Below are positions 1 to 64,000 of a stretch of 64,000 nt of DNA, in pieces; the stretch's first letter is position 1; every line of letters starts with the position of its first letter. Source of the DNA: Polyangiaceae bacterium (GTDB lineage: Bacteria > Myxococcota_A > Polyangia > Polyangiales > Polyangiaceae); assembly GCA_044376115.1 (NCBI GenBank), contig JBILLK010000010.1:1-64000 (forward strand), read 5' to 3'. A program made the position numbers and the translations under genes. The notes beneath the pieces were generated by a model. It was not told the origin of the DNA and ran no database searches. It saw only the letters and a list, made by a program, of their open reading frames with translations.

Positions 1-35
1 GGGAGTGCCACATTCTCGTACGTTTTGTCGTCCAT
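1..35 (-). CDS. 5' fragment of probable IS21 transposase IstA (MDDKTYENVAL...), runs off window
   Basis: AAGGAG 7 nt upstream of ATG at 35, directly inside the IS21-like end; only 11 codons visible. Confidence 0.55.
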   Translation of the reverse strand, partial: MDDKTYENVAL

Positions 36-112
36 CTCAGAGCTCCTTGGTTGAAGCCCGAGGGGGGTCAGTTTTAGGGGCGCGAGGGGGTCAATTTTAC
101 GGGCGCCCTACA
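1..112 (-). mobile_element. Left end of an IS21-family insertion sequence (continues beyond window start)
   Basis: Minus strand reads TGTAGGGCGCCCGTAAAATTGACCCCCTCGCGCCCCTAAAACTGACCCCCCTCG: terminal 5'-TG plus two tandem AAAA(T/C)TGACCCCC motifs ~23 bp apart, the typical IS21 end layout; an RBS and ATG follow. Confidence 0.75.
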
Positions 113-135
113 GTCGGGTCGGAGGTCGTCTGGGA

Positions 136-316
136 GCGGATGATCCGGCTCTCGACGCGAAAGTTGGGCGTTTTTGGCCGGGTGACCCGGCGGGTCATCC
201 GCTCGGCGGGAGCTGGAGGGCGGATCATCCGCCTGCCGGGTTCGGAAATCCTGCGGAGTTGGGCGGGTGATCCGCCGGAGACGAGCGGATGGGGCGTTTG
301 GGGGCGGATCATCCGC
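136..316. repeat. Array of 13-bp palindromes SCGGRTSAYCCGS at ~42-bp spacing
   Basis: Copies at 136, 178, 220, 263, 304, plus an off-phase copy at 190; intervening sequences differ. Confidence 0.75.
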
Positions 317-354
317 GTTTTCCGCGGAGATTTGGGGAACCTAGCTCATGGGTG

Positions 355-641
355 GCCCGGCGGGATGCGACACATCGCCCGCTGTCACGGTGAGACTCCC
401 CGCAATGTCGCGCCCCGTGGCTCGACGCCCGGCGGGATGCGACACATCGCCCGCTGTCACGGTGAGACTCGGCGCAATGTCGCACCCCGCGGCTCGCGCC
501 CCGTGGCTCGACGCCCGGCGGGATGCGACACATCGCCCGCTGTCACGGTGAGACTCCCCGCAATGTCGCACCCCGCGGCTCGAGGCCCGGCGGGATGCGA
601 CACATCGCCCGCTGTCACGGTGAGACTCGCCGCAATGTCGC
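355..641. repeat. Four tandem copies of a ~57-bp hairpin-forming REP-like unit (72/86/72-bp period)
   Basis: GCCCGGCGGGATGCGACACATCGCCCGCTGTCACGGTGAGACTC(N2)CGCAATGTCGC starts at 355, 427, 513, 585; arms TGCGACA...TGTCGC(A). Confidence 0.9.
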
Positions 642-730
642 GGCGCTCCCCGGGCAACCTCTCCCCACCGGATCTCGAGGGTGGGCGCGCAGCGAGAAGG
701 CGCAGCCGGCGTCACTGCTAGGCTCATGCG

Positions 731-1720
731 ATGCTGACTCGTGCCAAAGCCTCAAGAGCCGTCTGCGACCGAGTGACTGGTTGGCTCGCGAGGTCGGCCT
801 TGATGCTCGCCGCGTTGGTCGTTCTGGCTGTACCAGGCGTGGCGCGCAGCTTCGAGATCGTCGGCAAGAACCCCGACTTCTCGATGCAGGTCGAGGCGAA
901 GCCCAACGAACGCCTGTGCATCATCGTGCCCGAAGGTCGCGAGGACGCGGGGTGTGAAGGCATCGAGCCAGCGCAGCGCCGCAAGCTGCGGGACAGCGTA
1001 AGTGGTCACAAGACTGAGACCGTCGCTTTTGTGATTTTGCGACGCGAGGAGCTGTTTTCGATCCTGCAGGTGCAGCGAGACGTTTCACCGTTCGATCCGG
1101 AGTCGGAGTTCAAGAAGGTGAGCGAGGGCTTCATCGAAGGGCTGGTCGGCGCGACCAAAGGCGGCGCTGACTCGCAAGACGTGCGCTTGATTTCGCTCCC
1201 TGATCGCAAGGCAGCCGAGATCGATGTGCGGCTCCGCGTGGTGGGCGACGACCCGGTGGCCTCGCGGTTTGGCTATGTGCGCGCGTACCTTCTGCCGGTG
1301 GGTGAAGTGACCTACGTGCTCTCGTTTAGTGCCCCGCGTAGCGAAGAGCGCTGGGCGAGCGGCAGAACACGCGAGCTACTCGATACGCTCGAGGCGGCCA
1401 AGCCGGTCAGCTCCGCCTTCCGCAAAGGCCAGGCCTTCGGCCGCCTGTTGGGCTCGGTCGGGGTGGTGCTCGCGGTCGTGTTCGTCGTGGTCTGGCTCGT
1501 GCGCAAACAGCGAGCCCAAGCCCGTGCACGCCAGGCTCCGTGGGGAGGGCCGCAGGGGTCAGCGCAGCAGGGCGCGCCCGTTTGGCAGCCCGGTTGGCAT
1601 CCGGGTCCGCAGGGCCCCGCGTACGGTCCGCAGGGCCCCGCGTACGGTCCGCAGGGGCCCGCGTACGGTCCGGAGCAAGGCCAACCACCAATGCCGCCAC
1701 GTCCGCCGCCCGGCAGTTAG
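731..1720 (+). CDS. Hypothetical exported/membrane protein with C-terminal TM helix and Pro/Gln-rich tail
   Basis: 329-aa ORF with signal-like N-terminus, hydrophobic helix near C-terminus and GPQGPAY repeats; start may be ATG 803. Confidence 0.7.
   Translation: MLTRAKASRAVCDRVTGWLARSALMLAALVVLAVPGVARSFEIVGKNPDFSMQVEAKPNERLCIIVPEGREDAGCEGIEPAQRRKLRDSVSGHKTETVAFVILRREELFSILQVQRDVSPFDPESEFKKVSEGFIEGLVGATKGGADSQDVRLISLPDRKAAEIDVRLRVVGDDPVASRFGYVRAYLLPVGEVTYVLSFSAPRSEERWASGRTRELLDTLEAAKPVSSAFRKGQAFGRLLGSVGVVLAVVFVVVWLVRKQRAQARARQAPWGGPQGSAQQGAPVWQPGWHPGPQGPAYGPQGPAYGPQGPAYGPEQGQPPMPPRPPPGS
1604..1672 (+). repeat. 21-bp coding tandem repeat (GPQGPAY x3)
   Basis: GGTCCGCAGGGCCCCGCGTAC repeated three times. 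Confidence 0.9.
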
Positions 1721-1843
1721 GCGCAGTACCTTCGCAACATCGTCAGGCCCCTGGATCACCAATGCTGGATCTCGGGCTCACCAGCAACCAGACATTGTCC
1801 TACATAAGCCCATAAATACTCCGATCGATACAGCCTCACCCGT

Positions 1844-1859
1844 TGGTCCAAAAGCTGCT
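1844..1859 (+). promoter_or_regulatory. Putative sigma54 -24/-12 promoter for the cysteine protease gene
   Basis: TGGTCCAAAAGCTGCT, GG-N10-GC; predicted +1 ~1870, next to ATG 1872. Confidence 0.5.
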
Positions 1860-1871
1860 TTAGTCGGCCGC

Positions 1872-3332
1872 ATGTCCCTACACCGCTTTGCTCGCCAGAC
1901 GCTCGCAGGTCTCTCGATCATCACCGCCTTCGTCGGTTGCGACGACACCGGAAGCGCTGAAGACAACATCACCGACATCAACAACAGCTCGGTCAAGAAG
2001 CAGTCGATCGGCAACTGTTGGGCCTACGCGTCGGTGGGTTGGGCTGAGTCGCTGCACCTGACCGAGACCGGCAGCGAGCTCAATCTCTCGGAGTCGTGGA
2101 TCTCCTACTGGCACTGGTACGAGCAGATCGCCGGCGCCCCGGCAGGCACGAGCGCAAAGCTCGCGTCGCTCGACAAGGACCAGATCTCGACCGGTGGCTG
2201 GTTCGGATTGGCCGCTGAGATCATGCGCCGCTACGGCGTGATCGAGGAAGGCCGCTTCATCCCCGAGGAGCAAGAAGAAGCGCGCAGCGCACGGCAATCC
2301 TCAGCGCTCGCCGCCATCAATGAATCGCTGAAGAACGGCGCGCTGAAAGACCCGGCCGCACGAAAAGACCGCAAGCTCGTGCGCGCAGAGCTCGACAAAG
2401 CTTGGGGCTTGAACGCCGCCACCATCAAGGGCCTCGACGACACCTTTGGTCCGGATGTCAAACGCACCTTGCTCGACGCGAGCGTGGTCCCGAGCGCCGA
2501 ATCGGGCATTCTCCTGGCCAAAGACATTCCGGTGGGCCAGAAGATCTCGTTGGCCGACGCGATCGGCACGCCGTCGTCGAACTTCGACTTCCTGAAGCGC
2601 AAAGGCAAGTTCGCCTGGAACGAGGTCAGCTACCCGACCAGCCCGAGCGCACGCCGCGACCTACAGATTCGTATGCAGTCAGCGATGCACGACGGCATGC
2701 CGGTGATCATGGTTTGGTTCGTCGATTTTGCGGCGATGGATTCGCAGAACCGCTTCATGGCTCCACCGGAGGTCCCCGGTCGACAAGGTGGTCACATGAC
2801 GATTGTCGAGGACTACCAGATCAACGGCGTCCCCGGCTTCGGCACGCTCAAGGCTGGAGAGCTCATCACGGATGACAAAGCGCTCGACGCAGCCCTCGCA
2901 CCGGAAGCAAAGATCGAGTTCATCCGCATGAAGAACTCCTGGGGCACCAGCTTGGCGCCAAACAACTCCGGCGAAGAGCTGCGTGGCTTTCACGACATCT
3001 ACCAACCCTACTTCGACGGCCAGCTCACCCGTTGCACCGAGTCCAACGGCGACAAGTGCGGCATCAAGAGCAAGACCGCTGGCTTGACCGGCCTGGTGCT
3101 TCCGCCGGCAACCTTCATCACCAGCGCCAAGGCCAAGCCCGGAACGTGTGCCGTCGACCTGTGCGCCGCTGGCCCCGCGCTCAGCAGCCAGACTTGCACC
3201 GACAGCGACAAGCAAACCTGTATCAACAAGGTCTGCGCGGCGGACAACTTCTGCTGCTCGAACTCGTGGGATGACCTTTGCGTCAAGGCCGCCCAAGCCG
3301 ACGCTGAGTGTGCGCTCAGCTGCGGGTCCTGA
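1872..3332 (+). CDS. Papain-like (C1) cysteine peptidase lipoprotein with Cys-rich C-terminal domain
   Basis: Lipobox FVGC; QSIGNCWAYA (Gln/Cys), GGHM (His), KNSWG (Asn); C-terminal VCAADNFCCSNSWDDLC module. Confidence 0.85.
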   Translation: MSLHRFARQTLAGLSIITAFVGCDDTGSAEDNITDINNSSVKKQSIGNCWAYASVGWAESLHLTETGSELNLSESWISYWHWYEQIAGAPAGTSAKLASLDKDQISTGGWFGLAAEIMRRYGVIEEGRFIPEEQEEARSARQSSALAAINESLKNGALKDPAARKDRKLVRAELDKAWGLNAATIKGLDDTFGPDVKRTLLDASVVPSAESGILLAKDIPVGQKISLADAIGTPSSNFDFLKRKGKFAWNEVSYPTSPSARRDLQIRMQSAMHDGMPVIMVWFVDFAAMDSQNRFMAPPEVPGRQGGHMTIVEDYQINGVPGFGTLKAGELITDDKALDAALAPEAKIEFIRMKNSWGTSLAPNNSGEELRGFHDIYQPYFDGQLTRCTESNGDKCGIKSKTAGLTGLVLPPATFITSAKAKPGTCAVDLCAAGPALSSQTCTDSDKQTCINKVCAADNFCCSNSWDDLCVKAAQADAECALSCGS

Positions 3333-3353
3333 CCTCTTCCTAGCTGGCGCTGC

Positions 3354-3401
3354 GCCTCTCCACCGGGCGTTCTCGAACAGGGCCATCACGCCCGGTGAGA
3401 G
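3354..3401. terminator. Hairpin between convergent genes
   Basis: CCTCTCCACCGGGCG ... CGCCCGGTGAGAGG inverted repeat overlapping the LysR stop. Confidence 0.45.
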
Positions 3402-4336
3402 GTCGCCCGTTGGTTTGTTTGTGGCACGCGCAAAGCACGCGCGGCCTCATGCACGAGCGCGCGGAACCAGGTGTAGCGGGGGTCGCCGTCTTGCTGCGGG
3501 TGCCACGCGATCTCCATCGCGATCGGCGGAAGCTCCAGCGGCGGCGGGCGGATCGCGAGGCTGCGGCGCGACGCCAGCGCGCTGCGAAAGCTCCACGGCA
3601 GCGTGACGATGCGGTCGGAACGCTCCACCAGGGAAAGGGCGAGCGAGAACGAAGTGACCACGCGGGTCACGCGTCGTGCGAGGCCGTGCGCTGCGAGCGC
3701 GTCGTCAACGGCGCCATGCTCCGAATCCCCGCGCGGCGAGACGAGCACATGTTCGGCTGCCGCGTAGCGTGCGATCGAGAGCTTGCCCTTTAGCAGCGGG
3801 TGACCCGCGCGCAGGACGCACAGGTAGCCCTCGGTGAACAGCGGCTCGCCACTCAAGCGGTTGACCGAGGCCGGGACGACGAACAAGCAACGCTGCTCGG
3901 GGCGGATGACCGGACTCGGGCCACTCACAGAGCGAAGGTGCAACTTGGCTCGCGGCGCGCGCTGAGAGAGCAGAGCGTCGAGCGGGCGAACAAGCACCTC
4001 GGCGATGCGGTGGGCCACCGTTAACACGAACTCTCCGTCGTACGTCGCCGGGTTAAACGGCACGGCGGCGTCGACAAGGCGCTCAGCGGCAGCGATCACG
4101 TCGCGTGCAGGGCCGCGCAGCTCCTCGGCGCGCGCGGTCCGCGCGAAGGCTCGCCCCACGCGCACGAGCAGCGGGTCATCGAACTCGACACGGAGACGGT
4201 GCAGCGCGTTGCTCGCCGCGGCGGGCGTAATCGAGAGCAGCCGGGCCGCGCGCGCGACATGCGCCTCCTCGAGCAAGAAGTGCAGAGCGCGCACGTGATT
4301 CAGGTCCAGCGTCGATAGCTTCACAGCGTGAAGCAT
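3386..4336 (-). CDS. LysR-family transcriptional regulator
   Basis: LDLNHVRALHFLLEEAHVARAARLLSITPAAASNALHRLR HTH; NodD/DntR-like substrate-binding domain; divergent from oxidoreductase. Confidence 0.93.
   Translation of the reverse strand: MLHAVKLSTLDLNHVRALHFLLEEAHVARAARLLSITPAAASNALHRLRVEFDDPLLVRVGRAFARTARAEELRGPARDVIAAAERLVDAAVPFNPATYDGEFVLTVAHRIAEVLVRPLDALLSQRAPRAKLHLRSVSGPSPVIRPEQRCLFVVPASVNRLSGEPLFTEGYLCVLRAGHPLLKGKLSIARYAAAEHVLVSPRGDSEHGAVDDALAAHGLARRVTRVVTSFSLALSLVERSDRIVTLPWSFRSALASRRSLAIRPPPLELPPIAMEIAWHPQQDGDPRYTWFRALVHEAARALRVPQTNQRATSHRA
4320..4332. promoter_or_regulatory. Putative LysR recognition site 1 (T-N11-A)
   Basis: TTCACAGCGTGAA palindrome within the first LysR codons. 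Confidence 0.6.
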
Positions 4337-4477
4337 AGGCCTTGAGTCGATCAAGTTCCCAGATGGTGTGAACGTTCTAGTTTGCAGGTCGCCGAGACGC
4401 GTATTGGCACGCGGCGCGAAGTGCGTCGCAAAGTCGGGCCTTCCTGAGAAGGCGCTCGCTCGAGCCGCCGCGAGAAC

Positions 4478-4490
4478 TTCACGGCGTGAA
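4478..4490. promoter_or_regulatory. Putative LysR recognition site 2 (T-N11-A)
   Basis: TTCACGGCGTGAA palindrome 35 nt upstream of oxidoreductase ATG; 12/13 identical to site 1. Confidence 0.6.
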
Positions 4491-4524
4491 CGATTCGGTT
4501 TTGAACAGACAACAGGAGAAGCCA

Positions 4525-5463
4525 ATGAACATTCGGAAGAGTGCGCTTCGGTTGCATCAATACGGCGAGCGCGATGGGCTGCGGGTCGACGAAGTCGCGC
4601 CGCCCGAGCTCTCGCCGACAGAGGTCCTGGTCGAGGTGAAGGCTGCTGGCGTGAACCCGCTCGACCAAAAGCTTGCGGCCGGCTGGTTGCGCCAAGGCTT
4701 CCCGCTCACGCTCCCAGCGACGCTTGGTCTCGAGCTCGCGGGGGTGGTTACGGCCGTTGGCCCAGCGACCAGCGGCAGGTTGGCGGTCGGGGATCGAGTG
4801 ATGGGGCTCGCGGGGATGGGCGCGTATGCAGACCTTGTGGCGCTCCCCGAGGCAGGCCTGACCGTGACTCCCGCGGAGCTCTCCGACGTGCAAGCGGCGT
4901 CGCTCCCGGTTGCAGCGTTGACGGCGTGGCAGCTCCTGCGGGCCGCGGGCGAACCGCGCTCGGGAAGTACCGTCCTCGTGCATGGCGCCTCGGGCGGTGT
5001 GGGTGGATTCGCGGTCCAGCTCGCAAAGGCGCTCGGCGCGAGGGTGCTCGCGACGACCGCCAGCGAGAGCGTCGACTACGTACGCGGACTCGGCGCCGAT
5101 ACCGTTTTCGATCGGCGCGCGCAGCGCTTTGAGGACGAGGCGCGCGACGTCGACTTGGTGCTCGATCTGGTGGGCGGCGACACGGTGGATCGGTCCTGGG
5201 CTGTGCTCACGCCAGACGGTGCGATTGCAACGGTGGCGACGATGGACATCGCCGCGAAGACGCCCGCGGGAAAACGGGGAATCTGGCTCAGCATGAAGGG
5301 CGATCCCGAGCGGCTAGCCCAGCTTGCCGCAGACGTCGCGAGCGGGGTGCTGCGCTCAGCTATCGCCGAGGTGGTACCGCTCTCTGGCCTCACGCAAGCG
5401 ATTCTCGGCGTCGGTGCGCGTAGGGCGCCGGGCAAAGTCGTCGTCGATATGACGCTCGTCTAG
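4525..5463 (+). CDS. NADP-dependent (quinone) oxidoreductase, MDR family
   Basis: AAGVNPLD, VLVHGASGGVGGFAVQLAK; RBS AGGAG upstream. Confidence 0.92.
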   Translation: MNIRKSALRLHQYGERDGLRVDEVAPPELSPTEVLVEVKAAGVNPLDQKLAAGWLRQGFPLTLPATLGLELAGVVTAVGPATSGRLAVGDRVMGLAGMGAYADLVALPEAGLTVTPAELSDVQAASLPVAALTAWQLLRAAGEPRSGSTVLVHGASGGVGGFAVQLAKALGARVLATTASESVDYVRGLGADTVFDRRAQRFEDEARDVDLVLDLVGGDTVDRSWAVLTPDGAIATVATMDIAAKTPAGKRGIWLSMKGDPERLAQLAADVASGVLRSAIAEVVPLSGLTQAILGVGARRAPGKVVVDMTLV

Positions 5464-5486
5464 TCACCGAACACGCGGACTCCGCC

Positions 5487-6086
5487 CTATTCGTAAAGGA
5501 ACGCGGCGTTGGTACCACCCTTCATGCCCACCGCGATCTGAATGTTGAGGTGGGCCATCGCCTCGAGCTGGCGAGCAGTTGTTAGCGGCCCAACTTCGAC
5601 CGGAGCAAGGCCGGCGCTGCGCGCGAGCTCAGCAACGATCGCGCGCGCCTCGGCGTGATCGGAGGCCACGAAGCAAGTGACTCGCCCCGCCGGCCGAGGG
5701 GCGGGCACTTGCCGCAGAACATCGGCGAAGATGGTGTTGAAGGCCTTGACCACCCGCGCACCGGGGAGCGCACGCGCAACCTCCTCGGCCGCTGAGTTCT
5801 CCTGGCCCAACAACATCGGCGACCAGTCGGCGTTCACCGGATTGGTGGCGTCGATCACGACCTTCCCGGCCAGCTGCGTCGCCAAGCCGGGCAAGAGCTC
5901 GCGGACCACCGCGAACGGCACCGCGAGAACCACCACCTCCGCTTGAATGGCCGTGAGGATGGCGACCTCGCCAGCCTCGAGCTTTGCATCCGCCCGAACG
6001 CCGTAAACGATTTCGTGCCCGCCCAGAGCGAGGGCGCGTCCGAGCGCGCGCGCCAAACTACCCGCGCCGACAAATCCGATCTTCAT
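5487..6086 (-). CDS. NADPH-dependent F420 reductase-like dinucleotide-binding protein
   Basis: GFVGAGSL Rossmann motif, IDATNP, VVKAFNTIFA. Confidence 0.88.
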   Translation of the reverse strand: MKIGFVGAGSLARALGRALALGGHEIVYGVRADAKLEAGEVAILTAIQAEVVVLAVPFAVVRELLPGLATQLAGKVVIDATNPVNADWSPMLLGQENSAAEEVARALPGARVVKAFNTIFADVLRQVPAPRPAGRVTCFVASDHAEARAIVAELARSAGLAPVEVGPLTTARQLEAMAHLNIQIAVGMKGGTNAAFLYE

Positions 6087-6123
6087 AGTGAACCAGTGCC
6101 TCCAAAGGGCACGCTAACTCTAT

Positions 6124-6139
6124 TAGACCAATTGGTCTA
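6124..6139. promoter_or_regulatory. NemR-type TetR operator
   Basis: Perfect palindrome TAGACCAATTGGTCTA upstream of the F420-reductase-like gene. Confidence 0.85.
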
Positions 6140-6159
6140 GTTCATGATCGAGCCTGATT

Positions 6160-6741
6160 TCACGTCAGCAGCCGACCAAACACGACGTGCAAGAAGCCCT
6201 CGAGCGGCGCGCCGCTCTTCTTCAACTTCATTTGCATGAGCGCGCCCTGCCAGGCGTCGAGGATGAAGGCCGCTGTCTCGTCGCAGTCCACCCGAGGTCC
6301 CAGCTCCCCGCGCTCTCGGGCCTCGCGCAAGCAATCGGCGATGCGGTGACGCCAGCGACCAAACAGCCGCGCGAGCGCCTCCCGCGGCTTGGGACCACGG
6401 TCCGCCAGCTCTTGGCCCAAGAGCCCGAGCAAGCACCCACCCGAGTAGCCGGCGCGCTCGAAGTCGCGTTTCAGCGCCTCGAAATAGCGCCGCAACCGCT
6501 CGAGCGGTGGATGCGCTTCATTGCCGAGCGCGCGGTCGAGCGATGGCAGATGTTGCTCGTAATAGAACTCGGCGACCGCCAGCGCGAAGGCCTGCTTGTC
6601 CTCGAAGTGGTGGTAGAAGGAGCCGCGCGGGACCTGGGCGCGCTCGAGGATGGCGTTGGTTCCGACGAAGTCGTAGCCGCCTTCCAAGAACAGATCCATG
6701 CCGGAGAAGAGCAACGCCTCGCGCGTGTCACGACCTCTCAT
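6160..6741 (-). CDS. TetR/AcrR-family regulator, NemR-like
   Basis: ILERAQVPRGSFYHHFEDK HTH; GCLLGLLGQELA and WQGALMQMK C-terminal motifs; ATGA overlap with upstream hydrolase. Confidence 0.92.
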   Translation of the reverse strand: MRGRDTREALLFSGMDLFLEGGYDFVGTNAILERAQVPRGSFYHHFEDKQAFALAVAEFYYEQHLPSLDRALGNEAHPPLERLRRYFEALKRDFERAGYSGGCLLGLLGQELADRGPKPREALARLFGRWRHRIADCLREARERGELGPRVDCDETAAFILDAWQGALMQMKLKKSGAPLEGFLHVVFGRLLT

Positions 6742-7631
6742 GCAGCGCCTCGCGGACCCAGGTGCTCTCGCAGGTGCTCGGCGATCCGCTCGCTCGCTGC
6801 GTTCACGAGCCGCGGTTGATCGTAGAAGTCCACCTGGTTCGACGACTCGACCCAGCTGAGCGATTTGGGCGCGGGGACGTTGTCGTAGAAGCGTCGTGCC
6901 CACGCCGGGGACAGCGCGTTCTCCGAATGCACCATCGCGACCGGCACCGAGATTTGGGGCGCCGCGGCCTGCACGTCGAACGGCAGAAAGAGTTCTCGCG
7001 ACATCACCGCAAACTGGTTGCGATAGTTGGGCACCGCTGCGCGCGGCGTCGCGTAATAGTCGAAGGTATCGGGCAACGTCATCGCGGCGTCCCCTTGCAA
7101 GGCAGCGGCTGGTACGAGCATCGTCTCACCGGTGGCTTCATAGTGCAGCCGAGCCGCGCGCCCAGCCTCGATCTTTTGCTGGAAGCCTTCAGGGTCCTTC
7201 GCGCGGAGCTCACTCGGATCTCGGTAATAACCGGCGACCATACCGAGGGCGCGCACGCGGGGATGATCGAGCGAGGCCCATGCTGCGTAGCCCGCACCGA
7301 GACAGACGCCCACAAGCCCAAGCCGTTCGCCGTCCACGTTCGGGTGGGCCGCGAGCCACTCCAGCGCTTGCCTCAAATCCTCCACCTTGTGCGGCCAGGA
7401 TTCGAGCTGCCGCGGGGCGCCGCCACTCTCACCGTAGTACCGATGATCGATCGCGAGCGCGGCAAAGCCCCGCATCGCCAGCGCGCACGCGTACACGCCA
7501 GTGACCTGCTCCTTCACCGAGGTCATCGGCCCTGCCACCACCACCGCCGGGTGGGGCCCGGGCTGCGCCGGCCAATAAATCTCACCGACCACCGGGACCT
7601 GGTTTACCTCGAAGAAGACACGTTGGCGCAT
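6738..7631 (-). CDS. Alpha/beta hydrolase
   Basis: DHRYYGESGGAPR, nucleophile elbow GVCLG. Confidence 0.88.
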   Translation of the reverse strand: MRQRVFFEVNQVPVVGEIYWPAQPGPHPAVVVAGPMTSVKEQVTGVYACALAMRGFAALAIDHRYYGESGGAPRQLESWPHKVEDLRQALEWLAAHPNVDGERLGLVGVCLGAGYAAWASLDHPRVRALGMVAGYYRDPSELRAKDPEGFQQKIEAGRAARLHYEATGETMLVPAAALQGDAAMTLPDTFDYYATPRAAVPNYRNQFAVMSRELFLPFDVQAAAPQISVPVAMVHSENALSPAWARRFYDNVPAPKSLSWVESSNQVDFYDQPRLVNAASERIAEHLREHLGPRGAA

Positions 7632-7641
7632 CGCACCACAT

Positions 7642-7657
7642 TAGACCAATTGGTCTA
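7642..7657. promoter_or_regulatory. NemR-type TetR operator (second copy)
   Basis: Identical TAGACCAATTGGTCTA 11 nt upstream of hydrolase ATG. Confidence 0.85.
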
Positions 7658-7747
7658 TTGGCACCAGCTCGCTGGTCGCTCCCGGGCCCGGCCACTTCTT
7701 AACCTAGGTTGCCGCAGCGGCGCTGCCCTGCGGCCTAGCCTCGGGCG

Positions 7748-8497
7748 ATGGAAGCTACTGCCAATCCCTCGGTGTTACGTCTTTCATCCTTCGCGGCGTT
7801 CGGCCTGTTGCTGCTTTTGTGCGCCCTAACGCTGTTTTCCGGCGTGAGTCAGCAATGGTTCGAGTCGGTGCACGCGCCGCAGGTGTACAGCGAGGCGTTG
7901 CAGCGGGACGCCGGCTGGCTACGGGTGATCATCGTGCTCGACGATCTGTTCATTGCCGCCTACGTCAGCGCGACGGTGGCGCTAGCCGCCTATCTTGCGC
8001 GGGGCCGGTGGACGGTTTGGCAGCTTTTGATCGTGGCGGGCGGAGTTTCAGCGGGCGTGTTGGATCTGCAGGAGAACCATCATTTGCTCACGCTACTGCG
8101 TGTGGCCAACGAGGGCCTCGCCCTTCCGCTGGCAGAGGTCGTCCAGCGGTCTTGGCTCAGTCAGCTCAAATGGCTGCTCGGCCATGTGACCTTCGTGTTG
8201 GTTGGGATCAGCCTGCCGGACCGCGGGCCGTTCACTCGCATGCTGCGCGTGAGCCTGATTGCTTGGCAGCTACCGATCGGAGCGTTGACCTGGGCCGTTG
8301 ATGAAGGCTTCTGGCAAACCACGCTGCTCTGGCTTCGCTACGGCTCGTTCTTGGCCGGCTTTCTGGCGATGCCGTGGCTACCGAGCGCGGGCCTGCGCGC
8401 GAGCCTCCAGGGTTCGCAAGCGTCGCAGCCGACTGAGGTGAACCGGCGTGATGCCCAGATAGGAAGCGACGTGACGAGCGGCGACCATCGCCTCTAG
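7748..8497 (+). CDS. Integral membrane protein of unknown function
   Basis: About six hydrophobic helices; LDLQENHH motif. Confidence 0.7.
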   Translation: MEATANPSVLRLSSFAAFGLLLLLCALTLFSGVSQQWFESVHAPQVYSEALQRDAGWLRVIIVLDDLFIAAYVSATVALAAYLARGRWTVWQLLIVAGGVSAGVLDLQENHHLLTLLRVANEGLALPLAEVVQRSWLSQLKWLLGHVTFVLVGISLPDRGPFTRMLRVSLIAWQLPIGALTWAVDEGFWQTTLLWLRYGSFLAGFLAMPWLPSAGLRASLQGSQASQPTEVNRRDAQIGSDVTSGDHRL

Positions 8498-9013
8498 TCC
8501 CGGGTAACGCCTCTGAAATGCGGCGTACCGGGCTGCAGCGTCCAGGCCGAGAAGCTCGTACTCCCGTTCGGCCTTCAGCAGCAGCAGCGCCTCGGTCGCG
8601 CGGATGCGGAAGCGCGCCCAACTTGCGTGGGAGCGGGCGAGCGTGACCACCTCTTTGGCCGGGAGCGTCAACAACCGCGACGGTTGCTCCGCGACGATCC
8701 AAGCGCGCGATGGCCTGCCGGAGATGAGGTCGGCGAGCGAGCCGGAGAACGCTCCTGGCTCGATGAAGGCCTTGGTGCGCTCGGTGCCGTCGGGCAAGAG
8801 GAAGTGTTCACGCAAGAGCCCCGAGACCACGACCGCCACTTCGTGCGCACGGTCGGCTGCGCGCAAGAACGCCTCGCCTTTGAGCAGACTGCGCGCGCTC
8901 AGCTTGGGAGCCGCCGCCGCCAAAGCCCGCTCGTTGAACGGGCAGACCTTGCGCGCGGCCGCGTAGAACAGCGCTCGATCGCTTGGATCGACGGTGACCG
9001 GCATGCCGCCCAC
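8378..9013 (-). CDS. Crp/Fnr-family transcriptional regulator
   Basis: cNMP-binding-like fold, C-terminal VASYLGITPVHLSRLR HTH. Confidence 0.9.
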   Translation of the reverse strand: MGGMPVTVDPSDRALFYAAARKVCPFNERALAAAAPKLSARSLLKGEAFLRAADRAHEVAVVVSGLLREHFLLPDGTERTKAFIEPGAFSGSLADLISGRPSRAWIVAEQPSRLLTLPAKEVVTLARSHASWARFRIRATEALLLLKAEREYELLGLDAAARYAAFQRRYPGLEAMVAARHVASYLGITPVHLSRLRRLRTLEARAQARAR

Positions 9014-9064
9014 GATAGCCGGTTGCGCGTTCCCGCGGGACGTCGTTCATAATGGCCCCTCCCC

Positions 9065-10324
9065 TTGCCTGCCTTCCCTTTCCCTTTGTCTGCCCGCTTG
9101 GCTCGCGCGCGAGGCCTCACGCTCGCGCTGTTCGCCTGTGCGTCCTGTGCTGCAGCGTCCTGTGAGGGCGACGCTGGTTCGGCGCGCGCAACAACCAGCA
9201 CCACGCTGGCCACGGCGACCGCGGCAGGCAGCGCTGAAGCCGACGCTAGCGCTGCCCTAGCGGACAGGAGCAACCTTCCGCAACCAGCGGCCACGAGCGC
9301 AGCCAGCGCAACCTCCGACTCCGAGCCGCGTATGCCTGGGCCCAACCGCGCGCGCGGAGAAGCGGCGGTTTTACGCAATGCGGAGTGTGTTGGCTGTCAT
9401 CGCGACGTGGGTAGCTCATGGCTCTCTTCGCGACACGCGAGCGCCTTCACCAACTCGGCGTACAAGAGCGCAGCAGCCCGCGAACCGAGCGCCTTTTGCA
9501 ACGGCTGTCATGCGCCCGAGGCGAAGCAAGCGCTGGCTCCCACACCCAGTGAAGGCGCGCTCGGCGTCGGCTGTGTGAGCTGTCACCTCGGCGCGGAGCC
9601 GATCATTCTCGCAGCCACACAGCCTTCCTCAACCGCGGACCAAGCCGCTCCGCCTAGCCAAAACAAACGCGAGCAGGCGGGGCCGCACGAGGTGCTTCGT
9701 TCGGCGCAATTTGCAGCCGCGGGAGCCTGCGCTGGTTGTCACGAGTTCCGCTTTCCGCTGGAGACGCGGAACGAAGACGAAGCGTTCATGCAAACGACGA
9801 TGCGTGAGCACGCTCGCTCTCCAGCGAGTGAACGGTCGTGCGCGAGCTGCCACATGCAAGAGCGAGGCGGGCTTCGTTCGCACAGCTTCGCCGAGGTGCG
9901 CGATGCAACGTGGGTGCGCTCCTACCTCAAAGCCAGTGCAGACCAACGACCCGACGGGACGGTGCGCATCACCCTCGAGCAAACCTACCCGGGCCACGCC
10001 TTTCCGACCGGCGATCTGTTTCGCAGCGTCGAGGTGGGAGCCGCGCTGCGACAAGGCGGCAAAGAGCTCGCACGCGACGTGAGTAGGCTGACGCGATATT
10101 GGGGGCTCGCAGCGGCGAGCTCGACGAGGCCGCTATTGGCGGACACGCGCCTCTTCTACGAGCCGCTGGAGCTCGATCTAACGCCGCGAGCAGGGCCGCT
10201 CCCGAAGGGTGCGACGCTCGAATGGTGGGTCACGCTGCAGCGGGTCGCGACCCTCGGCGATCATGCAGGTGGGCCAAGCATCGAATCCGAGCTACCGCTC
10301 TGGCGAGAGACCGTAAAGCGTTGA
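9065..10324 (+). CDS. Multiheme c-type cytochrome lipoprotein (5 CxxCH)
   Basis: CVGCH, CNGCH, CVSCH, CAGCH, CASCH; GHAFPTGD; start uncertain. Confidence 0.85.
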   Translation: MPAFPFPLSARLARARGLTLALFACASCAAASCEGDAGSARATTSTTLATATAAGSAEADASAALADRSNLPQPAATSAASATSDSEPRMPGPNRARGEAAVLRNAECVGCHRDVGSSWLSSRHASAFTNSAYKSAAAREPSAFCNGCHAPEAKQALAPTPSEGALGVGCVSCHLGAEPIILAATQPSSTADQAAPPSQNKREQAGPHEVLRSAQFAAAGACAGCHEFRFPLETRNEDEAFMQTTMREHARSPASERSCASCHMQERGGLRSHSFAEVRDATWVRSYLKASADQRPDGTVRITLEQTYPGHAFPTGDLFRSVEVGAALRQGGKELARDVSRLTRYWGLAAASSTRPLLADTRLFYEPLELDLTPRAGPLPKGATLEWWVTLQRVATLGDHAGGPSIESELPLWRETVKR

Positions 10325-10378
10325 GCGAGTCATCGGCCTGAACTTGTCGGCGAAGCGCACCTCTGCGATGATTTCGGC

Positions 10379-11809
10379 ATGCAATCACGTGTCGTTCGGT
10401 GGCTGGCTTGCATCGGCCTTTCAATCACGGCTTGCGGAGACGGGACCAGCGCGCCGACGAGTGATTCGGCCAAGGCCGCCCCCGCGAGCGCCTCGGCGAA
10501 AAGCTCAGCGGCCTCCGTGGCCCCTACCGCGAGCGCCAGCGCCAGCGCTCCCGAGGCGCCGAAAGCCCCGCCGGTGCTCAGCCCTGCGCGCATCTTGGAG
10601 AAGGAGCTTCCCGAGATCTCCGGAGTGTACGAAGTCAGCGGCGAGCTGTTGGTCTCTGCGGGGCGTCGCGTCGGCCGAGTGAACGGCAACGCCGTCGAGT
10701 GGGTCGCCGAGGTTTCAGGGGAATCCGGCGCCTTCGGCACGCGCTTCATCACCTGGGTCGGCGGTCGTTACCCCGACGCGCTCGACGGATACATGAGCTT
10801 CACCAGTCCGCGAGCACCGGTACCGACCTACGTCCCGCTCACCGGCAAAGGGCAGGAGATCCCGTTCGCTGGCGGCGGCGGTGGCGGCTGGCTCAACGGC
10901 GCTGTGTGGGTGGGCGAATCGCTGGTGGTCCAGGGCTCCGACATGTTCGAAGGACAACGCATCATCGCGGGCCGCGGCAAAGCCATTCAGCGCTATTCGG
11001 TGCCCGCTGAGTCGCAAGGTTGCGAGAGCAACGGCTTCGCCAACGCAGCCGTCAGGAGCTCGGCATTTGGTGCAGCTGCGAACGGCATGTTGGTCGCGGC
11101 CGGCACCCATTGCAAAGACGAAGGAGCCGCGCTCGAAGTCTGGGCACCCAACGAGACGAAAGGGAAGATCGTCAAGCTCGAGCCTGGCCTTCTCGGCAAG
11201 TCGCCATCGTTTCAGAAGGTCTATCCAGCAGGCAGCGACGGCGTATGGATCACGAGCTCCACCGGCATCCTCGAGTTTCGCAACAACACGGTAAAGATGC
11301 TGCCGGAGCTCTCGTCCTACAGCGATTCAACCATCTCCGAGGGTGCGCTCTACGTCGCGGATGGGCTCGCAGTGCATCGCCTCGACAACGGCGCGTGGAC
11401 GAAGGTAGCGAGCTTCAACTGGAACACCAGCTTCGGACGCAACATGGTGCTGCACAAAGGCAAGTTCTACCGAGCTTCGGTTGGGCTCGAGGAGTTCATC
11501 CCCACCACCAGCATCGAGTTCAGCGCGGATTGCACGACGCCCTTCGTCTGGCTCTACGACGTCAAATCGGAAACGCCCAAAGGCTTCGCGTTTCCAGCGA
11601 CGCGCAAAGCGCTCGCGAACTTCGCTGAACGCAAATCGATCGCGCTCGTGGAGTTCGCTGGGTCCACGCGCAGCTTGGGCGTCTCGGTACCGAGCGAGGC
11701 TGTTGGCAAGGCGGTGATTGAGCACCTCAAGACCACCATGAAAGAGGAGAAGCCGCGCCTGCTCTGCCTAAAACCGCAGATCGGTCGCACCATCGAACTC
11801 GGCCAATGA
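10379..11809 (+). CDS. Hypothetical lipoprotein, probably beta-propeller-rich
   Basis: Lipobox ITAC, Ala/Ser linker, beta-strand-rich body. Confidence 0.75.
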   Translation: MQSRVVRWLACIGLSITACGDGTSAPTSDSAKAAPASASAKSSAASVAPTASASASAPEAPKAPPVLSPARILEKELPEISGVYEVSGELLVSAGRRVGRVNGNAVEWVAEVSGESGAFGTRFITWVGGRYPDALDGYMSFTSPRAPVPTYVPLTGKGQEIPFAGGGGGGWLNGAVWVGESLVVQGSDMFEGQRIIAGRGKAIQRYSVPAESQGCESNGFANAAVRSSAFGAAANGMLVAAGTHCKDEGAALEVWAPNETKGKIVKLEPGLLGKSPSFQKVYPAGSDGVWITSSTGILEFRNNTVKMLPELSSYSDSTISEGALYVADGLAVHRLDNGAWTKVASFNWNTSFGRNMVLHKGKFYRASVGLEEFIPTTSIEFSADCTTPFVWLYDVKSETPKGFAFPATRKALANFAERKSIALVEFAGSTRSLGVSVPSEAVGKAVIEHLKTTMKEEKPRLLCLKPQIGRTIELGQ

Positions 11810-11917
11810 TGCTGCGGGCACGGCTCCCGAGCTGCAGCGCCCTGGACCCGCTCGGGAACCGCTTTTCGACCCAAGTTCGGCTTGGCCGCGGCTGGTTTCG
11901 GTGGTTGGATCGCCGTC

Positions 11918-12460
11918 ATGGGTATGCACGGTTGGCTCCTCTCGCTCTCCCCCAAACGGAAAGCGGTGCTGGTGGATGATCTAAGCCTTCTGCACGAGGT
12001 GCTCGAGGAGCATCGCCGCACGCCCGTTCGCGGGGTGCTCGAGATCGGCAAAGCCTGGCACGCGCTCGATCTCATCGTCGCCGGGGAGAACTCGAGCGGC
12101 GCGCTGGGAGACGCCGTGCTTGGCCGGCGGGGCAGCATGTTCGGCAAGAAGGGCTCCTTCGGCACGGCGCGCTTGCTACCGCCCGAAAAGGTGCGCGTGG
12201 TGGCCGACGCGCTCGACGCACTCAACGCCGAGTTGGTCACACAGCGCTACTCCACGCTCAAAGGCAAGACGGTGCATGGAGAATACGGCCCCAAGAAGAA
12301 GGGCAAGCCCGGCGATGACGACGACGACGACGATGATGACTCCGACAATCCCGATGAAGAGCGGGAGCTGGCCGAGCTCGAGCGGCTCTATCAAGGGCTG
12401 CGCGCGCTCTATCGTGCGGCGGCCAACGACGGCCACTCGGTGCTGGCGCTGATCGACTAG
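11918..12460 (+). CDS. YfbM/DUF1877-family protein
   Basis: MGM start, LEIGKAWHAL motif, LRALYRAAA C-terminus. Confidence 0.8.
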   Translation: MGMHGWLLSLSPKRKAVLVDDLSLLHEVLEEHRRTPVRGVLEIGKAWHALDLIVAGENSSGALGDAVLGRRGSMFGKKGSFGTARLLPPEKVRVVADALDALNAELVTQRYSTLKGKTVHGEYGPKKKGKPGDDDDDDDDDSDNPDEERELAELERLYQGLRALYRAAANDGHSVLALID

Positions 12461-12484
12461 AGGCTGATGCGGCGGCGGGCCGCG

Positions 12485-13063
12485 TCAGCGGCTCGCGTCG
12501 GCGAGCAGCAGCGCACGAAGCGAGTCGAGGAAGGCGCTCTTGTGAAAGCGTTCGTAGTCGCTGAGCGTCGTGAGTGAGCGTGGGTCCTTCACGCGATCGA
12601 CGAACAACGTGCCGTCGAGATGGTCGCACTCGTGCTGCAAGATGCAGGCGGCCAAACCGCGCACCTCGCGTTCGATCGGCTGGCCCGAACGGTCGCTGTA
12701 AGCGAGCTTTACGTGGGTGGACCGCGTCACCAGCCCGCGCAGGTTGGGCACACTCAGGCAGCCCTCGTAGTTGTCGAACGTCTCTTCGCCGAGCGGCGTG
12801 ATCACCGGATTGACCAGCACCAGCAACGGGATGTCGGGCAGGTGCGGATAACGCGGGTTGCCCTTGACCTCGATCACGCAAATGCGCAATGACCGGTAAC
12901 ACTGCGGAGCGGCGATCCCAGCGCCGCTCGCGTCACGCATGGTTTCGATCAGGTCGTCGATCAGGGTCTGCACCTCCGCCGACGCGAGCTCCTGCAGCGA
13001 GACCTCACGCGCGCGCTCGCGCAGGAGCGGATGACCGATGGTGGCGATCTTCAGCAGCGTCAT
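12485..13063 (-). CDS. def: Peptide deformylase
   Basis: GIAAPQ, EGCLSV, QHECDHLDG motifs. Confidence 0.96.
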   Translation of the reverse strand: MTLLKIATIGHPLLRERAREVSLQELASAEVQTLIDDLIETMRDASGAGIAAPQCYRSLRICVIEVKGNPRYPHLPDIPLLVLVNPVITPLGEETFDNYEGCLSVPNLRGLVTRSTHVKLAYSDRSGQPIEREVRGLAACILQHECDHLDGTLFVDRVKDPRSLTTLSDYERFHKSAFLDSLRALLLADASR

Positions 13064-15114
13064 GACACCTGGGTTGGGCTAGGTGCGCCCAAAGCGCGGA
13101 AAACATCGAGCAAGGTGCGCGCGGTCGAACCGAACCAGAGCCGCGGTAAGAACAACATCGCGAGCAGCGCCACGATCAGCAGCAGGCCCCAAATTCGCTC
13201 CTCGGCGCGCAGGTCTTGAGGCTTTCCACCTTGCGCCTCGAGCCGAAGCGCTTTGGACCACCACTTCGGCGCATCCCCGCGCAGGATCGAGAAACCGCGC
13301 GCCGCAAACACCGCGGCTACGCACCAAAGCGCGACGCCAACCACGGCCAACGTTGGCCAGCGCCCAACAGCGCCGAGCAAAGCCAACAGCGCCGCAAAAC
13401 TCGCGGCACCGCCGGGCAGCCCCGCAGCGCTCAACAGCGCAAAGGCGTACGAGGCCGAAAAGCCTGGCGCAACCGCATGCAAACCCGCGTGCTGCGCGAG
13501 CCGCGATTCTCCGGTGCGCTCGACCAGCGTCGCTCCCAAAAGCAAGAGCAGTGGCAGCGCCAAACAACGCACCGCCAGCAGCACGATGCCCGCTTCAAGG
13601 CCCTGCATCGTGCCGCTGCCGAAAGCGGCCAACGCTACGCTCGTCCCGAGCAGGCCAACGGCTGCGCTGAAGGTCGAAAGCTCTTTTGCGCTCAGCAGAA
13701 AAATTAGGGTGCAGACCAACGAAAGAGCGCCTGCCCAAAGCAGGATTTGCGAGAGCTCGACCTGCGAATGGGGAAACAACGTGAAGCTACTGCGAGCCAA
13801 GATCAGCGCGCCGAGCAGCCCCGCAAAGCCGGTCAACGGAGCCAACGTTGGTCGCATCGCTCGCTCGAGCCACGAATGGAACGGCGGCACGCCAAGGAAG
13901 AAGCCAGCGCTGGCGAGCCCCAAGAAGATGACCAGCGTCGGCGTCGCTTGCGCGTGCGGGTGCAGCGCGATGCGCGCGAGCTCGGGCAAGGCAGCCGAAT
14001 CCCCGGCGAGCTCGGGGTGTTCTGCCAGTGCGCTCCCTGCCACCAAGTGACCGAAGGCGGCAAAACAGAAGGAGCCCAACACCACGCCCAAAGCGATTTG
14101 CGCGTTGCCTTCACGAAGCTTGCGATCGGCCGCAGCGGTGGTCCACAAGAGCGCGAGCGCAGCGATCGCGACGACCAAAACCGCCAGCGCGGAGAGCGCG
14201 AGGGACTGCGATAGCACGAACAACTTGCAGGCCGAGGCGAGCACGCCGTAGGCCGCGAACACCTTGACCCGCGACGTCGGACCTGGAGCCGTCGCGGCCA
14301 TCGCCACCACCAACAGCACGCTGGCGCAGAGTAAGAACGGTGCATTGAGGCCGTCGAGCCCGAGGAACCAGTCGAGACCGGCCAACGTGCGACGCTCGAG
14401 GTGCTGCAAGCCGAAGTTACCGTCGGCTCGACCCAAGGTGCGGTTCATCGTCGCCACGAGCGCGACGTCGGCGGCCAGCGAGAGCCCGCCAATCGCGAGA
14501 CCGACCAGCGAGATCGCCCGCTCATTGACTCGCCGCATGCGGAAGGAGAGCAACGCGAACGCGGCCAAGAGCAGCGGCAACAGCAAGCTCACGTCGGGCA
14601 AGTCGCGCAAGAACCAGGGCCTGCGATCGAACTCGATGAACACCCGCAGATCGGGATCCCACGCCGCCGCTGAAGGGGCGGCCGACGTACTCTCGATCGA
14701 AATCACGCCTGTGCCTTGCCGAGCGAGCGTTTGCCCCGGTACCCACTCCACCGTGTAGGTGCGGACCTCGCCTGGGCCGAGCGGTTTGGTCTCGAGATCG
14801 GTCGAGTGAACGCGCACCCCCGCGGGAAACCGCGGGGCATCATCGTCTTGCGCCCAACCCACGCGATAGATGCGCAACGAGCCGGGACCCTCATTCTTGA
14901 CGCGGAAGGTGACGGCGAATTGCCCGTTCTTCGGCTCGATCCGCAGGCTCGGAGGATCCAGCAAGACCGCCCGACCGCGTTCGCCCGGAGGCGGCTCGAG
15001 CGGGCGATCTTGGCCTTCAATCGAAGGCCGCGTCTCGCCCATATGGGCCAACACAGTGTGCGGCGCAAAGCCGAGCACCACCAACGTGAGCAGCAGAACG
15101 AAAAGACGCTTCAC
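13060..15114 (-). CDS. Degenerate NuoM/MrpD-like membrane protein with N-terminal Ig-like domain
   Basis: FLGLDGLN, GVPPFHSWL, GLHAVAP, AGLPG motifs of antiporter-like subunits; signal peptide and beta-sandwich N-terminus. Confidence 0.75.
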   Translation of the reverse strand: MKRLFVLLLTLVVLGFAPHTVLAHMGETRPSIEGQDRPLEPPPGERGRAVLLDPPSLRIEPKNGQFAVTFRVKNEGPGSLRIYRVGWAQDDDAPRFPAGVRVHSTDLETKPLGPGEVRTYTVEWVPGQTLARQGTGVISIESTSAAPSAAAWDPDLRVFIEFDRRPWFLRDLPDVSLLLPLLLAAFALLSFRMRRVNERAISLVGLAIGGLSLAADVALVATMNRTLGRADGNFGLQHLERRTLAGLDWFLGLDGLNAPFLLCASVLLVVAMAATAPGPTSRVKVFAAYGVLASACKLFVLSQSLALSALAVLVVAIAALALLWTTAAADRKLREGNAQIALGVVLGSFCFAAFGHLVAGSALAEHPELAGDSAALPELARIALHPHAQATPTLVIFLGLASAGFFLGVPPFHSWLERAMRPTLAPLTGFAGLLGALILARSSFTLFPHSQVELSQILLWAGALSLVCTLIFLLSAKELSTFSAAVGLLGTSVALAAFGSGTMQGLEAGIVLLAVRCLALPLLLLLGATLVERTGESRLAQHAGLHAVAPGFSASYAFALLSAAGLPGGAASFAALLALLGAVGRWPTLAVVGVALWCVAAVFAARGFSILRGDAPKWWSKALRLEAQGGKPQDLRAEERIWGLLLIVALLAMLFLPRLWFGSTARTLLDVFRALGAPSPTQVS

Positions 15115-15116
15115 CT

Positions 15117-17162
15117 TCAGGCCTCGTCCTTGGCGGAGGTGGTTGTATCGCGCTCGCGAAAGAGCCGTGCGGGGAGCGAGAGCGGTGCGCCGGCGATCGC
15201 CCAGAGCTGCTCACCCCAACCGCCCTCGGTCACGCTCGACGCAGCGAAGGCAGGCCGCTCCAGCGGCTTGCGACTGCGAGCGATGCGCGAGGCAACGAAG
15301 GCGAGCCCCCAAGGAGGCAACATCAACAGCGGACCAACCAAGCCGAGCGAGCTGTCGACCACGAAGGGTCGCAACAAGAGCGTAAGCAGCATCGGTATTG
15401 CAACGGCCATCAACGCCAAAGGCCGCGATGAAGCGCTAACGCGGGCGGCCTGCTGAGGCTCACACAAAAGCAGGCTCAAACTGCTCCAAGCGATCGCTGT
15501 AGCAAATGCCCCGAGCAGGCCTTGCGTAAGCGAGCTCGCGAAGCCCGCGAGCGCGACGCACCCCGCCGGCAACGCCACGCCGAAGAGCGGGATCGGTAGA
15601 CCGAGCGCCCATTCGACGAAGTTGCGTGGGCGCGGCGCATCGCTTGGCTCCGCGGTCTTGACCGGCTGTTCGACGCGAGGCTCTGCGGCCTTCTTTTTCT
15701 TGCTCTTTGCGCCTGCCGATTTGCCGCGCTGGGCCTCCGGCTCAGGCAAAGCATCAACGGGCACAGCGACCGTGCGTGACGCTGTCCCCGACTCGGTGAG
15801 CGCGAAGCCGAGCAGGCCCAGGGCGAGCAGCGCCAAGACCCCTGCTTCGGCGTTGCCGGTGAGCAAGCCGACGGCGCTCAAGCCGACCGCTGCGGCAGCG
15901 CCCGAGGCCCGCTGCGAGACCGAAAGAGCGAGCACGAGCACCACCGCCGCGAGCCCCCAAAGCAGCAGCGACGACGAGCCGATGACCGGCGTCAATCGCG
16001 ACGCCGTAGCTACGAGTCCGAGCTGCCCGAACAGCGCGAAAGGCTCGAGCAAGCCGGCGCCGCGCCCGAGATGGCCCGCGACCGAAAGCAACAGCGCCAG
16101 CACCAGCAACCCCGCGCCAAACGTCCCTACCTTCTGTCCGGCGATGCGGCGGTTCGGGATGGACGGCGCTTCCACCGACTTGCCGAGAGAGCTCCCTTTC
16201 GCGTCGACCTGCGCGCGAATCTCGACGAAGGAGAGCGTCGAGCCAACCAAGCCGATCACCGTCTCTTCGCCCGCACGGATGTTGACGGTATCGAGCAAGG
16301 CGGCCTCCACACCTTCCCCAGCGATCAGCGCTCCGTCACCGGGAACGATGGCGATCTTCTGCAGGCCCACCGGTACCTCGAGCCGCGTGAACGGCGTGCG
16401 TGCGATGGGGTTGGAGCGGGCGAGCTGCGTCTCGGTGGCTACCCCGAGATACAGATCCGAGCCCGGATGCGAGAGGACGGTCAGGTAGCCCACCGCTCGC
16501 GCATTCGCGAGCGAACGCGTGCGCTCACCTTCCTCGCCCGAGATAGCGAAGCGCGCGCGGTAGTCCGAGAGGTAGCGTTGTTCATCGAGCCATTGCCCGC
16601 CCAAGCTCCAGAACAGCAGCGCGGCCGCCGCGGTGATCGGCAGCAGCGCCGAGAAGCGCAACAGCACCGCTCTCATCTCGGCCGCCACCGCGGCCGACGC
16701 GATGGCGAGTCCGGACCACAAGAGCGCCGTGGCAAAGCCGTTGGCGAGCACCGCCGCGGTGCTGAGCGCACCGAACCAAAGCGCTGTTGCGAGCGAGAAG
16801 GGCGCGCGGCCGTGCAACCGCTCGACCCGCAACGCGCCACCAATTGCACCGGCGGTGAGCAGCAACGCCGCGAGCGCGAAACCAAGCGCAGGGCGGTCCA
16901 ACTGATGCCCTAGCACCAGGTCTGCGGAGCCCACGCGGAAGAGCCGCAGCACCGCCGAATCCACCACCGTGGCGCCACGCAGCGCCGCTGGCATGGCCAA
17001 CAGCACTGGCAGACAGGCCACCAGCAACGCAACCATTGCGAGCACCAACGGCAACGCACCGCGACGCCGGCCCAGCCCCCTCACAATCAAGCTTCCAACC
17101 AGCAGCACCAACGGCGCGATCGCGAGGGGCAAAGTCGAAGAAACGATCGAAAGGTCCACCAA
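15117..17162 (-). CDS. Degenerate NuoL/MrpA-like membrane protein with inserted PEGA-like domain
   Basis: N-terminal TM-TM-beta-hairpin (LFRVGSADLVLGHQLD), GSTLSFVEI; insert GYLTVLSHPGSDLYLG...RTPFTRLEVPVG; directly upstream of NuoM-like gene. Confidence 0.6.
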   Translation of the reverse strand: MVDLSIVSSTLPLAIAPLVLLVGSLIVRGLGRRRGALPLVLAMVALLVACLPVLLAMPAALRGATVVDSAVLRLFRVGSADLVLGHQLDRPALGFALAALLLTAGAIGGALRVERLHGRAPFSLATALWFGALSTAAVLANGFATALLWSGLAIASAAVAAEMRAVLLRFSALLPITAAAALLFWSLGGQWLDEQRYLSDYRARFAISGEEGERTRSLANARAVGYLTVLSHPGSDLYLGVATETQLARSNPIARTPFTRLEVPVGLQKIAIVPGDGALIAGEGVEAALLDTVNIRAGEETVIGLVGSTLSFVEIRAQVDAKGSSLGKSVEAPSIPNRRIAGQKVGTFGAGLLVLALLLSVAGHLGRGAGLLEPFALFGQLGLVATASRLTPVIGSSSLLLWGLAAVVLVLALSVSQRASGAAAAVGLSAVGLLTGNAEAGVLALLALGLLGFALTESGTASRTVAVPVDALPEPEAQRGKSAGAKSKKKKAAEPRVEQPVKTAEPSDAPRPRNFVEWALGLPIPLFGVALPAGCVALAGFASSLTQGLLGAFATAIAWSSLSLLLCEPQQAARVSASSRPLALMAVAIPMLLTLLLRPFVVDSSLGLVGPLLMLPPWGLAFVASRIARSRKPLERPAFAASSVTEGGWGEQLWAIAGAPLSLPARLFRERDTTTSAKDEA

Positions 17163-17198
17163 GGCCCTGCGATGACGCAGTTTCGCCGCGGCGTCAGC

Positions 17199-17786
17199 TC
17201 AAAATGAGTCCGCGCGCTCCAGCGCTTCCTTGAGCGCATGCAGCGCACGAGCCGCTCGCGATTTCACGGTGCCAAGCGGAACCCCTTCACGGGCAGCGAT
17301 CTCCGGATAGGAGAGCCCTTCGAAGAAGGCGATCTCCAACGTGACCCGCTGCGCGGCAGGCAGGGTGTTGAGGGCGTTGCGCACGCGTTCCCCCTCGCGC
17401 AGCGCCGAGAGCGAGCCCTCCGGGTCGCGTGGAGCCTCGGGCAGCTCGTGCCTCAGCTCCGCCTCGGCGATCTGTGCGCGACGCGAACGACGCCGCGCGC
17501 GATCCAACGCCAAGTTGCGCACCGCCGTGATCAACCACGCCGCCACAGAGCCGCGCGACGAGTGGTACTGCTCCGCCCGCTTGGTGACGGCGACGAAGGC
17601 ATCTTGAACCACGTCCTCGGCCTCGGCCGCGTCACGCAGGATCTTCAACGCCAGGCCAAAGGCTGTCTGCCCGTGCGCGTCGTACAGCACGGCGATCGCC
17701 GCGACATCCCCAGCCTGGAGACGTTCCATGGCAGCGAGATCAGCGAGATCCCGGTCAGCCTTGGAAACAGCCTCCACCTCGGTCAT
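17199..17786 (-). CDS. ECF sigma-70 factor (SigK-like)
   Basis: AEDVVQDAF region 2; GLSYPEIAAREGVPLGTVKSR region 4. Confidence 0.93.
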   Translation of the reverse strand: MTEVEAVSKADRDLADLAAMERLQAGDVAAIAVLYDAHGQTAFGLALKILRDAAEAEDVVQDAFVAVTKRAEQYHSSRGSVAAWLITAVRNLALDRARRRSRRAQIAEAELRHELPEAPRDPEGSLSALREGERVRNALNTLPAAQRVTLEIAFFEGLSYPEIAAREGVPLGTVKSRAARALHALKEALERADSF

Positions 17787-18463
17787 GCCTCCTCTTGCAT
17801 CGCTTTAGCCCCCGCCTGCGCAGCGGCCTCCGCGCTAAACCCTGATACGTGCCGAATGCCCCGCCATACGGCCTCATAGCCTTCTCGCGTTTCGGACGAG
17901 AAGCCGAGCACTGGAACTCCGGAGGCTTTCTTCAGCGCGGCCAGTGTCGAGGCCTTCTTGGACGCTTGGATCTTGTCCACTTTGGTCGCCACCACCAGCA
18001 CACCGATCGGCGTAGTTTTGCGAGTCTCCGCGACGAACGTCAAGAGCTCGAGGTCATCTTCCTCGAGCCCGCGCCGTGAATCCACCAGCAGCACGAGCGC
18101 CCGCAACGAAGAGCGTTTCTTGAGGTAGTTCTCGATCAGCTCCGCCCATTCTGAGCGCTCGCTCTTGGAGCGTTTGGCGAAGCCGTAGCCCGGCAAATCA
18201 ACCAGCACCAGGTTGAGGTTGTCGCGAGCCCGCGCGGTAAAAAAGTTGATCTGCCGCGTACAGCCCGGGGTCGCGCTCACGCGCACCAAACCGCGTCGGC
18301 TGGCCAAGGTGTTGATGAGCGAGGATTTACCGACGTTGGAGCGGCCTGCAAAGGCGATCTCCGCGCCGGTTACTTGCAGGGTGGCCTCATCCGCGGGCCG
18401 GGCGATGGCTCCGACAAACTCGGCGTCGATGATGTCACAGGGAAGCGAGACTGAACGCGTCAT
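17783..18463 (-). CDS. engB: Ribosome-biogenesis GTPase YihA/YsxC
   Basis: GRSNVGKSS, TPGCT, DLPGYG, TKVD. Confidence 0.95.
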   Translation of the reverse strand: MTRSVSLPCDIIDAEFVGAIARPADEATLQVTGAEIAFAGRSNVGKSSLINTLASRRGLVRVSATPGCTRQINFFTARARDNLNLVLVDLPGYGFAKRSKSERSEWAELIENYLKKRSSLRALVLLVDSRRGLEEDDLELLTFVAETRKTTPIGVLVVATKVDKIQASKKASTLAALKKASGVPVLGFSSETREGYEAVWRGIRHVSGFSAEAAAQAGAKAMQEEA

Positions 18464-18801
18464 GGGGAAACGACCTTGAACTCCGAATGGGGTGCACACT
18501 CGGAGCATTGGCAGAGCGCGCGCAAATAGCGAAATGTGTAGATACCGGTTGCGTGCTGATCGGCCCAGGTAAAGGAAAAGGCGTAGTTGCCCACCTGCTC
18601 GATGCTCAGGAGTTCCAGGTTGCCACCCGGGACGAACTTGGTGTTGCCGCCGTGCCCCTGGCAGTGCGCGCACGGGCAATAGCCCCGCAAAATCTCGTGA
18701 GGGATGGGGGAGACATGCCCGTCCAACCAGGTAAGCTCAAACACGCGTGCACCGTGAGGCGCTTTGACTCCCGTCGGGGAATGTCGAGGTGAGGCCGTCA
18801 T
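18460..18801 (-). CDS. DUF971 / GBBH-N-like metal-binding protein
   Basis: LRGYCPCAHC, VGNYA, HATGIYTFRYLR. Confidence 0.88.
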   Translation of the reverse strand: MTASPRHSPTGVKAPHGARVFELTWLDGHVSPIPHEILRGYCPCAHCQGHGGNTKFVPGGNLELLSIEQVGNYAFSFTWADQHATGIYTFRYLRALCQCSECAPHSEFKVVSP

Positions 18802-18855
18802 GGCGCGTCGTGGGTAGCACGTCCGGAGCCGAGCGATAATCCAGTCGATGGATCT

Positions 18856-20028
18856 TTGATGAGTCCCCGCCTTCGTCTGGATCCCACACAGCAACTGTAT
18901 GTGTTCACGTTCGTGAGCCACCTGGTGCCCGGCTGGACGCTCGCCAGCTTGTGCGCAGCGAGCGGCGTTTGGGCTCTCGCCGTGCTCTTTGCGCTCGTCT
19001 GGAGCGCGCTGCTGCGAGGGCGCTTGAGGCTAGTTTTCAACGACCGCCCGACCAGCTCGCGGAGAGCTCTGCTTGAGCGAGCCTACTTCGCAGAGTGGAC
19101 CGGAGCTGCAGCGTGCAGCCTGCTCGCGGGCCCTGCTGTTGGGCTCTTCGTGTTGCTGGAGCAGCCGTGGATCAACGCCTTGCCGGTCGCCCTTGGCGGC
19201 TACGGAGTTGGGCTGTTTGCGGTCTTCTTCCGAGCACGAAGGGTTGTCGTACGCAGCGAGGCGGTGTTCGTCCCAACGCTCCCGGCCGAGTTCGATGGGT
19301 ACCGCATCGTGCATCTTTCCGACCTGCATGTTGGCTCGCTCTTTCGCGGCGCGCGCGTGCGTGAGCTGACCGCTCGCGTCAATGAGCTGAGCCCCGACTT
19401 GGTCGCGCTAACGGGGGACTACGTAACCACCGGCAACCGGTTTCACCGCGAGGTGGCCGAAGCGCTCGGCTCGCTCTCCGCGCGAGACGGCGTGCTTGCG
19501 GTGTTGGGCAATCACGACAACTTCGGTGAGCGCGAGCCGCTGCTCTCGGCCTTCGCCGAGGTCGGCATTCGCGTGCTGCACAACGAGCCGGCGCTAGTCC
19601 AACGCCAAGGCGCTGAACTGTGCGTGGTCGGCATCGACGATACCTACACCCGCAAAGCCGACGTGCAGCTCGCGCTTCAGCGTGCCCGGCGTGTGCCTGA
19701 GCTGGCCCTCGTGCACGACCCGCGCGTGTTCGACGAGCTCGCTGCGCGCGACATCCCGTTGGTGCTCGCGGGTCATACGCATTGGGGCCAGATCGGTGTG
19801 CCGCTACTGAGTCGCTCGCTCAATCTCGGCCGACTGATCTTCAAACAGCGAACGGTGGCTGCCAGCGTTGGAGCTTCACAGTTGTTGGTGCACCCAGGCA
19901 TCGGTACCACCGGGTTGCCCATTCGCTTTGGCGTAGCCCCAGCGATCTGCGTGGTTGAGCTGCGACGTCAGGCGCCGACGGCTGCCGACGAATCGAGGAA
20001 GGCCCCAAGCGAACGGAAGCGATCGTAG
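18856..20028 (+). CDS. Membrane-anchored metallophosphoesterase
   Basis: SDLH, TGD, GNHD, GHTHWGQ. Confidence 0.9.
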   Translation: MMSPRLRLDPTQQLYVFTFVSHLVPGWTLASLCAASGVWALAVLFALVWSALLRGRLRLVFNDRPTSSRRALLERAYFAEWTGAAACSLLAGPAVGLFVLLEQPWINALPVALGGYGVGLFAVFFRARRVVVRSEAVFVPTLPAEFDGYRIVHLSDLHVGSLFRGARVRELTARVNELSPDLVALTGDYVTTGNRFHREVAEALGSLSARDGVLAVLGNHDNFGEREPLLSAFAEVGIRVLHNEPALVQRQGAELCVVGIDDTYTRKADVQLALQRARRVPELALVHDPRVFDELAARDIPLVLAGHTHWGQIGVPLLSRSLNLGRLIFKQRTVAASVGASQLLVHPGIGTTGLPIRFGVAPAICVVELRRQAPTAADESRKAPSERKRS

Positions 20029-20936
20029 CGGTCGTCGACGAGCTGCTCGGGCGACAACTTCGACAAGGCAGCAAGGTGCGAGCTGATGGCCGCTCGCAAC
20101 AGCCCTGCGGCAGCGTCGAGATCTTGGTGAGCTCCACCCGGCGGCTCCGCGACGATCTCATCCACTACGCGATGCCGCAACAAGTCCGGCGCGGTCAGCT
20201 TCAAGCAGTCCGCCGCCTCCTCGGTGCGCGTGCCGTCCTTCCACAAGATCGCCGCGCAACCCTCGGGCGAAATCACCGAGTAGCAACCGAACTCGAGCAC
20301 CAGCACGCGATTCGCCACGCCCAACGCCAATGCGCCACCCGAGCCGCCTTCACCGATCACCGACGCGATCACTGGCACCTTCACCACCGCCAACGCAGCG
20401 AGCGCAGCGCCGATGGCCTCGCTCTGACCACGCTCTTCAGCGCCGATCCCTGGGTAGGCTCCGGGCGTGTCGATGAAGGTCAAGATCGGCAAAGAGAAGC
20501 GGTCCGCGAGCTCGTAAAGTCGGATCGCCTTTCGGTAGCCTTCGGGGTGGGGCATACCGAAGTTGCGCTTCATGTTCTCCTTCGTACCGCGGCCTTTTTG
20601 GTGCCCAACGACGACGACGGAGCGCCCCTCGAACTTGCCCAGCCCGCCGACGATGCTGGCGTCTTCGGCGAAGCGCCGATCGCCTTTCAACTCGACGAAG
20701 TCGGTGATGAAGCGCTTGATGTAGTCGAGCGTGTAAGGCCGGCTGGCGTGGCGCGAGACCTGGACCTTTTGCATCGGCGTAAGTCCACCAAAGACTTCAT
20801 CGGCCATGCGCCGAATCTCGAGATCGATCGCTGCGAGCTCGCCTGCGAGGGCTTCATCTTCACCGACCAGCGGGCGCAACTGCCGCGCTTTCTCAATGAG
20901 TTCGGCGACGGACTTTTCAAACGGTAGAACGACCAT
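19968..20936 (-). CDS. accA: Acetyl-CoA carboxylase carboxyltransferase alpha subunit
   Basis: RNFGMPHPEGYRKA, DTPGAYPGIGAEERGQ, GEGGSGGAL. Confidence 0.97.
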   Translation of the reverse strand: MVVLPFEKSVAELIEKARQLRPLVGEDEALAGELAAIDLEIRRMADEVFGGLTPMQKVQVSRHASRPYTLDYIKRFITDFVELKGDRRFAEDASIVGGLGKFEGRSVVVVGHQKGRGTKENMKRNFGMPHPEGYRKAIRLYELADRFSLPILTFIDTPGAYPGIGAEERGQSEAIGAALAALAVVKVPVIASVIGEGGSGGALALGVANRVLVLEFGCYSVISPEGCAAILWKDGTRTEEAADCLKLTAPDLLRHRVVDEIVAEPPGGAHQDLDAAAGLLRAAISSHLAALSKLSPEQLVDDRYDRFRSLGAFLDSSAAVGA

Positions 20937-20941
20937 GGCTG

Positions 20942-23077
20942 TCAGTGATTGTTGGGGATGATCGCCGAGGTGGGCTCTGCGGCGAACGGGCTGTTGGGCA
21001 CGGCCACTTTGAGCGCCCGACGAAGCACGTTGTAAACCCGGAGCGGCTTCTCTTTGCCCTTCACCTTGGCCGGTGCGAGTTCTTCGACCTCGAACTTGTT
21101 CTTGAGCCGGACCAACGTGTTTTCACTGACGATGATCTGCCCGGAGAGCGCGACCGAGCAAAGCCGCGCTGAGGTGTTCGCCGTGTCCCCGATCACGGTG
21201 TACGAGAGCGCCTTGGAGCTGCCGATGTAGCCCGCAACCACCGGTCCGGTGTGAATCCCGATGCCGACAGCAAGCGGCTGCACGTCTCGCTCCATCCGCT
21301 GGCGGTTGAACTGGCCCAGCACCTCGGCCATCTCCAGCGCGCTCTCCACCGAGCGCACTGCATCATCCGGGCTCTGTACCGGGGCGCCCCACAACGCGAG
21401 GATGCCGTCGCCCATGAACTTGTCGAGGGTGCCGTCGTACTTGAAGATGGTGTCTACCATCAGCTCGAAGTACTCGTTCAACATCTCGACCAGCACCTCT
21501 GGCGTCGAGCCCTCGCTCATCCGAGTGAAGCCGCGAATATCGCTGTTGAAGACCGTGCACTCCTCGACTCGCTGACCGCCCTGCTTCACCTCGAGTTGAC
21601 CGCTGATGACGCGCTCGGCGATGTTGGGCGAAAGCAGCCGACTGAGCCGCTCACGCGAGACGATCTCCGCCTCGACCTTCTTGCCGAGGATGTTGATCTC
21701 GATGAAGCGCGCGGCCTGGTTGGTGACCGTCTGCACCAACTCCAAGTCCTTCGCCTGGAAACGCGCGAGCGTCTCCGAATCCAGCCAGATGACCCCCAAC
21801 ACCTCGTTGTCGTGCTGTAGCAGCGGCGCCACGATCGCCGAGCTGATGCGGTTGAGGATCATGCTCTTGCCCTTGGAGGCTGCGAAGTCCATCGCGGCAT
21901 CGTGGGTGAGCACGGCAGCGCGCTCTTTGACCACGTGGTTGAGGATGGTCGAGGAAACGGTGATCGGCGTGTTGGTCCCGTCGCGACGCTTGCTTGCGCA
22001 CAGCTGCAGCTCCCCGCCCTCGTTGCGTAGGAAGATGACGGCGCGGTCAGCACTGATGAACTTGAGAACCGAGGTCAGGATCTTGTCGAGCAGCTTGGTG
22101 GTGTCGCGCTCGATCCCGATGGCGTGAGAAAGCTCGTGCGAAAGCCGCAGCCGTTCGTAGTCGGCGCGCAGCTGGTTGACGTCATTCGCGATGCGGTCGA
22201 ACGAAAGGAAGCCCTTTTCGACGGCGTCGATCTGAGTGCCGATCTGACGTTCTTGATCGCTGATCGAGATGTTGGCCGCGACCGGCGGAGGAACAAAGCC
22301 GTTGAGGCTACCGCCGCGCACCGTGAGATTGGCGGCGGGCACCGCGGCCAAGACCGAGCGCGGGTTGGGCAGCGGTGCCGTTCCACCGGGTGGATATTGC
22401 CCCGAGGAGGGAACGCCGTGCCCCGTGGACGGAACTTGGGAGCCGGGCATCTGCGAGCCGGGCGGCGGAATCGACCCGGGATGCCGCTGCGCCGGCGGAT
22501 AGCCGTAGCCTTGCGGTTGCTGCTGCATGTGCTGCGGTTGCACCATGCCCGGCTGCTGCGGCCGCATGCCTTGACTGGGAACCTGCCCTTGAACCGAATG
22601 GGGTGCGTGCTGATGAGGCTGCGCACCAAACGGGATCGCCCCGGATTGCGCCATCGGCGACTGAGCGCCCCAAAAGCCTGGCCGCGGAGGCGGCTGCGGG
22701 GCTTGTTGGCTCGGAACAGGCTGATTTACCTGACCCGGATAGGGGTTGACGTTGGCAACCGGACCGCCCATCGGCGCAACGCCATGCAAAGCCGGCCCCT
22801 CTTCGAAACGACCTCGCGTCGCGCCCAGAGCAATTTCATCCCCGTGTTTCAGGGCTGCCTCGCCGCGAACACGCTCCCCATTGATGAAGGTGCCGTTGAG
22901 GCTACCAAGGTCCCGAAGAACGTAGGTTTCACCACGCAGCTCGATGATGCAGTGCTCTTTCGAGACGATCTTATCGAGCAACTGAATGGTGTTGTTCGGG
23001 TGCCGACCCAGCGAATTCACAGGACGAAGCTCGACGGGTTGGGTTCCGTCAGCTGTCATGAGCGTAAGCCGAGCCAT
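20942..23077 (-). CDS. FHA-GAF-class III adenylate/guanylate cyclase
   Basis: FHA (LGRHPNN...VSKEH...SLNGT), Pro/Gln linker, GAF, SDIRGFT, DKFMGDG, YTVIGDTANTSAR. Confidence 0.93.
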   Translation of the reverse strand: MARLTLMTADGTQPVELRPVNSLGRHPNNTIQLLDKIVSKEHCIIELRGETYVLRDLGSLNGTFINGERVRGEAALKHGDEIALGATRGRFEEGPALHGVAPMGGPVANVNPYPGQVNQPVPSQQAPQPPPRPGFWGAQSPMAQSGAIPFGAQPHQHAPHSVQGQVPSQGMRPQQPGMVQPQHMQQQPQGYGYPPAQRHPGSIPPPGSQMPGSQVPSTGHGVPSSGQYPPGGTAPLPNPRSVLAAVPAANLTVRGGSLNGFVPPPVAANISISDQERQIGTQIDAVEKGFLSFDRIANDVNQLRADYERLRLSHELSHAIGIERDTTKLLDKILTSVLKFISADRAVIFLRNEGGELQLCASKRRDGTNTPITVSSTILNHVVKERAAVLTHDAAMDFAASKGKSMILNRISSAIVAPLLQHDNEVLGVIWLDSETLARFQAKDLELVQTVTNQAARFIEINILGKKVEAEIVSRERLSRLLSPNIAERVISGQLEVKQGGQRVEECTVFNSDIRGFTRMSEGSTPEVLVEMLNEYFELMVDTIFKYDGTLDKFMGDGILALWGAPVQSPDDAVRSVESALEMAEVLGQFNRQRMERDVQPLAVGIGIHTGPVVAGYIGSSKALSYTVIGDTANTSARLCSVALSGQIIVSENTLVRLKNKFEVEELAPAKVKGKEKPLRVYNVLRRALKVAVPNSPFAAEPTSAIIPNNH

Positions 23078-23187
23078 ATAGGGCCAGGAGCTTATCCGGC
23101 CTTGGCGACCGGAACCAGTGCCAACCGCTGCGGCCTGGAGGCGGGCCGAAAGTTGGCCCGATTCGCTGAGCATCGCAATGGTAAGGC

Positions 23188-24201
23188 ATGCCCTTTGCTG
23201 TCGTGATTCATGGGTCAGACCCAGATCTCGCGCTCCTTCACCACGATTCGCCGTCCCAAGCGGGCCAATCCTCCGACGAGCTGGAGGGTGCGCTGGTGTT
23301 CGACTCGCCCAAAGTGGTGATCGGCCGGGGTGAAGGCTGTGACGTCCGCATCCCGCACCGCAGCGTCAGCCAAAGACACGTGAGCCTTCGGGCCCGTGGC
23401 GCCGAATTCGTCCTTGTCGATGAAGGCAGCACCAACGGCACGCGCCATCTTGGCTTGAAGCTGCCGCCGGCGGTGCCGAAGCGGCTGGGCAAGCGTGAAC
23501 TGTTCCGCCTGGGCGCTGTGTGGATCGAGATCATCGAGACCACCGCCGCACCCACGCGCAACGTGCGAGATCGCTCCAAAGAGCAGGCACTTGCGCTCAT
23601 TCAGGCCGAACTCAGTGAAGCCGGCGAGGACGGACGCCCGCTCCTCGTGGTCGAGGAGGGTCCCGACGCGGGAACCAGCATGGCGCTGGACCAGACGCTG
23701 ATCCTGGGGCGCTCGCAGGAGGCCGAGTTCGTCCTGGCCGACCCAGATATATCGCGGCGACACGTGGAAATCGCGGTGCGTGGCGACGCGCTCGTGGTGA
23801 AGGATCTCGGCTCGAAGAGCGGCACCTTCCTTGACGACCGGCAGCTTGCCAGCAGCGACACCGTCTGGCGCGTTGGTCAGAAGCTAGCCCTCGGCTCGAC
23901 GGTGCTCAGCTTTTCCTACCCTGCGGCCGAGGCGCTTCGCGAACGCGAACGAGCTCCCGACGAGAAGCTCGCGGCGGCGGAGCTCGACTATCGGGTGCCC
24001 GCAACACCAGCCCCAGAAGCGCCCGTGGCGTTGGTCGAGGCTGGGGAAGAAGCAGTGGATGAAGGCTTTGAGGAACCGGCGGAGCCTGTGCGCCCGCGCT
24101 ACCGCGGCGCAACCTGGAGCATCACCGACTTCGCCGTGGCGCTGCTTGCGCTCGGCGTATTCTCGCTGAGCGCGGTCGGCTACCTGGTGCTGCTCCGCTG
24201 A
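23188..24201 (+). CDS. Double-FHA-domain membrane protein
   Basis: IGRG...VSQRH...STNGT and LGRS...ISRRH...SKSGT; C-terminal TM helix. Confidence 0.88.
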   Translation: MPFAVVIHGSDPDLALLHHDSPSQAGQSSDELEGALVFDSPKVVIGRGEGCDVRIPHRSVSQRHVSLRARGAEFVLVDEGSTNGTRHLGLKLPPAVPKRLGKRELFRLGAVWIEIIETTAAPTRNVRDRSKEQALALIQAELSEAGEDGRPLLVVEEGPDAGTSMALDQTLILGRSQEAEFVLADPDISRRHVEIAVRGDALVVKDLGSKSGTFLDDRQLASSDTVWRVGQKLALGSTVLSFSYPAAEALRERERAPDEKLAAAELDYRVPATPAPEAPVALVEAGEEAVDEGFEEPAEPVRPRYRGATWSITDFAVALLALGVFSLSAVGYLVLLR

Positions 24202-24210
24202 TCGGCGCGT

Positions 24211-26619
24211 TCAGCGCTTCTTCTTTTTCTTTCCGCCCTTCAACTTGGCCTTGGCGTTCTTCGGCAAGACCTTGCGCGTCGACTTGCTGCGCCCGGTCTT
24301 TTTGCCGCGCGTGGGCTTCTCTTCGCGCGCCGACTTCGCCTCGCGGCGGCTCTTCTCGGCCGCCTTCTTGGCACGGAACCCCAGCGGCTTCACCTCGCTC
24401 CGTTCGGAGGTCGTAGCGATGCGACGGGCGTAGGTCATGCGCCGTTCGAGCGACACCTCGATCACCTCGACCTGCACCACGTCCCCGAGCGAGACCCGAT
24501 CGCCCGAGCGCTTTCCGCTGACGGCGAAGCCGTCCTCGTCGGCCTCGTATTCCTCCTGGCCGAGCGCATCCATCTTCACCAGCACGCTGACGAAGGGCTC
24601 TTCCAAGGTCACGAACACGCCCGACCCGACGATGCCGGTCACCGTACCGGTGAAACGATCTCCCACCGAGTCCCGCATCAACAGCGCGCCGTACAAATCG
24701 ACGACGTCGCGTTCGACCTGCATGGCCCGACGTTCGCGTTCGGAGGCGAGCACCGCTGCAGCGCGCATCTGTTCGACGCCTTCCTCCGAGACGAGGTTCT
24801 TCTTTCCGCGCAGGACCTGTCGAACCACGCGGTGAACCACCAAGTCGGGGTAACGGCGAATAGGCGAGGTGAAATGCAGATAGGCGGTGGAAGCCAGGCC
24901 GAAGTGCCCGATGTTGGTCACGTCGTACACGGCCTGCTTGAGCGTTCGAACGAGCAGCGTATCGAGGATGGAGTGGCCTTCGGTTTCGCGCAGCTTCTTG
25001 ACGAAGTTCGACAGCTTCTTCGAATCGATCGCGTCATCCGGATCCAAGGTGACGCCGAACTTCGCACACAGCGAAACGAAGCGTTGCACCTTGGCGGGAT
25101 CGGGGACGCCGTGGTTACGGAAGATCGCGGGAGCCTTCTTGTTGGTGAGGAAGGTTGCCACCGTCTCGTTCGCGAGCAGCATCAGCTCCTCGACGATTTG
25201 GTAGGCCTTGGCGACGCCTGGATCCTTGCCGCGCTTGTTCGCGGAGAGGGGCAGCTTGGTCTCGGGATCGACGATGATCTTGGTTTCAGGAAGATCGAAA
25301 TCGAGTGCGCCGCGCTGCATTCTGCGAGCGCGCAACATCGACGAGATCTCACGCAGGACCTCGAGGTCCGCGCGCATCGCCTCCGCCGCTGGGTTGCGGA
25401 CGCCCTCGTTGGTGAGCCCGAGGGTCAGCGCGACGTCCGGGTACGTCAGCTTCGCCCGCGAGTTCATGAAGCCCTCCACCAGCCGCACGCTGGTGGTCTC
25501 GCCCGCTGCGTCGAGCGTCAGATCTGCAGCCAGGCAAAGCCTGACCACGTTGGGCAACAACGAACACAGATGCGAGGAGAGCTCCCGCGGGAGCATCGGG
25601 ATGGCGCGATCCGGGAGGTAGATCGAGCAGCCTCGTTCGCGTGCAGATTCATCCAGCGCCGACCCCTCGGTCACGTAAGCCGAAACATCGGCGATCGCCA
25701 CGATCACTCGGTAACCACCTTCGGGTAGGCGCATCGCCCAGATCGCGTCGTCGTGATCGCGCGCGTCTTCGGGATCGATCGTCGGCAAAGGGAACTCGGT
25801 CAAATCGACCCGGCCCTCGAGCATCTTCGGATCGACCTCGCGCGAGAACGCCTTCGCTTCGTTGACCGCGCGCTCGGGGTGAGCCTCGTTCACGTTCGCG
25901 AGCGCCAAGATCTTGCGGACTTCGACGTCGGGAGTGCCCGGCGCACCGAGCACCTCGATCACCTTGCCTTCGGGGTTCTCGTCGCGCGATTCCGGGAAGC
26001 GCGTCAGCTCGATGATGACGATGTCGCCATGCGAGGCCGCGGCGTTGAGCTCAGTCGGTTGCAGCACGATCGGCCCTTTGAGACGAGCGTCATCGGGCGT
26101 TAGCCAGGCCGACTTACCGCGCTTTTGGATCGCTCCCGACACGCGCTTGGTGCGCCGCTCGAGGATCTCGTCGATCGCGCCTTCCGTCCCGCGCACTCCG
26201 GTCGCGACCACGCGCACCCGCACGCGGTCACCGTGCATGGCGCCGCGCATCGACTCCTCGGGGATGAAGATATCGTCGGCGTCGCCCTCGGTCGCGACGA
26301 AGCCGAAGCCGCGCGGATGCGCCGAAAGGAAGCCCTCCTTCATCGCGCCGCGAGCCTCGGCTTTGGCCATGTGTGCGGCGCGGAAGCGATTCCCTGCGAG
26401 CGGCACGATCGAGCCGTCGAACACCAGGTCCGAGAGGATTCGCGAAAGCGCCTCTTGCCCGGCTTCGCTGACGCCCAAACGAGAGGCGATCTCACTTGCG
26501 TGGAGGGCTCGAGAAAAACCCGTCAGCAACTCGAACACGGCAGCCCGCCGCGGGGGTTTTTCTTTGCTCACAAGAGCTTCGTAACACAGGCCCGTCTCCG
26601 TGCTAATGCGACGTTCCAT
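24211..26619 (-). CDS. rnr: Ribonuclease R
   Basis: CSD domains, TIDPEDARDHDDA, HFTSPIRRYPD, S1 domain, basic tail. Confidence 0.95.
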   Translation of the reverse strand: MERRISTETGLCYEALVSKEKPPRRAAVFELLTGFSRALHASEIASRLGVSEAGQEALSRILSDLVFDGSIVPLAGNRFRAAHMAKAEARGAMKEGFLSAHPRGFGFVATEGDADDIFIPEESMRGAMHGDRVRVRVVATGVRGTEGAIDEILERRTKRVSGAIQKRGKSAWLTPDDARLKGPIVLQPTELNAAASHGDIVIIELTRFPESRDENPEGKVIEVLGAPGTPDVEVRKILALANVNEAHPERAVNEAKAFSREVDPKMLEGRVDLTEFPLPTIDPEDARDHDDAIWAMRLPEGGYRVIVAIADVSAYVTEGSALDESARERGCSIYLPDRAIPMLPRELSSHLCSLLPNVVRLCLAADLTLDAAGETTSVRLVEGFMNSRAKLTYPDVALTLGLTNEGVRNPAAEAMRADLEVLREISSMLRARRMQRGALDFDLPETKIIVDPETKLPLSANKRGKDPGVAKAYQIVEELMLLANETVATFLTNKKAPAIFRNHGVPDPAKVQRFVSLCAKFGVTLDPDDAIDSKKLSNFVKKLRETEGHSILDTLLVRTLKQAVYDVTNIGHFGLASTAYLHFTSPIRRYPDLVVHRVVRQVLRGKKNLVSEEGVEQMRAAAVLASERERRAMQVERDVVDLYGALLMRDSVGDRFTGTVTGIVGSGVFVTLEEPFVSVLVKMDALGQEEYEADEDGFAVSGKRSGDRVSLGDVVQVEVIEVSLERRMTYARRIATTSERSEVKPLGFRAKKAAEKSRREAKSAREEKPTRGKKTGRSKSTRKVLPKNAKAKLKGGKKKKKR

Positions 26620-27844
26620 GATTCACGCTCGGCTGCTGACGCTCGTGCGTACGTGCCTCGCCATCGCTATCTTTGCGACCTCGGCGCTGGTCATCGACTA
26701 CGAAAACGCCGGAGACCCGGCCTTTTGCGGCGCTGAGTCAGCTTGCCTCAAGGTGCGTACCAGCGAGCTGGGTACGCAGATCGCGGAGTTTCTTCACTCG
26801 ATCAAGCCCGGCCTGAAGTTGCCCGGGTTGGCGCTAGGCGTGCTGGTCGCGATGGTCGCGTTCACCTTTTTTGTCCGCACCAAGACGACCCGTCGGCTGC
26901 TGGCCGCAGGAATGACGGTCGGGGCGGCGGGTGCAGCCACGTTCATCGCCGCGCAGGTCAAGATGGCCACGTACTGCGCTTACTGCATGACCGTGGACGT
27001 TGCTGTGATCATCGGGGCGATCGGCGCGATCGGGCTCGCGTTCGTCGGGGGCGAGCCCAAGCCCAACAGCGTCGAGGCCAAAGCTACCGATATCGCCACC
27101 GATTCGAGCACCATCTTGGCTTGGGGAATCACCGTCGCGAGCGTGACCGTGATCCCCTTCATTTGGGCGCGTTTCCCCGCCAACCCACCGCTCCCGCCGG
27201 CGATCGCTGAGATGCAACAAGCCGGCAAAGTCGTGATCGTCTCCTTCACTGACTTCGAGTGCCCCTATTGTCGCAAGTTGCACCCGGCGATCGAGGAAGC
27301 CTCAAAGGACGCCGACGTCGTGGTCAAGCGCATGATGGTCCCGCTGGAGTTCCATCGCGGCGCGATGCCGTCGGCGCTGGCGTATGTGTGCGTGCCCGAA
27401 GACAAGCAGAACGAGCTCGCGCACAAGCTCTACGCCGCCGACCCGAAGCAACTCACACGTGAAGGCTCACTCGCGCTCGCCGCACAGGTGGGCGCCGACC
27501 CGATCGCGGTGGACGAATGCATGGGTGGGAAAGAGGCGCGCGATCGGATCGATCGCGAGAAGCTGCTGTTCTTTGACACGCTCGCGGGGCAGGGCGTACC
27601 GACGACGTGGGTAGGAGCAACCTTGGTTCGCGGCGCTCAATCCGAGAAGCTCTTGTCGGCTGCGAGCCGTGCTTCCACCACCATCTCGCTGCCCGTGTGG
27701 TTGATGTTCGTTGCGGCAGGCGTCGCGGTGGCGATCACGCTTTTCCGCGCCGAGCGCCGACTGCGCTCCAGCCTCGCTGCCACCAAACCCACGAGCGACA
27801 CTGCTCCAAGCGAGCCAGCCCCGATCTCGAGCAAGGCCGATTGA
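26600..27844 (+). CDS. VKOR-DsbA/thioredoxin fusion (disulfide bond formation)
   Basis: FCGAESAC loop, YCAYC, then FTDFECPYC; start may be 26618. Confidence 0.88.
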   Translation: MLMRRSMIHARLLTLVRTCLAIAIFATSALVIDYENAGDPAFCGAESACLKVRTSELGTQIAEFLHSIKPGLKLPGLALGVLVAMVAFTFFVRTKTTRRLLAAGMTVGAAGAATFIAAQVKMATYCAYCMTVDVAVIIGAIGAIGLAFVGGEPKPNSVEAKATDIATDSSTILAWGITVASVTVIPFIWARFPANPPLPPAIAEMQQAGKVVIVSFTDFECPYCRKLHPAIEEASKDADVVVKRMMVPLEFHRGAMPSALAYVCVPEDKQNELAHKLYAADPKQLTREGSLALAAQVGADPIAVDECMGGKEARDRIDREKLLFFDTLAGQGVPTTWVGATLVRGAQSEKLLSAASRASTTISLPVWLMFVAAGVAVAITLFRAERRLRSSLAATKPTSDTAPSEPAPISSKAD

Positions 27845-27928
27845 GATTGCGAGCAAAGCTGCGGGGAGAAGCGGGGACGGCGGCTGCGCTTGCTGGCGAT
27901 CAGGGCGTAGCTTGGCTAGCATCCTGCA

Positions 27929-29152
27929 ATGACAGCGCCTGACGAAGACAACGACGACTCGCTCCCCATCCCCGAAAGCGTGGACGCCACTCCGCCTCGA
28001 CGCGGACCGCGGGACGGTTCGCCGATGTTGCCCCTCTCTTTCTTCGAGCAGCTCCCGAAGACGGACCTCCACGTCCACCTCGACGGCAGCCTGCGTCTAT
28101 CCACCATCATCGAGCTAGCGAACGAGTACAAAGTCGAGTTGCCCTCGAAGAACCCCGCCGAGTTGAGCGAGGCGATGAACTTGGGCAAGAACTGCGGCTC
28201 ACTCGTCGAATACCTGCGCGCCTTCGACGTGACGTTGCGCGTCTTGCAACACCGCGAAGCGCTCTACCGCGTGGCGTACGAGCTCGCTGAAGACGCCGCA
28301 AAAGAGAACGTCCGCTACATGGAGGTTCGCTACGCACCGATGTTGCACACGCAGAAGGGGCTGCGCCTCACCACCGTCGTCGAGGCGGTGCTTTCCGGTC
28401 TTCGGCAGGCGCAGGAGAACTTCGGCATCGAGTCGAACCTCATCATCTGCGGCATCCGCAATGTCTCTGCGGCGTCTTCCCTCGAGATGGCCGAACTATG
28501 CGTCGCCTACAAGGGTCGTGGCGTGGTCGGGTTCGATCTCGCGGGCGCCGAATACGACCACCCAGCGAAGCACCACCGTCAGGCCTTCCAGTTGGTGCGC
28601 GACAACAACATCAACGTGACGATTCACGCTGGCGAAGCCTACGGCCCCGAGTCGATCGCGCAGGCGATTCATCAGTGTGGCGCACACCGCATTGGTCACG
28701 GCTGCCGGCTGCGCGAAAACGGTGACTTACTGCACTACGTTTGCGATCACCGCATTCCGCTCGAGTGCTGTCCCTCGAGCAACGTGCAAACGGGAGCCGT
28801 GCCGAGTTTGGCTTCTCACCCGCTCAAGCTCTACCTCGATCTCGGGCTGCGCGTGACCATCAACACCGACAACCGCTTGGTCACCGACACCACTGTGTCG
28901 AAGGAGCTCTGGCTCTGTCACAGCGAGATGGGCATGCCGCTCGCCGACATCAAGTCGGTGATCCTCTCCGGCTTCAAGAGCTCCTTCCTCCCCTTCCACA
29001 TCAAGCAAAGCTACTTGCGCCACGTCGCTCAAGACTTGGTGCGCTTCCATGAAGACGGGCAGATCACCGCAGCAACCGTCCCCCCGAGCGGACGGGGGGA
29101 CCTGCAACCTCGTCAGAAGCGGCACGCAAGAGAGCGCAGCATCTCCAGCTAA
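27929..29152 (+). CDS. add: Adenosine deaminase
   Basis: DLHVHLDGS, HAGE, RIGHG, CPSSN, NTDN. Confidence 0.93.
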   Translation: MTAPDEDNDDSLPIPESVDATPPRRGPRDGSPMLPLSFFEQLPKTDLHVHLDGSLRLSTIIELANEYKVELPSKNPAELSEAMNLGKNCGSLVEYLRAFDVTLRVLQHREALYRVAYELAEDAAKENVRYMEVRYAPMLHTQKGLRLTTVVEAVLSGLRQAQENFGIESNLIICGIRNVSAASSLEMAELCVAYKGRGVVGFDLAGAEYDHPAKHHRQAFQLVRDNNINVTIHAGEAYGPESIAQAIHQCGAHRIGHGCRLRENGDLLHYVCDHRIPLECCPSSNVQTGAVPSLASHPLKLYLDLGLRVTINTDNRLVTDTTVSKELWLCHSEMGMPLADIKSVILSGFKSSFLPFHIKQSYLRHVAQDLVRFHEDGQITAATVPPSGRGDLQPRQKRHARERSISS

Positions 29153-29526
29153 CGACCCGGGGAGACCCAGTTCTGCGCGGCCGCGCGCCCATTCATCTCG
29201 ACTGGGCCAGCGGCCGCAGCTGCTTGTGCGGGCGAGCCAAACAGGGGGTAGCGATACTTGGCGAAGTGGCCGTCGAGAGCGAGCCGCAAGGTGATCACCA
29301 AGCCAACGTCGTCGATCCATGCAACCAGCGGCATGAAGGCCTCCGGAATGAGGTCGATCGGGCAAACCACGTAAAGAAGTGTGAAGAGGGAGACCGCCTT
29401 CAAACCGAACCCAGCCTGTGCGTCACGCAGCATGCGACTTAGGACAAGGAGGTCCCCGAAGAACGGAACGACGCAGAATCCCCGGGCAGGCTTGCGAAGT
29501 TGAGTTTGGTTCACACGCACGAGCAT
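29149..29526 (-). CDS. YkvA/DUF1232-family membrane protein
   Basis: LLYVVCPIDLIPE...WIDD. Confidence 0.85.
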   Translation of the reverse strand: MLVRVNQTQLRKPARGFCVVPFFGDLLVLSRMLRDAQAGFGLKAVSLFTLLYVVCPIDLIPEAFMPLVAWIDDVGLVITLRLALDGHFAKYRYPLFGSPAQAAAAAGPVEMNGRAAAQNWVSPGR

Positions 29527-29617
29527 GTGTCATCTCCACGGCTGCGCAAGACCTGCGGCCCAAACAGCTCACAACCTTCCTACTGGCCGAGAGCGCTCAG
29601 CACCGTAGACTCGCAAC

Positions 29618-30949
29618 GTGGGCGATCGCAGTTGGCTCTTCATCGGCTTGGCGGTGGTCCTGCACGGCGCCTTTCTCGAGGCGGCGCGCAGGGCGCCGGA
29701 GACGAACTTGCTGTCGACGCGGCTCGGGAACCAGGAGGCACCGCTAACGTGGCTTGACGTCGTCGGCCCAGATGCCGAGCAAGCCGCGCCAAAGCCGAAC
29801 GCGCTCGTGACTACCCAGCCCACGCCATCACCCGAAGCGGCGTCCAAGCCCACGGCTGAGCCAACTGCCCCGACAGAACGCGCCGACGCGCGGCCAACCC
29901 CGGCGACTACAAGAGATGCCGCCGCGCTGAGCGAGAGCGAAGCAGCAGCCGAAGCGGACGCTGCGGCCGAAGCGGACGCTGCAGCCGAAGCGGAGGCTGT
30001 AGCAACCGGAGCGGAGGCTGCAGCCGAAGCCAGCGCCGGTTTGCAACCAGGCCCTGCAACGCCATTGGACGGTCCAGGCGAGAACGGCTGGAGTGAGCCG
30101 GAGCTCGCCGCGAACCCGCTCGATCCAAGCGGCTTGGGCCTGAATCTCGCCGCCGCCATCGCTCTCAATGAAGCTGCAGCCCCCGCCGCTCCCACCGAGA
30201 TCAAGGCGCCGACGACCTCTCCTCAAAAAGCCGCTTCCGAGTCGGTGCAATCCACCCTGATCGGCAGCGACAAGAAGGTCGGCATCGATTTGCCGGCAAC
30301 GCAGGTGGTGGTCGGAGCGGTGGCGACCGCGACGCGCGCTCTCCCAGTTGCGCACAACACGCGCGCATCCTTCGAGGTGAAGCTTGACGGCAGCGGCAAA
30401 GTCACCAGCGTTCGCGTGCTCAAGGCATCCGGCGGTGACGCCGCAACGTGGAGCGGAGCAGCGAAGGCTGCCGCCGCAAGTTTGAACGGCAGGCTGTTGG
30501 GCTTAGGCGGGGCGAAGGGCGTGGGCGCGACGGTGACCGTCGATGTGAAAGTGCGCCACGTGTTCCCCTCCGGCTCGGCGAAGGGCGCGGACGTGAAGCC
30601 GGTGTGCGCCAATCAGATCATCAACGACATTGCGGAAGCGGCCAGCAGCGGGAAGACCAAAGACGCCGGGGAGACGCCAAACGTGCCGCTGTTCACCGAT
30701 GAGAACGGTCGGCCCTGTATCCCAGTTGGAGTGAACGTCGTCTCCGACGAGACGAACATTGGCGCGACCAAGCAGATCCAGGTGCAAACGTCGTCACGAG
30801 TTACCGTGAACGGGCGCGCTGCCTTGCCGGCTGAACTACAGGCGGTCAACAAGGACCCCTTCTGGGTGAAGTCCACCTCAGATGCCCCGCGAGCCGTAGC
30901 GCCCTTCCGCGTGCGCAAGTTTCAGCGCGAACGCGAGAAGAAGAAGTAG
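29618..30949 (+). CDS. TonB/TolA-like protein (N-terminal TM, Ala/Glu/Pro linker, TonB-C-like domain)
   Basis: LAVVLHGAFL helix; AAAEAD repeats; ASFEVKLDGSGKVTSVRVLKASG. Confidence 0.6.
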   Translation: MGDRSWLFIGLAVVLHGAFLEAARRAPETNLLSTRLGNQEAPLTWLDVVGPDAEQAAPKPNALVTTQPTPSPEAASKPTAEPTAPTERADARPTPATTRDAAALSESEAAAEADAAAEADAAAEAEAVATGAEAAAEASAGLQPGPATPLDGPGENGWSEPELAANPLDPSGLGLNLAAAIALNEAAAPAAPTEIKAPTTSPQKAASESVQSTLIGSDKKVGIDLPATQVVVGAVATATRALPVAHNTRASFEVKLDGSGKVTSVRVLKASGGDAATWSGAAKAAAASLNGRLLGLGGAKGVGATVTVDVKVRHVFPSGSAKGADVKPVCANQIINDIAEAASSGKTKDAGETPNVPLFTDENGRPCIPVGVNVVSDETNIGATKQIQVQTSSRVTVNGRAALPAELQAVNKDPFWVKSTSDAPRAVAPFRVRKFQREREKKK

Positions 30950-30952
30950 GCA

Positions 30953-31010
30953 CAAAAAAAAGAAGCGCCTGCTCGACGGTTGGGGGGGGAACTCCGTCAC
31001 AGGCGCTTCA
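30953..31010 (-). ncRNA. Putative sigma54-dependent single-hairpin sRNA with poly-C loop (Pxr-like)
   Basis: UGAAGCGCCUGUGACGGAGUUCCCCCCCCAACCGUCGAGCAGGCGCUUCUUUUUUUU; stem starts at the predicted +1 and ends in a U-tract. Confidence 0.75.
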
Positions 31011-31020
31011 GTTTCTACTA

Positions 31021-31036
31021 AGCAGGGCGCGTGCCA
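31021..31036 (-). promoter_or_regulatory. Sigma54 -24/-12 promoter of the sRNA
   Basis: TGGCACGCGCCCTGCT, near consensus TGGCAC-N5-TTGCW. Confidence 0.8.
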
Positions 31037-31147
31037 ATCGCTTGGCAGTCGAAGCGCAGGCAATTCACGCAAATTGTCGCGAGGAGAAGCAAGTTGGACC
31101 GTGCGAAGGTGAAACCGGCCTTCCGATCTTGAACGGTGATAGCCAGC

Positions 31148-32044
31148 TCAGGAACCAGGGTGAAACGCTGCGTAGGCGGTGTTCATGAACTCGGCGAACA
31201 GCACCTCACGCATTGGATCGAGCGGAAGAAACTCGATGCCAAGCACAAAACCCCCGTCGGTAGGTCCAACGGTCCGCACCACGCCATCACGGCGGAAGGA
31301 GAAGCTGGTGCCGGGTTGAATCAGGTTCAAGATCACCTGCTCGCCGCTCGCGACCTGGCCGTCCGATACAAGCACTGTCGCGCCGAGCATCGAGACGGTT
31401 GTCGTGAAAGCGGTGTGGATGGAGCGACTTGTTCGGAGCCGGAGCTCCAGCCGAAGATCGACCCGTGGAGCACGGCGACGATCGGGCCCTAGATACGGCG
31501 CCTTCGGAGCGGGAGGCTGCACAGGCGGAGACGCGGGCGGCGGCGGAGGTGCATGCGCCGGAATGCCCGGTTGAGAGCGCCCAGGGGGCAGAGGCGGTGG
31601 AAGCGGGGGAGCAGCCCCGACTTGCGGTGGCCCAGGCGGAGCTTGGTGCGCGAGTTCGGCCGAGCGACGACTCGGCGGTGCCGCCGGCGGAGGCCGGGGA
31701 GGTGGGCGAACGGCAGCCGCATTGGGGTCAGGCGGTAGCAGAGAGACCCGCACGAGCCCCTGCACGAATTCGTCCCAGTCGGCGTTGGACGTCCGCCCGA
31801 AGAACTCGAGCCCGACGCGCGCGCCCTCGGCATGGACGACCATCGCGTGGGCGCTGAAGGGCTTGCCGGTGGGCAACTCCATCTCGACCTGCACCAGCTG
31901 CCGCAGCGGAGGTGCCTCGTCCATACGCAACGACAAGCCGTGAAAACTCACGTTGGTTACGGAAGCCGCCAGGGGCTTCTTGCCGATCTTGAGGACCGCA
32001 GCGGCTTCCACTGGAAACCTTCGGTCACGGCGCCGTTCGTTCAT
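31148..32044 (-). CDS. Tandem PilZ-domain protein with Pro-rich linker
   Basis: RRDRR...NVSFHG and RRAPR...TVSMLG. Confidence 0.85.
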   Translation of the reverse strand: MNERRRDRRFPVEAAAVLKIGKKPLAASVTNVSFHGLSLRMDEAPPLRQLVQVEMELPTGKPFSAHAMVVHAEGARVGLEFFGRTSNADWDEFVQGLVRVSLLPPDPNAAAVRPPPRPPPAAPPSRRSAELAHQAPPGPPQVGAAPPLPPPLPPGRSQPGIPAHAPPPPPASPPVQPPAPKAPYLGPDRRRAPRVDLRLELRLRTSRSIHTAFTTTVSMLGATVLVSDGQVASGEQVILNLIQPGTSFSFRRDGVVRTVGPTDGGFVLGIEFLPLDPMREVLFAEFMNTAYAAFHPGS

Positions 32045-32303
32045 CGAGTCCCCGAGACTTCAGCACGTTCTGAGCTTTCTGCCTACCTCAAGGTGCGAAG
32101 CCAACCATCAGAAAAAAAACCTCCTGCGATGAATGGCCTGCATTCAACTGCGTCCAACCCTCGCCTGCGCTCCGGCCCAATCGGCAGCAACCGCAAAGCT
32201 CGGAGGCCCAGGCGATTCAGCGGAGATCCGGCTGGATCGATTGGCCCTCACCTTTCCTATCAGGCGCATCCTCAATTCCCCGCGATCGGCTATACAATCC
32301 GCG

Positions 32304-32319
32304 CGGCACACAGCTTGCG
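32304..32319 (+). promoter_or_regulatory. Putative sigma54 promoter
   Basis: CGGCACACAGCTTGCG, GG-N10-GC, upstream of AAGGAG and ATG 32344. Confidence 0.65.
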
Positions 32320-32343
32320 ATAAACCACCGCTAAGGAGTGACT

Positions 32344-32757
32344 ATGAAGATCGGTTTCGCGTTTGCAGCTCTCGGCCTCGGCGCCTTTGCCACCACCGCA
32401 GCCCTCTCCCTGACCGCCACGGCGGAAGAGCCGCTCGAGAAGCGGGTGGTCGTTGAAGCCAAGCTGGACGCCAAGGCTGGTAAGGCCTCCATCGTGCTGA
32501 AGGGCATTGATGGCGCCTACATCAACAAAGATTTCCCGATCAAGTGCGACGTCACCATCGCCGAGGGCGGAAAGCTCGAGAAGGCCCAGCTGACCAAGGC
32601 TGACGCCAAGTTTGAGGACGCAGGCAAAGAAGGCAAAGCCAAGAGCGCCTCCTTCAGCGTCGGTGCCGACAAGTCGATCTCGGGTGAATGCAAGCTGGTC
32701 GCATGCAGTGACTCGTCCTGCTCGTCGCCCTTCAAGCTCCCGTTCAAGTCCAACTGA
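32344..32757 (+). CDS. Small secreted beta-sandwich protein (DsbD-N-like C-terminal Cys pair)
   Basis: Signal peptide, strong RBS, YINKDFP and ACSDSSC. Confidence 0.75.
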   Translation: MKIGFAFAALGLGAFATTAALSLTATAEEPLEKRVVVEAKLDAKAGKASIVLKGIDGAYINKDFPIKCDVTIAEGGKLEKAQLTKADAKFEDAGKEGKAKSASFSVGADKSISGECKLVACSDSSCSSPFKLPFKSN

Positions 32758-32847
32758 GCCAAGCGGCTTCTTCGCTGGCGGGCCTCTCGCTAGCTCGTCT
32801 GAAAACAGCAGCCTCGCCCCGCGAAGCTGCTGTTCTCGCGTTTGTCG

Positions 32848-33855
32848 TCAGAGACCGAACCAAGGGGATGCCGCAACAGCACGCCCCTCTTTGCGAAGCT
32901 CGAAGGTGAGCACGGCTTCGCCACCGACCTCCACCACCGGGCCAAGTGCGGAGCCAGTCTGAACGCTCTCGCCGACCTTGACCTCACTCGCTTGCATGTT
33001 GCTGTACACGGTGAAGTAGCGCTCGCCGTGGTCCAGGATGATCGCGAGCCGGTCCCACTCGTCACGATCGACGAAGACGACGCGCCCATTGGCCACCGCG
33101 CGCGCCGTGGCGCCACGCGCCGAATGCAGCTCCACCGCGGTCCCCGGACCAGAGCTCCCCTCGACCACGCGCACCTCAGTGCGGCCAGCCAGCGGCATCG
33201 GTAGAGTTCCGTGGAGCGACGCAAATACGCCGGTCGGAGCCTCGCCAGGCGAAACCTCGCGGCCGTACACCGTCACGGCCTCAGGCGGCGACATCGACGA
33301 ACCGAACGCGCGATCGAAAGCAGCTCGGCGTTCATCGGCCTGACGGAGGTAGGCCTTAGCGCTGTCCCACGCCTTCTTCTGAGCCGCGAGCGGCGCGCGG
33401 TCGGCGTCGATCGCGTGGAGCCGCAGTTCGATCTCGTCGCGGCGTTTGCGCAGTTGTTTGACGAGCTCGAGGTCACGCCGAATCGAAAGGTGATTGCGCT
33501 CTACGCGCGCCGCGTGGTCGACGAGTTCGTCGAAGCCGCCGCCGACCGGGAGCATGCCAGCCCTCAGCTGCTTGTAGTAGGTGCGCCCGCGTGCGTTTAC
33601 GCGGGCCTCAGCGGCGGCCAGCGTGGAGGCGATATCGGTGGTTTCGCTCTCGAGCTCGGCCTTCTCGGTGAGCAGCGCCTTGAGGGCGATCTCAACGTCG
33701 GTGGGCGACAGCGTGCGCGGCTTGGCCTTCGCTGCGGGCTTATTGCGCTGACTCAGCGCATCGAGCGGCCCGGTGGGCGTGCCATTGACGGCTAACGCTG
33801 CGCCCGATCCGAGCAGACAGAGGAGAGCGATTGGCGCGATGAGTCTCCTTCGCAT
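32848..33855 (-). CDS. EnvC-like murein hydrolase activator (coiled coil plus degenerate M23)
   Basis: Coiled coil; ILDHGERYFTVY, LTFELRK lacking HxH zinc ligands; downstream of ftsEX. Confidence 0.85.
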   Translation of the reverse strand: MRRRLIAPIALLCLLGSGAALAVNGTPTGPLDALSQRNKPAAKAKPRTLSPTDVEIALKALLTEKAELESETTDIASTLAAAEARVNARGRTYYKQLRAGMLPVGGGFDELVDHAARVERNHLSIRRDLELVKQLRKRRDEIELRLHAIDADRAPLAAQKKAWDSAKAYLRQADERRAAFDRAFGSSMSPPEAVTVYGREVSPGEAPTGVFASLHGTLPMPLAGRTEVRVVEGSSGPGTAVELHSARGATARAVANGRVVFVDRDEWDRLAIILDHGERYFTVYSNMQASEVKVGESVQTGSALGPVVEVGGEAVLTFELRKEGRAVAASPWFGL

Positions 33856-34749
33856 TTAGACCGTCGCGATCTTTCGCAGGCTGAAGAAGGCCGTCGTGCC
33901 TCCGAGGAACGCACCGAGCGCGATCATCGCCAAGGCCACCGGCAGCGGGAGGAAGGTGGGCATCAAGCCTGTGAGGTTGGAGAGCTGCTGATCGAAGCGG
34001 TCCTTCACGATCAGGAACAACACGAACAACACAGCGATCGCCAACCCCGCGCCCATCGCGCCTTGCGTTGCGCCCTCGACCACGAACGGCGTGCGCACGA
34101 AGTTGTCGGTGGCACCCACCAAACGCAGGACCTCCACCTCGATTTTGCGCCGCTGCAGCAGCAGGCGCATCGTTGACCCGACCACGCTGACCACCGCACC
34201 GAGCACGATCACGGCCAGGAACAGCGCCGCTGTGACTCCGCCGCCGAGCAGCGCAGACAACCGATCGGTCCACTTTTCATAGGTCTCCACCGTATCGACG
34301 GCCGGCAGCGCCCGTAGCTTGAGGGCAATGGTCTGCAGCTGGTCGTCGGTGATCGAGTCATTGAAGGCGATCTCGAGCGAGCCGGGGAAGGCCTCGACCG
34401 GCAGCGCCGCGAGCGACTCATCCGAGCTGATCACCTCTTTGCGCGCTTCTTCGGCGGTTACCCGGCGAACCCGCGAAACACCCTCGGTCTGGGAGAGCGC
34501 TTGCGAGAGCGCCGCGACCTCCGGCTCTTTTGCGGAGTCTTTGAGGTAGATGGTCGCACGCCCAGCGCGTGACCAGCGGTCCCGCAAGGCCTCGACGTTG
34601 GTCACCACCAAGATCGCCGCTGCGAGGCAGATAAAGGCCACGGAGAGCGAGAACACGCTCAGAGCCTGCAACCGCCAATCGCGTCGGCCTGCTCGCCAGG
34701 TGCCGAATATGCCGCGCGACACCGAGCTATTCGAGTTCTCTAGGTCCAT
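33856..34749 (-). CDS. ftsX: Cell division permease FtsX
   Basis: RRKIEVEVLRLVGATDNFVRTPFVVEG; 1+3 TM layout; follows ftsE. Confidence 0.9.
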   Translation of the reverse strand: MDLENSNSSVSRGIFGTWRAGRRDWRLQALSVFSLSVAFICLAAAILVVTNVEALRDRWSRAGRATIYLKDSAKEPEVAALSQALSQTEGVSRVRRVTAEEARKEVISSDESLAALPVEAFPGSLEIAFNDSITDDQLQTIALKLRALPAVDTVETYEKWTDRLSALLGGGVTAALFLAVIVLGAVVSVVGSTMRLLLQRRKIEVEVLRLVGATDNFVRTPFVVEGATQGAMGAGLAIAVLFVLFLIVKDRFDQQLSNLTGLMPTFLPLPVALAMIALGAFLGGTTAFFSLRKIATV

Positions 34750-34757
34750 GGTGCTCC

Positions 34758-35591
34758 TCAAGCCGCTTCTTCTTCGAGGTCGAAGTCTTCGTCGCCGCCG
34801 TCGTCTTCGGTGTGCTCCTGGAGCCCCGCCGGAACATCGGTGGCCTTGCCTTCATCGAGGATGACGACGCGTCGCGGTCGTACATCGAGCAAGGAGCGAT
34901 CGTGCGTGGCAAACAGCACCGTCGTCCCGGTCTCGTGGATGTCCTCGAACAAGCCGAGGATGTCGATCGCCAGCTGCGGATCGAGGTTGCCAGTGGGCTC
35001 ATCAGCTAGAATCAGCGCCGGCTCGTGCACCAACGACCGAGCAACCGCGACGCGTTGCTGCTCTCCACCCGAGAGGACGCGCGCTGCGTCACCACCTCGT
35101 CCAGCGAGCCCCACGCGCTCGAGCGCTTCGCCAACGCGCGTACGAATCAAGCGTTTGGCGATCCCCATCACCTCGAGGGCGATGGCCACGTTGTCGTAGA
35201 CGCTCCAATCGGGCACCAGCCGAAAATCCTGAAAGACGACGCCGATGTTGCGACGAAGCGCCGGGATGGCAGAGGACGAAAGGCGTGAGACGTCACGTCC
35301 CAAGAACAGGATCCGGCCGTCATCGAGCTGCTCGGTGCGATGAATGAGACGAAGCAAGGTGCTTTTGCCGGAGCCCGACGGCCCCGTCACAAACACGAAC
35401 TCCCCTCGCTCGATCACCAGCGACATTCCGCGCAAAACCGGCTGGTCTGGGCGGTAGGACTTGAAGACCTCCTCAAAAACGAGAATCGGTCTCGAGGCCG
35501 CCGAAGGGTCGTAACGGTGGCCGGCTCGTAGAGCCTGATTACGAAACGAACTCTGCTGACTCGAAGCGCCCATCCCGAGCGCGAATAGCAA
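34758..35591 (-). CDS. ftsE: Cell division ATPase FtsE
   Basis: GPSGSGKS, LRRNIGVVFQDFRL, LSGGEQQR, ADEPTGNLD; start may be ATG 35573. Confidence 0.93.
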   Translation of the reverse strand: MLFALGMGASSQQSSFRNQALRAGHRYDPSAASRPILVFEEVFKSYRPDQPVLRGMSLVIERGEFVFVTGPSGSGKSTLLRLIHRTEQLDDGRILFLGRDVSRLSSSAIPALRRNIGVVFQDFRLVPDWSVYDNVAIALEVMGIAKRLIRTRVGEALERVGLAGRGGDAARVLSGGEQQRVAVARSLVHEPALILADEPTGNLDPQLAIDILGLFEDIHETGTTVLFATHDRSLLDVRPRRVVILDEGKATDVPAGLQEHTEDDGGDEDFDLEEEAA

Positions 35592-35640
35592 GTCGCACGA
35601 ACAAGGAAAACTTTTCGGCGCCGCGTGTAGAGTCTGGCCC

Positions 35641-36516
35641 GTGAGAATCGCGTTCCTGGGATTGCCGCTCGGCGCGTGTTTGTTGCACCACGACGGTCAC
35701 GAGATCGTGCTTTGCGGGCTGAGCCGAATCGACTCACCGGGGGTGCGCCGCATCCAGCGCTTGCTGGGCGACAAGGTGCTGCTCAAGCCGCGACTCGAGA
35801 AGCACTTCATCGCTCGTTTGCGCGCAGCAAGACCGGACCTCGTGGTGAGCTGGTTCTGGACCAACCGCATTCCCACCGCGGTGATCGAGGTGGCGCCGCT
35901 TGGCGGCTTTGGCGTGCACCCGTCGCTCCTTCCGCGACACCGCGGCCCCGATCCGACGACCTGGGCGCTCCTTTCGGGCGACCGAGAGACCGGGGTTACC
36001 GCGCATCGCCTGGCCGCCGAGTACGACACCGGCGCCATTCTCGCCAGCGAATCGCTGAACATCGACCCGCGCTGGAACAGCTGGGAACTTGCGCGAGCCC
36101 TCGACCGCCCGAGCCTGCGGGTGTTGCGCGCCGTTACGCGCCGCTTTGCGCTTGGGGACCCGCCGGAAGAGCTGCAACAGGATGAGGCCCAGGCAACCAG
36201 CGCGCCTTTCCTCTCGGACGAGGAGGCCGTTTTGCACTGGACCGAAAGCGTCGAGCAAATCACCCGGCTCGTGAGGGCCTTGGCACCTTCTCCTGGTGCA
36301 AGAATGGAGATCGCTGGAGAGGAACTCGCGGTGCTGGAGGTCGAGCCGCTGCCACTCCCCAGTTACCTCGAGCAACCAGGCGAGATGGTGCTCGAGCAGG
36401 GGCGCCCGCGTATTGCCTGTCGAGACGGCAGCGTTCGGGTGCTCCGCGCTGAATGGGGTGGTGAAGAGGTGAGCCCCGAGCAATTCAAGCGGCTGTTCAG
36501 TGGACAGAGCGGCTGA
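35641..36516 (+). CDS. Methionyl-tRNA formyltransferase-like protein
   Basis: HPSLLPRHRGPDP, ETGVTAH, YDTG, RALAPSPGA. Confidence 0.85.
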   Translation: MRIAFLGLPLGACLLHHDGHEIVLCGLSRIDSPGVRRIQRLLGDKVLLKPRLEKHFIARLRAARPDLVVSWFWTNRIPTAVIEVAPLGGFGVHPSLLPRHRGPDPTTWALLSGDRETGVTAHRLAAEYDTGAILASESLNIDPRWNSWELARALDRPSLRVLRAVTRRFALGDPPEELQQDEAQATSAPFLSDEEAVLHWTESVEQITRLVRALAPSPGARMEIAGEELAVLEVEPLPLPSYLEQPGEMVLEQGRPRIACRDGSVRVLRAEWGGEEVSPEQFKRLFSGQSG

Positions 36517-36594
36517 CTGACTCCGGCCAAGTCGAACCAGGGACGAATGATCGCAGCGCTTACGCCTTGAGACGATGGATCCGCTTGTCTTGCC

Positions 36595-37962
36595 GTGTCC
36601 CTGTCCTACCACCCCAACGCATTCGGTACGGGTTCTAGCGAGCGTGATAACCTCCGGCCTCCCCAACCTGGGAGGACTGCTTTGTCGACCCCTGATGTAT
36701 TGGCAAAGGCCGCACGTGAGCGATTGGCCGTTGCACTAAACGCGCTTCAAACCAGCACCGATCCGCCCGTGGAGTTGCTTGAGCTCGCGGAGCCCATCGC
36801 CCAAACCATGGGCATCCTGCATCGCATCGAGCGATCCAAAGGGCAGGATTTGGCCGGCCGCGAGTCGATCGTCGTCAACATCCGCAAAGCCCTGGATGTG
36901 CTGCAGAACTTGACGGTCAGCCACGAAGCGGTGGACGCCGTGATGGAGCAGGTGGCGGGCTGTCTTTCGAGCGCCCATCAGCTGAGTCGCTTGCCGGCCC
37001 CAAGCGGCGCTGGCGCTGCAGCTGCGCCCGCACAACCCGCTGCCGCTGCGGCCGCCGCAGCACCCGTGGCGCAGTTGGTGGCCAACATCCCACCGCCACA
37101 GCCGGTCGCTACCGCGCCCGCGTTTCAGCCTGCAGCAGCGCCCGCTGCGGTTCCAGCCGTGGCCCCGGCGGTCAGCAAAGGGCCGCCGGGCGCAGGGCAA
37201 ACCGTGCGCCTCGACGCTGGCCCCGCGATTCAGCAGGCCGCTCAACAAGCGCAGCTCGCAGCTCAACAACAAGCCGCTCAACAGGCTCAGCTCGTCGCGC
37301 AGCAACATGCGGCGCAACAGGCGCAGCTCGCAGCTCAACAACAAGCCGCCCAACTCGCAGCCCAACAGCAAGCCGCGCAGCTCGCGGCCCAACAACAAGC
37401 CGCCCAGCAGGCGCAGCTCGCAGCTCAGCAACAAGCCGCTCAGCAGGCTCAGCTCGCAGCTCAGCAACAAGCCGCTCAGCAGGCTCAGCTTGCAGCTCAG
37501 CAACAGGCTCAGCTCGCGGCTCAACAACAAGCCGCTCAACAGGCGCAGCTCGCAGCTCAGCAACAAGCCGCGCAGCCTGCTCAAGCAACGCCGGTCATGT
37601 CCAAGGCACCAGCCCCGGCTGCGCGTCCTTCACAAACGGGCAACGTCGTGGTCGGGCTCGGCGCACACTCGGTGTCCAACTTCTACAAGGGCCTCGGTGG
37701 TAACGACGTGATCGAGTACGGCGGGCTGTTCGTCAGCACCTACCAGATCCCCAAGATCGGCACGCCGGTGAACCTTCACGTCAAGCTGCCTGGAGACCTT
37801 GAGTTCCAAGCCTCCGGCGTGGTGCAGTGGATTCGCGAGGCCTCGGGAGAAGGCGTGGATCCAGGCTTTGGTGCGCGGTTCACCCAGATCACCCCGGAAG
37901 GCCGCCAGCTCGTTTACCGATACACGCGGAACCGCGAGCCCATCCTTTACGACGACCTGTGA
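36595..37962 (+). CDS. Myxobacterial PilZ-like (TIGR02266-type) protein with long Gln/Ala repeat
   Basis: HSVSNFYKG...GGLFVSTY...VVQWIRE...PGFGARF...NREPILYD; start uncertain. Confidence 0.75.
   Translation: MSLSYHPNAFGTGSSERDNLRPPQPGRTALSTPDVLAKAARERLAVALNALQTSTDPPVELLELAEPIAQTMGILHRIERSKGQDLAGRESIVVNIRKALDVLQNLTVSHEAVDAVMEQVAGCLSSAHQLSRLPAPSGAGAAAAPAQPAAAAAAAAPVAQLVANIPPPQPVATAPAFQPAAAPAAVPAVAPAVSKGPPGAGQTVRLDAGPAIQQAAQQAQLAAQQQAAQQAQLVAQQHAAQQAQLAAQQQAAQLAAQQQAAQLAAQQQAAQQAQLAAQQQAAQQAQLAAQQQAAQQAQLAAQQQAQLAAQQQAAQQAQLAAQQQAAQPAQATPVMSKAPAPAARPSQTGNVVVGLGAHSVSNFYKGLGGNDVIEYGGLFVSTYQIPKIGTPVNLHVKLPGDLEFQASGVVQWIREASGEGVDPGFGARFTQITPEGRQLVYRYTRNREPILYDDL
37231..37575 (+). repeat. Coding tandem repeat QQAAQQAQLAAQ (24/36-bp units)
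   Basis: About ten degenerate copies of CAGCTCGCAGCTCAGCAACAAGCCGCT. Confidence 0.9.
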
Positions 37963-37969
37963 GCGGCCT

Positions 37970-40900
37970 GTGAGCGGCCTGCGAGCCCGCCGAAGCAAGC
38001 GACCGTACGCGGCGTTCTTCCGCGAGGTTCTTCACGGCGCCCTGCTCGTGCTCGTGGCGTTGGTTGCGTGGGGTCCGCCTCACGCAGCCTTCGCCACAGA
38101 CGATCCGTGGCTCGACTATTGGACGCTCGAGTCCGAGCACTTTCGCGTTACGTACCCACACAACCTCGAGCGCCAAGCCCATCGGGTCTTGACGCTCTCG
38201 GAGAGCATCTACGAGCGGCTTACGCCCTCGATGCAGTACGCCCCCGACAGCAAGACTGAAGTCTTGCTGACCGACGATACCGACAGCGCCAACGGCTCCG
38301 CCACGCCTGTTCCCTACGACGCAGTTCGGCTGTTCGTGACCGCGCCAGACGACGTCTCGAATCTGGGCGACTACGACGACTGGCTGCTGGCGCTGATGAC
38401 GCACGAGTACACGCACATCCTCCACACCGGGAACATCAGCGGTGGAGCGGCGATCGTCAATCGCGTGATCGGTAGAACCCTCTCGCCCAATTCGGCGCAA
38501 CCTCGCTGGGTGATCGAGGGACTGGCTGTGGTTTACGAGAGCCAGTTTACGAGCGGTGGGCGCATTCGCTCCTCGCTGTTCGACACCTACTTACGAGCCG
38601 ACGTGCTCGAAGACAACTTCGCGCGGCTCGACCAGATCTCGAGCGGAGCCGACCGCTGGCCGTACGGAAACATCCACTACCTTTACGGCAGTCGCTTCAT
38701 CCGCTGGCTCACCGAGGTCTACGGACTCGACATCTACTCAGCCATCTCGGCCGACTACGGCGCAGCCTCGATCCCGCTGGCGATCAATCGCGCCATTCGG
38801 CGAGTGACCGGCGTGACCTACGAAGAGTTGTACGACGCATGGCGGCTGCACCTTGAGGCGCACTTCAAGAAAATGGTGGAAGAGGTGGATGCTCGCGGTC
38901 GACGCGAAGGCAAGCGGCTCACCTTCCTCGGCGGCGAAGCGGCCTACCCGCGCTTCGTTCCCAGTGTTGCCAAGGCCGATAAAGCCGCGCAAGAGCTCGT
39001 CTACTACCGCGACGATCTCAACACCCCGCGCGGGCTGCATCGGCTGACCTTGCGTGGAGCCGGCGTCGACGAAGACGAACCGCAAGACGAGCTGTTCATC
39101 CGCACCAACGGGGATTCGGTGGCCAGCTTCACCCGCGAAGGCGACGTGCTGTTCGCCGATACCGCGGTTTGGAGGAATCTCTACAATCGACGCGACCTCT
39201 TCTCGCTGCCAGTGGGGGAAAGCTCCGAGCTCGGCTTCGACTTCGCGCGCAAGCGCCTAACGGAGGGGCTGCGCGCCTCCTACGTGGACGTGAGCCCCAG
39301 CGGCCGCGAGGTGGTGTTCTCGGTCAACTCGCGCGGAACCGGGACCTTGACGATCGCCGAACGAAGCGCGGAAGGACGACTCGGAACACCGCGAGCCTTG
39401 CTGCGCGGGGAGGAGTACGACCAAGCCTACACGCCTCGTTTTTCACCGGACGGAACGTCGGTGGTCTACAGCGCTTGGAGCAAAGGTGGCTTTCGCGACC
39501 TGCGCCTCGTCAACGTCAAAGACGGTAGCTTCATCGATCTGACGCGCGATCGATCGCTCGACGTGCAGCCCTGCTGGTCGGCCGACGGCAAGACGATCTA
39601 CTTCGCGTCCGACCGCACCGGGGTCTTCAACATCTACGCGATGGATGTCGCGACTCGTGCGACCAAGATGGTCACCAACGTCGTCAACGCCGCGCTGGGG
39701 CCGGCAGTGAGTGAAGACGGTAAGACGCTCGTCTACGTTGGCTACACGAAGGCTGGGTACGACCTCTTTTCGATGGAGCTCGACGAGAGCCAATTCCTCG
39801 ACGCACCCTCGGGCGAAATCGCGAGGCCACAGCCCTACGCTGAGCCGCCGCCCGTTTCGGTCAGCAAGCAGCGTTACAACCCGCTCGTAACGCTGCGGCC
39901 TCGCAGCTACTTCCTCGACATTGGCCCGGGGAATTACGGCTCCACCGCGGTCACCTTCTCGGCCAGCGGCTCCGACTTGGTTGGACGTCATTCGCTGTCA
40001 GCGGCCGTGCGCTTCGATCCGGGCGCCCCCGAGCCACGCATGTCGCTCGCCTATACTTACGGCGGGCTACCGGTGGATCTCGGCCTGCGGCTGACGCGAG
40101 CGACCGTACCGCGCGAATCGGGCTTCAGTTTGGGCGCCGGTGAGCTGCCCTACAACGAGACCAGCACCAACGTGAGCACCAGCGTCTCGTTGCCGATTCG
40201 CAACCCGTTCGCCTCACAGTTCGTGTCGCTCTCGTATACCGCTGCGCTCTATCACCAGAACCTCACCACCACGACCACCCTCGATCCGTTTGGGCCCCGC
40301 CCACAAAAGCCTGAGGGCGGCTTCCTGAGTCAGATCGGCGTGAGCTACTCGCTTTCGACCTCGCAGTTCTCGGAGAACACGGCAGGCGGTGGGCGCTCGG
40401 GCTTCGACCTCAACGTTGGGCTCAGCCTGGCCGACGAGAACACCGGTAGTACCTCCTCGCTCTACGAGTTTGATGCGTCGATGTCGGGCTACATACCGAT
40501 GCCGTGGCCCGGCTATCACACGCTCGCGTTGCGCGCTGCCGCCGGGGTCAGCGGTGGGGACTACCCGCGACGCGGTCGTTACTTCGTCGGTGGCTACGAC
40601 CTCGTCAATAACGGCCCGCTCGATACGCTGGTCAGCGGTATCTACGACGGCGCCTTCGTCTTGCGCGGCTACGACGCAGGAGCCTCCAACGGAACCGCCT
40701 ACTTCCTCTCCACCGCCGAGTACCGCGCGCCGATCTTCACCCCCAATTGGGGGCCTTCCACCTTGCCGATCTTCCTGCGGCAAGTCGATGCGTCGGTGTT
40801 TGCAGATTGGGGCGGTGCGTTCGACAAGTTCGACTTCGAAGCGGTGCGCTTCTTCCACAACAGTCATCCCATCGACGCCAAAGAGCTGAAGACCTCGATC

Positions 40901-41035
40901 GGCGGTGAGGTTTGGCTGACCACGGTGCTGGCCTATCGCATCCCGACCAATTTCCGCGTCGGCTATGCCTACGGCTTTGACCCGGGAGCGGTCCCCGGCG
41001 GCCAGCTCTACTTCCTGAGTACCAGCGCCTTCTGA
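37970..41035 (+). CDS. Outer-membrane protein: zincin-like domain + TolB/PD40 propeller + Omp85-like barrel
   Basis: HEYTH...WVIEGLAV; PRFSPDG, PCWSADG repeats; LRGY motif; terminal Phe. Confidence 0.8.
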   Translation: MSGLRARRSKRPYAAFFREVLHGALLVLVALVAWGPPHAAFATDDPWLDYWTLESEHFRVTYPHNLERQAHRVLTLSESIYERLTPSMQYAPDSKTEVLLTDDTDSANGSATPVPYDAVRLFVTAPDDVSNLGDYDDWLLALMTHEYTHILHTGNISGGAAIVNRVIGRTLSPNSAQPRWVIEGLAVVYESQFTSGGRIRSSLFDTYLRADVLEDNFARLDQISSGADRWPYGNIHYLYGSRFIRWLTEVYGLDIYSAISADYGAASIPLAINRAIRRVTGVTYEELYDAWRLHLEAHFKKMVEEVDARGRREGKRLTFLGGEAAYPRFVPSVAKADKAAQELVYYRDDLNTPRGLHRLTLRGAGVDEDEPQDELFIRTNGDSVASFTREGDVLFADTAVWRNLYNRRDLFSLPVGESSELGFDFARKRLTEGLRASYVDVSPSGREVVFSVNSRGTGTLTIAERSAEGRLGTPRALLRGEEYDQAYTPRFSPDGTSVVYSAWSKGGFRDLRLVNVKDGSFIDLTRDRSLDVQPCWSADGKTIYFASDRTGVFNIYAMDVATRATKMVTNVVNAALGPAVSEDGKTLVYVGYTKAGYDLFSMELDESQFLDAPSGEIARPQPYAEPPPVSVSKQRYNPLVTLRPRSYFLDIGPGNYGSTAVTFSASGSDLVGRHSLSAAVRFDPGAPEPRMSLAYTYGGLPVDLGLRLTRATVPRESGFSLGAGELPYNETSTNVSTSVSLPIRNPFASQFVSLSYTAALYHQNLTTTTTLDPFGPRPQKPEGGFLSQIGVSYSLSTSQFSENTAGGGRSGFDLNVGLSLADENTGSTSSLYEFDASMSGYIPMPWPGYHTLALRAAAGVSGGDYPRRGRYFVGGYDLVNNGPLDTLVSGIYDGAFVLRGYDAGASNGTAYFLSTAEYRAPIFTPNWGPSTLPIFLRQVDASVFADWGGAFDKFDFEAVRFFHNSHPIDAKELKTSIGGEVWLTTVLAYRIPTNFRVGYAYGFDPGAVPGGQLYFLSTSAF

Positions 41036-41042
41036 ATCACCG

Positions 41043-43655
41043 TCAACGCACGAGCCTCGCGAGCTTCTCCATTACGCTCTGAATCTCGGGTCCGCCGGCA
41101 AGCAACTCAGCCATCGGGTCGCCTTCTGCCGCCACCCGCGCGGGCACCGTGGCGATCGTGAACTGCGCTGGGTCGAGCGAAGGAACGACCTCGCTCCAGC
41201 GCAGCGGAGTCGACACCCGAGCTCCGGCCGTCGCGCGCACCGAGTACGGCGCGACGATCGTCCGCGAAGGGCCTGTTTGCCCTGTATCGACGTAGACCTT
41301 GGCGCCACGCTTCGCCACCACCCGCTCTACCGTCGCGAGCGTGGGATGGGCGTCGACGATCAGCCGGCCAAGCAGATCCGTCAGCACCCGCGCAGCCTCT
41401 GGCGCGACCCCTTTACCAAGCGGTACGAACACATGCAGACCGGTCTGACCGCTCGTCTTCGGATAGCCGGTGAGACCCAGCTGCGCCAAGATCTCTCGCA
41501 ACGTGTGCGCGAGCACCACCGCGTTCGCCAACGTCGAGAGGTCCACGTCGAAGTCGATGGTCAGAAAGTCACACTGCTCGGATGCACCGACCCGTGAGCC
41601 CAACATGTGAATCGGGATGCAAGCGAGGTTCGCCACATAGAGCAGGCTCTCAACGCGGTCGATCAGGAACACATGTTTCGTCGCGTCGCCCTCGTCAGCG
41701 CTCTTTTGATGTTTGCCCAGCAGCACCGAACGCACCCACGAAGGCATGCCGTGGGGCACGTTCCATTGGTAGAAGTTCTTGCCCTCGATCCCGTCGGGGT
41801 AGCGCACGAGCATGATCGGTCGGTCCTGCAAGTAAGGCAGAATCACCGGCGCCATGGTTCGGTAATACTCGACCAGATCGCCCTTGGTTTGGCCCGAGTC
41901 GGGCCAGAACACCTTGCTCTGGTTGCTGAGCCGAACGCTGATCTCCTCGCTCGGAGCAGCCTCCTGCGCTTTTAGCAGCGGTAACCTCGACGGGTCGTCG
42001 GACTGCGGTCTGGCGCGACAATCTTCGGGCCGAACATTCGGTTCAACGCCCAAGAACACGGGGAATCGCAGGGCGCCCTCATCGCTCCACTCGAGGTAGC
42101 GCACGCGCACGACCAGAAACGGCTCGACGTAGGAGCGACCCCGCGGAGCCGAATCGTAGCCCCCGATCGCGGTCTCCCGCGGCCGTTCATGACCCTTGAG
42201 CAGCTCGCGCAGCTCGTCGACCCGCGCGTCATTGAGCCCCGATCCGACCTTGCCCCGAACCACCCATTGCGCGCCGTCGAAGGAGGCCAAGTCGAGCGCG
42301 CCGAGCCGGTTGCGGCTGCCCTCGCCCACCGTGTAACCGACGACGACGAAGTGGTCTTCGCGCTCGCACTTGGTCTTGACCCAGTCGGCGGTGCGCTGCG
42401 GACCAGGGTGATAACGCGAGTCGGCCCGTTTGGAGACGATGCCCTCGAGCCCCTGCTGGCGACAAAAGTCGAACAGCCGTTGCCCCGAATCCTCCAAATG
42501 ATCGAGCACGCGCAGTAGCCCGGCCGCGCGGATCAACCGCGCGAGCAGGCGCTTTCGTTCGCGCAGCGCGACATCGAGCAACGGCACGTCACCGATGCGC
42601 AGTAGGTCGAACACCATGTAGACGACGGGCGTCTCCGAAAGGGCCAAGGCGATGTCCGGGCGTGTTGAACGATGGATCCGCGTCGCCAAGCGCTCGAAGT
42701 TTGGTTTGCCGGCCTCGTCGAAGGCGACGACCTCCCCATCGAGCACCAACTGCGCGGGCGGAAGGGCCGCAACGGCTCGAGCGATCTCCGGGTAAGCCGA
42801 CGTCGCGCTGCGTCCGCTGCGATAACGCAGCTCCACGCCTTCGGGCGTCTTGGTCGCGACCACGCGCACGCCGTCCATCTTCAGCTCGTTCAAATAGCCA
42901 ACGCCCTTCGGCACCTCGGCGAGTTGGCAGAGCATGGGCGAGAGCTTTCGTCCGTCGAAGGGCGCGCGGTTCTTGGTCAACGAGGCGGCCTCTTGCTCAA
43001 CCTCGGCGGCGATGCGAGGCGACTCACGCAGCTCGTCGAGGGTGAGCCCGGAGAGCACGCTGGTTGGTTTGGTGCGCGTGATGTCCTCTTTGCTGACGCC
43101 AGCGTCGGCCTTCTTGATGAACAGCCACTCAGGTGGGAGCTTCGGATCTTTGGGCTTCATGCGCACCAGGCCGAAGCGGCCCCACACCTTGCGACCCTCG
43201 AGTTGGAAGTGGAGCTTCCCGTCGCGCAGCCCTTCCTCGGCCGAAGTATCGAGATAGCGAACTACACCGAGATCCCAAACGATCATCGGGCCCGCGCCGT
43301 AGGTGCCCGCAGGGATCACCGCCTCGAAGTCGAGATACTCGATCGGGTGGTCCTCGGTCTGCATCGCGAAGTGCTTGACCTCGGGGTCGAGCGTCGGGCC
43401 CTTCGGCAGCGCGAAGCTGAGCAGCGCGCCGGCCATCTCGAGCCGCAGGTCGTAGTGAAGATGCGTCGCGTCATGTTGATGAATGACGAACGCCCCACGC
43501 CACGTTGCAGCGTCTCGGGCTCGCACCAGCGGGTCAAACACCGGCTCGTTGGTGCGGGCTAGGTCGCGCTTGGCTCGGTAGGCAGCAGCAGCGTCATTCG
43601 CTGGCCCTTCAGCGGAACGTACCGGGCTTGGGCTCTTGGTACGGCGCGAGGCCAC
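41043..43655 (-). CDS. ligD: NHEJ DNA ligase D (phosphoesterase-ligase-polymerase)
   Basis: HDATHLHYDLRLE, ELKMDG, EGIVSK, WVKTK, RYPDGI, KTSGQTGLHV. Confidence 0.96.
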   Translation of the reverse strand: MASRRTKSPSPVRSAEGPANDAAAAYRAKRDLARTNEPVFDPLVRARDAATWRGAFVIHQHDATHLHYDLRLEMAGALLSFALPKGPTLDPEVKHFAMQTEDHPIEYLDFEAVIPAGTYGAGPMIVWDLGVVRYLDTSAEEGLRDGKLHFQLEGRKVWGRFGLVRMKPKDPKLPPEWLFIKKADAGVSKEDITRTKPTSVLSGLTLDELRESPRIAAEVEQEAASLTKNRAPFDGRKLSPMLCQLAEVPKGVGYLNELKMDGVRVVATKTPEGVELRYRSGRSATSAYPEIARAVAALPPAQLVLDGEVVAFDEAGKPNFERLATRIHRSTRPDIALALSETPVVYMVFDLLRIGDVPLLDVALRERKRLLARLIRAAGLLRVLDHLEDSGQRLFDFCRQQGLEGIVSKRADSRYHPGPQRTADWVKTKCEREDHFVVVGYTVGEGSRNRLGALDLASFDGAQWVVRGKVGSGLNDARVDELRELLKGHERPRETAIGGYDSAPRGRSYVEPFLVVRVRYLEWSDEGALRFPVFLGVEPNVRPEDCRARPQSDDPSRLPLLKAQEAAPSEEISVRLSNQSKVFWPDSGQTKGDLVEYYRTMAPVILPYLQDRPIMLVRYPDGIEGKNFYQWNVPHGMPSWVRSVLLGKHQKSADEGDATKHVFLIDRVESLLYVANLACIPIHMLGSRVGASEQCDFLTIDFDVDLSTLANAVVLAHTLREILAQLGLTGYPKTSGQTGLHVFVPLGKGVAPEAARVLTDLLGRLIVDAHPTLATVERVVAKRGAKVYVDTGQTGPSRTIVAPYSVRATAGARVSTPLRWSEVVPSLDPAQFTIATVPARVAAEGDPMAELLAGGPEIQSVMEKLARLVR

Positions 43656-43656
43656 G

Positions 43657-44055
43657 TTACTCGGGCAACATGCGACGAACGAGGTTGCGAACGTCCTCGA
43701 GCGCGAAGGGCTTGCCGAGAAAGCCCTGGCACGAAAGACCGTTGAGCACGTCCTTCGACTCTTCCGCCGACAAGCCGCTCATGATCACTACCGGCAGGTC
43801 CACCCGCAGCCGCTGGATGGCCTCGAGCACCTTGCGACCGCCGGGCTCGGGCATCGTTAGATCGAGCATCACGAGGTCATAGCGAAAAGGCGCGAGCTCG
43901 AGTTTGCGCATGGCTTCCAAGCCGCTGCGGGCCGTGTCGACTTCCACCGGCAAGCGACGCAGTAGCCTCGCCGCTACACCCAGGATGAGTTCCTCATCAT
44001 CCACGACGAGCACCCTGCGCGGCTTAGGATAGGTGGAAGGAGTGATCACGGCCAT
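43657..44055 (-). CDS. Single-domain response regulator
   Basis: VLVVDDE, MLDLTMP, MSG, GKPF. Confidence 0.9.
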   Translation of the reverse strand: MAVITPSTYPKPRRVLVVDDEELILGVAARLLRRLPVEVDTARSGLEAMRKLELAPFRYDLVMLDLTMPEPGGRKVLEAIQRLRVDLPVVIMSGLSAEESKDVLNGLSCQGFLGKPFALEDVRNLVRRMLPE

Positions 44056-44304
44056 GTTGGAGCGACAAAGCTACACGAACTTCGCAACCATCGGCTACGC
44101 GAGATAGGCCAAGTTTTTGCCTACATGTAACGACCAGGCCCGCCTCGAATTGATTGCGAAATCGCGTTCGACCGTCGCAAGCGAGCCGCCACGACCTGAG
44201 GCTTCGACTCAGCAACTGAACGGATCGATTCTCATCGTGTGTGCAGCAGCAGCCTCTTCCGCGCGTTTCTTTTCGTGCACGCCATACGCAGTTAAAGTTG
44301 CTCC

Positions 44305-45168
44305 ATGGCGGCACGATCTACCGGCTCAGGCAACATCTCCTTTGGCCTCGTCTCGATCCCGATCAAGACCTTCACCGCCACCTCGGCGCAGTCGGTTTCG
44401 TTCAATCAACTTCACTCGAAGTGTGGCGGGCGCATCAAACAACAGCTGTTTTGCCCGCTCGACAACGAGATCGTGCAGCGCACCGACATCGTCAAAGGCT
44501 ACGAGTATCAGAAGGACAAGTACGTGCAGTTCAGCGAGGACGAGCTCAAGCAGCTCGAAGCCGAACGCACCGACCGCATCGACATCCTCGAGTTCGTGCC
44601 CACCGACACGGTCGACTTCATCTACATCGAGAAGACGGTCTACCTCGGACCCGACAAGGGCGGTGATCGCGCGTACAAGCTCCTCTCCGAGGCGATGGTG
44701 CGCACCAACCGAATTGCGGTTGGTCGCTTCGGCACCCGCGGCAAGGAGCAGCTGGTCTTGCTGCGACCGTACCAGGGTGGCCTGGTGATGCATCACGTGT
44801 TCTACGCCGACGAAGTCCGTAGTTTTGCTGATGTCGATCGCCCTGGTGAGCTCGAGTTCAAACCGGTCGAAGCCGAACTTGCGGACAAGCTGATCGAGCA
44901 GCTCTCCACCGAGTCCTTCAAGGCGGAGCAGTATCACGACGAGTATCGCGATCGCGTGATGCAGGCTGTCGAGCAAAAGGCTGCAGGGGAAGCGGTAACG
45001 GTCGCGCGTGAAGCACCGCAGGCGCAGATCATCGATCTCTTCGAGGCGCTCAAACGTTCACTCAAAGGGGACGGCGAGGCTGAGAAGTCTGCGAGCGAAG
45101 ACAGCGTCAAGCCTGAGGTGCACAAGGCTACCCCGAAGACACGCGAGCAGAAGAAGGCGACCGGCTGA
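44305..45168 (+). CDS. ku: NHEJ Ku protein
   Basis: ISFGLVSIPIK, IVKGYEY, YHDEYR, IIDLFEALKRSL. Confidence 0.96.
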   Translation: MAARSTGSGNISFGLVSIPIKTFTATSAQSVSFNQLHSKCGGRIKQQLFCPLDNEIVQRTDIVKGYEYQKDKYVQFSEDELKQLEAERTDRIDILEFVPTDTVDFIYIEKTVYLGPDKGGDRAYKLLSEAMVRTNRIAVGRFGTRGKEQLVLLRPYQGGLVMHHVFYADEVRSFADVDRPGELEFKPVEAELADKLIEQLSTESFKAEQYHDEYRDRVMQAVEQKAAGEAVTVAREAPQAQIIDLFEALKRSLKGDGEAEKSASEDSVKPEVHKATPKTREQKKATG

Positions 45169-45239
45169 CGGCCCCTGGCGGCCGCCAACGATTTTTAGCG
45201 ACCGACGCAACTTCGCGAGGCTCATGACGATGGAGCGGC

Positions 45240-46379
45240 ATGCACAAGCTGTCCGTTCCCTCGCTGGTCGTTTCTGCCCTCCTTAGCGCCTGCCAAGCCG
45301 AGTCCATCGGCACCCTCGTGTTCGAGGACGGCGTGCGCCCCAACGAACCTTTGCAGCTTATGAGTGAACCGGCGTTCTTTCTTGGTCAGGTCGGCGCTCG
45401 CATCGTCCGCGTAGACGCGTCCGCCTTGAGCATCCGTGACGAGGCTGATTTCACCGAGGTCAGCGAAGAAGCGGCAGTGGTTGACGCCGCAGCCTTCGAA
45501 TCGAAGCACGCCTTGGTCATGCTCTCGAAAGGCGAGGAACAGCTGGGAGAGGTGTTCTCGCTCGATCTCGGCCATGACGCCCTGGGAGCTCCGAAACGGC
45601 TCGCGCGCTACGGAGGAGAGGTACGGCTCTTGGCGCTGCCGTTCGGCGCGCTGGTACTTCAACGAGAGGACGGTACGCGCTGGAGCTTGGCGCGCTTCGA
45701 CAAGGACGCTGTCCCGAGCGTTCCCTGCCCTATTCCGCAATCCATCCTCTCCATCAGCAGCCCATCGTACGAGCAGTCGAAGGTCGAGGCGGTGGCGCTT
45801 TCGGAGGGGACGTTGGTTCGGCTCGACGTCGACGTCTCGAGCGCTGGCCTGCAATGCACGCAAACCGAGCTCGGGCTGCCGCCACCCATCTCCGATTCGG
45901 TGCGCGCCGTGCGCTTCGAGCTGGCAGGCTTTGACGCTGCCGTGGACGTGCGCGGTGGAGCCCTCGCGGTGGCCCCGCTCGAACTGGGTGCTGCCGGATT
46001 TACCAGCACGCTGGTTGCTGCCGAGCGCATCGAGGACGTCGCGGCCTTCGAACAGGACGATCGTCAGGCTGTGCTCGTCCTTTCCGACGGCCCGCCTTCG
46101 CTGACGCTGCTGGAGCTCGGTCGCAACGAGGGCACGCTGGAGGTGGTGGATGTAGTGACCCAGCCGCTGGCAGCCGCGGATGCGGTAGGCGCCCTCACGC
46201 ACGCGGATTTCGGCTTCCGCAGGCTGCTAGCGTTGGTGCAGAGCCGGCTCTTCGTAGCGACGAGAACGGGCACGCTCGGGTTTGACGTCAGCTTGTCGCC
46301 TGAAGTTGGCTTGACCGCCATCGAACTGCCCGCCGAGGTCGCGGCGCTGCGTGCTCCGCTAACAGTGATCGAACCATAG
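45240..46379 (+). CDS. Hypothetical lipoprotein
   Basis: Lipobox LSAC; beta-rich 379-aa ORF. Confidence 0.65.
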   Translation: MHKLSVPSLVVSALLSACQAESIGTLVFEDGVRPNEPLQLMSEPAFFLGQVGARIVRVDASALSIRDEADFTEVSEEAAVVDAAAFESKHALVMLSKGEEQLGEVFSLDLGHDALGAPKRLARYGGEVRLLALPFGALVLQREDGTRWSLARFDKDAVPSVPCPIPQSILSISSPSYEQSKVEAVALSEGTLVRLDVDVSSAGLQCTQTELGLPPPISDSVRAVRFELAGFDAAVDVRGGALAVAPLELGAAGFTSTLVAAERIEDVAAFEQDDRQAVLVLSDGPPSLTLLELGRNEGTLEVVDVVTQPLAAADAVGALTHADFGFRRLLALVQSRLFVATRTGTLGFDVSLSPEVGLTAIELPAEVAALRAPLTVIEP

Positions 46380-46417
46380 CCCTTGTAGCCTTTGGGGCCT
46401 CACGAGATGATGCGCTT

Positions 46418-48154
46418 ATGAGCAGCGCATCTTCTTCCCGGGGTCTCCGATCTGCGACCCGACCGCTAAAAGGCAAGCTGCTGACAGCCATACTGCCGGT
46501 GCTGTTCGCCTGCGGCTCGGATCCAACCGACGGATCGAAGCCGCTGCCCCAACCGAGCGGTGGCGGCACCACGGTTGGAGGCAACGCTGGCGAGGGTGGT
46601 GACGGCGGAACCGGCGGGGACGGCGGCCTTGGCGGAGCCGGTGGAGGCGGGAGCACCGTTGGCGGTAACGGCGGCATGGGCGGCATGGGCGGCGCAGGGG
46701 CGAACGGCGGGATGGGTGGTGACGGCGGTATGGGCGGCGGCCAAGGGGCTTGTGACTCCGCAGGCCCGGTGGTGGAGAGCGCCGGGTCGCCCACCAAGTT
46801 GCTGTTGCGCGGCACGTTGTTGCTCCCCGCCGGTCCGCTCGAGGGCGAGCTCGTAGTGGATGGCAACCTCATTGTTTGTGCCGCTGCTTCCTGCGCCGCG
46901 CAGGCCAACGGAGCGACGGTGATCGAGACCAATGGCGTGATCGCGCCGGGCTTCTTGGATGCCCACAATCACATCCTGTTCGACATCTTCGACGAGGACG
47001 ACTGGTCGCCGACCCAGACGTACCAAAACCACAACCAGTGGCCCAATGATCCCCGCTACGGCGCGGTGGTGGACGCAAAACAATGGCTCGAGGGGCAAGG
47101 CGCCTCACCCGTATCGCTCGAGTGCGAGCTCAACAAGTACGGCGAAACCAAGGCCCTCATCGCTGGTACCACCAGCGTGCAAGCCTCCGCGGGCTCCAAC
47201 AGCTGCTACGGCTCGGTCTCACGCACGATCGACACCAGCGCCAATGACCTGGGCAGCGACACGATGCAGACCGCTACCATCTTCCCATCGAATAGCTCGG
47301 CCGACGGCGTGTGCGCGAACTTCGCCGATGGCGACACGACGGCCTACGTCATTCACATCGCCGAAGGCGTCGACCAAACCTCGCGCAATGAGTTCACCAC
47401 GCTGAACACCATCACCACCGTGGACGGTTGCTTGATCGACGGTAAGACCACCATCATTCACGGAACAGCGCTACAGCAGCCCCAGTTCGCGACCATGGGG
47501 CAAGAAGGCATGGGCCTGGTTTGGTCTCCCCGCTCCAACGTCTTCCTCTATGGCGCCGGCACCGACCTCACGAAGACCACCGATATCCCCACCGCGTTGA
47601 ATGAGGGAATTAACGTAGCGATCGCGCCCGACTGGTCGCTCGGTGGAAGTCAAAACATTCTGGATGAGCTGCGTTTCGCCGACGAGGTAGACAACGCGCA
47701 GTTCGGCAACATTCTCACGCCGCGCGAGCTATTCGAGATGGGCACCATCCACGCAGCCGAGGTGCTAGCGGTGGATGCACAGCTCGGCTCGCTGGAGGTC
47801 GGAAAGCGGGCAGACATCGCCGTGTACCTCCCGCTCGCCGCCGATCCCTACGACACAATCCTGGCCGCTACGCCGCGTGAGGTGACGTTGGTGCTGGTGG
47901 ACGGTCGCGTGCTCTACGGCGATGGGGACCTTGATTCGCTGGCCCCAGCCAACAGCATCGCAGAGCCGGTGGATATCTGCTGTCGCTCGAAGTTCCTTGC
48001 GCTAAGCGAGTCGGGCGGAACGCCGACGAACAAGCTCGGCCAGACCTTCAGTGAGATCCAGAGCGTGCTCGAGACGGAAATGGCGAACTACGACGCACTG
48101 GACTTCTCGCAGTGGGACTTCGCCCCCATCACGCCGATCGTGAAGTGCCCGTGA
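46418..48154 (+). CDS. Amidohydrolase-family lipoprotein with Gly-rich linker
   Basis: LFAC lipobox, PGFLDAHNH, HIAEG, IIHG, WSPRSN, GSLEVGKRADI. Confidence 0.88.
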   Translation: MSSASSSRGLRSATRPLKGKLLTAILPVLFACGSDPTDGSKPLPQPSGGGTTVGGNAGEGGDGGTGGDGGLGGAGGGGSTVGGNGGMGGMGGAGANGGMGGDGGMGGGQGACDSAGPVVESAGSPTKLLLRGTLLLPAGPLEGELVVDGNLIVCAAASCAAQANGATVIETNGVIAPGFLDAHNHILFDIFDEDDWSPTQTYQNHNQWPNDPRYGAVVDAKQWLEGQGASPVSLECELNKYGETKALIAGTTSVQASAGSNSCYGSVSRTIDTSANDLGSDTMQTATIFPSNSSADGVCANFADGDTTAYVIHIAEGVDQTSRNEFTTLNTITTVDGCLIDGKTTIIHGTALQQPQFATMGQEGMGLVWSPRSNVFLYGAGTDLTKTTDIPTALNEGINVAIAPDWSLGGSQNILDELRFADEVDNAQFGNILTPRELFEMGTIHAAEVLAVDAQLGSLEVGKRADIAVYLPLAADPYDTILAATPREVTLVLVDGRVLYGDGDLDSLAPANSIAEPVDICCRSKFLALSESGGTPTNKLGQTFSEIQSVLETEMANYDALDFSQWDFAPITPIVKCP

Positions 48155-48305
48155 GCGGCTGGCCGCTTCACGATTGCTCCTTGGCTCGCTAGCCTAGCCG
48201 CCCACAGTGCCGGTTCCCGAGAGTCTCAGTCGCCAACCCGGAGTCTTCGGACCGCTCGGTTCGTTGGCTTTTTCGCACGTGCGGCCCACCGCGGGGACAA
48301 GCGCC

Positions 48306-49745
48306 ATGCGCGCGCTCTCGTGGCAAGACCTAACCCAGCGACTCGGGCTCAATCTTCCGTTCTTCATGGTGCACGACATCGGAATGTTGTTCGCGGCTCC
48401 CCGCGAGCAATACGTGATCGGCGCACGCGCCGATTTGCGGCAGGTCCTTGGCGACCGTGAAGCACGACAGCTGACCAGCGCCACCGAGCTCTACGCGAAG
48501 CTGCTGGAAGAGCTCACGGACGCTGAAGCGGTGCGTCGAGCGCGACAGCTCCGGCTCGGAGACGATCTGATCGCGACAGTGCTCGCTCGCCTATTGGGGG
48601 TGGTTTCGGCGAGGCTCTCGACCCGAGCCAGCTACCCGACGGCCGTCCCCTTCGATCCAAACCTGTTCGAACGAATCGAGCCGCAGCTCACGTCGTTGCT
48701 CTCGGCGGCAGACCGCACGTTCGAGAAGAACGCGCTCGAGACGCTCGCGTCGGTGCGCCTTTTCGTGCTCACCCTGGCCGACGCCATCGACACCGACACG
48801 CTGACGTTGCTGGGGCTACTCGGGTCGGACACCGGTGAAGGAGCGATGGCGCAGGTTGATTTGCTGAGCGCCTTCCAAAGCCCCGAGGCCAACGACATCG
48901 TGAATTTCTCGCTCGAGATCCTGCCCAGCGTGCTCGAGTCGAGGCCGCGTCCGGCCGCAGGAACCACCGCATCTTTCGGCTACAGCGGGATCGGTACGCG
49001 CGGGTCGATCGACAGCATGGTGCTCTCCGAGTTGGCCTGGGATAACCAAGAGCTCGCCCGCCGAATCGCAGACAACGAGCTGCTCTATTACGCACGTGAA
49101 CAAAGCCAAGAGGAACAGCGCCGCGTTCACTACCTGCTCGTGGATGCCTCCGCGTCGATGCGAGGAGACCGCCAAACCTTCGCGCGCGGCGTCGCGCTAG
49201 CCACCGGTAAGAAGCTGCTGCTCGAGGGGGAAGAGGTCGTGTACCGCTTCTTCGACTCCCGCCTATACGAACCTGCGCGCTCCAAAAACGGCCAACTACC
49301 GACAGCGTTCTTGTTGGCGTTCAAAGGCGAGCGCGGCCGCAACCCAGCACGGGTCTTTTCGCAGCTCGCCTCGGATCTCGAGCTACAGCGCAGCCGGGAT
49401 TCACGCAGCATCCTGGTGCACATCTTCACGCACGCTGCGCTCTACATCCCCCGCGAGCTGGTGCAACGCCTGAGGCAATCGGCGAACGTAGCGGCGGTCT
49501 TCATTCTGCCCTCCGGCGGTACGCTGGACTTGGCGTACCTCGACGTGCTGGACGCACACTGGGTCGTGGACCACGAGACCCTGTCCAAGAAGGAGGCCCG
49601 CAACAAGGCTGCACGGTCCATCCTCGGGGAGGCGGAGTCCCTACGTCGCGATCTCGACAAGCACGCAGCCGAAGGGCCCGTAAGTCAGCGCCGCGGCAGT
49701 GACACCCAAGGTCCGGAGAGCGCTCCAATGAGCAGGCGCTCGTGA
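48306..49745 (+). CDS. vWA-domain protein (MoxR-partner type)
   Basis: MIDAS LVDASASM; preceding GYSGIGTRGSIDSMVLSELAWD...ELLYYARE segment. Confidence 0.75.
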   Translation: MRALSWQDLTQRLGLNLPFFMVHDIGMLFAAPREQYVIGARADLRQVLGDREARQLTSATELYAKLLEELTDAEAVRRARQLRLGDDLIATVLARLLGVVSARLSTRASYPTAVPFDPNLFERIEPQLTSLLSAADRTFEKNALETLASVRLFVLTLADAIDTDTLTLLGLLGSDTGEGAMAQVDLLSAFQSPEANDIVNFSLEILPSVLESRPRPAAGTTASFGYSGIGTRGSIDSMVLSELAWDNQELARRIADNELLYYAREQSQEEQRRVHYLLVDASASMRGDRQTFARGVALATGKKLLLEGEEVVYRFFDSRLYEPARSKNGQLPTAFLLAFKGERGRNPARVFSQLASDLELQRSRDSRSILVHIFTHAALYIPRELVQRLRQSANVAAVFILPSGGTLDLAYLDVLDAHWVVDHETLSKKEARNKAARSILGEAESLRRDLDKHAAEGPVSQRRGSDTQGPESAPMSRRS

Positions 49746-51550
49746 ACTACGACGACGGCAATCAGCGCGCACAACTGCTGCGCACTCTCGGCCAGACGCT
49801 GCGTGACGACGACTACGCGATGGTCGTTCAAGAGATGCGCAAGCTGCTGCAAGGCTCGGGGGACGTGCGCGGGATGGCCACGCTGGATTGGTACCTCGAC
49901 CCGAACCGCGTCCCCAAGGACCTACTGGCCCGCCTGCCGGTTCGAGATCGCGCGAGGACCTCGCTTGCGCTTGCTGAGCGTGCCGAGCGCGAACGCGATG
50001 CAAACCGCGCACAGCGTCACTTCGCTGAGGCCGCCACGCTTTATGAGAACGCAGGCTTCATCGCGCGCGCAGCGATCTGTCGCGAGAAGGCGAACGACCC
50101 GGCACAGGCGGGAGTGCTCTACTCGCGACTCTCGCAGGTTCTACTCGGCTCGGAGTCGGAGTCCTACGCCGCAGCCCTCGCGCGCTTCAATGTCGCGCGG
50201 ATGCTCAAGTTGACTGGGCAGACCGCGAGTGCGCGCGAAGCCTTGGTATCCGCGGTGCACTTGCTCGAACAAGCAGCGGACACCTTCGAGACGATCGGCC
50301 AGCGCGAGCGGGCCTTCGACTGTTTTCAGGTGCTGATCGCCGTCGGCAAAGAGAGCAAAGAGTTCGAGCATGTGCTCGAGGGCTATGTGAACGTCATCCG
50401 GATCTTGCGCGAAGACAACCTCCGCCACTACGCCATTCAGTCGTACGAAGAGGTTGTCCAAGCAGCAGAGAAGCAAGGCGAGCTAGCGGCCGCCGCCACG
50501 CTTGCTCGTGAGATGGCGACGTATGCACGCACCCAAGGGCTGGCGAACGTCGCCAATCAGGCGGTGCTCAATCAAGCCAAGTTGTGGCAAGACGTCGCTT
50601 CCACCAGCATCTCCCGCGGCTCACCACCGGAGATCGCCGAGAACGCTCTGCTAGCGGCTGTGCTCGCCTTCGGCGAGGCTGGGCAGTTTGGCAGGGTCGG
50701 TCTCTTGTACCGCCAGCTCGCGACCTTGGAGCTGAGCGAGGCCCGCCGCGGTCACTACGCGCGTGCTCAAATGCGCTACGGAACGGCCACGGATCTGGCG
50801 ATCGACGCTTCCCCGCTGCCAACCCATCTCCGTCACGAAGTAGGATTTCCCGAGGTTTGGCACGTTGATCTGGTGGAGTGGGAACAACGCGGGAGCGCAA
50901 CCGAAGCTTGCGCCGACGTCGTACTGGATCCTGCTTGGGGAGACGCGAGCCGACGAAAGGCGCTGTGTGCAAGGTTGGTAGCCATTGGTGTCGATGGCCA
51001 TGAGGAAGCGCGTCAACAGCCACCGTCTGCGCTGCTCAGCCATGTGGCTGGTCTGCTCGGGGAGATCCGCCTTTACTCAATCTTGGCCCCGCTCGAAGCG
51101 CTAGCGCGTCACCAAGATCCAGCCGTGCGCGTCTCGGCGATGCGGGCACTGGCGCAGTTTCTGTTCAAGCGCACCTTCATCGCCGTTCGTGACGGCCTCG
51201 CCGATAGCAACGACCACGTGGTCAACGAGGCAGCACGGACGCTCGAGGTCTTGCACTTCGCCCCGGCGCTCGATCCGCTGGTTCGCATCTTCCAAGAGTC
51301 CTCCGACGCACGAGCTCGCCAAGGAGCCTTGCGTGCCTTGGTTCGAATCGATTCGGCCGAGGCGGCTTCCTTCTTGCTGGACGTGCTGGCGCATGAACGA
51401 AACGTCGAGCGTAGAATCGCCGTGGAAGCCTTGAAGACCGCCAGCGGCTCTCGGTTCATCGATGCTGCGCGGCAACGCTTCCCACGGATGACCGACGACG
51501 AAAAAAACACCTTGCGTGAAGTGTTCCGCGCGCGCGGTATTCCGCTCTAA
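49742..51550 (+). CDS. TPR/SNAP-like and HEAT-repeat protein
   Basis: Helical repeats (AATLYENAG, AADTFETIG) then HEAT repeats (DPAVRVSAMRALAQ); GTGA overlap with vWA gene. Confidence 0.75.
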   Translation: MNYDDGNQRAQLLRTLGQTLRDDDYAMVVQEMRKLLQGSGDVRGMATLDWYLDPNRVPKDLLARLPVRDRARTSLALAERAERERDANRAQRHFAEAATLYENAGFIARAAICREKANDPAQAGVLYSRLSQVLLGSESESYAAALARFNVARMLKLTGQTASAREALVSAVHLLEQAADTFETIGQRERAFDCFQVLIAVGKESKEFEHVLEGYVNVIRILREDNLRHYAIQSYEEVVQAAEKQGELAAAATLAREMATYARTQGLANVANQAVLNQAKLWQDVASTSISRGSPPEIAENALLAAVLAFGEAGQFGRVGLLYRQLATLELSEARRGHYARAQMRYGTATDLAIDASPLPTHLRHEVGFPEVWHVDLVEWEQRGSATEACADVVLDPAWGDASRRKALCARLVAIGVDGHEEARQQPPSALLSHVAGLLGEIRLYSILAPLEALARHQDPAVRVSAMRALAQFLFKRTFIAVRDGLADSNDHVVNEAARTLEVLHFAPALDPLVRIFQESSDARARQGALRALVRIDSAEAASFLLDVLAHERNVERRIAVEALKTASGSRFIDAARQRFPRMTDDEKNTLREVFRARGIPL

Positions 51551-51591
51551 TTTGGGTTGCTAGCGAGCGCACAGTCCTGGACCATCGCGTC

Positions 51592-52896
51592 GTGACCATC
51601 ATCAAGAGTTTCGACGTCTCCATTCCTGTCCGCAGACTGCCACCGTTGACCGCTGAGGCGCTCACGCGCGAGTTGGTTGAACTTGGGCTGCAAGTGGTTC
51701 TGCCAGACCAGCTGCGGATCGACGAAGAGCTGCGTTACACGCCGATCCGCATCCTACTGAAGGATGGTCGCGAGATTCGTACCGGGCTGGCCTTGACCTG
51801 GGCCTCGCCGGCCAGCGAGGACGAAGACGAGGACGAACAAGCTGATGAGCTCGAAGAGAATGAAGAGCTCGACGAGGAAGCATCGGACGACGAAGAGGAA
51901 GAGGATGAGGTCGCGAGCGAAGACGAACTAAACGAAGAAGAGCTCGACGACGAGGACGAGGACGAGGACGAAGACGACGAGGACGACGACTCCGATCTGG
52001 ACGACGACGACGAGGACGAAGACGACGAGGACGACGACTCCGATCTGGACGAGGAGGACGAGGGCGCCGACGCTGAGGACGACGCCGATGAAACCCCGAC
52101 CATCGACGGAGAAATTGGAGCGGTCCAGCTTTGGGCCAAGAACGCTCCTCAGCCCACCGACGAGAATGAGGTGCTCGTGGCGCTTTACTTCGCGGCCGCG
52201 ATTGCCCGCTTGGGGGACGGCGAGGTTGTCGTTCACGACTGGGACGGCGGGCCTCGCTCCGCGCAGGAGATCTTGGAGCGGATCGACGGTGAATTCGACG
52301 CTTCGACGCCCGCCTGGAGCGAGTATCCCTACGACTTGTTCTTGGCGGCTGAAGACGGAGATGCCGCCGCGGTCGGACAGGCGCTCGCCGCAGGCGCTGC
52401 AGTCGACGCAATGAACAACCAAGGTGTCACGCCGCTGATGTTGGCGCTCGCCAACGACCGGCCAGCCGCCAGCTGGGAGCTCTTGCGGAACGGCGCCAAT
52501 CCGCGCGCGGTCAACTACTTTGGCAAAGCGGCGGTGGAGTACGCCGATTCGTGCAGCGACGATTGGCTGCGAAGCGAGATTGAACGGCGCGCGACGTTTC
52601 CGCATCACGAGCTGTTCGAGCTGATCGCAGAAGGCGACTCGAACGGCGTGCTCGCCGCGCTCTCGGCGGGCGCCCCCGTGGACGCTGCGACACCTGAAGG
52701 CTTTACCTTGCTGATGGCGGCGGTCAGGGCGGAGGACGAGAACCTGGTGGACGCGCTGTTGCGTCGCGGCGCAGAGGTGAACCGACTCACGTCGAGCGGG
52801 GTTTCAGCGTTGGACGTCGTTCACGCTGTCGACAATGTCGGCCTCAAAAGAATGCTGTTGGCACACGGAGCGGTCAGCGGACACCCTTCGCGCTGA
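51592..52896 (+). CDS. Ankyrin-repeat protein with long acidic tract
   Basis: GVTPLMLA, GFTLLMAA, GVSALD; ~90-aa Asp/Glu run. Confidence 0.85.
   Translation: MTIIKSFDVSIPVRRLPPLTAEALTRELVELGLQVVLPDQLRIDEELRYTPIRILLKDGREIRTGLALTWASPASEDEDEDEQADELEENEELDEEASDDEEEEDEVASEDELNEEELDDEDEDEDEDDEDDDSDLDDDDEDEDDEDDDSDLDEEDEGADAEDDADETPTIDGEIGAVQLWAKNAPQPTDENEVLVALYFAAAIARLGDGEVVVHDWDGGPRSAQEILERIDGEFDASTPAWSEYPYDLFLAAEDGDAAAVGQALAAGAAVDAMNNQGVTPLMLALANDRPAASWELLRNGANPRAVNYFGKAAVEYADSCSDDWLRSEIERRATFPHHELFELIAEGDSNGVLAALSAGAPVDAATPEGFTLLMAAVRAEDENLVDALLRRGAEVNRLTSSGVSALDVVHAVDNVGLKRMLLAHGAVSGHPSR
51817..52092 (+). repeat. Acidic low-complexity coding tract with exact 42-bp duplication
   Basis: Unit at 51961-52002 repeated at 52009-52050 (DEDEDDEDDDSDLD). 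Confidence 0.85.
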
Positions 52897-52960
52897 CGGT
52901 CGCAGAGCCTGCGCGAGGCATTCTGTTGCTCCGTGGGCCTGCGGTTGTTAAGAGCGCGGG

Positions 52961-54055
52961 ATGACGCTCGAGATCTTCAAGAAGCAACCTCTCGGCGGCG
53001 TGGACCGCCGAGCAATGGTCGGCGCACTCGCGGAGCATGGCACGCGCGTAGCCGTTGAATCCTTGTCCGCCGATCGCAAGCTGGTGACGCCTGCTGCGGG
53101 TGGTCTGGCCAAGGACGCGGTGGTCCTCATCCTCGGGGGTTCCAACGGCATCACCCGCGGCTTGGCCGTTCAGCTGGTCTTCGGGGAGAAGGCCGCCATC
53201 TGCTGTGTTCACCTCGACAGCGAGAAGATGCAGATTGGGCCGCACCACACCAAGGTGCTCGCCGCCGAGGCGGAAAAGAGCGGCGTCTTCGCCAAGTTCT
53301 TCAACGAGGACGCAACCAAGCCGGACACCGTGAAGATGGTGGTCGAGGCGCTCAAGGGCCAGTTCCGCGTCGTGCACCTGATCAACGGGATCGCCGCCGG
53401 CGCAACCAAACGCTACGAAGAGCACGGACCCACGCAAGTGAAAGACGTGGACGTCGCCTTCGACACCGTTCTGCAAACGCCCGACTTCAGCAAGCGCGAG
53501 AACATCCGCAAAGTGGGCCTCGTCGAGGTTGAAGTAGCAACCGCCGTGGACATCGAGCGGACCAACAAATTCATGGGCACCTCCTCGCTGTTGTGGGCGG
53601 AAGCGTTAGCGGAAGCCGGGCTGCTCGTGCGTGACGAGAGCATCGTTTCGTTCTGCGACTACGACTACCCGCCCGATGATCCGGTCTACGCGATGGGGCC
53701 GCTCGCCGGCGCGAAGAAGCTGCAGCGCGAAACGATGAAAGAGATTCGTGAGCGCTTCGGAGCGAAGACGATGCGCCTCTGTTACCCAGCCGTTGCGACC
53801 ACCGCGCTAGGTGCGATCCCCGGCGGACTCTTGATGTTCGGGATGACGGCCGAAATTCTGCTCGAGCGCGGCAAGTTCAAAGGCATCCCCGCCTTGTCTT
53901 CGGAGGTGATGTCGATGTGGGCCAGCAAGGAGCAACACAGTGAGTTGCGCTTGGACGCCGACTATCAGGAAACGTTGCCCGAGTTTTATCGTCGACGTGA
54001 CGCTCTCTCACCAGACACTCTCGCGACAGCCTTTTCGCTGCTGACCAACGGTTGA
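52961..54055 (+). CDS. FabV/trans-2-enoyl-CoA reductase-like protein
   Basis: ILGGSNG, IERTNKFMG, Y-X8-K (YAMGPLAGAK), LRLDADY. Confidence 0.7.
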   Translation: MTLEIFKKQPLGGVDRRAMVGALAEHGTRVAVESLSADRKLVTPAAGGLAKDAVVLILGGSNGITRGLAVQLVFGEKAAICCVHLDSEKMQIGPHHTKVLAAEAEKSGVFAKFFNEDATKPDTVKMVVEALKGQFRVVHLINGIAAGATKRYEEHGPTQVKDVDVAFDTVLQTPDFSKRENIRKVGLVEVEVATAVDIERTNKFMGTSSLLWAEALAEAGLLVRDESIVSFCDYDYPPDDPVYAMGPLAGAKKLQRETMKEIRERFGAKTMRLCYPAVATTALGAIPGGLLMFGMTAEILLERGKFKGIPALSSEVMSMWASKEQHSELRLDADYQETLPEFYRRRDALSPDTLATAFSLLTNG

Positions 54056-54280
54056 CAAGGCGTCGCAAGAAAACTTGCGCCTACGCCGGCGGATGTGATT
54101 TGTTGCGGGCCGTTGGTCGGGGTGCGTGGCTGCGTTTTGTAATCGCCAGCCAACCGTCACAAGATCGCCCTCGACGGCCTTGGTTTTTTGGCACAGGCTA
54201 TGGCTTGTAACTTGGTTGTCTCCGCAGCGTCAAAAGCGCGCGGGGAAGTCGGGCTCCCCGGGGAGCTTCTTGGAGGACTC

Positions 54281-54733
54281 ATGAACGTTAAGCTTTTCGG
54301 TGTGTTGGTTTCGGTTTTCGCACTCGCAGCCTGTGGTGACAGCGGCAGCAGCAGCGGTGGCAGCAACAGCGGCGGCGGCGGCAGCACCACCGACGGCGGC
54401 GGCGGCAGCACCACCGACGGCGGCGGCGGCAGCACCACCGACGGCGGCGGCGGCAGCACCACCGACGGCGGCGGCGGAGCTGGTGGCGGAAACCCCGAGT
54501 GCCCCGGAGCCTGCGCGGCCCTCTACGACTGCGGCGTCGAGGACATGAACTGCATGTTCACCGGTGACCAGGCCGAGAAGGATGCCTTCATCGAGGGTTG
54601 CATCCCCGGCTGCAATGAAAACGCAGTGCTCATCGCTGTGATCGATCCGGCCAACTGCGCGGGAACGATCGCCACGGTCAAGGGCGCCAGCGAAGACTTC
54701 GCTGCCTCTTGCGACAACGGCATCGGCAACTGA
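54281..54733 (+). CDS. Small Cys-rich lipoprotein with GGGGSTTD repeats
   Basis: GGAGG RBS, LAAC lipobox, eight-Cys C-terminal domain. Confidence 0.85.
   Translation: MNVKLFGVLVSVFALAACGDSGSSSGGSNSGGGGSTTDGGGGSTTDGGGGSTTDGGGGSTTDGGGGAGGGNPECPGACAALYDCGVEDMNCMFTGDQAEKDAFIEGCIPGCNENAVLIAVIDPANCAGTIATVKGASEDFAASCDNGIGN
54371..54466 (+). repeat. 24-bp perfect tandem repeat x4
   Basis: GGCGGCGGCGGCAGCACCACCGAC x4. Confidence 0.92.
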
Positions 54734-54763
54734 GCTAGCACCGAGCGAGCTTCCGTCTCGTTC

Positions 54764-54804
54764 GCAAACGCGAGCAACCGCAAGGTTGTTCGCGTTTTGC
54801 TTTT
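54764..54804 (+). terminator. Intrinsic terminator
   Basis: GCAAACGCGAGCAACC-GCAA-GGTTGTTCGCGTTTTGC followed by TTTT. Confidence 0.75.
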
Positions 54805-54871
54805 CAGAGCCGCAGGTCCAATTGAACCTTCGACTTGGCAGGAGTCAGCAAACTGAGGCAAAGAGGACGGC

Positions 54872-55636
54872 ATGCGCGCGATCATCATCGGAGCCGGACG
54901 CGGCAGCCGACTCGAGAATCTGACAGACGACGTTCCGAAGACGTTGGTCGAGGTCATGGGACGCCCCATGCTCGATCAAATCTTGGAGGCCCTGCAAAAC
55001 GCCGGCTTTGCACGAAAGGACATCGTCTTTGTCTGCGGCTACAAGCAAGAGGTGGTTCGGGAGCGGTACCCCGAGTTCACCTTCGTCGAGAACCGCGACT
55101 GGGAGTCCAACAACATCTTGCTCTCGCTGATGCACGCGCGTGAGCACTTCGCGGGCGGCTTCGTCGCCAGCTATGCAGACATCGTCTACAGCGGCGACAT
55201 CGCCAAGCGGGTCACTGAGTCGGCGCACGAGATCGCGCTCGGCTGCGACACCGATTGGCGTCGTCGTTACGTTCGGCGCACCCACCACCCCGAAACCGAC
55301 GCAGAGAAGCTCACGGCCGATGGCGAACGTGTCACTCGGCTCTCGCGCAAGATCGTCAGTGAAGAGGCGGCCGGAGAGTTCATCGGCGTGATGAAGGTCG
55401 GCAAGAGCGCCGTTCCGCAGCTGCTCCGCGAGTTTGATGCGTTGGCTGCGCAATATGACGGCAAACAATTCCGTGAGGGGCGCAGCTTCCAAAAAGCCTA
55501 CCTGCTCGACTTCCTGCAAGAGCTCGTTGAACGAGGTCACGCCCTGCATCGCGTGGACACGCACGGCGGCTACATGGAGATCGACACCTTGCAGGATCGT
55601 GCGTTCGCCGCGGATTGGTGGGCGGGCCGGAGCTAG
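54872..55636 (+). CDS. Phosphocholine cytidylyltransferase-family nucleotidyltransferase
   Basis: AIIIGAGRGSRL...PKTL, YADIVY, GEFIG, MEIDT. Confidence 0.88.
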   Translation: MRAIIIGAGRGSRLENLTDDVPKTLVEVMGRPMLDQILEALQNAGFARKDIVFVCGYKQEVVRERYPEFTFVENRDWESNNILLSLMHAREHFAGGFVASYADIVYSGDIAKRVTESAHEIALGCDTDWRRRYVRRTHHPETDAEKLTADGERVTRLSRKIVSEEAAGEFIGVMKVGKSAVPQLLREFDALAAQYDGKQFREGRSFQKAYLLDFLQELVERGHALHRVDTHGGYMEIDTLQDRAFAADWWAGRS

Positions 55637-55663
55637 GCAAGCAGCGCGCGAAGCCGCGCACGC

Positions 55664-56386
55664 TCAGCTGCCGAACTCGTCGTCCTCTTCTTCTTCATCG
55701 TCGTATGGGCCAACCGGCGGCTCTGGCAGCTTGGCCGCGCGGCTGACTCCGCGGAACACGTAGTCCGCGTAGGCGTACGGCGTCTCCGACCAAACCATCA
55801 AATCGGCGCCCAGGATGCCCATCGGTGCGCCGTCACAAAGCTCCACCACCGAGAGAGCGGGCAACTCCATGCACAGCGGCTCGGAGGCATTTACCTCCTC
55901 GCCAGAGTCTTCGAGCGCGGCCAAGACGCCCGCATGAGACTCGACATCAAGCTCATCCACCGGCAGCAGCGTCCAATCGCACAGCAAGAGCTCAGGAAAG
56001 GGCGGTGACTCAGGATCGCTCTCGAACGGTGCGTGCTCGGCTATCGGCAGCCCCGCTGATTGGAGCGCGACCACCAGCTTGCGTCGGCGCTCAATCGCCT
56101 CGTCCGACGGGCTCCAGAAGGCTGTGAGCACCGCCACCACCTCATCGGCCGTGGCCGAACGCCACAGTCGTGGATCACGGGATCCAAGCTCGAGCCCCTC
56201 TTCTATTCGGCGTTTCTCGAACAGAGCACGGGCAGCGTCGAACTCACGCAGATCCGAGAGAGCCTCATCGACCGACCAGTGAATTCGATGGTCAAACTCT
56301 TTTATATAGCGATGTTTGCCGAGAGCGCGCACCAAGCGAGCAACTTCATCGATCATGCGGGCGGCAAACGTCCAAGCGAGCATCAT
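55664..56386 (-). CDS. Hypothetical protein
   Basis: Protein-like composition from MMLAWTF; ATGA overlap with upstream gene. Confidence 0.7.
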   Translation of the reverse strand: MMLAWTFAARMIDEVARLVRALGKHRYIKEFDHRIHWSVDEALSDLREFDAARALFEKRRIEEGLELGSRDPRLWRSATADEVVAVLTAFWSPSDEAIERRRKLVVALQSAGLPIAEHAPFESDPESPPFPELLLCDWTLLPVDELDVESHAGVLAALEDSGEEVNASEPLCMELPALSVVELCDGAPMGILGADLMVWSETPYAYADYVFRGVSRAAKLPEPPVGPYDDEEEEDDEFGS

Positions 56387-56733
56387 GGTAAGCCTCGAAC
56401 TACGCGAAAGGTGCCTTCGAACCAAACAAGTTGTCCATCCGAGCGACGCACGACGCGCGGATAGGCGTAAGCCGACTTCGGCTTGAGGGTTTGCCACTCC
56501 CCTGGCTCCCACGTCCAGCGACGACCGCGGAAGACCCATTGCCCATCGACCCAGACCGGGTTGTCCATTCCCACGGGCGGATCGCCGATGATATCGACGC
56601 GAGCAGGCGGCGGCGGATACGGGACGACCACCGGGGTTGCGCCCTCTTGGGAGGCCACCGGCGGCGTGGGCAACGCTGGGTAACATCCAATCAGGAAGGC
56701 GAAAAAGAGGCTCGCTCTCACGGCTGTACCCAC
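56383..56733 (-). CDS. Small lipoprotein with YXWGXW-like repeats
   Basis: LIGC lipobox; PYPPPPAR, VWVDGQW, WTWEPGEW. Confidence 0.8.
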   Translation of the reverse strand: MGTAVRASLFFAFLIGCYPALPTPPVASQEGATPVVVPYPPPPARVDIIGDPPVGMDNPVWVDGQWVFRGRRWTWEPGEWQTLKPKSAYAYPRVVRRSDGQLVWFEGTFRVVRGLP

Positions 56734-57716
56734 AGGAAAAACGCGTCGCGCAGGGTGTTGCCGAAGAGCAGCAGCTCGAGGCCTGCTAGCCCAATGAACG
56801 GCCCGAACGGCAACGCCGCAAGCATGCCTTCACCCGGCGCTTCAGCGGCCTCATCTTCATCTTTCCACTGCTGCATCGCTTCTTCGCGCTCGTCCTCCGG
56901 AAGCTCCTCGATCTCTTTCAAGATCGCAGCGCGCTCCTCCGCCACGCTCGCCGGCTCCTTCACCTTGCCACCGAGCGCCCAGAACAAGATCAAGAGCACG
57001 GTGCCTTGCACCGCTCCTCCGAGCAGCGCAAATAGAGCTCCCGGCCAGCCAAACCATGCGCCCACGACGCCGAGCAAGACCGAGTCTCCCGAGGCGAAGC
57101 CTGGCCGCCCGCGAAGCAGCTTGTAGATGCCGTTGATCGCGAGACCTGCGCCCAACCCAACGGCGACGCCGATCAAACCATCAACGAAAGACGACTCACG
57201 CAACGAGGCGGTCGCGAGCCCCAACACAGCCAGTGCCGCGTTGGCTTTATCGGGCAACACCGAGAGGTGCTCGAGGTCGATGAAGACCGTTGCAACGAGT
57301 GCCAATGCGAAACAAAGCCCCGCCGAATAGATCGCCAAGGCTCGCCAAATCGAGGTATCCGGATGGGGCAGCGGGAGCACGGTGAGCTCGAGCACCGCCA
57401 ACGACAGGACTCCGCCGATGAGCTCCACCATTGGATAGCGCGGCGACATCTTCGCCCCACAACACGAGGCTCGACCGCGCAGGATCACATACGAGAGCAC
57501 CGGCAGATTGAGCCAGGGCCGAACAGGCTTTGCACACGCCGGACAATGCGAAGGCGGGTACGCCACGCTCATTCCGCGCGGCACACGATAGATGACAACG
57601 TTGAGGAAGCTCCCCCACAAGAGCCCAAACAGGCCGGCGAAGACGCGCAGGAAGGTGGGAGGAAAGTCGAGTAACGTCACGAGCCGTTGCACCGTACCAC
57701 GAGAGATGCTCGGCAT
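56718..57716 (-). CDS. pilD: Type IV prepilin peptidase
   Basis: GSFLNVVIYRVP, SHCPAC, FIDLEH, SGD, LPFGPF; start may be GTG ~57680. Confidence 0.93.
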   Translation of the reverse strand: MPSISRGTVQRLVTLLDFPPTFLRVFAGLFGLLWGSFLNVVIYRVPRGMSVAYPPSHCPACAKPVRPWLNLPVLSYVILRGRASCCGAKMSPRYPMVELIGGVLSLAVLELTVLPLPHPDTSIWRALAIYSAGLCFALALVATVFIDLEHLSVLPDKANAALAVLGLATASLRESSFVDGLIGVAVGLGAGLAINGIYKLLRGRPGFASGDSVLLGVVGAWFGWPGALFALLGGAVQGTVLLILFWALGGKVKEPASVAEERAAILKEIEELPEDEREEAMQQWKDEDEAAEAPGEGMLAALPFGPFIGLAGLELLLFGNTLRDAFFLWVQP

Positions 57717-57753
57717 TGACCCGCTAGAACCGGTCTGTCATAGCCAAGCGCAC

Positions 57754-58938
57754 GTGCGTAGCCTGGCCACCTCTCTTCTTTTCGCAGTCGCTTGTGGCAA
57801 CGCCGATAGTGGTTCCTCGCCAAGCGCCAGCAGCTCGGCTGCCGCGCCCGGCGCAGGTGCGGTGCTGCAGGCGGCCGAGAATCAGACCGCGACCTCCTCT
57901 TCGGCCAAGGCCGCGCCAGCGGCGAAGCCCGTGGTCGACATTCCCGCCGGGAGCTTCAGCTTTGGCAGCTTGCCTGGGGATCGCGGGCGCAACGCCGCAC
58001 TTGAGCCGGTCGCTGCGCAGGTTGAGGTCTCCGCGTTCGACATCGACCGACTCTACTATCCGAATGAGCCTGGAACCCCTCCGCTCTTGACCGCCTCACG
58101 GGAGAAGGCGGCTGAGCTTTGTAAGAGCCGCGGTCGCAGGCTGTGCACAGAGCTCGAATGGGAGCGCGCTTGCAAAGGCCCCGATGGCAACGAGTATGCA
58201 GGTCAGGGGCTGTGGGACTCGGCCTGCAGCGAGAGGCCTTCCAGCTGCGCGTCGGGCTTTGGCGTACTCGGCCTCGGAAGCTATCGCGAGTGGACGGCGA
58301 GCTCCCGAGAAGGTGAAGGCAAATCCCAAGGCATCATCAAAGGTGCGCCCAAAGGCGGCAGTGATCTCGAGAGGCGATGTGCAGCGCGCAAACCGCTCGA
58401 ATCATCGAACAGCGATGGCAGCGTTGCCTTTCGATGTTGTGGTGGCAGCGCCAATGAGCGGGCCGTTCCCGAGCCAATCGCCAAGCCATCGTTTGAGAAG
58501 ACCGAGCTCGCCCCAGCCGAGCTCGAGCTCATTTTTTCGGCCGTGCCCGAACTCTCGAAGCTGAAGCCTCCGGTCAAATACTTCGAGGAAGAGTCGGCGA
58601 AGAAGGAGGTCGTGCAGCGCGCCAAGGAGCCCGATACGAAGGGCTACGAGCTCATCACGTCACCGCTCATCTGGCGTCCTGAGCGGGGAGAGGAGCTCGT
58701 TTTGGTCACCGGCCAAGCGGGAGAAGACGCGTTCATCCTCGCGCTCCACCGGCTTCCCGAAGGCAAGCACCGCATCGCGAGCAGCCTGATTCTGCGCAAA
58801 GAGCCCGCGCCGGTGGTGCTCGCGTTCGATCGCTCGGTGAGCACCCGCCTCGCGTGGGCGACCTGCTGGCAGTGCCCCTCAGAGTCGGGGAAGATCAGCT
58901 ATCGCGACGACCGGCGCATCATCATTACGCAAGAATGA
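57754..58938 (+). CDS. FGE/SUMF1-domain lipoprotein
   Basis: AVAC lipobox, RRLCTELEWERAC, REWT, FRCC. Confidence 0.85.
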   Translation: MRSLATSLLFAVACGNADSGSSPSASSSAAAPGAGAVLQAAENQTATSSSAKAAPAAKPVVDIPAGSFSFGSLPGDRGRNAALEPVAAQVEVSAFDIDRLYYPNEPGTPPLLTASREKAAELCKSRGRRLCTELEWERACKGPDGNEYAGQGLWDSACSERPSSCASGFGVLGLGSYREWTASSREGEGKSQGIIKGAPKGGSDLERRCAARKPLESSNSDGSVAFRCCGGSANERAVPEPIAKPSFEKTELAPAELELIFSAVPELSKLKPPVKYFEEESAKKEVVQRAKEPDTKGYELITSPLIWRPERGEELVLVTGQAGEDAFILALHRLPEGKHRIASSLILRKEPAPVVLAFDRSVSTRLAWATCWQCPSESGKISYRDDRRIIITQE

Positions 58939-59857
58939 CGGCGGGCGGGGCCTCGGTCAGCGGGGCTAACGCAAGATCGAGAAACGCGTTGATGCGCTGC
59001 TCAACGGCTTCACGCTGCTCCAACGGGACAGCGTGTGTTCCCTCGAGCATGAGCAGCTCGCCCTTGGGCATGGCCTTCGCCATTTCCTCCGCAAGTCGCG
59101 GCGGAGTGAACGAGTCCCGATCGCTGGCGATCACCAACGCTGGAACCTCCACGTTCGGCAACAGGTCGAGCGCCGAATGATCGCCGGCAAGGCGCAACAT
59201 CTTGAGGAACATCAGCGGATCCATGTCCACCATGTGTTCGAGGTAAGGCAGCAGATCCTCGGGCGACATCCGCTTCGAGTCGACCTCCCCAAGGGCAAAC
59301 GCCATCTTGAGCGCCAGCTCCGGAGGGACACCGCCCCATAGTGCCCGCGTCAAGTACGGGTGCCGCGTTACCAGCTCAATCAAACGAGGGAGCAACTGCG
59401 CGAGTGCATCCGACCCTTTGAAGGTATGGGTCACACGTCCAGGGGCACCACAAATCAACACGATGCCGCGAACCCCAGCCGAGTGCTCACGCAGGCTCTC
59501 GAGCACGACTTGGCAGCCCATCGAATGGCCAAACAGGACAACCTCCGGGTTGCCGAGCGAGGCCCGCACCGCAGCCAAGTCTGCCGCGTGCTGAGCTACC
59601 CCGAGCCGCTCCGGATCCCGCGGTACCTGCGAACGGCCGTGTCCCCGATAGTTCCAATGGGCAACGCTCGTCCGAAGCGCCAGCTGCTCCCAGAGATACT
59701 TCCAGATGAAGCCGTCACAGGCGATCCCATCGCAGAGCACCGAGACGATCTCTGATGGCCCAGCCCTTCGTCGAGTGAAGAGCTGGGTCCCGTCGTCAGC
59801 GGCAACGATGACGTCGCGAGGCTCAGTCTCCAGCGTCGTCGTCGTCGGCAACGTCAT
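58925..59857 (-). CDS. Alpha/beta hydrolase
   Basis: WNYRGHGRS, GHSMG, DRDSFTP, GTHAVPLE. Confidence 0.9.
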   Translation of the reverse strand: MTLPTTTTLETEPRDVIVAADDGTQLFTRRRAGPSEIVSVLCDGIACDGFIWKYLWEQLALRTSVAHWNYRGHGRSQVPRDPERLGVAQHAADLAAVRASLGNPEVVLFGHSMGCQVVLESLREHSAGVRGIVLICGAPGRVTHTFKGSDALAQLLPRLIELVTRHPYLTRALWGGVPPELALKMAFALGEVDSKRMSPEDLLPYLEHMVDMDPLMFLKMLRLAGDHSALDLLPNVEVPALVIASDRDSFTPPRLAEEMAKAMPKGELLMLEGTHAVPLEQREAVEQRINAFLDLALAPLTEAPPAVILA

Positions 59858-60044
59858 TGACGCTGGGGAGCTTTTTGATCTCGAGGCGCGCAAGCTTCCA
59901 AGCCCGCTGCACAACCCAGGATAGCGAACGGTCCAGACGAGCTGCCTCGTCCTTGATCTCCTGAAGCATAGACTCTGGGAAGTAGAGACTCTGCTTCCTC
60001 TTGTCCGTCTTCGACGCTTCCGAACTTCGGTCTTTGTCGTTCAT
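59823..60044 (-). CDS. TIGR04563 (MXAN_4361/4362)-family small protein, RHH-like
   Basis: DKRKQSLYFPESMLQEIKDEAARLDRSLSWVVQRAWK. Confidence 0.88.
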   Translation of the reverse strand: MNDKDRSSEASKTDKRKQSLYFPESMLQEIKDEAARLDRSLSWVVQRAWKLARLEIKKLPSVNDVADDDDAGD

Positions 60045-60155
60045 AGCCAGAAGAAGAACTACACGAGCCAATGAATAAACTCCAGCGTAGTGTTCCGACA
60101 CACGAAGTAGTACCCGTGTCTAAGGTTCCGCCGAAGCTGCGCAGTAAACGCGTGT

Positions 60156-60539
60156 CTAAGGTTTGAGGCTGCGCTTGCGATCGAGTTGGCTTCGCACCTG
60201 TTCCACCAACACTCGCAGTGGCACGGGCTTCGTGAACTGGAACACGGCCCCTCGTTTGAGCGCGCTCATCCGCATCTCGTCGCTCTGATCGGCGGTTACC
60301 ACAAACACAGCCGTACCCGCGTGTTTGCCCTCCGAGAAGGCTTTGTCGAGCACGTCCAGGCCCCCCATGCCGGGCATCCGTAGATCCAGGATCACAGCGT
60401 CGAAGGACCGGACGGCCAGCATGGCTACGGCTGCCAAACCGCTCTCGGCGACTTGAACTTCGCCGAGCTGCCCGAGCGCTGTGGCATAAAGTCGGGCGAT
60501 CGCCGCATCGTCATCGACCACGAGAATGGACTTCGTCAT
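60156..60539 (-). CDS. Single-domain response regulator
   Basis: ILVVDDD, ILDLRMP, VTA, TKP. Confidence 0.9.
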   Translation of the reverse strand: MTKSILVVDDDAAIARLYATALGQLGEVQVAESGLAAVAMLAVRSFDAVILDLRMPGMGGLDVLDKAFSEGKHAGTAVFVVTADQSDEMRMSALKRGAVFQFTKPVPLRVLVEQVRSQLDRKRSLKP

Positions 60540-61374
60540 GCGGGCGAATCAACGATACCCCGCTCCAACCACCCCCGCCAACTTCTCACGAGACTACCGG
60601 CTACCCGTGCCCTCCCCCTCAGCTGCCTTTCGTCCCCGCGCAACACGGCCCGCAATCGTGGGTCACCGAGGCTCACGTGGTGTGTTCGCTGAGAACACGC
60701 TTTGTTCCATTGAGGAGGGCCACCGCCAAGGAGCGGACGCCGTCGAGATCGACGTGCGGCCCTGCGGCTCCGGTGAAATAGTCGTCGTCCATGATCCCGA
60801 CATGTTGCGGGTTTCGGGCTGTTCTGCGCCCGTTCACGAGCTTTCGCTAACGGAGTTGCGCAGGCTCGATCTCGGGGGTGGAGCGACGGTGCCAACGCTC
60901 GAGGAGGTGCTTCGACGAGCCCGGCAGCTGCGCTTGGGAGTCAACATCGAGCTCAAGCACGACGTTCCTTCCCGCTGGGCACTGGCGCGTGGTGTAGCCA
61001 GCGAGGTGGCCGACTTCCGCGACGTCGAGCTGCTGATCTCCTCCTTCGATCCGCGCGTGCTCGCGCTTCACCGCCTGCTGCAACCACGGCTTTGCCACGC
61101 CCAACTCATCCACCGCTCCGACTATCACGACTGGGCGTTTCGCATCGCCAGGACCCGGGTATTTGACGGCGTCAACCTGGAGGATTGTTTGGTTCACCGC
61201 CAACACCTCGCGTGGTTCGAGCGGCGCGGCTTCGTCAACGCTTGGACGGTCAATGATGCGACGCTCGCAAAGCAGCTGTTCTCCGCAGGCGTGGGAGCCA
61301 TCATCACCGACGTTCCGCAACAAATTCTGCAGGCCTTCACGGCTGAGGAAGAGACGCGAGCGGAGCAACGTTGA
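60526..61374 (+). CDS. Glycerophosphodiester phosphodiesterase
   Basis: GHRG, ENT, EIDV, HD, NIELK, WTVN, ITD; true start probably downstream of 60526. Confidence 0.9.
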   Translation: MDFVMRANQRYPAPTTPANFSRDYRLPVPSPSAAFRPRATRPAIVGHRGSRGVFAENTLCSIEEGHRQGADAVEIDVRPCGSGEIVVVHDPDMLRVSGCSAPVHELSLTELRRLDLGGGATVPTLEEVLRRARQLRLGVNIELKHDVPSRWALARGVASEVADFRDVELLISSFDPRVLALHRLLQPRLCHAQLIHRSDYHDWAFRIARTRVFDGVNLEDCLVHRQHLAWFERRGFVNAWTVNDATLAKQLFSAGVGAIITDVPQQILQAFTAEEETRAEQR

Positions 61375-62903
61375 GCAAGCCCCCGGCCCTAACCGATCCC
61401 TACGCCGGTGGCGACTCCGAGCCCCCCTCGTCCGAGGCTCCCGCTTCGTCCGAGGGGCCGGCCTCAACGCCAGAAAGCGCGCGCATCGGTTCGCCGATTC
61501 ACCACGGCTTGCTCCCCAAAGGTCCTCCGCCGCGGCCGCGCAAGCGCACTCGACGACGCCCTCGCCGATGGCGCAGTGCCTTACTAGCGATTGGCCTCGC
61601 GAGCGGCCTAATCGGGCTCAGCCTCCTCGGGTATCTCGGCTATCAACGTTTGCTCAAGAGCTCCCCGGGCGCTGTCTTCCCACTGAACCATCCTGGGTCT
61701 TTGCCTGCAAACACGGTCGCCGTTCAGCGCTTCACGCGAACCAATCCCCCCGGCTTCGTCGACCACGAGGCCGCCCTTTGGTCCTATCTGGCCGCAACCT
61801 TCTGCGGCGGGGAGGATCTATTTCGAGCGCTAGCCAACTCGGACAACAGCGGCTTCCGTGAAGAGGCCGCCCGCATGCTGAGAGAGCCGCGCGCCACGCG
61901 CGACAGCCTGCTGTGCGGACGCAGCTTTGCTGACGTGGCAGACGAGGACACCTTCGTCATTCACGCGCTCGGCGAGCCTAGCTTGCCCAGCGAGACCGAT
62001 GAGCAGCCGAAGGCCGTGCCCAGCGCGCCGATTCGAACAGCGACGCTGATGAAGCTGAAGCGCCGCGAAGCGCCCAAATCACGCCGCCAATACGCCTTCG
62101 CGCGCGAGGCCCTCGGCCTCGGCGAGGTGCGTTGTCTGGTCGAAGATCCCGCTGCCATCACGACCTGCTCGCCGGCGAGCCCCGCCAGCGCTCATCTCGA
62201 GGGCACCGACTATTGGCTTGGCGGCAGCTCGCTCGACACCATCGTTATGCTGGGCCGAACCCTCTCCCCAACCAAAGGGAATGAGTGGGCGGACCCAACC
62301 GATTTGACAGCGTTGGCGGCTAAGGTCTCTTCAGCCCAACGCGCTGCGGTGGGCAAAGGTGCCTTCATGAACCCAGACTTCTTGCGGCTAATGGGCGTCA
62401 ACGCGCATGAACCCCCAGAAGTAGCAGCGCTGATTGCGCTGCTCGCGGACAAGGACGCGCTCTTCGCCGAGGCCGACGACGTCAGCTTCGCAGGGGGCCG
62501 CTACAAACTTTTTCTACTAGCCTCTCAGGCACCTGATGCCATCGATATCGAACAGGGGCTGCGCGCCCTTCACGAGGCGGTGCTTTCACCCGAATCCGAG
62601 CACTCGCCGAAGCGCGATCAGGCCTTCAGCCGTTTTGAGCGAGCGCAGCACGAGGCAGGCGTTCGAGCCATCAAGCTCGCCACCGTCGAACGCGACGAGC
62701 GCTGGGTTATCGCGAGCTACGAGGTCAGTCTGAACGACGAGCAACGGGAGGCAACACAGGAGTGGCTGCTCGAGCAAAACCAGCGGCGCGCTGGGGCTGC
62801 GGAGATCATCGATCAACTCGTCACCGACGAACCAATCAGCAACGAAGCCTTGGTTCGGACAGGAGGCGCGGCCTTGCTCGACCGAGTACGCAGGCGCCAG
62901 TGA
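61371..62903 (+). CDS. Hypothetical single-TM membrane protein
   Basis: Pro/Arg-rich N-terminus, TM helix, large C-terminal domain; TTGA overlap. Confidence 0.65.
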   Translation: MSKPPALTDPYAGGDSEPPSSEAPASSEGPASTPESARIGSPIHHGLLPKGPPPRPRKRTRRRPRRWRSALLAIGLASGLIGLSLLGYLGYQRLLKSSPGAVFPLNHPGSLPANTVAVQRFTRTNPPGFVDHEAALWSYLAATFCGGEDLFRALANSDNSGFREEAARMLREPRATRDSLLCGRSFADVADEDTFVIHALGEPSLPSETDEQPKAVPSAPIRTATLMKLKRREAPKSRRQYAFAREALGLGEVRCLVEDPAAITTCSPASPASAHLEGTDYWLGGSSLDTIVMLGRTLSPTKGNEWADPTDLTALAAKVSSAQRAAVGKGAFMNPDFLRLMGVNAHEPPEVAALIALLADKDALFAEADDVSFAGGRYKLFLLASQAPDAIDIEQGLRALHEAVLSPESEHSPKRDQAFSRFERAQHEAGVRAIKLATVERDERWVIASYEVSLNDEQREATQEWLLEQNQRRAGAAEIIDQLVTDEPISNEALVRTGGAALLDRVRRRQ

Positions 62904-62952
62904 CAACCTAGTTCTACGTGACGCTCGCTGGCGCTCGATCTATTGAAGCAAC

Positions 62953-63501
62953 GTGCAACGGAAGATCAGCTCTGCGCTGCTCGTCGACGACGACACCGCC
63001 TTTCGCTGCGCTCTTCAGGGAGCGTTGCGCAGGCGAGGTGTGCGCGCGGTCACCGCGGCCAGCATCGATGAGGGCGCGCACCTCTTGAGTGACGAGACCG
63101 TCGACCTCGTGGCCGTGGACTTTCGCATGCCGGGCGGGGATGGGCTAACGGCGATCAGCCGCTACCGCAAACTCTGCCCCGACGCTGTGATCGTGATGCT
63201 GACTGGCTTCGGAGACATCCCGCTCACAGTTGCCGCCATGCGCGAGGGCGCCGACACCTTGATGACCAAGCCGGTGGACGTGGAGAAGTTGCTCCGTGAA
63301 GCGGCGTCCATTCGACCGAACGAGCTGCGCAGCGAGTCGCGCGCTCCGGTGTCCGCTCGCAGTTTGAAGCTGGCGGAAGTGGAGCGCGAAACGATCGAGA
63401 CGGCCCTGGCCAATGCTGGCGGCGTAGTCGCAACCGCCGCCAAAATGCTCGGTATCGACCGCAGAACGCTGCAGCGGAAGCTGCGACGCCTCGGAAGTTG
63501 A
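62953..63501 (+). CDS. RegA/PrrA-like response regulator (REC + Fis HTH)
   Basis: LLVDDD, DFRMP, LTGFG, TKP, AAKMLGIDRRTLQRKL. Confidence 0.9.
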   Translation: MQRKISSALLVDDDTAFRCALQGALRRRGVRAVTAASIDEGAHLLSDETVDLVAVDFRMPGGDGLTAISRYRKLCPDAVIVMLTGFGDIPLTVAAMREGADTLMTKPVDVEKLLREAASIRPNELRSESRAPVSARSLKLAEVERETIETALANAGGVVATAAKMLGIDRRTLQRKLRRLGS

Positions 63502-63505
63502 GCCC

Positions 63506-64000
63506 ATGTCTACGCTTCGAAAGAGCCTCCTCGCCTCGCTGTCTCGTGAACCCTTCGATGTGCTCGTCATCGGCGCGGGCATCAACGGCGCCGTAACGGC
63601 GGCGTGCCTAGCCGCACGCGGAGCCAAGGTCGCGCTGATCGATCGAGGAGACTTCGCTGGCTTCACCAGCCAACACTCCTCCAATCTGGCCTGGGGCGGC
63701 ATCAAGTACATGGAGAGCTTCGAGTTCGGGCTCGTCCGTAAACTGTGCAAGTCGCGCAACCACCTCATCGACAGTTACCCTTCCACGGTCCGAGAGATCC
63801 GCTTCTTGGCCACCCATGAGCGCGGGTTTCGGCACGGACTCTGGAAGCTCGTGATTGGCACCTGGCTTTACTGGCTTATCGGCAGCTTCTTTACGAAGCG
63901 CCCGCGGCGCCTCTCGGTAGGTGAGCTAAGCGCTGAGGAGCCTTTACTCAACGCAGATATTTGCGACGGTGGCTTCGAGTACTCCGACGCCTTCCTGCAT
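63506..64000 (+). CDS. glpD: FAD-dependent glycerol-3-phosphate dehydrogenase-like protein (runs off window)
   Basis: FDVLVIGAGINGA...DRGDFAGFTSQHSSNLAWGGIKY, open to the window end. Confidence 0.8.
   Translation, partial: MSTLRKSLLASLSREPFDVLVIGAGINGAVTAACLAARGAKVALIDRGDFAGFTSQHSSNLAWGGIKYMESFEFGLVRKLCKSRNHLIDSYPSTVREIRFLATHERGFRHGLWKLVIGTWLYWLIGSFFTKRPRRLSVGELSAEEPLLNADICDGGFEYSDAFLH

Follow-up and report, generated by a model that had tools for sequence, protein, structure and literature searches.

The window, a 64,000-nt stretch of a Polyangiaceae genome, carries on its minus strand one of four conserved sibling genes of its source genome. In the reading favoured here (probability about 0.6), these genes encode PxrR-driven RNAs of about 56 nt that repress translation by pairing of a C-run loop with G-rich leaders. 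An orthologue of PxrR would switch on each sibling gene together with sigma54, and the transcript would be a single hairpin of about 56 nt, ended by its own U tail. The C-run loop, borne by the terminator stem, would pair with G-rich mRNA leaders and repress translation without Hfq; the pxrR leader is possibly among the targets, which would create feedback on the activator. Judged from sequence, transcription of the sibling genes is highly probable and their activation by PxrR probable, and the copies form a real, uncatalogued small-RNA family whose transcript is predicted. Directly observed are the anatomy and copy number of the gene, its conservation and covariation, its independence from neighbouring genes, a palindrome shared with pxr and a PxrR orthologue in the genome. 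The preliminary description missed that the gene belongs to a multicopy family, sometimes arranged in tandem arrays.

Pxr is the best-studied regulatory RNA of myxobacteria, with a seed and targets that are as yet ill-defined. The 56-nt family has kept the essential loop together with the control region and nothing else, and it occurs in the culturable genera Sorangium, Polyangium and Minicystis; Sorangium and Polyangium are major producers of natural products. With this family, the activity of the C-loop apex on its own, the age of the PxrR-sRNA circuit and a feedback of the RNA on its activator become testable. Searches of the literature, chiefly outside subscription journals, returned no description of the one-hairpin family and no regulatory sRNA described for Sorangium or Polyangium.

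Locus and family of the predicted RNA

The locus on the minus strand and its two neighbours comprise the following features.

31121-31134, minus strand: distal Pxr-type palindrome, 98 nt upstream of the sigma54 box; a putative PxrR site, degenerate (2 mismatches)
31101-31114, minus strand: proximal palindrome of the pair, 78 nt upstream of the sigma54 box; differs from the relaxed consensus by 1 mismatch
31021-31036, minus strand: sigma54 -24/-12 promoter box; a sequence match, conserved across the family, with rpoN in the genome
30954-31010, minus strand: predicted small RNA of about 55-57 nt, one hairpin plus U tail; start deduced from promoter spacing
30962-31009, minus strand: stem of 16-17 bp with a two-base 3' bulge, also the intrinsic terminator stem; from fold and covariation
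30980-30993, minus strand: exposed 14-nt loop with C8 at 30989-30982, the likely pairing seed; from sequence, predicted unpaired
30952-30961, minus strand: U8 (30961-30954), then a GU that is conserved across family copies
31148-32044, minus strand: gene for a tandem-PilZ protein, a neighbour outside the RNA gene; its mRNA may also end at the hairpin
29618-30949, plus strand: gene for a 443-aa protein, the convergent neighbour; no Pfam or NCBIfam match

Re-reading of the sequence confirmed the sigma54 box (31036-31021), hairpin, C8 loop and U8 tail given in the preliminary description. Transcription from sigma54 promoters starts soon after the -12 element; this usual spacing puts +1 at about 31010, and a transcript of about 57 nt is therefore predicted. 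The earlier drawing of the stem needs one small correction: in the upper part, the U shown against three bases most likely pairs with G, leaving a two-base bulge in the 3' arm; this U-G pair of the window copy is C-G in 5 of 27 copies. Folding of a 71-nt stretch gave -27.5 kcal/mol (z -4.4), a stability equalled by 0 of 200 shuffles, and the loop was predicted to be unpaired in the 57-nt transcript. No ATG-started frame was found in this predicted transcript, in line with the earlier statement that it holds no ORF. The Rfam scan of the locus returned no family at gathering score (best 14.8 bits versus cut-offs of 37-100), and ARAGORN detected 0 tRNA or tmRNA genes between 29500 and 32500.

Three further copies in the source genome were detected by BLAST, which also gave 2-5 matches per genome in all 10 genomes of the same genus and no match in 14 other genera of the family. 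Two covariance models were used, one limited to the hairpin (R1) and a broader one (R2). With R1, exactly four strong copies were obtained in the source genome (65-80 bits, at C4, C94, C24 and C84) and the next independent match reached only 21 bits, which argues that the hairpin is more than chance. With R2 at E≤0.005, 82 of 151 Polyangiaceae-level genomes were positive, with 1-15 copies each. Weak matches were given by 13 of 150 other genomes of the class; several of the R2 matches outside Polyangiaceae are single C-loop hairpins with a sigma54 box.

Named genomes were also scanned with a pattern (48 of 64 parts covered), giving at least 123 loci. At least 113 of these lie in Sorangium, Polyangium, Minicystis, Polyangiaceae and related bins, which agrees with the Polyangiaceae context proposed earlier. 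The 10 matches in unrelated taxa were without promoter or model score and were for that reason judged to be chance. Loose patterns yielded chiefly noise, and viral contigs searched for the family gave 0 matches.

Comparison of the copies indicates that the hairpin structure and the loop are under selection. In an alignment of 84 distinct rows, which was fitted to the model and so leans towards it, 14 of 16 pairs change on both sides, and 0 of 500 shuffles reach that value. In an unfitted alignment of 27 rows, 97% of the cells pair and two-sided changes occur in 4 of 16 pairs. A C run of 6-11 is kept in the loop of all 85 aligned members. The stem sequence is near-invariant, its bulge is fixed and the UUUUGU end is conserved; after the U tract, GU is present in 135 of 169 copies of the family, versus 31 of 248 other hairpin-U5 sites of the genome.

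Some copies are arranged in tandem. In Minicystis rosea, five 55-nt units lie head to tail behind one sigma54 promoter (L134:282-554), and four units are found at L067:3520-3739; L051 and L047 also hold arrays behind a single sigma54 promoter. Two- and three-unit versions are present in genomes G174 and G069. The arrayed units are identical over 55 nt, and every unit retains its own U tract and GU junction. The simplest reading would be leaky termination, with or without cleavage at the GU junction. Tandem units that each bear a terminator are an unusual route to a higher sRNA dose.

Other hairpin forms were seen as well. Two-hairpin RNAs lie downstream of a sigma54 box at L105, L297, L062, L065 and L066, with C loops in both hairpins at L105 and L297 and in the last hairpin only at the others; L105 holds three two-hairpin copies within 0.8 kb. 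Such RNAs are possible intermediates between the one-hairpin and the Pxr forms. A subfamily (L064, L070, L085, L091, L106) has an extra apical helix that closes a UUCCCCCCC loop; promoter and palindromes are present, and it occurs alongside the main type in some genomes. At L125, L149, L152, L158 and L200, the loop is expanded, up to about 25 nt, by repeated U/C units. Another order of the class has a conserved hairpin with a single C loop and a different stem sequence (L286, L287, L289, L292, L295); 4 of these 5 have a sigma54 box, and L286 is truncated at the contig end. At L063, L078 and L094, hairpins with a C loop and a U tail are without a sigma54 box and share another motif upstream; they possibly form a separate family under another sigma factor.

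Promoter, upstream palindrome and PxrR

The hairpin is mostly preceded by a sigma54 box, in support of the earlier view of a self-contained sigma54-dependent sRNA gene. A strict sigma54 box begins 18-30 nt before 67 of 84 hairpin-model matches, compared with 670 of 50,000 random windows (1.3%). These 84 remain of 94 model matches once echoes on the reverse strand (5), duplicates (2) and inner units of arrays (3) are taken out. The strict box is missing in 17: eight are second units in arrays or in two-hairpin RNAs, several show a near-miss box and about five are without a clear box. The box was found before 105 of the 113 named myxobacterial loci listed and before 0 of the 10 non-myxobacterial pattern matches. 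All four genomic copies carry the -24 box, and rpoN is present in the source genome. A count of 27/27 in the 27-copy set was set aside as evidence because that set had been preselected on the promoter.

Further upstream, the palindrome YTKCA-N4-TGMAA is found before 100 of 120 members, usually paired at about 20-nt spacing (pairs in 60); its consensus was drawn by eye from these very sequences, and kin are non-independent. The same palindrome precedes 10 of 10 true pxr genes. In controls, it was present at 14 of 437 sigma54-like sites of the genome, a set that includes the family copies, and in 14 of 1,200 shuffles. The strict pair occurs three times in the source genome, twice before a family copy. 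The two palindromes of the window copy are degenerate and do not match the strict double pattern; they lie 20 nt apart, which is the spacing before true pxr genes, and are kept in the G004 orthologue (L002). Across loci, promoter and palindromes travel with the hairpin. An IHF-like element peaks 20-30 nt before family promoters and 40-50 nt before pxr promoters but is poor in the window copy; it is taken as a hint. A scan for the PxrR regulon with relaxed patterns gave 34 sites, chiefly noise.

One PxrR orthologue is encoded in the source genome (55% identity; 379 bits versus 289 for the next of 59), and it is by far the best helix-turn-helix match. In a tree of 72 sequences, PxrR forms an exclusive clade with support 1.0. 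A single PxrR match was obtained in 137 of 151 family genomes, and many PxrR-bearing genomes are without a detected family hairpin. Of 40 relatives, 26 have the palindrome no more than 300 nt downstream of pxrR, in most cases accompanied by a sigma54 box; this placement ties the palindrome to PxrR. The family hairpin was sought in roughly 440 nt after pxrR in 40 relatives and none was seen; a small receiver-domain gene follows pxrR in 20 of 40, in place of an RNA.

At L248-L285, about 100-450 nt past the pxrR stop, the position occupied by pxr in Myxococcus is taken in many Polyangiaceae (20 of 40 loci) by a small gene for a single-domain response regulator behind the same palindromes and a sigma54 box; this regulator is likely to be a conserved member of the PxrR regulon. 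In the source genome, pxrR (L245:4800-7904, G000:C67) lies between bacterioferritin and queA-tgt, with queA following it; bacterioferritin precedes pxrR in several relatives too. Repeated C-rich/G-rich palindromic units were observed directly downstream of pxrR at L265 (G162).

Candidate targets and mode of action

Base-pairing is the mode of action that we hold to be rather likely. A search for the Hfq family in the source genome (96% complete) gave no match, the control being positive in 5 of 14 genomes; pairing would thus be Hfq-independent, as reported for Pxr.

In the pxrR leader of the source genome, a G7 run with AAA after it lies 40-46 nt upstream of the start. This run pairs over 9 bp with the loop of the window copy (-20.4 kcal/mol), and pxrR ranks 17 of 8,228 predicted genes for loop pairing, these genes being our own crude calls and pxrR having been singled out before G-runs were listed. 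The run lies outside the ribosome site, and the local fold pairs part of it. Among 40 chosen pxrR orthologues, a run of G5 or more at -20..-4 was found in 14 (11 of 30 genera); the controls gave 61 of 5,693 genes in the source genome, 1 of 99 among genes at family loci and 1 of 20 among orthologues of the receiver gene. The remaining 26 orthologues, including both same-genus genomes tested (G002, G007), are without G5 at the ribosome site, and the run does not track with the RNA (12 of 30 genomes with a hairpin match, 2 of 10 without). Inheritance of a G-rich ribosome site would account for this pattern equally well. As a target, and as the basis of a feedback loop, pxrR is therefore proposed only tentatively from its leader sequence.

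A homopolymer loop gives little target specificity, and a genome-wide profile of G-runs had no enrichment near start codons. The latter result fits the main rival to repression by pairing, in which the same genes are transcribed but their RNAs serve as decoys, sequestering a protein that binds C runs, or else another G-rich RNA, much as RNAs of the CsrB/RsmZ type titrate their protein. A dosage-driven sponge would also suit the up to 15 dispersed copies per genome and the identical units placed head to tail, as well as the near-invariant stem with its fixed bulge, the UUUUGU end and the U/C expansions of the loop. However, the G-runs at pxrR ribosome sites exceed the controls, and Pxr, with the same apex, is reported in the accessible text of a preprint to contact several mRNAs near Shine-Dalgarno sites in M. 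xanthus, an organism without Hfq (bioRxiv 10.1101/2025.09.11.675593). We regard titration as unlikely, though as the rival to be taken most seriously.

Comparison with known RNAs and with neighbouring genes

Pxr gates fruiting-body development in Myxococcus; it is described as having arisen in, or being confined to, Cystobacterineae (PMC5568312, PMC8538405). Its transcription is under PxrR/PxrK control, and the RNA, which is processed to a long and a short form, acts as a block on development. Ten true pxr loci were retrieved from metagenomes with a motif taken from published primers, 10 of the 11 pattern matches being Pxr, and they scored 111-129 bits with the Pxr model (cut-off 80) as a positive control. 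The 101-nt stretch of the window gave no match with this model at E≤10, and the family model scored 11-19 bits on SL3 and 8 bits on SL1 of Pxr. The best genomic match to the Pxr model (18.4 bits) was rejected: it is an unrelated terminator, flanked by an old-yellow-enzyme-like gene on one side and a convergent gene on the other, and no sigma54 box was seen there. Pxr was found by model in 0 of 151 genomes of the phylum sample, and the published primer gave 4 two-mismatch chance matches in 401; neither search had a positive control, and these blanks say little.

The family lies outside RF01812, since its RNA has one hairpin, is without SL2 and without SL3 (a stem-loop with a conserved 8-bp segment in Pxr) and is not placed beside pxrR, and since neither model recognises the other family. 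The hairpin makes up an RNA of about 56 nt, whereas Pxr is described as having three hairpins in about 109 nt (RF01812; available parts of PMC5684412, PMC5568312, PMC10217877). Unlike in Pxr, the seed loop of the family sits on the terminator stem, the second and third stem-loops are absent and the stem starts at the predicted +1. Copies are dispersed, 1-15 per genome, away from pxrR, whereas pxr lies directly downstream of pxrR in Myxococcus.

Shared with Pxr are the sigma54 promoter, the upstream double palindrome, a PxrR orthologue in the genome, the type of loop apex, similar 5' letters at the stem base, the lack of Hfq and the occurrence of paralogues, some in tandem. The apex of the first Pxr stem-loop is GG-UU-C7-ACC, which is matched exactly by 11 of 85 family members and loosely by 69 of 85; the apex of the window copy is GG-AGUU-C8-AA-CC, the exact Pxr apex being absent. 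Changing C to A in this first Pxr loop, or deleting it, is described as abolishing function (PMC5684412, in the part available). The C-rich loop had previously been assigned to the terminal stem-loop of Pxr; in the Rfam consensus, the terminal loop is without a C run, so this was the wrong loop, the essential C-rich one being the first. Of the proposal that the RNA is a relative or analogue of Pxr, the common loop apex, palindrome and PxrR orthologue speak in favour.

On these likenesses in sequence, common descent of the family and Pxr is slightly favoured. More speculatively, the family might represent an ancestral, self-standing Pxr module that predates the divergence of the myxobacterial lineages, that multiplied in Polyangiaceae into siblings and arrays with units cut or read through at UUUUGU, that feeds back on pxrR and from which the three-hairpin Pxr of Myxococcus was built. 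If that holds, Cystobacterineae did not invent Pxr de novo, and development in Sorangium and Polyangium would be gated by an RNA that has gone unrecognised. That the family gates development as Pxr does is conceivable but doubtful.

C-rich loops are found in other sRNAs too: sX13 and RsaE-type RNAs, for example, are anti-SD sRNAs with C-rich loops. NfeR1/cuckoo, LhrC and sX13 resemble the family in using unpaired C-rich loops as seeds and in being multicopy, but their seeds are mixed U/C in multi-hairpin RNAs, whereas the family has a pure C6-11 run in one hairpin. Comparison with Rfam, including the anti-SD sRNAs with C-rich loops, gave no match. NfeR1 is described as feeding back on NtrBC, the two-component system that controls it (PMC10746234, in the part available), and is thus a precedent for the feedback proposed on pxrR.

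It is conceivable that a real sigma54-dependent sRNA family under another enhancer-binding protein converged with Pxr, the C loop being a generic anti-SD solution as in LhrC, NfeR1/cuckoo and RsaE-type RNAs. Such loops arose many times, as far as the partly available sources describe, neither covariance model recognises the other family and no copy was seen beside pxrR. Convergence is nevertheless quite improbable: the palindrome pair at about 20-nt spacing is common to pxr and the family, two of the three strict pairs in the genome precede a family copy, and the palindrome also stands right after pxrR in relatives.

For the preferred reading of PxrR-driven siblings, the Qrr RNAs of Vibrio offer a parallel. 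Qrr RNAs are multi-hairpin and Hfq-dependent; they are controlled by LuxO and sigma54 and feed back on luxO. The likeness consists in dispersed sibling sRNAs, one sigma54 activator and possible feedback on the activator mRNA; the family has no sequence similarity to Qrr (no Rfam match). Qrr1-5 are described as sRNA paralogues in the accessible part of PMC5568312.

It is very improbable that the hairpin merely terminates the PilZ mRNA, as an intrinsic terminator, or belongs to a repeated cassette of terminator or REP-like type, with an incidental promoter match: the hairpin and U8 do sit between convergent genes, 139 nt past the PilZ stop, with a family copy between the PilZ gene and the 443-aa gene in 12 genomes, but the other three genomic copies have unrelated neighbours in all orientations, the RNA gene is inverted relative to PilZ at this locus in genome G064, promoter and palindromes accompany the hairpin, and a terminator needs no conserved loop.

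The inverted copy in G064 means that the RNA gene does not depend on the PilZ transcript. With three of four copies elsewhere, the link to PilZ suggested in the preliminary description found no support; at the window locus, the hairpin may serve as the end of the PilZ mRNA as a side job. A cis-antisense or toxin role was rejected, there being no conserved partner on the opposite strand and the neighbours varying between copies. The 443-aa protein (29618-30949) has a low-complexity middle and a conserved C-terminal half, and its gene is paired with the PilZ gene in 12 genomes.
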